From NCBI GenBank assembly GCA_951406725.2, contig OX597840.1, positions 3,906,001-3,970,000 of the forward strand: a stretch of DNA of 64,000 nucleotides, in the 5' to 3' direction. The notes under the pieces are model-generated. The model was given only the letters and a program-made list of their open reading frames with translations. It was not told the DNA's origin and did no database searches. Shown here piece after piece: positions 1-64,000 of this stretch. The number at the start of each line of letters is the position of its first letter. Position 1 is the first letter of the stretch. This DNA comes from Octopus vulgaris. Its lineage: Eukaryota. Both the position numbers and the translations under genes were made by a program.

Positions 1-29
1 ATCCCTCTCACTCACTCACCTAACGTACG

Positions 30-185
30 CGTGATTATGCGGTAAAAAGCTTGCTTCCTAACCAACGGGTTCCAAGCTCAGTCCCAATGCGTGGTACCAT
101 GGGAATGTGTCTTCTGCTATAGCTTTGGATCGATTAAAGAGTTGCCAGTAGATCTAGTAGAAGAAAACTGAAAGAAGCTTATTGT
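30..185 (+). mobile_element. SINE family A, degenerate 5' part
   Basis: Diverged match to 1052-1205 (ggtaa..agcttgctt..tcagtcc..tgtcttctgctatag..aactgaaagaag). Confidence 0.6.
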
Positions 186-211
186 ATACATGTGTATGTA
201 TAAATATATAT

Positions 212-960
212 GGAAAAAAGTCAAGGTAGAAAATGCTAAAATAATTTTATAAAAAACATTTCAGTACCGGTTTCAGTCATTAAGACTTTTCAAAGCCTGT
301 AAGTATGGAAAACAATTAAATTTTGGAAAAATTAAATGAAAAATTTTTTAAAGAATATTCTTATATAACATGAAGTGCGAAAACAAATGAGTTGAGTACG
401 CAAACAACGAGAGAAACAAATGAAAAACAGGACAAGTAGCATAAAGAACGACGTTCATCAGTTGACGGCTGTCCATCTACTCCTCATTTTGAGCATTGAA
501 CAACAATATGAGTCTTCGAAGATAGTTGCTCCTATCAGTACCGAAATAAAAGTTTGGATTTGCGAAAGTTGAAAGTTGGTAACAAAAACAGGACAGTGGA
601 GACATACAAGGAAACTGGAAGAAAACAAACATCGAGGGCCGTTAGACCAGACAAAGTTAAAGTAGCGAATTTGACAAGAGAAAAAGATAGAAGAGACAGG
701 AATATATGTGCAGACTCTACGACATCCCTGGAGGAAAAGAAAGATGATCATGTGAAGAAAAGAAAGATGGACGATGGTCACGCGTGAGCAACGAGAGAGA
801 GAGTAAATGAGAAAGAGGGAGAGAGAGAGAAAACAGTGGAAGGGAGAAAGAGGGGATTAGAGAAATGATGAAAGAGAAAACGATAATGGGAAAGAGCATT
901 AAAGGGTAGAGTCGCATCAAGAATATTAAGATAAACATACTTGAACGCCAAGCATCCATT
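212..960 (-). mobile_element. Penelope-like element remnant(s) with a degenerate hammerhead motif
   Basis: Minus strand at about 262-300 reads TTGAAAA GTC ttaat GACT GAAA CCGG TA CTG (palindromic stem III ACCGGT). Flanked by TA-rich sequence; boundaries uncertain. Confidence 0.4.
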
Positions 961-1051
961 TCCATGTAAGTTTATTTCGATATATATAGGTGTGTATGTG
1001 TGTGTGTAGTATATTTATATATTCATATTCATATTCATATTTAAAAGATAC

Positions 1052-1204
1052 AGGCGTGGCTGTTTGGTAAGAAGCTTGCTTTCAAATCACACAGTTCTGG
1101 GTTCAGTCCTACTGAGTGGCACGTTGGGCAAGTGTCTTATACTTTAGTCGAGCCGACCAAAGCCTTGTGAGTGGATTTGGTAGACGGAAACTGAAAGAAG
1201 CCCG

Positions 1205-1244
<40 letters not shown>

Positions 1245-1437
1245 GTGTGTGTATGTTTGTATGTCTGTGCTGTGTCCTCAGTCACTTGATACCGATGTTG
1301 GTGTGTTTATGTCTCTGTAACGTAGTGGTTTAGCTAAAAAGACCGAAAGAATAAGTCCTTCGGTCGATTTGCTCGATTAAAGGTGGTGCTCCAGCATGAC
1401 CACAGTCAAATGACTGAAACTAGTAAAAGAATAAAAT
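1052..1437 (+). mobile_element. SINE family A (tRNA-like head, internal (TA)n(TG)n, CR1-like LINE tail)
   Basis: ggcgtggctgtttggtaagaagcttgct...gacggaaactgaaagaagcccg-(TA)n...ggtggtgctccagcatgaccacagtcaaatgactgaaac; many copies in the window. Confidence 0.85.
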
Positions 1438-1544
1438 ATATATGTGTATATATATCTTTCTGTCTGTATATTTATATCTTAATATTCCTTTATAAACCAT
1501 TAAAACTTACATACACCTGTGTGTGTTGGTGTGTGGGTGTGTGG

Positions 1545-1587
<43 letters not shown>

Positions 1588-1951
1588 AGTCTATATCTAC
1601 TGGTATGTGTACATGTGTGTGCGTCGAGATTGTTGACAATACTCTATTCTGAAACATTGTCTTTGTATAGCGGCAACAAGAAAAATAATTTGGAATGTAT
1701 CCCGTGAGGCATTGCCGCTGTGAAAAGATTGCCCGTAGGACATTGGCCGTCCTTGTTACTAGGATTAAAGCTATGGGCAAATCCAAACGCATACGCACAT
1801 TCACACTCGCACGCACACACACACACATACACAAAGACACACACACATAAACACCAGCATACCCATAACACGTACACACACAGCTATATATACACATATT
1901 TCTATGCATGTATTTGTAGAAATATATACATACATACATTTATATATATAA

Positions 1952-2043
<92 letters not shown>

Positions 2044-2120
2044 GTATATATATATATATGTGTTTGTGTATATATATTTATATATATGCATATATATGTA
2101 TATATTGATATATATATATA

Positions 2121-2194
<74 letters not shown>

Positions 2195-2248
2195 GAAAGA
2201 GAGAGAATGCTATCTTTATGTATATATAATATATATATATATATATAT

Positions 2249-2293
<45 letters not shown>

Positions 2294-2984
2294 ATTGATT
2301 GGGGTATTGTTAATATATTCTCACATCTGTATATGGGTTTGTGATTCTTTCTGTTCGAATGTGTATATGTGTGTGAGACACACGGACAGATCGTCAGGAA
2401 GGTATATGGAATTATGAACTTATCTACATATACGTAATCTGTATGTATATATATGTGTGTGTGTGTGTGTGTATGCATGTTTGTGTGTGTATATATATAT
2501 ATATACATACATATGAGATATATATGTAAGTATACACGCATATATATCCAAAACATGTACAAATACATACATTCACTTATGTTTATATATACATATATCC
2601 ATGCATATATATGTATACATATTTATGTATGTGTCTTTATATGAGTTTATATAAATGTTTATACACACACACACACACACACACATACACACACACATGC
2701 ACACACACACACATATGCACACACACACACATGCACACACACACACAGCTACATGTGTATACATAGTTACATATTCCTTCTTTCATATATTATATAGATA
2801 TCGCCGTAAACATAGATATAGATATATATATATATGTATATATATATATACATGAGTGTGTGTTTGTGTGCGTTTTCATACATAAGCATAAACATACACA
2901 CACAAAAACATATACACATAAACATACACACACTGATACACACTCACAGACACATTAATATATTAGTTGCAACAGAAACAAATG

Positions 2985-3511
2985 TAGATACAGAAATGGA
3001 AAGACGTTATTAGCTGCAGAATAAAACTGGATATAGAATTCTCTGTCTCCTTAGCTACTGGGAAAGGTTGAAACAGCAAAGACTCTACTCCCTGGAGAGA
3101 AGACGGGAGAGGTATGCAGTAATATATGTCTGGAAGATCCTGGAAGGTATTGTGCCAAATGTTAGCATTGTAAACTACACCAATGCTAGAACGGGATCCC
3201 AGTAATGCCATCACGCTTCAGGACAAGTTACTGCAACAGCCTGGGTTTCAAGGGCCCACAGCTTTTTAATATTCTCCCAAAGAGTCTTAGGAACTTGCAC
3301 AAAGTAGATGTAGCGGTTTTTAAATCAAAGCTGGACATCTTCCTGTCGAGAGTCCCAGATGAACCTACCTCATGGCAAGAGGTGCAAATGAGAGCAGCTA
3401 TATCAAACTCCTTTCTTCACCAAGTGCCACATATTAGAGGAGGTTCTTCGTAATAACAGTGTAGCACAAAACGGCGGTGCATCAACATGGCCGCAGCTCT
3501 GAGCTGAAACA

Positions 3512-3531
<20 letters not shown>
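2985..3531 (+). mobile_element. CR1/L2-group LINE 3' fragment with 3' UTR and A-tail
   Basis: Frameshifted RT C-terminus (..YSLERRRERYAVIYVWKILEGIVPN.. / NSLGFKGPQLFNILPKSLRNL..FKSKLDIFLSRVPDEP), then ggcggtgcatcaacatggccgcagc..ctgaaac and poly(A). Confidence 0.8.
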
Positions 3532-3564
<33 letters not shown>

Positions 3565-4118
3565 AGGTGGCTGCCCCCTCGTTATCGAGTATGGCCATTG
3601 CACGAAGCTTAATCAATGTTGTTATCGTGCAATACCTGTGCAAGAAGATTTTTTTAAAGTGAGGAAAGGTTGTGCACTGAGTCAATCCCACTCACTAAGC
3701 AACAGCAGCCATAATCCGAAAAGAATAACAAGTCAACATCATCGGTAACCACTGAGCCGCAGGTTTTATGTCGGAGTTATCCCAGTTACCTGAGTCACCT
3801 TCTCCTAGAAGGATGCCCTAACAAAGGCCAGGAGTCCTTCACTCTCAATGGTTTAACCGCGCGATCGGTTATTCAGTCCGATTATTTCTATGTCCCCGCG
3901 CATGATACAGCCTTAAGACATTTATTGGATGGCCGTTGACTCTCAAGAGTTCCTCCACCCTTTGACGGGTTTTGTTTTTCATCCCGCAGGGTGTCCAATA
4001 AACACCCTCCTCACCAAGCAAGCTTGGTGGGGTTGCCGGTTTAGTCACCGACGACCCGACCATGCAACAGATTGTTCTGGGTTACATGTTACCAGTAGCA
4101 CTCGAAGTGACCTGACAT
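3565..4118 (-). mobile_element. Non-autonomous or internally deleted RTE-type element
   Basis: Its 3' end (attaagcttcgtgcaatggccatactcg..gggcagcca) is nearly identical to the tail at 26985-27031. Its 5' end matches 42720-42820. Flanked by (TA)n and (CATA)n. Confidence 0.65.
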
Positions 4119-4269
4119 AGCATACATACATACATACATACATACATACATACATACATACATACATACATACATACATACATAAAGACAGAGAGAAAAT
4201 GGAAAAAAAATTAAAAGGTAAACCGAAAATAAGGGATGGCGGGAAGAAAATTCATACTGACAATACTCT

Positions 4270-4715
4270 TCTCATTACGTGTGATGTACAAGTTAAGACA
4301 ATCTTTTGTACTTCCTGCATGGATTGTAAGCCAGGAATAATTTTCAGTTCCTTTTTTGATCATTTCAAGTTATCCTACAATCACTGGTATTGTAACGGTC
4401 TTGAGATGCCATATCTTTTCGATTTCGATTAGCAAATCTTTATATTTTCTGAGCTTATTCAATTCTTTTGCTAAGATATTATGGTCACAGGATATGCTCA
4501 TGTCAATCAATAAACAGACTTTGTGGTTTTTGGTCTTTCACAACAATATCTGGGTTTTTTTTTGCTTTGATGGTCCGGTCTTTACATACTGGGAAATCCC
4601 GAAGAATAGTTACATTTTTTCCCTCAGTTACAGCCTCGGGATGGTGCTCGTACCATTTGTCAGCAGTTTTGATTTTATAAAGCCGACACTGTTTCTTCTC
4701 CATCACCAGATATCC
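4270..4715 (-). mobile_element. R4/Dong-like non-LTR retrotransposon, restriction-like endonuclease fragment
   Basis: KWYEHHPEAVTEGKNVTILRDFPVCKDRTIKAKKNPDIVVKD..FID, continuing ..KYKDLLIEIEKIWHLKTVTIPVIVG; abuts (TTA)n. Confidence 0.8.
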
Positions 4716-4744
4716 TTCTTCTTCTTATTATTATTATTATTATT

Positions 4745-4798
<54 letters not shown>

Positions 4799-4817
4799 AT
4801 TGTTATTATTAATGTTA

Positions 4818-4893
<76 letters not shown>

Positions 4894-4921
4894 CATTATT
4901 TATTATTATTATTATTATTAA

Positions 4922-4952
<31 letters not shown>

Positions 4953-5001
4953 ATTAATATTATTATTATTATTATTATTAATATTATTATTATTATCATC
5001 A

Positions 5002-5056
<55 letters not shown>

Positions 5057-5060
5057 CATT
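4716..5060 (+). repeat. (TTA)n/(TTG)n microsatellite abutting the 3' splice site
   Basis: Direct reading. Confidence 0.95.
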
Positions 5061-5064
5061 GCAG

Positions 5065-5275
5065 GATGATGAGGGTGAATGCTTGAAGACCTGCAACTAC
5101 CTTCGGGTGAATTCATTAACGAAGCAAGGCAGCTGTCCTCAAGCATTGGCAGCGATAGGTTTTGAGGCTGCCTGTGTTGAAAGCTGTACAGCTGACATCC
5201 ACTGTGACAGTCACCTAAAGTGCTGTGCCAATGGGTGCGGCTGGACATGTCAAGAACCGGTGAATCTTGGCACAG
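5065..5275 (+). CDS. ANOS1: Internal exon of an anosmin-1 (KAL1/ANOS1)-like gene: end of the Cys-rich region plus WAP four-disulfide core
   Basis: Acceptor tcattgcAG|GATGAT and donor CAG|GTAAA; 70 codons + 1 nt. Translation DDEGECLKTCNYLRVNSLTKQGSCPQALAAIGFEAACVESCTADIHCDSHLKCCANGCGWTCQEPVNLGT closely resembles recalled anosmin-1 (ECLTSCEFL..KQGDCP..SGFAAACVESC..D..C...KCCSNGCGHTCQVP). Confidence 0.9.
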
Positions 5276-5625
5276 GTAAAAGAATTCAGTTAAAAATCTC
5301 CCTCGCCCTTTCACCCCACTTAACCCCCCACCACCACCACCACCCACCTTCACCACCCCTTTCTCCCTCACCGCAAAGAGAGTCCAGACGAAAATACTGA
5401 ATTCCAACCCCATCACCAACATCACCACAACCACCACAGCTACTATATTTTGCCACAACGCACCAACACCCACCACTACAACCACCACCACCACAATCAC
5501 CACCAACATTAATATTTAGTCGATTGACCCCTAAATAGCTCCCCTTAAATAACTGCCCTTTTGCTCAGCCCTCTTATTCAGAGCCAAATAAATAACCTCC
5601 ATTATTATTATCATTATTATTATTA

Positions 5626-5707
<82 letters not shown>

Positions 5708-5752
5708 CATTATTTTTATCATTATTATTATTATTATCATTATTATTATTAC

Positions 5753-5803
<51 letters not shown>

Positions 5804-5810
5804 CTTTATT

Positions 5811-5866
<56 letters not shown>

Positions 5867-6362
5867 GGCGGCGTGCTGGAAGAATCGGTAGCGCATCGGA
5901 TAAAATATCTGGTGCCATATCTTCTGGCTCTTTACTTTCTGAGTTCAAATTCCGCCGAGATCCACTTGCCTTTCATCCTTTCGAGGTCGATTAAATAAGT
6001 ACCAGTGAAACACTGGGGTCGATGCAATCGACTAGTCTCCTCTCCACCAAAACAAAAAAGTTCAGGCCTTGTGCCTATTATAGAAAGGATTCTTATTATT
6101 GTTATTATTATAGTTGTTATTACTAAGGCTGTGAGCAAGCAGAATCGGTAGCGCATCGGATAAAATATCTGGTGCCATATCTTCTGGCTCTTCACGTTCT
6201 GAGTTCAAATCCCACCAAGCTCAGCTTTGCACTTCATCCTTTTGAGGTCGATAAAATATATACCAGTTGCGTACTGGGGTCGATCTAATCGACTGGATTC
6301 GATGTAAACGACTATTCCTCTCACCCAAAATTCCAGCAATTGTGCCTGTGATAGAAAGGATT
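5867..6362 (+). mobile_element. Two tandem SINE family M copies (Meta-domain-like core)
   Basis: ggcggcgtgctggaagaatcggtagc..gagttcaaattccgccgag..gcctttcatcctttcgaggtcgattaaataagtaccag..tgtgcctattatagaaaggatt, present twice. Confidence 0.8.
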
Positions 6363-6369
6363 ATTATTA

Positions 6370-6416
<47 letters not shown>

Positions 6417-6485
6417 TGCTTCCAATGTCTTCCACATTTATGTACAAGAAACCTTCATTCACACATCCATCAATATATATGTATG

Positions 6486-6522
<37 letters not shown>

Positions 6523-6726
6523 TACATACACCTACACATTCACACACATGCATACATATATAATTATATATATATATATATATACCTGGCTTCCCTCCCT
6601 CATACGACAAAAATATTATCAGACAAACATTCAAATCCATACATGATCACCCCTTCTTCTTACTCCATTACTATGCTGCTCTCCCCACCCCCAGTATATT
6701 CCAGTCACTCACCCTACCACCCAAAA

Positions 6727-6843
<117 letters not shown>

Positions 6844-7068
6844 TTTCCTCCTCCTCTACCTCCAACTTATCCTCGGGCCACCACGAAAAAATTATTTCCT
6901 TCCTCTTTTTACTTATTAAATTTTTGAGAAAAAAAATTTTCAAATATTTTTTTTTTAATCTTTTAATATTTACAATTTCACCACTTGCTCCTCTTCTCCA
7001 ACTTTCTCCTGCTCTGCCTCTTCTTCACCTCTTCCTTACTCCTTCTTCATGTATTTTATTCTTCTTGC

Positions 7069-7099
<31 letters not shown>

Positions 7100-7307
7100 A
7101 TTGTTATAATAATTATTGTTATTGTTCCGCTTTTCCATTAATTATATCATCCTGCAATGAAAAAAAAACATAAAAAACCATTTTAAAACATTGAATACCC
7201 ATTTAAAAAACACATAACGTAAAGTTTAAAAGAAAATAAATTTAAAAAACACCAAAGAAGTAAAAAAAAAGTGGTAAAAAATAATATAATTAAAAAATAC
7301 TTTTTAA

Positions 7308-7374
<67 letters not shown>

Positions 7375-7411
7375 CATATATGTATATATATATATACATA
7401 TATATATATGC

Positions 7412-7462
<51 letters not shown>

Positions 7463-7752
7463 TATATATACATATTTATATACATATACATACATATATC
7501 TATATATATTTATATATATATACATATGAGATATAAGTATATAATATATTATATATATATGCATATGTATGTGTATATATATATATGCATATATATGTAT
7601 ATATATACACATATATGTATATATAAACATATATGTGTATATATATGAATACATATATGTATATGTGTGTATATGCATATATATACATATATATGTATAT
7701 ACATATAAACTTATATATATATATGTATATGCATATATATGTATGTACATAG

Positions 7753-7785
<33 letters not shown>

Positions 7786-7815
7786 GATATATAAATGTAT
7801 ATATATATACATTTA

Positions 7816-7856
<41 letters not shown>

Positions 7857-7900
7857 CATATATACATATATATATATGTATATATATATATGTATGTATG

Positions 7901-7940
<40 letters not shown>

Positions 7941-7941
7941 A

Positions 7942-7989
<48 letters not shown>

Positions 7990-8624
7990 TGCGGTAGACG
8001 TGAAAGAATATCAACTATATGCCCTGCTGTTTAGTTTCGTCTAAGCTTTCTCATGCAACATGTAGTATTGGCAGATTTTCCTTCAAACCATTCCTAAATT
8101 CCAGTTCTCCCCTTGAATCTTGTTTCTTAAATCCTTTATTGATTTCGTCCTGAAATCGTCTTGATTTCCATAATATTTCATCCAATTTATTCCAACATAG
8201 TGTTAATCTAAGTACTTCTTACATTTTTGTTACTATTACATGTTGATCTTTCAAGAGAAATAAGGTGTTTGGTTAAGAAAGAGTTTTGCAGTTGCCTAAT
8301 TGTTTAAAATGGGGTGAAACGAAACTTGATTCAAATTGGATAAAACGAAATTTGGTCCCCGAGATTTCGTGAGATGATATCAACACAGAAATATCAGTTG
8401 GCAGGAAGTAGCAGTGTCCCAGCGATTCTCATCATGCGGAGTTCGTGCCTTCGTTAGGACTATATTCTATGCTCTGGTAAAAAGACACAGCCCTTTACAT
8501 AATGTGAATGCATATGCGCCATACCTACTAACTTGTTATTTATCCCCATGACATCTCCGAGTGTTCCGACAAACCCATGGTGACAGGTGTTCGAATCGTA
8601 ACTAATCTGTTTTATTTTGTGCAT

Positions 8625-8885
8625 ATCAACTCATAGGCTGCAGCCTTGCTGGGGCACTGCCCGTGTTATCTTTTCAAAGGCTACTCTTATGCGATTAGCT
8701 TTTGGTGAAAGGGGGAGTCTGACATTTGCTGCCCTCTTTGAGTTCCTTGCTGTGATGTTGGTTCATCTTGGACAACAGGTGATCAAAATATTTCTTGAAA
8801 ATATCTACCCATGCTCCATTTATCTCTCTCAAATATTTTGATAAATTATTGAATAACGGTGGGCCCTTCATTCCCAAAATAATGT
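8625..8885 (-). mobile_element. CR1-like LINE 3' fragment (same group as 2985-3531)
   Basis: MGMKGPPLFNNLSKYLREINGAWVDIFKKYFDHLLS aligns with GFKGPQLFNILPKSLRNLHKVDVAVFKSKLDIFLS; tail ggcagtgccccagcaaggctgcag. Confidence 0.7.
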
Positions 8886-8954
8886 AGTAAACGGTTCACA
8901 CTATAAATGGCATGACAAGGACCTGGCAAAAAGTAAGTTGTACCTATATTTCAA

Positions 8955-9112
8955 AGGGCCAGTCTTATCACATTATTCGTCACGCTGAATCTCGCTGAGT
9001 ACTACGTGGAGCGTGTCTCAACCATTTGCACGTTAATTTTACGAACAAGCTGTTCTCTTGATCAAATCATTTAGAACGCTCGTCGTCGTAACTGACCGAG
9101 TACCAGTTTTCC
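8955..9112. mobile_element. Unclassified interspersed repeat (second copy at about 17630-17790)
   Basis: Shared gtcacgc..tgag.actac..ttgcac.ttaattt.acga.ca.gct..ttgatca..gtcgtcg.aac.gac..accagtt. Confidence 0.55.
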
Positions 9113-9315
9113 TACAACAACTACCACTACTACTACTACTACTACTACTGCTATATGTACTGGTGTTTTGTCATCATAATCCTTATATAACGCTTTTGTT
9201 CCCAATCTTTATATTACACGTATATAATCTGTTTTTTCATGCAATAATAATGATTTAATATAATTTTTATCACAAGCAATGGCACGTTTTTGATATTCTT
9301 TCTGGAGTGAAATAC

Positions 9316-9386
<71 letters not shown>

Positions 9387-9468
9387 TATACATATATATA
9401 TTTATATATATACATATATATAAATATGTATATACGTATATATATATATATATATATGTACATATACG

Positions 9469-9500
<32 letters not shown>

Positions 9501-9911
9501 CTGCTTCTAAAGAAACGCGAGAGGAAAACGTAATTGATTGACATCAACAACAAAAATATATAACTATAAAATATAAAATAAATCTAAAACAAATAAACAA
9601 AATAATTTACATCTAAAAAAAAAATTTTAAATCATGAGATTTGTTTTCTTTTAAATGAGAGACAAAATTTCTTATACAAAAACAAAAAGAAACAAAAACA
9701 AAAAAAAAACAAATCAAAACTGATCTGACCAAAAAAAAAAAGCTATAAATAACATTTAATACATAAATCAATTAAAATTTATAAATGTAATTATCTAAAA
9801 GAAATTTTGTTTATTATTATTATTATTATTTTATTTGGAGTGTATGTGTGTGAACCATTAACCAACAAAACACATATTGTTAAACCATCATTATTATTAT
9901 TATCATTATTA

Positions 9912-9966
<55 letters not shown>

Positions 9967-10511
9967 CATTATTATTATTAATATTATTATTATTATTATT
10001 ATTACTGTCATTTTTTCATCACTATCATTCATATTATTATTATTATTACTATTATTATTATTATTATTATTATAATTATTATTATTATTATTATTATTAC
10101 TACTACTACTACTACTACTTTTAGTAGTAGTAGCAGTACTACTACTACTACAACTACTATTACTATTATTCATCGTTATGTCTTTCCTTCATGCATGTAT
10201 GCGTGTATATGTCATATAAATTTCACATAAAGATCATTTTTGTTTCTCTAATTTTTTTTTCCAAAAAACCGAAAAGAATTATTTTAAAATATTGAAAGTA
10301 AAAAAAAACATATATTTCAATACTATTTTAAAGTTGCTAATCATTATTTTTAAATCATCGAAATTAATTAACCATTGTCGCATTACTTTCATCCTATTAT
10401 TCTTTACGTTACTATCATTACCGCTATCATTTTCAATATTATTCTTATTCTTATTTTATCAGTGTTTTTACTATTACCAATATCGTTATTATTATTATTG
10501 TTATTATTTTA

Positions 10512-10878
10512 CATCTCAGAGGTCTTGGTCTTATTTGCTCTGGTCGATTCTTTGAGAGCGGACAGCAATCTATTGTCAAAAGTTTCACAAGGTCTCTTTC
10601 CGCAAATTACGTATTAGCTTTAGTACTTGGATGCTAACTCATCCTTAATATCCAAGCACTAATCTCAAAATCCTAGCTGTCCCTTGTAGAGCAGTTTTTT
10701 GGGGCCAGCTGTACCCTTATGTCAATTCCAATTTCTCCGATATAATCCTCGAACTTGATCGTTAGAGCTCCGAGTGCCCCTAAAACTACTGGGATAACAG
10801 TTACCCTCCTCATTGACCACATTCTTGCAATTTCATCGTTTTGTAGTCTGCGTTTTTCCCATTTTTCCAGCTCTTTGT
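10512..10878 (-). mobile_element. R4/Dong-like 3' fragment
   Basis: Minus-strand translation ..EIARMWSMRRVTVIPVVLGALGAL..ALQGTARILRLVLGY*; flanked by (TTA)n; sister copy at 11472-11720. Confidence 0.75.
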
Positions 10879-10904
10879 CATATTATTATTATTATTATTA
10901 TTAT

Positions 10905-11370
10905 TATTTTGACTTTTTATTTGTATTTGTACAAGTTGATTCCAATTTTCACCTAGAGACCTGAAGAGACAATGAGTTCGATGTTCAAGTTTGTGTTATG
11001 ACTAGGGTGCCATATATTTGATTTTGCACAAAGTATTGTTCTAGAGAATGTCTCAGAAAACATAAGAAAATTATAAATTTGTTTTAAAATTTGGGATTAC
11101 ATAAACAATATTTTACGTAGGATATGGACAGTTCCCATGAGCACTATCTTTTGAATTTCTTCCGTTTTTGGATTTCCTAGTATCTGAGCTAGGTAGCAAT
11201 CAGCCCCTTTTGTTATCATTCCCAGTTTTTGCTAGGTCTTGACAGATACATTTATGTCGATTGGGACATTCATATCGATGAAGAGACATGATTTTTGTCT
11301 GAAGTCTTTCAACATATTATATTCGCACCTGTCTTTCTGCCAGTTTGAAAAGTGAAGTTCCAAAGGAAAG
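10905..11370 (-). mobile_element. R4/Dong-like 3' fragment (family of 49520-50135), internally deleted
   Basis: Collinear similarity to 49520-50050; flanked by (TTA)n on both sides. Confidence 0.8.
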
Positions 11371-11391
11371 TATTATTATTATTATTATTAA

Positions 11392-11470
<79 letters not shown>

Positions 11471-11471
11471 T

Positions 11472-11720
11472 TACTTCTCACAACATTCGGTCTTGTTTGT
11501 TCAGGTAGATTCTGTCAGAGCGTACAGCAGTCTTCTATCAGAGGTTTCACAGGGTCTCTTTCCACATATGATAAACTTTGATACTTGTTTGTTAATTATC
11601 GTGGGAGACATTCAACATCCAAGTACCAATCGCAAAATTCTAGCTGTCCCCAACAGAGCAGTTTTGGGAGCTTGCTCAGCTCTCATGTTAATTTTTGGAC
11701 TTGCCCTGCTCTCATGTCAA
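11472..11720 (-). mobile_element. R4/Dong-like 3' fragment
   Basis: Homologous to 10512-10735 (aaaattctagctgtccc..agagcagttt). Confidence 0.7.
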
Positions 11721-11759
11721 TTTTAGGAATTGCTGTGCTCTCATGTCAAAATTATTATT

Positions 11760-12095
11760 ATTGAGTGAGAGAGCAGTACACGCCATCAAAGAGACACTGG
11801 AGTAAAATATACTAAGCCCAGTATATCAATCATGACTACCCGTCTGATAAGGGTACACCAGACACATGCATCACAACCATATGTGCGCGACATGGTGATC
11901 TCATATGAAGATAAACAGCACATGACTTAGCAGGTGGGGCCCATTTAGAATATTCTTCAGGGAAATCTGTGGTATTGATCAGAATATTTGCTGTAGCCCA
12001 TCCTTTATACCAAGGCATAACATGTACATGATAACACTTCCAATCATTTAAGAAAAGAAGCCATGAGAGTCAGTGCTTGACACTGCGTCAGGGCT
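11760..12095 (-). mobile_element. Non-coding (TAA)n-associated element, deleted copy of 47922-48476
   Basis: Shares ctgataagggtacaccag.cacatgcatcacaaccatatgtg and gccatgagag..tcagggc; lacks the central part. Confidence 0.75.
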
Positions 12096-12103
12096 ATAAT
12101 TTA

Positions 12104-12158
<55 letters not shown>

Positions 12159-12567
12159 GAATACTTTAGCGACAAATTTTTCTTTGTCTTTTTATCACCA
12201 TTTTATCCTTATTTCTTTTTATCTCATCTTATAAAAAGAACTTTACGAAGAATTCTTGCAGAAATTAAGGTTAGGAACCTTTCTGTAACCGTCCTATATT
12301 TTCTTCATATTATTTGTTTTTAAATTTTCATTTTGAGTCTAAGGACTCATTATTCATACACTTCCAAGAGCAAATATCTTCTTTTGAAGTCGTTCGAAAG
12401 CCCCAAGTCCATACTTACGCTAATATATCTAAGATATCATTCCTTTTTATCCAGCTAAATTTCGGCGATTGGTTATCCCATTCTTACATAATTTTATGGT
12501 TTTCTAAACATTTTTCGATCACATTACTGTCTTCTTTTGCAATGACAATATTCATGATATGTATACA

Positions 12568-12643
<76 letters not shown>

Positions 12644-12925
12644 ACATATACCAATATACACATGCATACTCCATATATATATTATAGTGTATGTATATAT
12701 AAATATATATATATATTATATATTATATGTATATACATATATATTATATATTATATATATATACATATATATATATATATGTACACATTCATACATATTA
12801 CAGATATATGCGGTTGCCAGTGGAGGGACAGTTTTCAAGAGGAAATCATGTGAAAAGGATAGCTTGTAGACGATTATTTTCTAATTTTCAAAGTATTATT
12901 TTAAATCATCTTTTAACCCTTGTAA

Positions 12926-12987
<62 letters not shown>

Positions 12988-13894
12988 AACAATAAACAGC
13001 CGACTTTGCCCTTTCATCCTTTTGGGAATCAATAATAGATAGCACAAGACAAATACTTTTGTCGGTGGCATTTATTATAGCCATCTCCCTAAAACTTTTC
13101 ATGAGCCTCAAGTTAAAAATAATTATTATCACTACGATTATTATAAAACCGGGGTCAGCTTTGCTATTTATAATTCAGAGATCGATAAAATAAAATACCA
13201 GTAAAACGCTGGAGTAGCTTTATACCACTGTAGCTTTCTTCCTAAATCCTGAGACTTTTTACTCTTTTGGACCTTTGGGTTTACTGGTCTTTTTGCCTAT
13301 GTTGAATGTCATTGTTATTAAAGGAATTCAGTAAACCTTTAAAAGAAACCTACACTAGAAATGTTCAACCCTAGTAAATACTATATTATAATGCCTTAGC
13401 AATGTTTACAGAGCCTAGTATTGTTATATTATAGACCGTGCCTATGGCTATCTTCATAGGTGATATAGTAATATCTTTACCAAAACCTTGCAAATCGTTC
13501 CAATTATAGCTATTCCATCTAAGATAATAAACATATCATTTAACTGACACAATGGGGTTCAGTTGAACATTATTTCGGTGTGATTCTTGGGTGTTTGGTT
13601 TTCAGCTTGCTTCTACACATTAATGTCACATTGTATTGTTATAAAGATAATTTATTGTGCTATTATCATGGAGAATTATGTCTGCCATTTATTGGTCTGT
13701 CTCTTTGTTAAAGTTATATTCTAAGCTAGTTGCGGTTTCATGTGAATACTTGACTGCTTTTTTTATATCTCTAAGGAGATGAAACTGGAAGGCAATGCTA
13801 TTGTAAAGCAGGTTATTCTGTTGCCCAACGCAGACCGGATTTGCAAATATAAAACAGAATGTATTCTGCTTTATATGTGGAACAGACTGGTACA

Positions 13895-14330
13895 GTGGCA
13901 CAAATCAGTAGAGAGCCGGATAAAACGACGGTGGTTCATCATAATTTGTAGCGCGTTCGATAAAATAATGGGGGATTGTCATAAGTGGTACAGCATTAGA
14001 CAAAATGACGGCAGTTTATAAAAATCGGTAGGCCGTTGGATAAAATAACGGGGGTTCGTTATAATTGATATTACGTTGGACAAAATGACGGTGGATTGTA
14101 AGAATTGGTAGAGCGTCAAACAAAATGACGGTGTACTGTCATGGGAAAAATAGTGTCGAATTATTATAAATGGCAGGGCGTCGAACAAAATGGCGGTAGA
14201 TTGAAAGAACTAGTAGGGTGCTGATGAATACGGAATTGATAGAGCATCAAAGAAATTGTCAGTGATTCTTCAAGAATGTATAGGGTATCGAAGGCGACGG
14301 GCTGTCAGAATCAAAAGAACGACAAACAAA
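13895..14330 (+). repeat. Degenerate ~40-bp minisatellite, about 10 units
   Basis: Units such as gacggtggattgtaagaattggtagagcgtcaaacaaaat and gacggcagtttataaaaatcggtaggccgttggataaaat. Confidence 0.7.
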
Positions 14331-14386
14331 TTGTCTTTGCATCATTTCGTCTCTACTCTTCACTTGTTTATTATTATTCTTAAACA

Positions 14387-14605
14387 AGGCATTGAGTTGG
14401 CAGAATCGTTATCACGCCGGACAAAGTGTTTAACAGCATTTCGTCCGCCTTCACGTTCCGGGTTCAAATTTCACCAAGAATGGCTTTACATTTCAGTCAT
14501 TTGAGATCGATAAAATAAGTACCAGTTGCGCATTGGGGTCGATGTCATCAACTGGTCACCTTCCTTAAAAGTTTCAAGCATTATGTCTTCAGAAGAAAGG
14601 GTTAT
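14387..14605 (+). mobile_element. SINE family M copy
   Basis: ggcattgagttggcagaatcgttatcacgccggac..gataaaataagtaccagttgcgcattggggtcgatg. Confidence 0.75.
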
Positions 14606-15274
14606 TACAGAGATTTTTATAAAAATTCCAAATCTAAGTCATTTAAAATACGGGTTTTTTCTTTTAGCTCTTTTTCTTTTTGCTTACGTTTACAATTATT
14701 CATGAAGAGATGTGCAGTGCTCTCTGGACATCTATTTTCTTTGTAACTATTCTAAATAAATTTCCTTACCTTTTTATGAAATTTCCCTTCCACCCGTATT
14801 TTACCATTCTAATTTAAGGGAGAAAACTTTTGAATGTATTCTGACAGAACGAATGAATGATGGTTACTTAACTTGGTGTGGTATGTAGTCAATTGAACTG
14901 GTCTTATCTAAATAGTCCGTACACATGTTGTCAGTGGCATCGACTAAGGGATATACAAAAACAAACAAGTGATTCTCAATGCCACAGTTCCCTTAGAAGT
15001 AATCAAGGCACCATGGTAGGAATAAAATGGGTGAATAATATAGGGTATTAACCCATACTTGTACAGATATAGTCTGGAGATCGAATCCACGATCGGTGTT
15101 TCGTTTGTACTTCATTGTGGCACTACATCGTAATGAGAAGCAAGTGATCTATCCAGCAGAACATGTAACTCACTTCCACACAGTTCCCGTCTACCAAATC
15201 CATTCACAAAACATTAGTCAGTTCGGTGCTAAAATAGAAAAGACTTGGCCAAAATGCAGCACAATGACACTGAA

Positions 15275-16424
15275 TTCTTTACCACCCACAAGGGGCTAAA
15301 CATAGAAGGGACAAACAAGGACAGACAAACGGATTAAGCCGATTATATCGACCCCAGTGCGTAACTGGTACTTATTTAATCGACCCTGAAAGGATGAAAG
15401 GCAAAGTCGACCTCGGCGGAATTTGAACTCAGAACGTAGCGGCAGACGAAATACCTATTTCTTTACTACCCACAAGGAGCTAAACACAGAGAGGACAAAC
15501 AAGGACAGACAAACGGATTAAGTCGATTATATCGACCCCAGTGCGTAACTGGTACTTATTTAATCGACCCTGAAAGGATGAAAGGCAAAGTCGACCTCGG
15601 CGGAATTTGAACTCAGAACGTAGCGGCAGACAAAATACCTATTTCTTTACTACCCACAAGGAGCTAAACACAGAGAGGACAAACAAGGACAGACAAACGG
15701 ATTAAGTCGATTATATCGACCCCAGTGCGTAACTGGTACTTATTTAATCGACCCTGAAAGGATGAAAGGCAAAGTCGACCTCGGCGGAATTTGAACTCAG
15801 AACGTAGCGGCAGATGAAATACCTATTTCTTTACTACCCACAAGGAGCTAAACACAGAGAGGACAAACAAGGACAGACAAACGGATTAAGTCCATTATAT
15901 CGACCCCAGTGCGTAACTGGTACTTATTTAATCGACCCCGAAAGGATGAAAGGCAAAGTCGACCTCGGCGGAATTTGAACTCAGAACGTAGCGGCAGACG
16001 AAATACCTATTTCTTTACTACCCACAAGGAGCTAAACACAGAGAGGACAAACAAGGACAGACACACGGATTAAGTCGATTATATCGACCCCAGTGCGTAA
16101 CTGGTACTTATTTAATCGACCCTGAAAGGATGAAAGGCAAAGTCGACCTCGGCGGAATTTGAACTCAGAACGTAGCGGCAGACGAAATACCTATTTCTTT
16201 ACTACCCACAAGGAGCTAAACACAGAGAGGACAAACAAGGACAGACAAAGGGATTAAGTCGATTATATCGACCCCAGTGCGTAACTGGTACTTATTTAAT
16301 CGACCCTGAATAGATGAAAGGCAAAGTCGACCTCGGAGGAATTTGAACTCAGAACGTAGCAGCAGACTAAATACCGCTAAGCATTTCGCCCAGCGTGCTA
16401 ACGCTTCTGCCAGCTCGCCGCCTT
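15275..16424 (-). mobile_element. SINE family M hexamer: one head plus six 184-bp bodies, nested in a SINE A copy
   Basis: Unit starts at 15277, 15461, 15645, 15829, 16013 and 16197 (period 184); head at about 16375-16424. Host SINE A lies at 15183-15274 and appears to resume after 16425. Confidence 0.9.
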
Positions 16425-16944
16425 GCAATACCAGCATCTTAACCACAAAGATGGCCTGCACTTGTAATTTAATAGAAAACTTTATTCTTTCGTTATTTGT
16501 TCTTTCTATCTTCTATTATCTATTCTTCACATTTTTTTAGGGGGCGTGGGGGAGGGCTTTTACTTTCTTCTGTTCTTCCTGTCATCCAAACTCAGTTATC
16601 TATGGTACATTCTCTGATATTAATAGAGACAAGGTCTCGAGATGTTTCTCTTCTTGATGAGAGCGGCTGTCTTTATTAATCACAACCGTCGCCATTATTG
16701 GAATGTTCTTCTTCATGGTTTTCTCAAATATCATGCATTAGGTCTTTTTTCTGCTTGGGTGTTTAGTTGTGTGTATATAAAAATATGTCTATATAAGTTA
16801 AATGTTTTTTCACACACATACATATATATATATGTATACCTATATGCGCACACATTTGTATATATACGTAAATGTGCGTATATGTGTCAGTATATCTGAG
16901 TAAATCTATAAATATCTATACTAGTTTGTGTGTATATATATATG

Positions 16945-16983
<39 letters not shown>

Positions 16984-17194
16984 TATACATACTTTTATGT
17001 AAATATATATACATTCGTATAATGCATATATATATGCACAAATGGATATATTTACATTTACATACATATGTATCTATCTATACATATGTATGTGTATATA
17101 TACATACATATGTATAAATATATATTTATGTATGTGCGCACACACATACACATATGTTTGTATATATATGTATATACATTCAAACATAGGTACG

Positions 17195-17307
<113 letters not shown>

Positions 17308-18766
17308 CATACACATATTGTTATCTGTTGCCCTTTGCACTCTTCTCATCACTTCCTGAATTTAAATACTTCCCTCTGAACAGCCTCTTTAAGATTGCCG
17401 TTTAGGAATCTCACAAAAGCTTCAAATAAAATGCCTTGCGTTTATTTGTTTTGGATCTTTGAGTTCTAATCCTGCCGAGATCGACATTGTCTATCAATCT
17501 CTCTGGGGTCTTAAAATAAAATACTGCTCAAATACTGAAGTTGCTTCAATTTCCTAACCCTCTTCTCCCAAAATTTTAGGCCTTTTGCTTATAAGAAACA
17601 ACTGACGTTGGTACTCTTTACTCTTTTACTCTTGTCGCAATCTGTGTCACGCAGAGTCCCTTTGAGAACTATGTTAAGAGTACAAGTTCTGTGGAGTACT
17701 CAGTTACTTGCACATTAATTTCACGAGCAGGCTTTTCTGTTGATCAGGTCAACTGAAGAGCTAGTCGTCGCAACCGACGGCGAACCAGTTATTTCACCGA
17801 TTATACATAAGCTAACCCGAGCGCTCACAGTAAAACACATTTACTTAAACCCCCATGCTGTGGAACTGAAACCGAGACCTTGCGATTGCGAAGCAAAATT
17901 TTCAACCATTCGATCGAGCCGCATCCTATCGACGGAGTACTACAGTAAAAGTAGAAATGAAACCGCGATCTTATGATTACGAAACACAATGTTCAACCAT
18001 TCGGTGGTATCGTATCCACTAGACTGGTTACGCCAAAGAAAACAACATTTTTATGGTACTTTTTATCTGAAAGAAAGAGCAGTTACCGTCTTTAATTATG
18101 TACTGTAGATCTTTCAAACCAACTGTATATTTAGCCAGAAGCAACACGCAATCGAAAGAGTGTTATTAATAAATAACATAGAGAAGCCACACAATCATTC
18201 ATTTATCCATAATATGGTTCCTTTGCCCGTATGACACTTGTCAATATCATGACGTCGATTAATTTTTAACGCGTGTGCAGCAGAAAAGTCAAACAAAAAC
18301 TAAAAAATATGTTATATTGATTATTTTCTGGAAAAAATATAATGAATGGTATTTCATAAAGTCAAACAATTAATTGTGATTATCGCTTTGGTCAGATTGA
18401 AATACAATGCAGAATAGAAGTGAATTGATAATGCTAAGAGATATGACGGAAAAATTATTAATAATAAGCGACTAATAAATTATCGGGCGATTTAGTAACA
18501 CAGAGAGAGCCATTACGTTTTTAAACACACAAATATATACACATATACATATGATAGAAAAATATTTTTTTTAAATTACACGATGACGTGGTAAAAAAAA
18601 AGAAAAGAAAAGTGGTGTATTAGCTGACGATCAGGAATGTTGGAAGACGTTAAGATTACAAGCCTACGCTCTTCTACTGAAAAGCAGATGAAGACAGAGA
18701 AAATAAGGAGAAAAGAACAAGCACGTCTGAAACAGACGATCGCAGCATTATGGAATGACCATGTAA

Positions 18767-18836
<70 letters not shown>

Positions 18837-18842
18837 ATATAT

Positions 18843-19025
18843 AAAGTTAATCCAAACATGAAAACACAAAGAGAAAACACAATGCGAGGACATGGAACAA
18901 ATATAGTATTATTGGACGCTCAGGGAAGAAGGAAAGAAGGAGGGTTTAACGTTTCAAGCGGAGCTCTTCGTCGGAAACATAGGGAAAAAAATCGCCAACG
19001 GTACACACGCGGTCACATTTTGAAA
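18843..19025 (-). mobile_element. Penelope-like terminal fragment in (TA)n with a minimal hammerhead
   Basis: Minus 18944-18978: GTTT CCGACGA A GAGC TCC GCTT GAAA CG TT AAAC. Confidence 0.6.
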
Positions 19026-19028
19026 ATA

Positions 19029-19061
<33 letters not shown>

Positions 19062-19063
19062 TA

Positions 19064-19264
19064 CGGAGATGTACTTGCATTGCATAAAAAGTGATCTGAT
19101 CTGAGATAGTGTTCTGAAACAAAAACAGTTGCAGCGTGGAAGGTGTTTATAAGCGATTTAAAAATACACAAAAACTGTTAGATTCGCTTCAACATTTAAA
19201 TTTAATTTGTCAAAATATTTTCGTCGCTTTGAAACCACGTCCTGTTCACTGACAAAATTCAGTG

Positions 19265-19265
<1 letters not shown>
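19064..19265 (-). mobile_element. Penelope-like fragment in (TA)n with a degenerate hammerhead-like fold
   Basis: Minus: TTGTCA gtgaacag gacgtggtttcaaagcgac GAAA ATAT TT TGACAA; stem I and palindromic stem III present, core altered. Confidence 0.4.
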
Positions 19266-19332
<67 letters not shown>

Positions 19333-19349
19333 AGGCGCGTGGCTCAGTG

Positions 19350-19475
19350 GATGTGTAAACAACAAACAGATGTATTAGTTTAACGCTCGAGAAATAAAAA
19401 TGTCTTTTACGTTTCGAGGCTACGCTCTTCGACAGAAAGGAACACAGACATAAGCAGAGAGAGAAAATAAATACA
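19350..19475 (-). mobile_element. Penelope-like terminal fragment with a hammerhead variant
   Basis: Minus 19404-19439: CTTT CTGTCGA A GAGC GTAG CCTC GAAA CG TA AAAG; homologous to 22238-22455 and 31935-32112. Confidence 0.65.
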
Positions 19476-19492
19476 CACATACCTATACATAT

Positions 19493-19798
19493 TGTTGTTT
19501 GTTCCTTCTCGAGTCACGCCTGGCTCATAACGGCCGGTTTCCCGGTTACTTTTGCGTATAGGTTCCCCATTTGGACGGGACGCCGGTCCGTCGCAGGTGA
19601 GCTGCAAGATGCAGGTAGAAAGAATGAGAGAAAGTTGTGGCGAAAGAGTCAACAGAAGTTCGCCATTACATTCTGCCGGAGCCGCGTGGAACTAAAGTGT
19701 TTCGTTCATAAACACACACATCACCCGGTCTGAGATTCGAACCCGCTATCCCTCGACCGCGAGTCCGCTGCTCTAACCACTAGGCCATTTGCCTCCAC
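19493..19798 (-). mobile_element. tRNA-derived SINE family B with 12-bp TSD
   Basis: Minus head gtggaggcaaatggcctagtggttagagcagcggactcgcggtcgagg..ggttcgaatctc (A/B boxes). TSD acctatacatat at 19481-19492 and 19799-19810. Confidence 0.85.
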
Positions 19799-20917
19799 AC
19801 CTATACATATGCACACATATTAATTGCTGGTTGGGTCACAGTGGCTAGTTTTTTAGCCCCAACATACTTACCTAGTATATTAAAGGTTTTTAAGTCAATA
19901 CTGTCGCCTACTTTTGTGTTAGCAGTGACATTCAATCATTTCTAAGTGCGCGTGTGCGTGTGAGCATGAGCGTGTGTGTGCGTGTGCGTGTGTGCGTGTG
20001 CGCGTATGCATGTGAGCGTGTGTGCGCATGTGCGTGTGTTAGCGTGTGCGTGTGTTAGCGTGTGCGTGTATGCGTGTGTGCGTGTACATATGTGCGTGCG
20101 CGTGTATGTGTGTGCGTGTGCATGTGTGCATGCGCGTGTATGCGTGTGTGCGTGTGCGTGTGCGCCTGTGCGTGTGCGCCTGTGCGTGTAAGTGTACGTG
20201 TGCGTATGTACGTGTGCACGTATTCATGTGTGCGTGCGTGCGTATATGCGTGTGTGCGTGTGTTCGTGCGCGTGTATGCGTGTGCGCGTGTGTGCGTGTA
20301 TGCGTGTATGCGTGTGTGCGTGTATGCGTGTATGCGTGTGCGCGTGCATGCGTGTGCACGTGCGTACTCCCCTTCCCGACACTGCTTGACCCCTGATGCT
20401 GGTTTACTCATATTACCATAACTCGACAAAAAGAGTCCGATAGAGTAAGTACCAAATAAAATAGCACCAGGAGTCGATTTGTTCGACTATAAGCCCCTTT
20501 AACACGGTGCCCCAGCATGGCCGCAGTCCAGTGTCAAGATGAAAGATATAACATTCGCAAGAACGCAAGGATATCATAGAAAACGAGAGAGCCATATCAA
20601 CGCAGAAACTCTTTCTTTCAATGATAACACTGGTAAACAACAGCTGATGGCGTTACGTCAACTCTCAGACATTGATCTGGTTTAATCTTTGTTCCTTGGT
20701 GAGTGTTATTAGATTTGAAAACAAATTATGACCAGATTAAATCAAGACAATGCAGGAACGGAGTTATGGTAAAGAAAATTAGTTTTCCGCTAATGAATTA
20801 TCAAAGAATTTTTATGCATTCGGCTTCTCACCAGGAAAGCAATCACGGAATGTAGTTTGTTGGTGCAATGTCGCTCTTTCATCGCTCCTTATATTTGTCG
20901 TTCGCCCGTTATTACAT

Positions 20918-21295
20918 TGTGAGGTATATTTGCCATCTCAATATGGCTAACCACTAAGGGTGGGTGTTACTGTAGCTTGTAGCCCCAGGAGAACATCTCC
21001 TCCAGCTGGCTTTAGGCACACTTTCTGTGCCCTATCGGTATTTGCAAAGGGAGGTCACCCTTCCCTCGTCAACCTAAGTGATACGCACGGACTGCAGTTT
21101 CTAGGTATTGACCTACGCAGTCTGTGCGTATCACTTAGGTTGACGAGGGAGGGATGACCTTCCTTTGCAAATACCTTAAAGGCACAGAAAGTGTGCCTAA
21201 AGCCAGCTGGAGACGATGATCTCCTGGGGTTAAAAAGCTACGGTAACACCCACCATTAGTGGTTAGCCATATTGAGATGGAAAATATACCTCACA
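20918..21295. mobile_element. Foldback/MITE-like palindrome, ~178-bp arms and ~21-bp spacer
   Basis: tgtgaggtatatt..gactgc [spacer] gcagtc..aatatacctcaca; arms moderately diverged. Confidence 0.8.
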
Positions 21296-21494
21296 TTCTC
21301 GTGCAGTTACTGTTTATACCTCGTTCAGAGATTTATTATCGTTATTACATTGTTTTCCACATATCAAAATACAACTAACTATGGGGTGTACAGAGTTACC
21401 TTTCAACACCTGATGTACGAGCAAAACCCTGAACCTTACTGACTCGAGCCCCGGTTTATATGGCATATAAGAGACCGAGATCTCAACATTCTCT

Positions 21495-21665
21495 CTGAAC
21501 CGGACGCCAGTCCGTTGCAGGGTAACTCATTTACAGCTGAGTGAACTGAGGCAACGCGAAATGAAGCGTTTCGCTCAAAAACACAACACATCGTCCGATC
21601 CAAGAATGGAAATCACGATGCTGCAATCGCGAGTGCAATATCTGAACCACTAAGCCACGTGCCTT
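21495..21665 (-). mobile_element. tRNA-derived SINE family B, diverged
   Basis: Minus ggcacgtggcttagtggttcag..ttttgagcgaaacgcttcatttcgcgttgcctcagttcactcagctgtaaatgagt. Confidence 0.7.
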
Positions 21666-21975
21666 CCTAGTTCACGAGAGCAGGGACCGAGAAATTGATT
21701 TCCTGTTATGATCCATGATGGCATTGTTGAGTGACTTTCGAATTTATGAACGAATTTAGTATTTTTGAGACACACATGCAACACCAGGGTATATAAGATT
21801 ATATGGCGATAATAATAATGAGCATGCGTGTGTGTGTGTGTGTGTGTCTGTGTCTGTGTGTCTGTGTCTGTGTGTGTGTGTGCGCGCTTATTCGTTTGTA
21901 GGAAGTGCAAAGATTGTGACGCTGAGATAACTTGAAGATACGGAAGGGTTTGAAGTATTGCGATATATGTATGTA

Positions 21976-22074
<99 letters not shown>

Positions 22075-22123
22075 GTATATGTATATATATATACATATGT
22101 ATATATATATATATGTATGTATG

Positions 22124-22156
<33 letters not shown>

Positions 22157-22177
22157 GTATGTACGTATGTATGTATG

Positions 22178-22237
<60 letters not shown>

Positions 22238-22242
<5 letters not shown>

Positions 22243-22455
22243 AGAGTTTACGAAAAAAAACAAAAGACGAAGGCAGGTAGTGTACAAAACAAACAGATGT
22301 ATTAGTATAACGCTCAGGAATAGAAAAAGTCTTTTACGTTTCGAGCCTATGCTCTTCTACAGAAAGGGACACAGAGAAAACAAGGAGAGAAACAAGGAAA
22401 TAAAAAGAGGAGAGATAAAAATGTGTGAAGTGGCTACCGATCTATCATGGCGACT
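22238..22455 (-). mobile_element. Penelope-like terminal fragment in (TA)n with a hammerhead variant
   Basis: Minus 22331-22366: CTTT CTGTAGA A GAGC ATAG GCTC GAAA CG TA AAAG. Confidence 0.7.
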
Positions 22456-22607
22456 ATATATAAATAGATACATAGCTTACATACATACATACATAAATAC
22501 ATACATACATACATACATACATACAGACATGCATACATGCATACATGTTCGTTCTTGTATTTGTAAGTACACATGTACACATGAATAAAGTGTTTGACTG
22601 TGTTTCG

Positions 22608-22664
<57 letters not shown>

Positions 22665-22684
22665 GCAGGCAGACAGGCAGACAT

Positions 22685-22788
<104 letters not shown>

Positions 22789-24367
22789 CGAAACATATAT
22801 GTATATACACACACTCACACACACAAACATATACATGCAAATATACACGAGAGGGCGCGTTTATGCAAATGAGGTTAGCAGTGTGCATATTTATATGAGA
22901 ATGGGCGGAGTCAAAGACATTAGCGATCTAGATGGAGGAAGAACATAGGACACTATCAGCCTATACGGACGAAGGAGTTCGACAAATAATAAATTCATTT
23001 AATACGGCTTGTCGCGCATAACACTGCTGTTGTCTTTGTGTAGCTCTAGGTCAGATGCAAACGAGAAAATCTGCAGTGAAAACCGTTCCATCCGCAACCA
23101 TCTAGTCTTATTTTTCTCCCGATATCAACATTATCAGATGTAGGTTTTTTTAAACAAAAAAAAAGAGGTAGAATGTGATTTGTGGGAGGTTTGACTGCGG
23201 TTTTTAGCAGGTCAAGTGGTCATGTTGGCTCCCTTGTTACCTGGTCATATGAGTCAATTTTTGGTGGTCTTTGATAATATTTGGACTATTTGCATTCAGT
23301 GCACATAGTAAAGCGTGTTCTCCACTGACGAGAATTAATAAGACTGAAACATGTCTGAAGTTTTCTACCTTCCTTGTTGCGGTGATTGACATATTAAAAA
23401 GATTTGGCTGATATTTTAGGAACTCTAATAAGCCCATAGAAGTTCCTTTATTGGCACGACACCTAAAATGAAATACGTGCACGTGACAAAAAATTCGACA
23501 GTAAAGGAGATAAAGGACGAGACAGCGAGATCGAGAGGGGGAGAGAGAGATGGGAGGAGTGATTTTCAAGTTCAGATAAAACAATATCAACGAAAAAAAA
23601 CAAATAATTCGAACATACTACTTCATTACCGACAAAACAACAAAAAAAAGAAAAATACCACAGAACAAAACAAAATATAATTAAAAATATATTGATTTTA
23701 ATTTTGGTCTCTTAAAAAGTTAAATCTGTCAGATTTTCAAAATATCAGCGTATAAGAGAAAGCTAAATAAAAATTCTTAAAAATATGTAAAAATTTCCTG
23801 AAAGGCAAAAATTTATTCGAAAGTAGTCTGTCTTTCTATTTAAGAAAATAGTGAATGATATCGATTTTAAGTTTCTTCGGTTAAAAAGTTTAAATTTTCC
23901 AAAATATTCAAGATTTTCAACTCAAGTACTCAAAGAGCGTTTCTTGAAGATTTTTAGAAATCTTCAAAATACAAGACTTTCAAGATTTTGGAATAAAAGA
24001 ATACTAAATAATAAATAAACAGATGTAGTTTTTAGAACCGTATCTACCAAATAATCTTTGAATGGTTCTACTTAGTTTGCAGTAGATATGTATGTATATA
24101 TGAATGTATGAATGAATGTATGTATGTATGTATGTATGTAGGTGTGTATTATGTATGTATGTAGGTATGTAAGCATGTAGGTATGCATGTATGTATGTAG
24201 GTAGGTAGATAGATAGGTAGGTAGGTATATATGCATGTATACATGTATGTATGTAGGTATATAGGTTTATATGTATATATGTATATATGTATGTATGTAT
24301 GTAGGTAGGTAGGTAGGTATGTATATATTTAGGTATATATATACATGTATGTATATTGTGTGTACAG

Positions 24368-24403
<36 letters not shown>

Positions 24404-24859
24404 TTGTGTGTGTACATGTGCTTGTATAGGTATACTTATACATATATATATGTATCTATATACAGATGTGTGTGTGTGTTTGTGTGTGTATATATATATA
24501 TATACGTATATACATATGTGCATAATTGTATATGTACATATGCACATGCATATATACATATTTACATGCACATATATATATACATACATACATACGCACA
24601 TAAATTCACATATATATATGTATTTATGCATATACATAAATATACGTACACATATATACATACATATATAAGCACCTTTGCATATATACACTCGTACATA
24701 TATTTACAAATATATATTCATACATTTGTATATACATGTGATTATATCTGTGTGTAAGCGCATTTGGGTTACAAATGGGAGACAAAAGAACTGAACACAA
24801 AATTCATGGCGCATATATATATATATACATATAATTTATACGTGTGTATACATGTATGT

Positions 24860-25103
24860 GGAGGCGCGCGTGGCTTAGAGGTTAGGGTGACAGCATCATG
24901 ATCGTAAGATTGTGTTTTCGATTCCTGGACCGGGCGACGCGTTGTGTTCTTGAGCAAAACACTTCATTTCACGTTGCTCCAGTCCACTCAGCTGGCAAAA
25001 ATGAGTAACGCTGCGATGGACTGGCGTCCCGTCCAGCTGGGGAACACATACGCCATTGAAACCGGGAAACCGGGCCCATGAGCCTGGCTAGGCTTTAAAA
25101 GGG
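24860..25103 (+). mobile_element. tRNA-derived SINE family B
   Basis: ggaggcgcgcgtggcttagaggttagg..ttcgattcctggaccggg..cttgagcaaaacacttcatttcacgttgctccagtccactcagctgg. Confidence 0.8.
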
Positions 25104-25140
25104 TGAGAGAGAGTATATATGTATATATATATATATATAT

Positions 25141-25484
25141 AATTAATCAATATAGGGTGGCAAAAAAAAATTTTGTAGAATTCTTTTGCCACCAGCGGCC
25201 TAGTGGGAAAAAATAAATAGTCATAGACCATTTTTAAGTTCAACATCAACAATCAAGGAACGGCCATAATAGGCCATTCACCCACTAGAAATAACAGCCA
25301 AAGCATCAACCGCAAATAAAAATTAATTCCGTAAACCAGGAGAAAATTTAAAAAAACATTTACAGGGTAAATGTTTTTTAAATTTTCTCCTGGTTTACGG
25401 AATTAATTTTTATTTGCGGTTGATGCTTTGGCTGTTATTTCTAGTGGGTGAATGGCCTATTATGGCCGTTCCTTGATTGTTGAT
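25141..25484 (-). mobile_element. (TA)n-embedded hairpin element E1 (probably Penelope-like)
   Basis: Near-perfect palindrome 25245-25484 (119/118-bp arms, loop agg at 25364-25366) plus a ~100-bp unpaired extension. Confidence 0.75.
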
Positions 25485-25741
25485 ATATATATATATATTT
25501 ATTATTTATACGTATATATGTACATATATATTGCTCTAATGGCTGCAGTCAAGTGATTGAAATAAGTAAAAGAAAGTATATATGTGTGTGTATAAGCAAC
25601 GGAAGAATTTTGGGTTCTTATATTTCGATAAGTGATTTGAAACACATCAGGCCTCAGCGCAATAATTGTAGTATTCTCGGTTAATACAAATACGTATATG
25701 TGTGAGTGTGTTTACACATACATATATACATAAATAAGTAA

Positions 25742-25803
<62 letters not shown>

Positions 25804-25805
<2 letters not shown>

Positions 25806-26177
25806 CAACAATTGAGGGTAAAATTAATTAATTATTAATCAATTTCACCAAGTGTTCAGTATGCAAAGGGACCATTTAAGGCGAATTCAAATTATTACAA
25901 TATATAAAAGGGCTTAGTAAAATAAATTACTTTGCCGCATACTGAACTCATTAGAAATAGCAGCTAAAAAACTTTTTTAAAACTATTTCTAATACTTAAA
26001 GAAAACCTCTCTCATATAGTGTTTGCTCAACTCAACTCACTTCGTGAGTTGAGTTGAGCAAACACTATATGAGAGAGGTTTTCTTTAAGTATTAGAAATA
26101 GTTTTAAAAAAGTTTTTTAGCTGCTATTTCTAATGAGTTCAGTATGCGGCAAAGTAATTTATTTTACTAAACCCTTT

Positions 26178-26185
<8 letters not shown>
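25804..26185 (-). mobile_element. (TA)n-embedded hairpin element E2
   Basis: Palindrome 25899-26185 (142-bp arms, one mismatch seen, loop ttc at 26041-26043) plus a ~95-bp extension. Confidence 0.75.
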
Positions 26186-26231
<46 letters not shown>

Positions 26232-26234
<3 letters not shown>

Positions 26235-26435
26235 TACAGATATAGGGTAAAGAATTATTAATTTAATAATTAATAAATTTTACCAAGTAGTTTCGGTATG
26301 GAAAAAACCATTATCGATAAAAAATTGTCTGTGGAGTCATATCCGTAGTTAAAAGAATTAGCTGTCTTTGACTGCTATTTCTAAATCTTCGGTGTGTGGT
26401 GAAGCAAATTGTTGCTAAACCCTTAATTCCTTAAT

Positions 26436-26436
<1 letters not shown>
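26232..26436 (-). mobile_element. Element E3: same family, centre of the hairpin missing
   Basis: Extension (agggtaaag..ttttaccaagtag..accatt) joined to a right-arm-type end (ctgctatttcta..ctaaaccctt). Confidence 0.65.
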
Positions 26437-26470
<34 letters not shown>

Positions 26471-26482
26471 ATGTATATATAT

Positions 26483-26526
<44 letters not shown>

Positions 26527-26787
26527 ATATGCATTTATACGTGTTTGTATGTATGTGTGTGTGCCTGAGTATGTATGTATGTATGTCATTAGTCAGTTTT
26601 ATTTCAAGATTTCTTGCCAACAGAGAAAGAGCCGGTTTCTAACCTAGATCCAAGACGCCTTCTTTGGAATTTTAACATCAAGAGCGCATTTTTGTATGTA
26701 TATGTTGATAATTTTTGCTTTGTTTTATGTATGTATGTATGTATGTATGTATGTATTATGTATATATGTATGTATGTAACACACAAT

Positions 26788-27031
26788 ACTAGTCATATCT
26801 GTCGGGCATGTGGAAGAGAGTGTAATTCAGCAGGGGGACTTATACTACATGCAAAGGTACATGAAGCCCAGTTACAACTACAGCCGGCTATTGGCGGTAA
26901 AGGTTTTAGTTGCCAATTCTGTACAAGACATTGTAGACCTTTAGCTGGGCTAAAAAGTCACATTCGATCACAGCACCAGTAACAATTAAGCTTCGTGCAA
27001 TGGCCATACTCGTTACCAAGTGGGCAGCCAT
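26788..27031 (+). mobile_element. RTE-type LINE 3' end encoding two C2H2 fingers
   Basis: HICRACGRECNSAGGLILHAKVH..FSCQFCTRHCRPLAGLKSHIRSQH*, followed by the tail shared with 3565-3615, then (TATG)n. Confidence 0.7.
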
Positions 27032-27654
27032 TATGTATGTATGTATGTATGTCTGAGGTGGGGGAATGGTTAGGGTGTTGGACTCATGATCTTAAGATTG
27101 CTGTTTCGATTCCAGAAACGGGCGATGCATTGTGTTCCTGAGCAAAACATTTCACTTCACATTGCTCCTGTAAACCCAAGCTAGTAAAAAAAAGTTAATC
27201 TTCCGACATACCAAGCCTCGTAACGGTATACCAATATACATATGCCTGGGCCTATAATATCGGTGTTTTTTTTTCATTTTATGACTGTGAAACTTTAGGT
27301 CTAATCATTTTCGTTAAACTTTTGTTAACTCCTTTTTGAAGAGCCCCTGTCACTTCCGGTTGCTCACCGAATCTATCCACGCCGCAATTCACTCCTTTAC
27401 TTTGTAACAATTTTAGCGACCAAATCAATGCTCTATTAACGTCAATTACTGTCATCCTGGTTTGTGTTTTGTTTTTATTTTTTATTTCGCTTCATTCTAG
27501 ATTATTTTTAATTCATTTTGATTCATTTTCACTTTATTTTACCGTCATCTTGCTTTATTTTTCAGCCATCTTGTTTTCACTCCATTTTCAAATCAATTTT
27601 TTTCTTTTACCATTTTTTTAATTCCCTACTTTATAAGTTTAAGAATCTATATAT

Positions 27655-27755
<101 letters not shown>

Positions 27756-28799
27756 AAATTTATGAATTTTTTATCGCAGTTTATTACATATCTTTATTAC
27801 ATAAATTTTTTTCGCCAGATAAAAGATTTTTAAAATCGCCATTTTATATCACCTATATTGCCTTTTAAGATTCATTAGCTATTTGTACGCATACTTTATA
27901 CCCACCGCCCATCGAGCGTAGTTCAGTGGCCCCTTAGCTATGTGTTTTTTTATGTGTGTATTTTTTTAAATGCATCTATCTCTTGATATTCAGAAGGATT
28001 TTATTTGTTGATGGAATTTGGGTCCATATATAGAATGTATGTGTGAGAGTGTATGTACGTAGCTGTGTTTTTATAAATTTACGCGTGTGTCTTTGCGAGT
28101 GTGTGGGAACGTGTGTGTAAAAAAGAGTCAAACCGTGAAAATGGAGAACGAGGAGACAGCCATATTTTTTTATAATTTTATAGATTTATATTTATTATGT
28201 TTTAATAAATATGTTTTATAAATTCATATTTTGGCAATTTTTTACTATGTTTTTTTATTAGATTTAGAAAGATATTTTTAATGGTCTTATGCACTTTTAC
28301 AAAATTTAATATACAAACATTTTATACACAAACGCTCAAATTCAAAATGCAAAACTTGAAAATTGAGTGTTACTACCACCACAACCACCACAACCAGCGG
28401 TAAATCAGAACCTAGTCTTTTATCCAAATCTTATCGCAGGGTTCTTTCTATAAAAGACAGCATAAACACGTCGTTTCTCCGTTGAGTTTTCTCTACATCA
28501 GAAGTCTTATTTATTCTAATAGCATCTTTCCTTGAACTGCTGTGCTCATCACTTCTGCTCTATAGCATTCAGTGTTTTAAATTCTCTCTCAATCCACATC
28601 TTTTGAATCTATAGGCTTTTCGTTTCTTTGTAATCCCTTGCGCTACAATCGTTTGAAACCTTATTTGGAAGAAAATCACGTTTAAAAAACGTAAACTTGT
28701 ATAACAACACTCTTTGGTCATTATTATGCATCTTTAGAGGATAGTACTTTCTAGCAAGCATTTTGAGCTCCTGGGCTAGAGATAAAGCCTTCTCTATCT

Positions 28800-29395
28800 A
28801 TTTCTTTACTAACCACAAGGGGCTAAACACAGAGAGGACAAACAAGGACAGACAAACGGATTAAGTCGAATATATCGACACCAGTGTTTCACTGGTACTT
28901 AATTTATCGACCCCGAAAGGAAGAAATACAAAGTCGACCTCGGTGGAATTTGAACTCAGAACGTAACAGCAGACAAAATACGTATTTCTTTACTACTAAG
29001 AAGGGGCTAAACACAGAGAGGACAAACAAGGACAGACAAACGGATTAAGTCGATTATATCGACCCCAGTGTTTCACTGGTACTTAATTTATCGACCCCGA
29101 AAGGATGAAAGGCAAAGTCGACCTCGGCGGAATTTGAACTCAGAACGTAACGGCAGACAAAATACGTATTTCTTTACTACTCAGAAGGGGCTACACACAG
29201 AGAGGACAAACAAGGACAGACAAACGGATTAAGTTGATTATATTGACCCCAGTGTTTCACTGGCCCTTAATTTATCGACCCCGAAAGGATGAAAAGCAAA
29301 GTCGAGTTCGCAGAATTTGAACTCAGAACGTAGTGGCAGAGGAAATACTGGAAAGCATTTCGCCCGGCGTGCTAACGTTTCTGCCAGCTCGCCAT
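28800..29395 (-). mobile_element. SINE family M trimer with 11-bp TSD
   Basis: Three ~184-bp bodies plus one head; ccttctctatc at 28788-28798 and 29398-29408. Confidence 0.88.
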
Positions 29396-29570
29396 AACCT
29401 TCTCTATCACTCATGGCAAACCCTCAGAATGGCTCGGCTGAGCACACACAACTGTTTCTATTGTGCTTCAGCCGGAAAAATTATTGGATATTGACAGTAT
29501 GGAGGGTTGCAGACAACGACAACAAATTAAGTGCAACGTTGTCAATAAAGCTATCGATCACCAATCGATA

Positions 29571-29632
<62 letters not shown>

Positions 29633-29766
29633 GTAAAGTTATATCAGTAGCTTCTTCATATCGTTTTCAATCTCAAATACGTATTTCGATTGGTGTAATG
29701 TCTCATATCATTAATTTAAAAGACATGTTATGAATTTTATATATGTATGTATATTATATATATATA

Positions 29767-29797
<31 letters not shown>

Positions 29798-30317
29798 ATG
29801 TATATATTCATGTATATATATACACATATATATTATATACATACATATATATATATACACATGATATATACGTATGTGTATGTACATATGAATTCATAGC
29901 TACGTATGTACGTATATATACACATATATATGTATATACACATATATATATATATACATATATATGTATATATACATATATGTGTGTGTATGTATATATG
30001 TATGTATTTGTGTGTGATGTATATGGTAGACAGAAAATTAAAGCGGTCCGGCGTGTGTGTGTGTGTATGCTTGTATATGTGTGTTTATTGATGTCCGTGT
30101 CAACCAGTGCCGAGGGGTGTCTCTTTATGTCAAAACATTAACCGAGCAGATCGATAAATTGGAATCGATTAAAATAAGCAAGACATTAAAGTTCTAGACA
30201 TATAAGTTCTAGAATCAATGTCGTCGACTAAAACCTTTGATGTCTCTGCCCCACTATGGCCGCAGTTCGATGACTGAAACCATTAAAGGAATATATATAT
30301 ATGTGTATATATGTATT

Positions 30318-30364
<47 letters not shown>

Positions 30365-30644
30365 GTGTGTGTGTTATGTGTGTATATTAATAAATAATTA
30401 TATAAATGTGTGTGTGCGAGTGTGTGTTTGTGTGTCTATATATGAATATATATATATATATATACATGATGGCGGTTCTCTACTCTTTATATACATAGTT
30501 TGACCACCTCCTGTACCTACACCTCAGAACCATCATGGCACCTGATGTGACTTTTTAAACCAGACTATGTTTTGAAAAGACAACCACGTAAGCTGCATAT
30601 TCGATTTGGACCACCAAGAGTAGCAGATATATACACATATATGC

Positions 30645-30691
<47 letters not shown>

Positions 30692-31000
30692 TTGTTAGAT
30701 AGATAGATGCTTATACATGCATACATACATATATATATATATATATTTATATATATTATATATATATATATAAATATATATACGTATAATATATAAATAA
30801 TATATAGATATACATATATATTTATGACTTGGGAAGGTAACATTTACCTTTTATTCATATATATATACGTGCATACATAGATAGATTTCTTTATATATAC
30901 ATATATACATAGATATATATATATACATATGTATGCATGTATGCATGTATGTATGAATAAATGGTCAATGTTACCTTCTCAAGTCATATATATATATATA

Positions 31001-31322
31001 TAAAGAATAAAGAGAAAATGGAGAGGTAATTAATAAAATATTTATGAATTTTAAATATAACAACATCTCTGACAGCTGTTTCGATTCAGTAATCTTTAGA
31101 TAATTAATTTATAAAATTAAAACGGTTTATAGCCATTATCTCAACATGTATTTATAATCGGTATAGCTTTAATAACTCTGAAGCGATTTATCTTATAATG
31201 ATTTTAATTTTATAAATTAATTATCTTAAGATTACTGAACCGAAACAGCTGTCAGAGATGCTGTCATATTTTATATTTAATAAATACTATTTTATGAATT
31301 ACCTCTCCATTTTCTCCCGATT

Positions 31323-31328
<6 letters not shown>
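31001..31328. mobile_element. (TA)n-embedded inverted-repeat element with a hammerhead-like motif
   Basis: Arms at about 31001-31120 and 31203-31328; plus strand CTGAAGc (31178)..GAAA CAGCTG TC AGAG (31242-31257). Confidence 0.65.
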
Positions 31329-31386
<58 letters not shown>

Positions 31387-31583
31387 GAACCACGGTTAAT
31401 ATGGTAAGCTTATAGTTGAACTTTCTATGGATTGGTAACTAACCAGTATTTTCATTGGATTTATGATCCCTTAATGAGGTTTATTACCTTTACTTTAATT
31501 TATTAAATTGGTTTTTAAGGCGCGCGCACGCACACACACACACACACACACAGACACACACAAAGACAGATAGATAGATAGAC

Positions 31584-31665
<82 letters not shown>

Positions 31666-31856
31666 ATAGATAGATCGATAGCATAGCATAGAATTGCATA
31701 GATTTTGATAAGAAGATGTATCGGAATGTTTTTAGACCCAGACAATTAACTATAACTTTAAAACTCAATATGGAAAAGATGCGATTTATGAAAAATATTT
31801 ATTTTTACTACATCTAAGCGTAATGTAAAATTTAAAACGATTTATTTAAGTAACAA

Positions 31857-31934
<78 letters not shown>

Positions 31935-31937
<3 letters not shown>

Positions 31938-32112
31938 TCTCCTTTTTCTCTCCTTGTTTCTCGCCTCGTTTTTTCTGTGTCCCTTTCTGTAGAAGAGCGT
32001 AGGCTCGAAACGTAAAACACTTTTTCTATTCCTGAGACTTATACTAATACATCTGTTTCTTTTGTAAACCACCTGTCTTCGTCTTTTGCTTTTTCGTAAA
32101 CTCTCCCTACAT
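31935..32112 (+). mobile_element. Penelope-like terminal fragment in (TA)n with a hammerhead variant
   Basis: 31983-32017: CTTT CTGTAGA A GAGC GTAG GCTC GAAA CG TA AAA; reverse-complement homolog of 22238-22410. Confidence 0.7.
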
Positions 32113-32115
32113 ATA

Positions 32116-32169
<54 letters not shown>

Positions 32170-32218
32170 AATTAAAGACAGAACGCAAAAGATATTTACA
32201 CAAAAATTTACACAAGCA

Positions 32219-32261
<43 letters not shown>

Positions 32262-32578
32262 GTTTGCTTGTGTAAATTTTGCATACTTGATGAATATTTA
32301 AATGACATAACGATCAAATTGAAAATATATTTACAAAATTGAGGAATTAGAAAGGTACGGCTTTTTTCACGTCGTAAAATAAATAAATTGTTGTAAAAAT
32401 TACAGCGAATGGCACGTGACTTCAATAAGTGAATTTGAAAGTGTTATGGTGTAAGAGTTAGTGGGCGTAATTTTGAATTATATATACGTATGTAAACGCA
32501 GAAAAACTGTTGAAACATATATATAGACATATATAATTATATATACATATATACATATATATATATATACATATATAC

Positions 32579-32612
<34 letters not shown>

Positions 32613-32637
32613 GAATTTTCTGCTGCTTAAAATAAAG

Positions 32638-32669
<32 letters not shown>

Positions 32670-32699
32670 TGTATATGTGTGTATAATGTGTATGTATGC

Positions 32700-33120
32700 A
32701 TTCTTTTATCCTTTTACTTCTTTCAGTCAATTGACTGCGGCCATGTTGGGGCAGCAGCTTTCGTCTAGCAAATCAACACCAGGACTTATTCTTTGTAAGC
32801 CTATTACTTATTCTATCGGTCCCTTTTATCGAACCGCTAAGTTATGGGGACGTAAACACCCTTGCATCGGTTGTTAAGCAATGTTGGTGGACAAACATAG
32901 AAACACAACGTTTACACACATACACACATATATATATATACATGTGTATATATATATATATATATGTAATCGACGGGCTTCTTTTTGTCTTCGTCTACCG
33001 ATTCCACTCACAAGGCTTTGGTCGGCTGTAGGCTAAAATAGAAGACACTTGCCCAAGCTGCCACGGAGTGGTACTGAGCCCGGAAGCATGTGGTTTGGAA
33101 GCAAGCTATTTACCACACAG
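32700..33120 (-). mobile_element. SINE family A, full length
   Basis: Reverse complement of the 1052-1437 architecture. Confidence 0.85.
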
Positions 33121-33121
33121 C

Positions 33122-33205
33122 ACGGTGGCGTCATTTGAAGGCTAAAACAATGCGAAGCGTATTGTGACCAGCGATGTGTAGCAACATCCGATAGCCTGGT
33201 CGGCT
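33122..33205 (+). mobile_element. Short repeat ending in (TA)n; second copy at 55895-56010
   Basis: gtggcgtcatttgaaggctaaaacaatgcgaagcgtattgtgaccagcgatgtgtagcaacatccgatagcctggtcgg is shared. Confidence 0.7.
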
Positions 33206-33945
33206 AATATTATATATTATATATTATATGTACATCATATATATATTTATTTATATATTATATATATATATATTTATGTATATATATATATATATATATA
33301 TACAAATATATACATATAGGTTATATTTACAAATATATACATATACATATATATTTATATATATAATACATATATGTATATATATATATTATGTACATAT
33401 TAATATATACCTTATATATATTATATATAAAATATATATAAATATGTATATATATATATATATATACATATATATAAAATATATTTATAATATATACACT
33501 TTTTTACATATTTATATATATACATACATTATATATATATATATATATATATATACATACACATATTCGAGCAGACAAATCATTCACTTGTATTTACAAA
33601 TTTATATATATATACATACTCACTTATATGAATAAATAAATGAATGACTAATGCGTTAACAGTATATAGATATACAAACTTATACATTCACGCTCACAAA
33701 ACACGGATATACGTTTAACTATGAAACAGTATGAAAAAAAATTTGTTCAGTGCGTGTATATAAGAGCTTTCAGGTATGTGTGCTTATGTTTGGACCTGTG
33801 TTTGCGTTTGAGTATACGTTTGTTAAGATGAAGTAATTCGTAGGTATTACATATAAATGAAAATGCATATATATATGCATATATATATATATATACATAC
33901 ACAAACACACACATATATACATACATATATATATATATATATGTA

Positions 33946-33992
<47 letters not shown>

Positions 33993-34279
33993 TTGTATGT
34001 ATATATATATACATATATACGCATACATAAATGTATACACATATCTGTATATCAATATAAATATATGTTTACATGTATATCTTTGTATATGCATATATGT
34101 GTGTGTGTATGTTTCTATTTGTGTGTGTATGTATATATATATAATTACACATTCATGTATGTATGTATGAATTTCTCTTTCAACTTCATGTGTATATATA
34201 TATACATACGAATGCAGACTCATATGTATATACGTGTGAGCGTGTGCTTGAGCGACTAGGAGATTTGAACATGCCCCTA

Positions 34280-34367
<88 letters not shown>

Positions 34368-34584
34368 TGCATACATATATATACACATATATATGTATAT
34401 ATACATATATATATGCATATGCTTCTTATATAAGTTTATATGGATATGTACGTTAATATATATACATATGTACGATGCGTATAAGCATAACTACTACTAA
34501 GTTAGCTGGTTTATAGATGCATACACTTCTATATATTATTGCAACTATAAATAAATTTACTACCACACACATTCAAACACATAT

Positions 34585-34775
34585 AACCACACATATAAAC
34601 ACACATATAAACACACATATATACACACATATAAACATACATATAAACACACATATAAACACACATATAAACACACATATAAACACACATATAAACACAC
34701 ATATAAACACACATATATACACACATATAAACACACATATAAACACACATATAAACACACATATAAACACACATA
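34585..34775 (+). repeat. 12-bp minisatellite (ATAAACACACAT)n
   Basis: Direct reading. Confidence 0.9.
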
Positions 34776-35026
34776 GAGATATAATTCTATCTTTGTAAAA
34801 TATAATCTTTTGGCGGTGAATATGTTATTGGGTGAGTGGGTGAGTGGGCAGGTGCGGGTATGGGGACGGACCGGTTGAGATATTGAAAATTTTCTCATGA
34901 TTTTAGCTGTAACATTACATACAAAACAAATATATACAGAATAAACAACGGCGGCGATTGAAATTAAATATATTTATCTGTCCGTCTCTCTCCTCATACA
35001 TCTGTGTGTGTATCTGTGTGTGTGTA

Positions 35027-35078
<52 letters not shown>

Positions 35079-35326
35079 TATATCTGTCTGGGTCTGTGTG
35101 TGCAATAGAAAAATATATCTACTTTTCCATGACTTTAAGTTTCATGCTAAATAGAGCATTCGTCTCAAGAATGAAGAATCGCCTATTTACCATAAAGTCT
35201 TGGGAAAGTAATATTTATCAACTATGATGTATGTATGTATGTATGTATGTATGTATATATATATATATATAAAGAGAGATAGAGTCATAGGCAGATATAT
35301 ATGTATAGATAGACAGACAGACAGAC

Positions 35327-35418
<92 letters not shown>

Positions 35419-35503
35419 TCACTGGAGACAGCGTACTGAGTACACACATTTTTATTCATGAATTTACAATTGCAAATATTAGCTACCATTAGCTACCAAT
35501 ACT

Positions 35504-35619
<116 letters not shown>

Positions 35620-36080
35620 GAGAGAGAGAGAGAGAGAGAGAAAGCGGGGTGGAGAGAAAGTGGCGCAATTGTTACGGCGCCGGACAGAATGCTTGGCAGC
35701 AATTCTCCAACTTTACGTTCAGAGTTCAAACGCAGCTGGGCAGACTTTGCCTTTCCTTATGTCTGAGTCGATGAAATAAGTACCAGCTGAGCACTGCAGC
35801 CGATATAATTGGCTTACCCTCTCCCACAAAACTGCTAGTGTAATCTTCAATAAAAGATGAGGTTCTCTCTATTCTTGTTCCTGTCTTATTCTCCGAATTT
35901 CTTGAAATTCTTCTAAGCGATATTTGGATCCACTTGTCATACATGAGGAATTACCTTGGGTGTTTATTCCACTTGCATTTATTGGTATCTGATTGGTGGA
36001 TATAGTTAACCAAATTCCTTTAACACTGAGGGGTTTTATAGATGTCTGCCTAGATTTATTAATGACTTTTGCAGCTTATC

Positions 36081-36140
<60 letters not shown>

Positions 36141-36382
36141 GGTTGGCCAAAAGTCCCCTGACAGTAAATCAAAACCCATTTAATTCCAAGATTAAGACAA
36201 AAAATTATTTTATATGAGACTTCTGTAATAAATAGACAAATGTTGGGGAAAAAACGGTGATTTTTACTCAAAACACTCAATTATTAAACATTCATAATTG
36301 GAATGACTAAATAAATTTGAACATTAAGTATTTATGGAATTTTGATTTTGCTCGTACATATATATATATATATATGTATATA

Positions 36383-36720
36383 TACGAGCAAAACGTCCCC
36401 TCCCGTCCAATTGACGGTGCTGAGTTGTCAAACATTTAAACCAAATTTTCTCAAAACAACTTGTCCCATAGATCTCCTCTTTGAGAAACACTGATTTAAC
36501 CTAAATTTGAGACACCAGCAAAAGAAGAAATAAACGATTTTACAAATGCACGTTCTCACGGCTCTATCGATCGCATTCTCAACTGGAATCGATTTTTGTA
36601 ATTTTTTCAAGACTTGTACACGCCCTGATACCATCGGTATCTACATATCAAATTTTAGCGCAATTGGATGGAGGATGAACGAGATCCTAGAAGACACACA
36701 CACAGACTGACAACGGTTTT

Positions 36721-36728
<8 letters not shown>
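36383..36728 (-). mobile_element. Non-autonomous Helitron-like element
   Basis: Minus 5' tatataatataaaaaccgttgtcagtctgtgtgtg; near the 3' end a ccgtc-aattg-gacgg hairpin followed by a CTAG-like ctcgta end. Confidence 0.5.
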
Positions 36729-36768
<40 letters not shown>

Positions 36769-36860
36769 ATCAAAACCGTTTGATTCAAATTTGAATCAAT
36801 CTGTTTTGATCCACACATGTGACTCCCAATAAATGTGCTTAGTGACCTTTCGTTTGTCCC

Positions 36861-36906
<46 letters not shown>

Positions 36907-36907
36907 C

Positions 36908-36946
<39 letters not shown>

Positions 36947-36949
36947 CGT

Positions 36950-37015
<66 letters not shown>

Positions 37016-37020
37016 ATATA

Positions 37021-37260
37021 TATATTAGAAAAAATAAGGTACTCAGAGATCTGGCTGGTTGTACATTTACAGATTTTTATTAATATGTCACATCTTTTTA
37101 TTCATGAATTTACAATTGTAAATATTAGCTACCATTATCTACCAATACTTATATAGTGACACATTAATAAAAATCTGTAAATGTACAACCCTCCAGATAT
37201 CTGAGTACCTTATTTTTTCTAATATAAAATACCTGTACATCACCTCCAAACCTTCTAATA
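37021..37260. mobile_element. (TA)n-adjacent inverted-repeat element
   Basis: Arms at about 37021-37091 and 37155-37225; the spacer is nearly identical to 35449-35508. Confidence 0.65.
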
Positions 37261-37368
37261 TGTGTGTGTGTATTTGAGAGAAATAAGTTGACTGGTGAAT
37301 ATATAGGGAGAGAAAGTTAAGAAGGAACGAAAGAGGGATGTATAGGCATAGACAAATCTATAGATAGG

Positions 37369-37710
37369 AGAGATGGCTCAGTGGTTAGAGCGTCGAGCTT
37401 ACGATCGTGAGGTTGTGAGCTCGAATCCCGGACCGGGCTGCGTGTTGTGTTCTTGAGCAAGGCACTTTATTTCACGTTGCTCCAGTTCACTCAGCTGTAG
37501 AAATGAGTTGCGACGTCACGAGTGCCAAGCTGTATCGGCCCCTTTGCCTTTCCCTTGGGTAACACTGGTGGCGTGGAAAAGGGAGGCCGGTATGCATGGG
37601 CGACTGCTGGTCTTCCATAAACAACCTTGCCCGGACTTGTGTCTAGGAGGGTAACTTTCTAGGTGCAATCCCATGGTCATTCATGACCGAAGGGGGGTCT
37701 TTACCCTTTA
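37369..37710 (+). mobile_element. tRNA-derived SINE family B, long variant
   Basis: atggctcagtggttagagcgtcgagcttacgatcgtgaggttgtgagctcgaatcccggaccggg..ttgagcaaggcactttatttcacgttgctccagttcactcagctg. Confidence 0.85.
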
Positions 37711-37849
37711 TTAATAAGTATATTCACACATTTATACATATGTGCTCTCCCATCGTTAGACGACGTGTATGAGAGTCCGACAATTCCTTACCGAACAACC
37801 ACACAGATGATTTTCTTTATAGTCATCAAATGTTTGTGTAGACATAAGC

Positions 37850-38030
37850 TCATTCCCTCCATCAGATCGACATTACCTGTACAGGTGTAACTGGGTGCCA
37901 CATGTCAGGTGTCGAAATGATCACGGAGCAACGTGAAATGAAGTGTTTTGCTCAAGAACACAACGCAACATCCAGTCTGGGAATCGAACCCACGATCCTG
38001 CAATCGCCAGTGCAACACCCTAACCACTAA
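37850..38030 (-). mobile_element. tRNA-derived SINE family B, variant tail
   Basis: Minus ttagtggttagggtgttgcac..ggttcgattcccagactgg..cttgagcaaaacacttcatttcacgttgctc. Confidence 0.75.
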
Positions 38031-38570
38031 GGTTATAATATGGCGATGGAATAATAAATACATATTCAAAATATTGTCGTCGCAATACGGTACATAGCGA
38101 CAAAAAGTACCGAAGATTATCGGCAATATAATTATAAACAAGAATAAGGGGTTTCGGGGCCTCCCGCACTCGGCCCTGGATTACTCTATCACATCAAAGG
38201 CCGAGTACCTTCTCACAGTTTTTGCCGCCAAGCTACTGTATTAACGTTTGTGTTGCTACAGTATTAATGTTTGTGTTACGCCATTTTAGCCGCTCTCTGT
38301 CTAACAATTCTTACGGCATCTTTCGCTTTAACATCAGCTTTAAACTGCGATGTGATGATAATAGTCACGAATGGAATATTCTACAAGATGTCTTACGCCA
38401 TTAAATTAAAGTTACATCTAAGAAATATGCAGAAAAACCTATTAATAAACTACGCATTAATGTTCTAGAGAGTATGCAACGGGAGACAATTTCCATGCTG
38501 CGAGAAATCAAAATAATATTTCAAACACCCTACTTACGCAAAACAAAACGGATACAAACAGCATGTTACA

Positions 38571-38626
<56 letters not shown>

Positions 38627-38696
38627 CGTATATACACACACACACACATATATATACATATATTTACACACACATATACCTATATATACATATATA

Positions 38697-38770
<74 letters not shown>

Positions 38771-38815
38771 TATATACATATATGTATGCTTGTATATATA
38801 AATATATATATATAG

Positions 38816-38868
<53 letters not shown>

Positions 38869-40037
38869 TATATATTATATATTATATATTATATATTATA
38901 CATATATAGTATATATAAATATGTATATATCTGATATATATGATATATAAACAGCTATGTGTGTGTATGTGTGATAAGCAAATTTGTAAGAACTTATTTT
39001 CTAAACACCAAGATCTCATTTTTTTTGTAATCATTTAGAAAACACTTTTGTCTTTTTTTTCGGGGAGGGGAGGGGTCTCTACATTGTCTTTCCTCTGTTT
39101 GTTAATTTATTATTATTTTTTTTTTTTAGCACGAAAAACTCTATTCAGTCTTTCAAATGATTGCTTTTCTTATCTAAAAATATACGATTCCCCCCCCCCG
39201 CCGCCAGCTTCCCTCCCTCCCTCCCTCAATGCTTCCTATCTCTACGCAGCGTGCACATGTATGTAGGCGTGTGTGTGTGTGTGTGTGTCTGTATGCGTGT
39301 GCTGTGAATTTATATGAAATATGTATGTATTTATGCCTGTAATAAGTAGCAAACAGAAGATACAAATATTTATTTCTCAATTTCTGTATGTGCGTTAGTG
39401 TGTGAATTTGTGTTACGAACGCCCAAACGTGTGTGTATGTATATACACACATGTGTGTGTCTATGTATGTATGTATGTATGTATGTATGTATGTATATAT
39501 ATGTATATATATATATATGTATTTGTAACATATATATATATATGTATGTATATAATATATATATATACATAATATCTGTATTATCTATTCTCTGTCATCT
39601 TCAACGTGCATCTGCGTATATATATGTATGTGCTTACGTGTATATAAATATATACATGTATATATATGCACGCACATACACATACAGGAATAAATACTTC
39701 TTTCTACGCAGACCTTCCCTCTCCTTCTCATCAACTTCCTCCCTCTTTCGAGATTTATATATACATACATATACATACATCTATATACAAATCTATATAT
39801 ATATATACATCTACACACACACTCACACAAACACACACACATACACATATATATATACATATATATTCCTTCTAACGTAAACTCTATTTTCTCTCTCTCT
39901 CTAATATATACGCATGTACATATATATGTATATGTGTGTATGTACGTATATATATATATATATATATATATATGCAAAAATATATCATTTTAATATAAAT
40001 ATATACACATATGATATATATATTTTAATGTGTATAC

Positions 40038-40125
<88 letters not shown>

Positions 40126-40622
40126 GTGTGTGTATGTATGTATGTATATGAGTATACAAGCATATATAGATACTCGAACACATATGAGTTTGTCTTATGT
40201 GTTTATTCTAAAATCAATCAATCATTGGAATTTTTTTCAAGCAATAACAGAAGGAACCATTTTTTTTTTTTATTCACTTCTTCGCGAAAAATAAAAAGTA
40301 CCTCTTCAATACAATCTGATAGATGCTGCAAAACGTGCAATTATTTTCATACCATTCTTGTAGAGTAATCTGTAATTTTAGCCATTACTTGGTTAAATTT
40401 ATTCAGTATTCTTTATAGATTTGTTTTTGGTTTTTTTTTTTACTTTTTATTATTTTTAAATATATTTCTATCACCTTTTTTGTTACCGTATAACAAGACT
40501 TAAATACATACGTTTATTGTGAAGAAAACACAAATAAAAAAAAGCCCCATTTTCATCTGAGTATATAACACAATCATTTCGAGAATGTTAGGAGAAAAAC
40601 AGGCGAGATACCTTCATATATG

Positions 40623-40662
<40 letters not shown>

Positions 40663-40667
40663 AATAT

Positions 40668-40733
<66 letters not shown>

Positions 40734-40768
40734 GTATATATATATGTGTATATATATGTATGTATATA

Positions 40769-40820
<52 letters not shown>

Positions 40821-41072
40821 CGTACATGCTAACATACAGAGAGAGTGAGTGAGAGAAAGAAAGCATTGCATTTACAAACAAATATTATTGTCAATAACAA
40901 ATATAATTAACTAATTATATATATACATATATATGCATGTATTTATATGTTGAGTGTACGTGTGTGTGTATACATATAAGTTGTGGGCTTCGTCGAATCA
41001 TTATATAAAATAACAAGTGCCGTTAATAATATTGCCATATATATGTATATAGATATATACATATCTATATAC

Positions 41073-41121
<49 letters not shown>

Positions 41122-41159
41122 CATATATATATATTTATTTACATATATATATATCATAT

Positions 41160-41224
<65 letters not shown>

Positions 41225-41518
41225 GAGAGAGAGAGATGCGTGTATGTGTGGTTGTGTGTTTTAGTTAGTTTGTGTGTGTGTGTTTTAGTTTGTTTTTGTG
41301 TGTGTCTGTAAGTCTGGCTATTGATGGCTGCGTGTATGTACGTTTTTACGTATATATTTGTTTCAGATTTTTCTCCCTAGCTTTTTCGACTCTCTTCCAA
41401 AGTTTTTTTTTTATGCATCACATGTTGCAAAGACTTTCTAACTTGTTAAGTATTCGTTCTGCTCTTCTCTAATAATTCAGAGAGATTAAGTGGGCTGTAC
41501 TACCACTGATATATGCAT

Positions 41519-41650
<132 letters not shown>

Positions 41651-41689
41651 GCATACATACATACATACATACATACATACATACATACA

Positions 41690-41720
<31 letters not shown>

Positions 41721-41935
41721 TGATGTAGATATATGTAGTTGATCTTAACAGAATATTAAACTATAAGCTTATACATGTACTTATATATTTATGATATATA
41801 TACATATAATCTATAACATAATCTTATATATATATGCATACGTATAATATATATACACATATATATATATATATATATACATGTATATATACATGTATAT
41901 ACATACTCACACACACGTACATATATGCATACACG

Positions 41936-42027
<92 letters not shown>

Positions 42028-44282
42028 CGAACCGATAATATACTAGTTAGTTACTTACGTCAGCTTCAGTCCATCTCTACTGTGAACGATCTTTATTCTT
42101 GGAAAGGTAGAAGATCAGTGTTTCGATTTTGCAAGTGTAACTGTAATAACCAATAATTACCAAGAAAGACCATTATTGAACATTGCCCAAGCAAAATTCC
42201 AGCGATGCCTATGGCTGGCGTTATTACACCAGCAGTCAGTTTCATCCAGGTTTGTGTCCAAGATTTCCATGCTCGCCGCGTTTTTCTCCTGCTCGACCGG
42301 ATATCGGAAAGTTCCGTCACGGGCGATAGTGCAACCTAAAATCTTCGGTCTAATAAAGCTGGCATATCCCTTCATCGATGCTCTCCACAATTTTGGTCTG
42401 AATCATAGACAAGAAAGAGCAAAACATACAGTACCAATATAGGTCACAGGTTCAAGATTGTGAGAACGCAAGCAAATGAGAACCCAAAATGTTGAATGTC
42501 ATTCCCTGCATAACTGATTCTATATTAGAGTGGCCATCTCCTAAAGATTGGTTTTAACAAAAGCTGAGGGGTGCCTCACTCCCAGTCGTCTTCCGGTACA
42601 CTGGACACCAGCCTGGAATTTCTGATGTCTGTGCTATTGCTAAATATTCGCTGAACTTTCATTAGGCTCATCCCTCCTTTCACAGGTCTTGTTTTTAGCC
42701 CTTTTGAGTTTCTAGCAAACTTCCTCACCAGGTGTGCCTTGTTTAGTTGCTGGCGACTCGATCAAGCAACAAGTTGTTCTGGATTCCATGTTACCAGTAG
42801 CACTCATGAGAGACCTCACAAGTAGCTTGACATGTGTGTGTGTGTGTGTCTGTGTGTCTCTGTGTGTCTCTGTGTCTGTGTATGTCTGTGTGTGTCTGTA
42901 ACTTAGCGGTTCGGCAAAAGAAAACGATAGAAAAGTACTAGGCTCTAAAAGAATAGGTCCTTGGGTCGATTTCTTCGACTAAAACATTTAAGGCGGTGCT
43001 CCAGCATGGCCGCCGTCAAACGACTGAAACAAATAAAGATATACATATGCGTTCATATACGTATGCCTACACACACATACAAACGCGCATACACACATAT
43101 ATACATACATGCATACATACACACATACATACACACACACATACATACACACACACATACATACACGTACAAAATATATTCGTTTCAATTCCCGTAAAAG
43201 AATATACATATGCATTCATATACGTATGCCTATACACACATACATACATACATACACACATACACACATACACACACATACATACATAATTACATACACA
43301 CACACATACATACATACACACATACATACACATACATACACACACACATACATAGATACATACATACATACATACACGTACAAAATATATTCGTTTCGAT
43401 TCCCGTAAAAGAGTCATGCGTTGTTGTTCTTGAGCAAAATACTTCCCCTCACCTTACTCTTTGACCGCTTCGTCATCTAAAGTGCGGCACACCGTTCATC
43501 TGCTGCTATAAGCAATGTCAATTCGAAGAAGGAATTGAGTTAATGTGCGTAACAAACATCTGATCACTCTAAACCAATCATTTCTTCAGTTTTCTCAATA
43601 AGAAATTGCAGAACCATCTTTCTCAGATGACAAGAGACTACCACCATGTACGTATGAACGTATGTATGAACGTATGTATGAACGTATGTATGTATTCCAA
43701 CATACATTTGTCTTTTACAGTGTTTCAATGCCCGTGTGTAATACAATAGATTTTCTATCTATAACTAATTGAACGTAACGTTGTCATTAACATCCAAGGG
43801 GAATTAATTTTTCAAGACTTCATTTCGTTTTGTTTTTGTTATACATATATTTTTATTTTATTTATTTATCTTTTTTTTTTTGTCAGCAGATTTTCCTGTC
43901 TGTATATTTTTCTACTATAATGACACTTCCTTTAAATACTATAATTCTTATAAAATAATGTTATTTTTCATCTAGAATATTATTGTTGTAATATTTATCA
44001 TTTTTATAATTTTCTTCCCTCTTCATAACCTTGTTATTGCGACTACCATCGTCTAACACAATGACACACACAGACATACACACACACTCACACACACATA
44101 CACACACACTCACACACATACACACACATTCAAACACACTCATACATATGCACATCCAACAAATACATACATATATACAACCACACATGTGCACACACAC
44201 GGACACACACAGACATGAGCATAAGCGCACAAACACATACACATATATGAACACATACATATACAGGCACATACACACACAC

Positions 44283-44321
<39 letters not shown>

Positions 44322-44957
44322 CACGCACCCGTACAAAAGGACACGAACATATACACACATACACGAGGACACAGCTACATGAGCATTCACATGGAGGCAC
44401 ACGAGCACATAGCACCCAAACACGCACACAAACACACATACACGCACACAAATACACCAACACGCACATAAACACAAATACACTCATATATACGCACACA
44501 AGCGCATAAACTCACACACACACACACACAAAACTAACGCACACATATACATAGAACCACACACACACACACACAAAACTAACGCACACATACACATAGA
44601 ACCACACACACGCACACACACATACACACATATCGCACAATCACATATGCACACACACACACACACAAACGCACACACACACACACACAAAACGCACACA
44701 CACACACACACACACATAAACCCACACACACATACAAACGGCCACATAATGATAGAAGAAATATTTTTTCATTTTTAAGTAGTCCAAAGCCGGAAGGTGT
44801 TTTAGAAAATAAATTATTATCGTATAAAGTGGAGGGGGGGAACTATTAAGGAAAGCAATAAAATATATTGAAATAAGTAGGGGAGGGGGTAAGGAATATG
44901 ACGTTTGCTTACGTTAAAAATAATAATAATGTTCACCTACATTGGCACAATGATACA

Positions 44958-45046
<89 letters not shown>

Positions 45047-45047
45047 T

Positions 45048-46590
<1,543 letters not shown>

Positions 46591-47249
46591 ATACTGTGGT
46601 TTTATATTCACTTAACTGTAGCCCCTACTTCAACACACACAACGTTACGAAATGCATAACGTTCTGTTATTTCGAATAAAATATTCGATAATTTTTAAAA
46701 GCCAGAATGAAGAAGGAAACTGTATCAGTATTGATTAAATACTTAGCATAATTCACTTACATTGAAAAACCCCATCGATATTGACTTAGCCTTGGTGAAG
46801 ATCGATAAAATAACATAGTTATATATCTACTTATATGACTGAAAGAAAACACCAATACCTCGGGCGAAGCGACACATACTTTTATACAAACTAGGGGGAC
46901 TACTACAGTGTTGCATACAGATGCAATTTGAATTGGAGGGAAGGGGAAAAAAATAAACTGAAACTTCCTTCAACCGAGATTATCTACTTATCTCTATTTA
47001 ACTTCAACTATATTCCATCCTGTTGTCTATTTACATATTTGTGACACTTAGCATTGCCAATGTAAAAAGAATCAATATTACTATTATATGCTATTTATGT
47101 GTAATTTAATTTGAATCGCGGTTAGGGCGAAAAGATGTAATGGCAGACATATTTGATACGTTATTTAACAAGAATGAAAATAATATTAGTTAAGCCAAGA
47201 AAATTTGCCAGAGATAAACCAACACAAATGTACAGATTACAGTATAGTT

Positions 47250-47463
47250 ACTCTCTCTTTACTCTTTTACTTGTTTCAGTCATTTGACTGCAGCCATGTT
47301 GGAGCACCGCCTTTAGTCGAGCAACTCGACCCCGGGACTTATTCTTTTGTAAGCCCAGTACTTATTCTATCGGTCTCTTTTGCCGAACCGTTAAGTAACT
47401 GGGACATAAACACACCAGCATCGGTTGTCAAGCAATGCCAGGGGGACAAACACAGACACACAA

Positions 47464-47521
<58 letters not shown>

Positions 47522-47682
47522 GACGGGCTTCTTTCAGTTTCCGTCTACCAAATCCACTCACAAGGCTTTGGTCGGCCCGAGGCTATAGTAGAAGACACTT
47601 GCCCAAGGTGCCGCGCAGTGGGACTGAACCCGGAACCATGTGGTTGGTAAACAAGCTACTTACCACACAGCCACTCCTGCGC
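47250..47682 (-). mobile_element. SINE family A, full length and little diverged
   Basis: Complete head, internal (TA)n and tail. Confidence 0.9.
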
Positions 47683-47921
47683 ATGTTATTAGTGTTATTA
47701 TTATTAGAAATATTGAATTTCTAAATGTCTCAGAGAGACATGAGCGGTGGTGGGGCGATATAGTGGTTGTATACTGTCAACTCAATGTGACAGTCCCGTA
47801 AAGGGAATCACACCACCGCTATTTAGCCCTTGGACGCATCGACGCTTCCTGTCGGCTTTGACACATTTCCTGTGACCTTATATTTGTTTTTGTTATTGTT
47901 GATGTTATTATTTTTATTATT

Positions 47922-48474
47922 ATTGAGTTAGAGAGTAGCATATGTCATCAAATTGACACTGGGGTACAGATAAACGATCCCAGTGCACCCATCATGTCTA
48001 CTCGTCTGATAAGGGTACACCAGGCACATGCATCACAACCATATGTGTGTGACATGGTGATCTCATATCAAGATAAACAGCGCACGATCTTGCAGGAGGG
48101 GGCCCAGTTACGATTTTCTTCTGGTTGAGTAACCCATCTCGCTCAAAAGGTCCCTGAATAAGGTTTGTTTAAGGATGTTGAACGAAACACCCATGTTTCC
48201 AGATGTGAAATATTCAAACCCCAAAGAATTCCAAAGGGTTATGATGCTTCCCCCAATACTTCTGCTCGTTATCAGAGATGCACATATCATCAGCCACTAA
48301 GGGACATGCTCAACTGGTTAAGGTCAAACAATTGACAAGCAAATCTGCGGTACTGAGCAGAATATTTGCTGTAGCCCATATTTTATACCAAGACAAAACA
48401 ATGTACATGATAACACTTCCTATCAGTTAAGATCAGAAGCCATGAGAGGCACTGCCTCGTACCGCATCAGGGCA

Positions 48475-48476
<2 letters not shown>
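47922..48476 (-). mobile_element. Non-coding (TAA)n-associated element, ~555 bp
   Basis: Homologous to 11760-12095; (TTA)n at both ends. Confidence 0.75.
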
Positions 48477-48571
<95 letters not shown>

Positions 48572-48990
48572 GAAGATGTTGCACAGTATCCAATATTGTG
48601 ATGTTGTAGATTGAAGATATTTTGCGTACAGGGGGTTTGTACTGTTTGTCAAATCACAACAAGGACTTCAGACAGACAGTATTTTACGCAGAATGCGTAC
48701 AGTTCCAAGTAAAGCTGATTTTTGCATTGTACCAAGATTGTAAGGTATTTCTAAAGTGTCCAGATGTTTCTTCAAGTCGGATAGTTTTGAACCCAATGCT
48801 CCGATTGTCTTTCTCATCATTTGGGACCGTAAAGTTAATTATCTGGCACTTTCTTTGTAATCTCAAGTTTTTAAACAAACATAATTTTCTTATGGTTTCT
48901 TAAACATTCACTAGAACAACACTATGTACAAAACCAAATATATGGCACCCTAGGCATAACACCAACAGGAACTTCTAACTTATTGTCTTC
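48572..48990. mobile_element. Two R4/Dong-like 3' fragments in opposite orientation
   Basis: Minus 48600-48857 encodes CQIINFTVPND.. and, frameshifted, ALLGTVRILRKILS; plus 48857-48988 is the reverse complement of 49588-49718. Confidence 0.65.
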
Positions 48991-49035
48991 TGTTACTACT
49001 AAATCAGGCCTTATTGTTACTATTTTTATTATTAT

Positions 49036-49406
49036 TACTTCCGCCTTAGCGAAGGCGGAGGTATTGTTTTCGTTCGCGTTTTTTTTTCTTTGTTTGTTTG
49101 TCTGTGAACAAGATATCTCAAGAACCGCTGGATGGATTCCAATGAACTTTCAGGGATCTTTGGCCTCGTGACTTGTACGAACTGGTTAGATTTTCGGATC
49201 GACCCAGTACCGGTCAAGGATTCTGGATTATTTTTCCTGTTTTTCACTTAATTTTTGAAAGCGTTCGGGTTCATTTTAGTATTCTCATTTGTGAGAGCAG
49301 TCGAGTTTATTTCAGATATTCTCATTTTAATAATCATCTCTGGCTAATCGTTGAGAGGACGTTGGTGTTGCCTTGGCGGAAATTTGTGCTCTCTGAGTGC
49401 TCTTGT
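49036..49406 (+). mobile_element. Helentron-associated (HINE/DINE-like) non-autonomous element
   Basis: 5' tacttccgcc..aaggcggagg..tgtttgtttgtctgtg..aaccgctggatggatt; subterminal inverted repeat ccttggcggaa and 3' stem-loop gtgctct-ctg-agtgc. Confidence 0.7.
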
Positions 49407-49411
49407 TGTTA

Positions 49412-49496
<85 letters not shown>

Positions 49497-49519
49497 CATT
49501 ATTATTATTATTACTATTA

Positions 49520-50135
49520 TCTTATGTTTGACTTTTGCTTTACATTTGTACAAGTTGGCTCCAAGTCTCACTCAGAGACCTCAAGAGACAACAAGTTAGA
49601 AGTTCTTGTTGGTGTTATGCCTAGGGTGCCATATATTTGGTTTTGTACATAGTGTTGTTCTAGGGAATGTTTAAGAAACCATAAGAAAATTATGTGTTTT
49701 GTTTAAAATTTGAGATTACATAGACAGTATTTTACGTAGGATATGGGCAGTTCCCATGAGCACTATCTTTTGAATTTCTGCCATTTTGGGATTTCCTGGT
49801 ATCTTTGCTATCATTCCCAGGGCACCTATGACAACAGGTATTGTTTTTGTCTTCAGGTTCCACATTTTGCTAATTTCTATTTCAAGATCTTTACACTTGC
49901 TCAGTTTTTGGTAGGTCTTGACAGATACGTTTATATCGATTGAAGCAGTCACATAAATGAGGAAGTAGGATTTTTGCCTGAAGTCTTTCAATACAATATC
50001 TGGCCTATTTGCATCAATCTTTCTGTCAGTTTGAATGGTGAAGTTCCAGAGGAGTGACATGTGGTCATTTTCAAACACTGGGGGTGGTTTGTGTTCCCAC
50101 CAGTTTTTATCATGGAGCAAGTCCAGGTTTTTGCA
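49520..50135 (-). mobile_element. R4/Dong-like retrotransposon 3' end with restriction-like endonuclease
   Basis: ORF 49716-50120: WWEHKPPPVFENDHMSLLWNFTIQTDRKIDANRPDIVLKD..KDLEIEISKMWNLKTKTIPVVIGALG..GTAHILRKILSM; (TTA)n on both sides. Confidence 0.88.
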
Positions 50136-50136
50136 A

Positions 50137-50208
<72 letters not shown>

Positions 50209-50971
50209 TGATGAAAACTCTCAGATTATTTTGCTGGGTACATTCGTAACAGTTCCATGTGAGTTTCTTTCTGCATGACCAAATCCATCTCGGTATCCTT
50301 GCTCTATGTGTGGTCTGAGTGTGTGTAGCATTGACTTTTTGATAGAGTAGTATTCACACATGTTTGGTTTTTGTCATTTGATCCTACCGCGTGATACACT
50401 GAGTGTCTTAAGAGACTTCTCTCGCAGTTTTGGTCAGCTATAGCTTTTCAAGTGAAACTTAGTAGGCAGAAAGTATGTAAAATATCATCGTTGGAGCCTC
50501 TTTTCATCCCGAGTGGTTGATTTTTGCCCGCTTTAATAAACCTGCAACATTCTAAATATAAGATCAGAAATAACAACTAAATGCTCCCACTTTTACAAAT
50601 ACATTCTGAATCACAGAACAAACCATACCTCTACTTGATTTACTGATTCTATAATACCTAATACTTTACCAGAAACAATCTTATAATCTCACTAATAGAT
50701 GCTCCTGGCTTCAATATATATTATTAGCAATTTTCAACATTTTCTACTCGATTTTTACATAAAAATTGTCTTTATATCAAAACGGTTCAATAACTTAGCT
50801 ATTCACTAGAATCATTGGCAGCCTGCTGTTTCACCTTTCACAATGAATAATAAAACACATTTTATTATATCAATATTACTTTTTCAACACTAAGTATTAC
50901 CTTTCCGTACATTTTTCTCATAGTCTCTCCCTTTTGTTCATCTTCCTTGTATATATTTTCATATAGGTGTA

Positions 50972-51062
<91 letters not shown>

Positions 51063-51406
51063 GTGTGTGTTTATACATATATATAGATGTATATATATTT
51101 ATATACATCCGTTTTATAAAATCATGGATGACCTAAATACCACAGTTCGAGAGAATATTCGTCATATTATCATGCGCCATCTTTATTACAATATTTATCT
51201 ATTTCTTAAAACATTTTTTTATATATTAAATATTTTATTTATATTCTATTACTTCAGATGTCTTTTTTTATGTTAAACGATAAGAAATTTGTTTTTCCGA
51301 AAAATTCGATTCGAAGTAAACAGAAAATATACTTTATTATGCATGCATTCGCATTTTTATATGCAAGTTTGTATGCATGTATTTTACATATAATTGTATA
51401 GATAGC

Positions 51407-51479
<73 letters not shown>

Positions 51480-51502
51480 GGACGGACGGCGGAGAAACAG
51501 AC

Positions 51503-51586
<84 letters not shown>

Positions 51587-51670
51587 TGATATACAGACAG
51601 GCAATCAGACAGACAGATAGACATATATATATAGATAGATAGACAGGCAGACGGATAGACAGACAGATAC

Positions 51671-51773
<103 letters not shown>

Positions 51774-52078
51774 TGCATATACACATGTATATGTATGTAA
51801 ATATGCTTGCAATAATGTATATATACATAATTAAGGATATAATCAATTAATTATAAGTAGCCAGCATGTAACAAAAACCATATACATAAAAAATTAATAT
51901 AGATGTATAATTATATATAGTTATAATTAAGAATACAGCGAAACAGCACTCAAATGCTAGAGATAGACATCGAATGACTCTAAAAACCACTTCAAATTAC
52001 ACTCCTTTAACACAAGGTTCAAAGCGAGGAAATGAATATAAGAGATTTAGTAAAAATATGTTGTTCTTTTTTAGGTTT

Positions 52079-52132
52079 ATTCTAGATCATCCGATTTCTA
52101 GTTTACCAATAATTTACCGTCATCAGCAGAAT
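52079..52132 (-). ncRNA. Type I hammerhead ribozyme motif
   Basis: ATTCTG CTGATGA cggtaaattattggtaaacta GAAA TC GGAT GA TC TAGAAT; stem II weak. Confidence 0.65.
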
Positions 52133-52248
52133 ATACCAAGTGTACATCTGTGTAAATATATAATCATACCCATACAAATACATGCGTATATATAGGCATG
52201 TATTTGTATGGGTGTGATTGTATATTTACACAGATGTACTTTTGGTAT

Positions 52249-52308
52249 ATTCTACTGATGACGGTAAAGTAATAATATTGCTGAACCAGAAATCGGATGA
52301 TCTAGAAT
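52249..52308 (+). ncRNA. Type I hammerhead ribozyme motif
   Basis: ATTCTA CTGATGA cGGT..ACCa GAAA TC GGAT GA TC^TAGAAT; intact CUGAUGA/GAAA/UH core, predicted cut after C52302. Confidence 0.75.
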
Positions 52309-52457
52309 TAACCGCAAAAAGTATTTTTATAAAATCCCTTTTATTCATTCTCTCGCTTCCAGCCTTGTGCTAATGGAGTGAGATTTGAAGTGGCTTTTAG
52401 AGTCATTTGAAGTCTATCTCTAGCATGTCGTATATATATATATATATATATATATAT

Positions 52458-52620
52458 ACGACAGGTTTCTTTCAGTTTCCATCTACCAAATTCACTTACA
52501 ACGATTTAGTCGGCTCGAGCATTTGCTAGAAGACACTTGCCCAAGATGCCATGCATGGATTTGAACCAGGAACCATATTGTTAGAAAGCAATCTTCTTAC
52601 CACGCAACTTCGCCTGTCCC
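52458..52620 (-). mobile_element. SINE family A, 5' half
   Basis: ctttcagtttccatctaccaaattcac..gaagacacttgcccaag..ttcttaccac. Confidence 0.75.
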
Positions 52621-52881
52621 ATGCATATATGTGTATGATAGACATGTGTATGGATGTATGTTTGTGTGCACGTAGGTGCTTGTGCTCAAAGAATTTATCT
52701 TGGTTTTAATTGACAACACAAAAGCTTAAACGTTAGAATTAAATTCAGAAATTAAAAATACTTTTAAAAAAATAAAATCACTTCTTTTCATTTTATTCTT
52801 CTATAAATTCTTTAAAGTCTTAATCTTCTTATGATTAAAGAAATGTAAGTTTGGCCAGAAACAGAAATCATTATTATAATT

Positions 52882-53437
52882 AAGGCGGCGAGCTGGAAGA
52901 AACGTTAGCACCCCGGGCGAAATGCTTAGCAGTATTTCGTCTGCCGCTACGTTCTGAGTTCAAATTCCGCCGAGGTCGACTTTGCCTTTCATCCTTTCGG
53001 GGTCGATAAATTAAGTACCAGTTACACACTGGTGTCGATATAATCGACTTAATTCTTTTGTCTGTCCTTGCTTGCCCCTTCTGTGTGTAGCTCCTTGTGG
53101 GAAATAAAGAAATAAGAAACGTTAGCGCGCCGGGCGAAATGCTTAGCGCTATTTCGTCTGCGTTACGTTCTGAGTTCAAATTGCGCCGAGGTCGACTTTG
53201 CCTTTCATCCTTTCGGGGTCGATAAATTAAGTACCAGTTACGCAATTGGGTCGATATAATCGACTTAATTCTTTTGTCTGTCTTTGCTTGTCCCCTCTAT
53301 GTTTAACCCCTTGTGGGTAATAAAGAAATAAGAAACGTTAACACGCCGTACGAAATGCTTAGCGGTATTTCGTCTGCCGTTTGTCTGTCCTTGTTTGTCC
53401 CCTCTGTCTGTAGCCCCTTTAAGGCAGTAAAGAAATG
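52882..53437 (+). mobile_element. SINE family M multimer (about three units) with 20-bp TSD
   Basis: Units restart at agaaacgtta; agaaacagaaatcattatta at 52857-52876 and 53438-53457. Confidence 0.85.
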
Positions 53438-53634
53438 AGAAACAGAAATCATTATTAGGGCTGGCAGAATCGTTAGCACGCTGCACGCTGCACGAAATGC
53501 ATAGCAGTATTTCGTCTGTCGCTATGTTCTGAGTTCAAATTCTTGCCTTTTATCCTTTCGGCGTCGGGGTTGAGTACTGGGGTCGATGTAATCGACTAAT
53601 CCCCCCTCCAAATTTCAGGCCTTGTGCCTATAGT

Positions 53635-53927
53635 TCGTTTGTTCCTTCTCGAGCCACGTCTGGTTCATAAGGGCCGGTTTCCTGGTTTCCTTGGCGTATA
53701 GGTTCCCCACCTGGACGGGACGCAGGTGAGCTGCAAGATGCAGGAGGAAAGAGTGAGAGAAAGTTGTGGCGAAAGGGTCAGCAGACGTTCGCCATTACCT
53801 TCTGTCGGAGCTGCGTGGAGCTTAGGTGTTTCGCTCATAAACACACACATCGCCCGGTCTGAGATTCGAACCCACAATCCCTTGACCGCGAGCCCGCTGC
53901 TCTAACCACTAGGCCATGTGCCTCCAC
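53635..53927 (-). mobile_element. SINE family B inserted in a SINE M tail, 12-bp TSD
   Basis: Close homolog of 19493-19798; tgtgcctatagt at 53623-53634 and 53928-53939. Confidence 0.88.
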
Positions 53928-54295
53928 TGTGCCTATAGTAGAAAGGATTATTAGAAAGAATCAGACATCAGGACAGTGAGTGGGAAAACTCTTTGGAACT
54001 TCTGGTAAAAATCCCTTGCGACATTTAGCTGCGGATCTTTACGCTTTGAGTTCAAATCCCACGATGGTTGACTTTGTTGTTTTTTTCTGTTTTGTTTTTC
54101 CTTCTAGGTCGATAAAATTAAGTACCTGGGTAGATTTTAGCAACTGAGTCATTTTCTTTGTCTCCTAATATTTGACCTTGTACCAAACATCAGTACGGTG
54201 GCTTGACCGAATCGTTGGAGCTGCTGGCAAAATATTTTGTGTGATATTTAGTTCAAATTACGTCGCGGTAGAGGTCGACTTGGACGACGAAAGCA

Positions 54296-54918
54296 TTACT
54301 ATTGCAACTACTACTACTACTACTACTACTACCACTAGTTCTACTACTACCGCCACTACTACCACCAACACCACCATCAATACTACTACTACCACCAACA
54401 CCACCTTGACCGCTACTACTACTACTACTACCACTAGTTCTACTACTACCGCCACTACTACCACCACTATACTACTGCAATCAATAACATCAGCATTACT
54501 ACTACCACCAACACCACCACCACCATGACCGCTACTACAACAACTACTACTACCGCTACTACTACTACTACTACTACTAGTTCTACTACTACCGCCATTA
54601 CTACCACCACTATACTACTGCAATCAATAACATCAGCATTACTACTACTACCACCAACACCACCATCAATACTACTACTACCACAACACCACCATGACCG
54701 CTACTACTACTGCTACTACCTCCATTACTACGACCACTATATTACTGCAATCAATAACATCAGCATTATTACTACTACCACCAACACCACCATGACCCTA
54801 CTTCTACTACTAACACAATTACCACCACCAACACCACCACGATCACTAATACCACCACAACAAACACCAGCAACACCACTACTACTACTACTACTACTAC
54901 AACTACTACTACTACACT
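54296..54918 (+). repeat. (ACT)n/(ACC)n compound repeat with higher-order duplications
   Basis: actgcaatcaataacatcagcatta occurs three times. Confidence 0.85.
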
Positions 54919-55329
54919 CATTCCGCTTAGAGCTGAACTTTTACACTGGAGACTATGGCACTATTATAACAACATACCCAGAACGGAGATTGTTCAAACG
55001 CTGAACTAAAAGATCTAAATTTGTGACAAATTCGGTCATACTTTTCGATAAGATGATCCACGCAGGTCAAAGGATTAAGGCAATTTCGTCCAGATTACTA
55101 TTAGAGTCGGAGATTATATCAGCAAATTAAAATGTCCGCCTAATCAACGCATTTAATTCCAACGAATGGCATTATATTTCTTGAAGAGCACGAGAAACTA
55201 TGTCCGATAATTGAGTAGGATCTGATCTGGAAATGGAGGTAAGATTAAATTTAAGTGTAGGCAACGAAAACAGAAAAATCCATATCATAATATAAGGATG
55301 GTTTTGTCTCCTTAGCAATAGTAAGAAGG

Positions 55330-55391
<62 letters not shown>

Positions 55392-55470
55392 CCGTGTGCA
55401 TATGTGTGGCTAATGCTTATTATCATTGCTAAGACAAGTATTACCAAGGAATTATATATGTGTGTATGTG

Positions 55471-55530
<60 letters not shown>

Positions 55531-55534
<4 letters not shown>

Positions 55535-55790
55535 GGAGTAAACACATAAATGTGAAACAAGGTGGAAAGAAGAGTACTCAAATACCAGGGGTTGAGTAAT
55601 ATGCTTTATTTAAAAACACCAGAAATTCAACAAAACCTGTTACTCGGAGTTTCACGCGCGCACACGCATACATCCTTCTTATTATTGCCATGGAGACAAA
55701 ACCATCCTTATGTTAAAACTGTCCGACGAACGGGAACGTGAAACTCTGAGTAACAGGTTTTGTTGAATTTCTGCTGCTTTTAAATAAAGT
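55531..55790. mobile_element. (TA)n-embedded Penelope-like inverted-repeat element
   Basis: Arms at about 55602-55656 and 55737-55790, a 70-bp extension on the left, and a hammerhead overlapping the right arm. Confidence 0.75.
55715..55761 (+). ncRNA. Minimal type I hammerhead ribozyme motif (U4 to C)
   Basis: AAAACTGT CCGACGA ACG GGAA CGT GAAA CTCTGAG TA^ACAGGTTTT; predicted cut after A55752. Confidence 0.7.
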
Positions 55791-55811
55791 ATATATATAT
55801 ATGTATATATA

Positions 55812-55861
<50 letters not shown>

Positions 55862-56020
55862 TATATATATATATTTATATATATATATATGTACATGGCC
55901 TGCTCGTTTAGCCAGCGGGGTGGTGTCATGTGAAGGCTAAAACACCATGCGAAACGCATTGTGACCACCGATGTGTAGCAACATTTGATAGCCTGGTCGG
56001 TCACGGTGATATATATATGA

Positions 56021-56192
56021 AGAGAGACAAACAATTATGCAATGCAGTACAAAGATACTTAATTTCACCTGATTCAATCTAAATTTGGCGACATAATGAA
56101 TGGCAAAGCTTTTAAAAAATAGCTAAATTTAGATTAAATTAAATGAAATCAAATGTCCTTGTACTGCATTGATTAATTGCTTGTCTCTCCTC
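56021..56192. repeat. Imperfect inverted repeat next to (TA)n
   Basis: gagagacaaacaatta..caatgcagtacaaag..aatctaaattt / aaatttagatt..cttgtactgcattg..taattgcttgtctctc. Confidence 0.7.
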
Positions 56193-56354
56193 ACTACTTT
56201 AACCTATACCTACTGACTCAAAGGGATGCCACATCTAGCCGGTTTCGAACAAGACAATCACCCAACCACAACTTCAACCGTAGTTCTAACTGGAAATTTG
56301 GTGGCACGCCTATTTGAGCATTCAGAATGCATACCTATTACTGACGAAAACTCC

Positions 56355-56602
56355 TTATATCCTATATATGTATCCGCTCAGTCGAAGTCGACTCTCGGTT
56401 ATTCGTTGGATCAGTGTTCTCCAGTCAGTTCTTTCCTGGGCCGCTTCTTTCAGATTGGGTATGTCCATTCCAGTATCACTCTTGATGGTGTCAAGCCAGC
56501 GGGTTCTTGGTCGGCCTCTTCCTCTATTGCCACTGACCATTCCGAGCATGATGTCCTTCTCCAGGGATTTTCTCCGCATAATATGACCGAAATATGCCAA
56601 TC
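56355..56602 (-). mobile_element. RTE/BovB-like LINE 3' fragment
   Basis: [70 protein letters not shown]. Confidence 0.88.
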
Positions 56603-56655
56603 TATATATATATACATATATATATATATATACACATATATATATATATATATAC

Positions 56656-56729
<74 letters not shown>

Positions 56730-56732
56730 ATA

Positions 56733-56786
<54 letters not shown>

Positions 56787-57586
56787 CTATCAGCTATCAA
56801 TCTCGGAAGGATGAAAGACAAAGTCGACCTAGCAGTTTTGTAACCTTATTTGCACCTCCTCGACTTCAGGAATATTATGGTCAGCATCGAATAATATCAT
56901 CACCAGAGTCCTTCATCCAGCGGCGACCACCGCAATGCATTGGTTCGAGAGGACAGCCTCCCCTTCCGCTCACTACCTGGAGATTTTGCATTCGTACTTA
57001 TCGTACCTTATACTTTAATACAGCATAGTACAATACAATTTACCATTGCACAGAGTCAAAAGTCAAGGCTAATCAATATGATCGATAGTTTGTTGCTAAT
57101 CATTTTACAGGTATTGCTAATTTTCACGAGAAAATATAGGAACAGTTCCAAGTAACCTCATTTGGCCAAGGCGACTATAAATCTAAGTCTTATTTGCTAT
57201 TAAAAATAATCAAAGATATAATAAAGATGCCAGAATTTAATGTATCGATAGAAATTTGGCTTCTATGATATTTTAAAACTCGGTTTTAACACATTCATTG
57301 AAAAATTGCTCACAGAAGAGAGAAAAAACTTTTGCTGTTGTTGTCCTTGTTTTTGTTTTTGCGGTATTTTGTTTGTTCGCTTTTTGTTGTTGTTTTTTTC
57401 TCCAGTTTCGAAAATAATTTTTAATTCAAAATTTCAAATTCACTAAAAAAAAAATGTGTAACATATATGGGTTTATAAGTATGTCTGTATGTGTGTGTAT
57501 GTGTGGAAATGTCTGTACGATTGTATGCAAGCATAAACACCTGTATATATTTACATATATTTATGCTCATAAATATACACACACAA

Positions 57587-57617
<31 letters not shown>

Positions 57618-57800
57618 CATATATGCTTATACAAATAAGTATATACATACGTATATACGTATATATAAATATGCATATATGTCTAAAGTCATATATACAT
57701 ACATATATAAGTTAGTATACGCATAAATATCCAAATTATATATGTGTGTGTGTGTGTGTATGTACATATATAAATATGTATATATATATATATCGTCATT

Positions 57801-57833
<33 letters not shown>

Positions 57834-58018
57834 TTATATATATATGTATATATATGCGTGTGTATATATGTATACACACGCACATTCACTTATATATGTA
57901 TATATGCATATATATGCATATATGTAAATAAAAATATGTGTGAGCCTATGTCTGTCTGTGTATATGTATATATATATATATATACATATATGTATATATA
58001 TATGTGTGTGTGTATACA

Positions 58019-58059
<41 letters not shown>

Positions 58060-58197
58060 GAATATTATATACGCATACATAATGTTGAAATATATGCACA
58101 TGCCTGTATCTAGAGAGAGACAAATACACATATAATTTATATGTACACATGTCTGCATATACATGTGCATATGTTTGTCAGTTTACGTGCGGTTGTG

Positions 58198-58293
<96 letters not shown>

Positions 58294-58883
58294 CTTTTTC
58301 TTTATTTTTCCTCAAGTTTGAAAAAGCTACTTACAAACAGGTTGAAAAATCACTCGAAGAAGTAAATATTTTGTTTCTAGGTTTTTGGGGTTTTTTTTAC
58401 CTGAAACTTCAAATTTTCAAATTTCAAATTCAGAATCCGAAACCAGCAATGTAATATATCTCGTTTCGTAATTGACAGTTCGAGGATTGCTGTTATTTAT
58501 TTACCTATATACTTTTTATTAACATTTTGAGGGAAAAAATACATTATTTTATAAATAACATTAATAGATAATTTTTTGGTTTGTTTTTACAAATAATTCT
58601 TTTCGTTTAGTGAGAATATATTTTTAAAACAGAGCTATTGTGATTGTTTAGAATAAGGTCAGGCTTTATTGAATGAAAACATGCCAAGCGTGGCTATCAC
58701 CTCTGTTCTGTAGACAATGCATCGAGTACTAATCGCGAGAATTAGCAATTATTTCGCGTCAGGGACTTTAAGCTAGTGTCTTCTACTCGAAGACACTTGC
58801 TCGAGGAACTTGCTCAAGGTGCCTTATGGAAAAGCCTTGAGAGTGGATTTGGTTGCCGGAAACTGAAAGAAGCCCATCATGTG

Positions 58884-58934
<51 letters not shown>

Positions 58935-58936
58935 TA

Positions 58937-59395
<459 letters not shown>

Positions 59396-60565
59396 GTTTT
59401 TTTCATTTGTGTTTGTCTCCCGCCACCGCTTGACAGGTGGTGTTGGTGTGTTTACGTCCCTGTATGTACAAACCTGTAAACAAAAGCAGGCTAACAGCGG
59501 CTACCACGTCTCTTTGAACAATATATCTAACACCAAGTCTATGCAGTGTATTCTTTTTTCAAGACGATAGAGTGTAGTCTTAGGAAGATTTATTTACTAT
59601 TTCTTGATACTATGTACAGTTTCCTATGCTGTCATTTGTTCCAGAAGTTCTTACTGTTTTGCTTAAGTCTTTCGCTCCCTGAAAAACGTAGGCAATTGAT
59701 TTCTTTCCTTCACTGTTCTCGTGGCCGGTCAATCTTTTCTGTTTCTTTCCAGTTCGATCCTTGTTTTTTCCTTACAGCTTCCTTTCGGATTTTGCTGCAC
59801 TGTTTCATATGTTCCCCTGAGGGAAGGCCTTTCTATCCCAGATTTTGTTGGTTTTGAATTGCCATAAATATTTATGCAACTTTGATTTTAATAGATTGGG
59901 ATTCTGACTCTACACAAACCCATTTTTACCTCTTAGAGGTAGTCGATACTTATCTGGCTCCCTCTATCCTGTGACACGCCCATCATACTTCCTATGGAGC
60001 ATAGACCTTCAACAACTTATACCATTTGTCCTCAACTTTAGGCAATCTTTTCTGCTTCATTCTAGTTGGATTCCTTGTTTTATCTTGCTGCTCCCTTTCG
60101 GAATTTGCTAAACTATTTCATGTTTCCATGAGGAAAGGCCTTCCTTTCTTTCCTCTTCTTAGTTTTGAATTGCCATTGAAGTTTCTATAACTAAGTGGGG
60201 TTTTTTTTAGGTAGAGACGTTGAACCAATGCAAACCAATCTTTATCTCTGGAAAGAGGTGGTCCATATTAATTTGGCTTCTATCCTTTGACCTCTCCTAC
60301 ATGCAAAGCTCTATAAAGTGCTTGTGAACCCCTTACATTGTTCTCAGGGTCACACCACCAAAAGGATTGGACCTTGTTGTGGATGTAAGGTTTGTAGGAG
60401 CTAGGTTAGATATGGCTGGTCGCTAACCACTCCACAATAACCTGGTATGACCGGACTACACGGTTTTGAGGGAGATAATAGCAGGTTTCCAAAGACCTAT
60501 GACAGAATTTGTCGTCACCCGAAAGGAAGAATATCCAACATATCCTTCTTTATTTTGAAATTTTG

Positions 60566-60634
60566 TGGCGCGGCTGTGTGGTAAGAAGTTTGCTTACCAA
60601 ACACATGGTTCTGGGTTCAATTCACCTTCAGCAA

Positions 60635-60679
<45 letters not shown>

Positions 60680-60992
60680 TTTATTTATATATATTTATAT
60701 ATGTGTGTATACACACGTATATGTGTGGGTGTATATACACTTACATAAATATATGTGCGTGTGTGTCTTTGTATTTGGGTTTGTTCACCACAATCGTTTG
60801 ACCACCGGTGTTGGTATGTTTACATCCTTGTAACTTAGCGATTCGGCAAAAGAGACCGATAGAATAAGTACTCGACTTTAAAGAAAACGTAAATACTGAG
60901 GTCGGTTCGTTGGGTTAAGATGCTTCAAGGCGGTGCCCCAGCATGGCCACAGTGTAATGTCTGAAACAAAGAAAAGATAAAAGATAAAAGAC
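60566..60992 (+). mobile_element. SINE family A with internal deletion
   Basis: ggcgcggctgtgtggtaagaagtttgct..taacttagcgattcggcaaaagagaccgatagaataagtac..ggcggtgccccagcatggccacag. Confidence 0.85.
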
Positions 60993-61299
60993 AATTCTTT
61001 GAGGAAGATTTGCCTACTGTAGAGGCTCCCACGCAGAGGTTCCCTCGCGGTGGCTCCTTCTTAGGACCTTCCCCGTAGAGGTTCCCTCGGTGGTTGGCAA
61101 TAATCTTAAGTATTCAGATTAACAAAATCGACAGAAGAACTGAAAACCAGATAATGTTTTATAGCATCGAATTCTCTGCGTCATAGCTTTCGCCATTCAA
61201 ATCTTATTGGTTTCGATTTTCGTTTTTATATCCGTCCGCGATCAATTAAATATCTATCAGTAATGGACTGATTGATTCGGTTCGATTGACTATAAAAGT

Positions 61300-61471
61300 A
61301 AATTGTCGTAAACACCACATCGCCATAAACCAGCATCACTATAAACCCGCTTTGCTATAAACCCACTTACTATGAACTTATATGGCTATACACCACCACC
61401 TTACTGTATACACACACATTGCTATATACAGCTATACCTATACAAACAAATATATGTGTGTGTATATATAC

Positions 61472-61515
<44 letters not shown>

Positions 61516-61671
61516 GTGTATATATATATACATATATACATATGTGTATATATATATATATACATATATACATATGTATATATATATATACATATATACA
61601 TATGTGTATATATATATATATATATACATATATACATATATATTTACACATGTATGTGTATACATGTGTAA

Positions 61672-61718
<47 letters not shown>

Positions 61719-62330
61719 TCATTACACGTCCACGTCGTAATACACTGAGTTTGCTATATATATATCATCGTTGCTATACACCTTCGTTGTTATACATTCA
61801 CGTTGCTATACACTCACATTGTCATACACTCACATTGTCAGACATTTCCATGTACATTCTTTTATAACTATAAACACTCGCTGCTTTAAGCATACATTCC
61901 TACATTTATATACACCCTAATCGCTATACACATGCATAGCTATGCACATCCACAGTGCCATACATCTAAGTTGCTCTAAACATACTTTGTTATACACCCC
62001 ATCGCTATACACTCATATTGGTATGAACGCATAAACACATATTGCTATACACGCACGTTGCTCTAAAGACACATTCTTATACACTCACATCGTTATACAC
62101 CCACGCTTTTGCTATACAACTACGTCGCTCTAAATACATATTACTATATACCCACATTGTTATACAATAATATTTCTATACACTCACATTGTTATACATC
62201 CTCGTTGTTCTAAACACACATTGCAATAAACGTACATGGTTATACACACCCAGTATCATAAAATCCATATTGCTGTATACCAACATCACTATACACGCTC
62301 TTTGCTATACATCTACACTGATATACACCC
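61300..62330 (+). repeat. Degenerate ~19-bp minisatellite (gctatacacNcacatt-like), interrupted by (TA)n
   Basis: Dozens of ttgctatacac/gttatacac units. Confidence 0.7.
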
Positions 62331-62486
62331 GCTTCAGTATTTTTTTTTATACCAACGTCTCTACAAATAAATATCGCTTGTGTACAGAGAAAAGAAACAA
62401 AACGAATATTATTATATTATAGCCTCGTGCTTTATAAACACATGAGTATTTATTATACGTACTTATGCACATAAAGTAGTAAGCTA

Positions 62487-62565
<79 letters not shown>

Positions 62566-62597
62566 TGTGTGTCTGTGTGTGTGTGTCTGTGTGTATG

Positions 62598-62635
<38 letters not shown>

Positions 62636-63004
62636 ACACATTCATATATATATATATATATGTGCGTGTGTAAGAATTCAGAGGCATATGCATATATACA
62701 TATACGTATATGCACATATAAACATGTGAGTATATATATATATATATATATACATATATATTGCACTAAAATGCGTGTGTGTGTGTGTGAGTGTGCCCGT
62801 AAGTATGTTTATATACGGATGCACACACACACAAACAAAGACACACAGAGACACGCACAGACACACACACACACACACACACAGCACACTCACACACATA
62901 TATATATATATATATATACTGCTATCTATATGTACATGAAATTGATACGAGTAAGGTTATATATTTTAGCATATTTATAATTGTGAAGCACAAAGACAAA
63001 AAGT

Positions 63005-63113
<109 letters not shown>

Positions 63114-63453
63114 CGTAGACATTCATCTAGCGGCAAAATATGGATATATTAAACAAGGGCAATGATTCTTCCTAATGTTGACGTTAATACAATATGGCCG
63201 CTATTAATAAAATAGACTGCATATTTTCAGAAAATCTTACTGCTACAAGGAAGTCTAAGGCATTTATTAATGAAAAAACATTGATTACACAGCGTGTTTT
63301 ACGAAAAGAATGTTCTGAGTCTCGTTATTACCTTAGGATAAATCACACGCACACACACACACATGTACAGGCATGACACATACAAACTGATACATACATA
63401 TATACATACATCTATAGATATATACATACGTATATATATATATAGAGATACAT

Positions 63454-63523
<70 letters not shown>

Positions 63524-63728
63524 ACATACATATATACATACATATATATATATATACATATATATAAATATATACGTATATATATGTTTACATGTGGGTT
63601 GTAGATATACATTATATTGAAATTATACATATATTTTACGTATATACATATGCGTGAGTTATAGATATACTTTAAATTGAAATTATATAGATATATATAT
63701 TACGTGTATATATGCACATATATATATA

Positions 63729-63800
<72 letters not shown>

Positions 63801-63956
63801 TATTTATGTAAGTATATTAAAACAATTCATATATACACCTCTGTGTGTTTGTGTGTTCAATTAAATATTATAAAAGTATATTTTATATACATATATACAT
63901 CACCTATGTATATTTGTATATAAATATAACCATATACAGCATATATATATATATGG

Positions 63957-63996
<40 letters not shown>

Positions 63997-64000
63997 GTAT

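Follow-up and report, generated by a model that had tools for sequence, protein, structure and literature searches.

Insertions of EN+ PLEs are described by Craig et al. 2021 (PMC8557442), in the sections of that paper covered here, as carrying an optional tail of 30-40 bp, an extension present at one end only, and the same sections place the PLE RTs as sister to TERT. For the Anolis Poseidon element PAc, the parts of Frangieh et al. 2024 (PMC11167929) drawn on here report that the purified protein, a predicted dimer, nicks and extends both target strands, that the tail is bounded by two internal sites at which RT starts, both lying downstream of the hammerhead, and that the targets are AT-rich. 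Within those parts the two start sites are given without a conserved RNA determinant. The origin of the one-sided PLE tail and of mirror-image insertions is the question addressed by the RNA module described below. The hammerheads of metazoan PLEs have been described (PMC4209133) as having a short and mostly palindromic stem III. For the non-LTR retrozymes, circRNAs of ~170-400 nt have been reported and mobilisation by PLEs has been proposed (excerpts of Cervera and de la Pena 2020, PMC7229834, and Li et al. 2026, 10.64898/2026.07.22.740005).

The window analysed here, a 64,000-nt stretch of the Octopus vulgaris genome rich in microsatellites, contains four elements, E1, E2, E3 and E4, each of which is one head-to-head insertion within (TA)n and belongs to a different repeat family; the four families occur throughout the genome, lack ORFs and carry a type I hammerhead (Table 1). 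A first look at the genome gave 815, 775, 2556 and 184 candidates for E1 to E4, respectively, with 40 scored for each. The inversion centre of E1 (~25356-25373) lies ~7 nt downstream of the F1 hammerhead cut site. E4 is an old copy, with mirror arms matching at 85-91% and relatives 71-83% identical, and its left-arm hammerhead is found ~125 nt upstream of P1. The centre of E4 (52060-52330) is a short fold-back of 81 nt (91%) in which each strand bears a hammerhead, and SINE-like repeats of 184 bp and 216 bp form tandem arrays elsewhere in the window (15275-16375, 28799-29332 and 52897-53377).

Table 1. Coordinates of the elements E1-E4 and of their predicted RNA features (positions within the window)
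Feature	Position	Strand	Details
E1, family F1 (493-bp unit)	25141..25485		head-to-head; long end ~25141, short end ~25484
E1 three-way domain	25199..25289	-	P1 25289-25281/25207-25199; P2 25279-25258 then CUU
E1 domain, remaining parts		-	AU-rich linker (short-end site), P3 25233-25215, U-run
E1 P4 region	25141..25193	-	P4 hairpin 25193-25156, then CU and AU-rich run up to long end
E1 inverted arm	25374..25485	+	111 nt, 100% complementary to left arm; short end 11 nt past P2-CU
E2, family F2 (560-bp unit)	25804..26188		head-to-head; long end ~25804, short end ~26185
E2 arms			145 nt, 99% complementary; centre 26041-26043
E2 module	25817..25947	-	P1 25947-25937/25864-25854; P2 25936-25911 + CUU
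E2 module, remaining parts		-	P3 25882-25871, U-run, P4 25849-25817 + CU
E3 long arm, family F3	26232..26320	-	P3, U-run, P1 3' strand 26300-26292, P4 26284-26246; halts within the linker, ~41 nt 3' of P2, ahead of the short site
E3 short arm	26320..26440	+	P1 5' strand 26388-26396, P2 26398-26421 + CUU, short end
E4 module, old family F4	51826..51966	-	P1 51960-51954/51867-51861; P2 and P4 decayed; long end ~51826
E4 left-arm type I hammerhead	52079..52133	-	core 52126-52120, predicted cut after 52085
E4 right-arm type I hammerhead	52249..52308	+	core at 52255, predicted cut after 52302
E4 right arm	52191..52430	+	atypical end inside P1 5' strand, neither short nor long site

The predicted fold has a simple layout, in which a helix P1 of 7-11 bp encloses the hairpin P2, a CU, an AU-rich linker, a mini-hairpin P3 and a U-run, and a junction of 4-8 nt, mostly YRCY, then leads into the hairpin P4, which is followed by a CU and AU-rich bases. 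The initial annotation had read from the diverged E1-E4 a common layout built around two stretches, X and X', that remain complementary while changing in sequence. All eight strings quoted for X and X' are present in the window where they were placed, and the shared layout was borne out by single-sequence folds, by motif matches compared with controls and by z-scores. For E3, the two quoted strands lie on opposite arms and form no single helix in the window, but both occur in cis in other F3 copies. Single-sequence folding found P1 for E1, E2 and E4, and the terminal hairpin, also singled out at the outset, folds in E1 (25193-25156) and E2 (25849-25817) but has decayed in E4. The motif ATGGT is the 3' strand of P3 in some lineages but is not a universal element: in F1 it forms the 5' strand of another P3, and it is absent in F9, F10, F11, F12, F15 and F16, while TAT(T/C)TCTA partly corresponds to the P1 5' strand and is not universal either (F5, F8, F11). 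ATGGT as a start codon, splice donor or SECIS core was ruled out, since it forms one strand of P3 and not all lineages have it; a pseudoknot between ATGGT and the P1-P4 junction was ruled out by geometry (no loop 3) and, by eye, by the lack of covariation. An HDV-like reading of CUAA ahead of the P2 3' strand in F2/F3 was also rejected by eye, as it has no upstream P2 partner and is missing in other lineages.

Representatives of the module (20 in all) were folded one by one without an alignment, and the layout was recovered in most, the exceptions being F3d, F11b, F13, F16 and partly F5b. Their folding z-scores ranged from -0.3 to -6.5 and were -2.4 or lower in 17 of the 20; F13 (z -0.3) is doubtful and was left out of the lineage count. 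The sense fold was more stable than the antisense fold in 16 of the 20. Three module-derived motif patterns gave 4330, 845 and 2418 matches vs 0, 49 and 0, respectively, in the reversed control. Genome copies were collected and a covariance model was built, as had been suggested, on 12 members of the F2/F3 clade only, and was searched against 664 kb comprising the window and neighbouring, GIY-YIG and unselected loci. This model recovered F1 at 56 bits, F5 and further new families with the same fold, and two further model runs added more. At least six lineages thus share a like fold at a module identity that is at shuffle level (51-65% across lineages vs 50-64% for shuffles), and linking of lineages at >=68% identity yields six or seven groups. 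P3 is swapped wholesale across lineages, one of which has a C(UUCG)G loop, and the conserved unpaired bases are few, namely the two CU, the U-run and the YRCY junction.

Neither the F1 and F2 units nor 14 module representatives had an Rfam 15 match near a gathering score, and the top 150 matches of an Rfam scan of the window were only microsatellite- and hairpin-driven miRNA; since the hammerheads were also missed by Rfam, its sensitivity here is limited. An identity of the module with a known self-cleaving ribozyme, with SECIS or with any other family of Rfam 15 was therefore set aside, as no covariance-model match was obtained, in agreement with the initial annotation, which could place the sequence in none of the ribozyme or SECIS folds it considered. 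In the literature searched, with Repbase, Dfam and most subscription journals outside its scope, no description of such a structured domain was listed.

A sequence-only alignment of 20 modules was analysed with RNAalifold, which predicted P1 unaided; two-sided changes occur in 6 of the 8 pairs that it predicted. Across all nine pairs of P1, 94.7% of cells are paired, vs 26-48% for slid partners, and two-sided changes are found in 6 of 9 pairs and 23 cells, in an alignment with two misaligned rows and with phylogeny ignored; among 500 shuffles, the pair count was reached by 6 and the cell count by 0. Within the F2/F3 clade, two-sided changes occur in 5 of 32 pairs spread over P1, P2, P3 and P4, again with phylogeny ignored, the pair count being reached by 57 and the cell count by 0 of 500 shuffles. 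A structure-fitted alignment giving 31 of 32 pairs was inflated by register shifts and was set aside. G-U oppositions outnumber A-C oppositions by 30:9 and 14:1, and this excess identifies the folded strand as the hammerhead strand. The same data bear on the possibility that the module is a by-product of inverted duplication, as the initial annotation had considered, and of AT-rich palindromes, without any selection on RNA. Such an origin would draw on the fold-backs that are frequent in these elements and on the P4 loops, which are AT palindromes. However, X and X' occur inside each unit of direct tandem arrays and are thus no by-product of local inversion; pairs have changed on both sides; the G-U excess is confined to one strand, as expected from RNA folding of the hammerhead strand and not from neutral decay of DNA palindromes; and the geometry is fixed across lineages at shuffle-level identity. 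An origin as a by-product is already contradicted by the array, covariation, G-U and geometry evidence and is hardly tenable. Judged on its predicted folds and their covariation, the module is a real, selected RNA structure.

Copies of nine families (F1, F2, F3, F5, F10, F11, F12, F15 and, from a separate scan, F4) carry a type I hammerhead that precedes P1 by ~87-160 nt on the same strand, and together with the covariation and strand bias this supports the original proposal of a selected RNA structure downstream of the hammerhead. None was found in the few, mostly truncated, scanned copies of F3d, F4, F6, F7, F8, F9, F16 and G2. Stem III of these hammerheads is short and mostly palindromic, and stem II measures 12-79 nt. 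In the F3 and F10 hammerheads (L083, L085, L315), which come from young or abundant families, the core deviates at the first conserved positions. Of 55 F1 positions, each a 5' end or an inversion point, 11 lie at -6..+12 of the predicted cut, where 2.1 would be expected if uniform, at loci picked with a query extending to about +18; the corresponding values are 4 of 41 vs 1.4 for F2, a weak signal, and 1 of 15 vs 0.6 for F10, which shows no signal. These figures hint, for F1 only, that the cut RNA may serve as the template.

F1 and F2 are young families, with top matches of 97-100%, and build head-to-tail arrays of their 493-bp and 560-bp units, the longest among the matches listed having nine units in a row. 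The F10 and F15 units measure 493 and 505 bp. The longest ATG ORFs in the units of these four families are 35-70 aa, BLAST at E 1e-3 found no mutual similarity between the units, and ARAGORN found 0 tRNA genes in them, decayed heads being able to escape its detection. A tRNA-headed SINE was accordingly rejected as an identity, ARAGORN having found no tRNA-derived head in the four units. The F1 (L008) and F10 (L315) units are both 493 bp long, yet unrelated by BLAST; both carry E2F-like and CCAAT-like motifs upstream of the hammerhead, which we take to be a possible internal Pol II promoter. The F2 unit is covered by contigs of four sequencing runs, presumed to be RNA, such contigs being blind to ends, strand and circles. 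A motif of 13-20 nt from the 5' edge of the module recurs in other abundant repeats that have no module (L095:4912, L105:4192, L184:4534, L056, L059, L181). In unselected sequence, 36 insertion sites were counted per 890 kb, which extrapolates to ~1e5 per genome, a rough figure as 20 of the 89 unselected regions flank the window.

The ends of the insertions were then referred to the fold, the short end (S) being that after P2-CU and the long end (L) that after P4-CU. Across 16 reference families, a CU follows P2 in 15 and P4 in 15, and S and L lie mostly 8-20 nt past the helix-CU. Among 82 F1 module copies, 35 continue into the following unit and 2 are interrupted internally; a short end, at +49..60, is found in 20, a long end, at +157..163, in 24 and another end in 1. 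The 64 F2 copies comprise 24 that continue, 16 short, 21 long and 3 other. When only ends abutting TA are counted, F1 has 20 short, 24 long and 1 other (n = 45) and F2 has 16 short, 21 long and 2 other, so that stray ends amount to 3 of 84 in the two families. The junctions overlap the TA repeat by 2-4 nt in TA-phase (longer in F15), against a background mean of ~1. The ends scatter over ~12 nt, in variable AU-rich sequence, and this speaks against a new ribozyme, self-cleaving or ligating, that would define S and L by its cuts, the other function suggested in the initial annotation. A covarying multi-helix junction that adjoins a hammerhead and belongs to no Rfam family is what such a ribozyme would look like, but with few conserved unpaired bases and a P3 that is replaced wholesale, we consider it very improbable.

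The two kinds of end are, moreover, coupled. The count covers units with an outward-facing S or L at both sides, and thereby excludes, for example, the right arm of E4. In the first set of two-ended insertions, 60 of 63 were L+S, 2 were L+L and 1 was S+S, and in a second set, from new loci, all 20 were L+S. Pooled and with two double counts removed, the proportion is 78 of 81; it becomes 67 of 70 when the 11 units obtained through the E3 query are left out, and is 10 of 10 at loci chosen independently of the module, three of these being the window's own. As independent choice of ends tops out at 50%, the L+S excess was tested against this ceiling, giving p-values of 4.5e-15 (60/63) and 1.9e-6 (19/19). 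With insertion ends at two fixed positions of the fold, paired short with long, the suggestion that the module is an RT-binding or priming signal gains direct genomic support, S and L being the putative start sites.

The coupling also has to be weighed against a fold selected for some other step, such as protection of the cut RNA, packaging, export or circle formation, with the ends set merely by two exposed TA-like single strands. The junction overlaps of 2-4 nt with (TA)n, the free variation of the linker sequence and the hammerheads upstream would all suit such a role. Elsewhere in the unit, however, AU-rich single-stranded stretches are barely used, as the low number of stray TA-abutting ends in F1 and F2 indicates, and passive choice leaves the coupling of the two ends unexplained. 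We regard this alternative as rather improbable.

Our preferred reading, to which we give a probability of roughly 0.6, is that the module may act in cis as a platform on which a borrowed PLE RT/endonuclease starts copying at two coupled sites, and it is best, and likely, understood as a structured version, ~100 nt long, of the PLE tail. A PLE protein dimer would bind the two helix-CU elements and nick both strands of the TA repeat, and each 3'-OH would pair over 2-4 nt with the AU-rich stretch that follows one helix-CU. Extension would then begin at L for one primer and at S for the second, and the far ends of the two cDNAs would be joined via template switching, giving a mirror-image insertion in which the ~100-nt tail is one-sided. 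Head-to-tail arrays would derive from the hammerhead-cut RNA, either as a linear multimer or as a circle.

A single start could also be envisaged, with priming at L only, a mirror arm made by cDNA fold-back or template switching, and an endonuclease cut in the TA-like linker past P2 that creates S in the new duplex and joins the second target end; the fold would then only recruit the protein and set L. This scheme predicts exactly one long and one short end, accounts for arms that are near-identical (100% in E1, 99% in E2), has a linker that is TA-like as an endonuclease target would be, and follows Craig et al. 2021, who in the sections covered attribute the tail to EN-mediated resolution (PMC8557442). 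On the other hand, S and L are equally far behind the same helix-CU motif, and this equal geometry suggests one recognition rule acting on the folded RNA. In only three clean cases (E3, L149, L189) the L arm halts at or before S, as collision on one RNA would give, and such an arm cannot have templated the S arm. PAc, too, has two RT start sites in vitro, in the part of the study covered (PMC11167929). The equal geometry and the three halted arms favour, short of proof, two starts over single priming, to which we assign a modest chance of being right. Among 13 shortened L arms, with the E3-query units excluded, 5 begin 13-22 nt past P2, and three of these five adjoin other inserted sequence. 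At L014, an F1 end has the short site joined straight to long-site sequence via a short shared overlap, as an L-to-S jump would give.

The elements show the traits of PLE-mobilised sequences, namely head-to-tail tandems, an inverted 5'-truncated copy, a type I hammerhead near the end, on the same strand, and, in 78 of 81 two-ended units, a tail on one side, here ~100 nt and not 30-40 nt long. Among 238 loci with module arms, 17 held PLE ORF fragments, and in none of the 17 did the fragment look continuous with the module (three were read base by base and the rest judged on position and strand). An autonomous EN+ PLE was therefore rejected as the identity of these elements, as no RT or GIY-YIG ORF was found continuous with the module in the 238 loci and the unit ORFs are short. 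The module was not found at the 3' ends of ~ten sampled PLE families either, so the link to a GIY-YIG/RT ORF that the initial annotation called for was sought in both sets and not found. At L156:1900-3000, immediately downstream of a tandem of an F2 subfamily, a decayed RT fragment of Hydra-like type proved to be a separate insertion with a different 3' end. A DNA search with F12 was rejected as a link to a partner, as its 5.6-kb spacing reflects a local duplication (L254/L255, ~5.6 kb, with an F12 copy inside).

Several PLE families were met in this search. A GIY-YIG family search, in which 150 of 6136 candidates were scored, gave Neptune-like elements with an intact 781-aa ORF encoding RT and GIY-YIG and with ends that carry a degenerate hammerhead and a short tail; their sampled 3' ends were without the module. 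One of these PLEs, at L171:2745-5087, is young and Neptune-like; many of its ORFs of 781 aa are intact, an open frame of 359 aa lies upstream, and the 3' end bears a degenerate hammerhead core. A Hydra-clade motif gave 650 matches vs 0 in the control, of which 30 loci and follow-ups were read, and the Hydra-type families read have hammerheads and ends of their own, with no module found. L332/L233, a Hydra-type family with a unit of ~2585 bp, is a young autonomous PLE in tandem arrays with little predicted structure; its own two ends lie ~75 nt apart, suggesting that long tails occur without the module. A third RT fragment led to two young PLE-like families (L402, L403), often head-to-head, with open frames of up to 1312 aa, a C-terminal GIY-YIG and long microsatellite-rich 3' regions, in 2.5-3 kb of which the module was not found. 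It was also not seen by eye at the published ends of Naiad_Obim, Naiad_Ovul and Hydra-1_Obim.

More tentatively, we propose that the module forms a two-site scaffold for a telomerase-related RT. The duplicated helix-CU may dock each half of a PLE dimer and present two AU-rich priming stretches, permitting concerted priming from both target ends, and the modules would then constitute a conserved RNA class that explains both the PLE tail and mirror-image insertions, moved by a driver that may have a different end. On this same tentative footing, the carriers would be PLE-mobilised, ORF-less elements with on the order of 1e5 insertions, a large radiation of gene-less parasites that evolved or retained this RNA. 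Because deeply diverged natural sequences mark the key helices and bases and predict exact start positions, the question of how the tail and the mirror-image insertions are made is open to mutational experiment. As PLE RTs are sister to telomerase, a structured RNA that sets their start would bear on the origin of template RNAs for such enzymes.

The core of telomerase RNA contains an enclosing helix, a loop with a short single-stranded priming stretch, an adjacent hairpin and a U-rich run. The module has a comparable enclosing helix, priming stretch, hairpin and U-rich run, a likeness we draw as an analogy only; no covarying pseudoknot was seen in it by eye, and, unlike in telomerase RNA, copying would pass through the 5' hairpin without repeat addition. 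In L1 twin priming, the element RNA is primed by both target ends, with an inversion as the outcome, the second primer being used at variable internal sites and the inverted part having no overlap with the first. Here, in contrast, a structure determines where the second site lies, and one arm is usually a duplicate of the other. With the metazoan non-LTR retrozymes, as presented in the excerpts of PMC7229834 and 10.64898/2026.07.22.740005, these elements share ORF-less head-to-tail repeats with one type I hammerhead per unit. They differ in their units of 493-560 bp, outside the 170-400 nt range, in a stem II of 12-79 nt, in a strong head-to-head, (TA)n and tail signature and in the second structured domain, one not described in those excerpts. 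PAc likewise has two start sites that bound the tail, which here are deduced from genomic ends. Its signal lies inside the ORF start, and copying begins in an AC-rich stem-loop without homology to the target, whereas the starts deduced here share 2-4 nt with it; for PAc, the parts covered describe no RNA structure common across families (PMC11167929). The closest match remains the EN+ PLEs as depicted in the sections of PMC8557442 covered, which have partial or full tandems, an inverted 5'-truncated copy, a one-sided extension, a hammerhead near the end and, in Naiad and Hydra, (TA)n targets. Unlike these, the present elements have no ORF, their tail of ~100 nt is part of a covarying four-helix fold, and both of their ends follow the same helix-CU motif.
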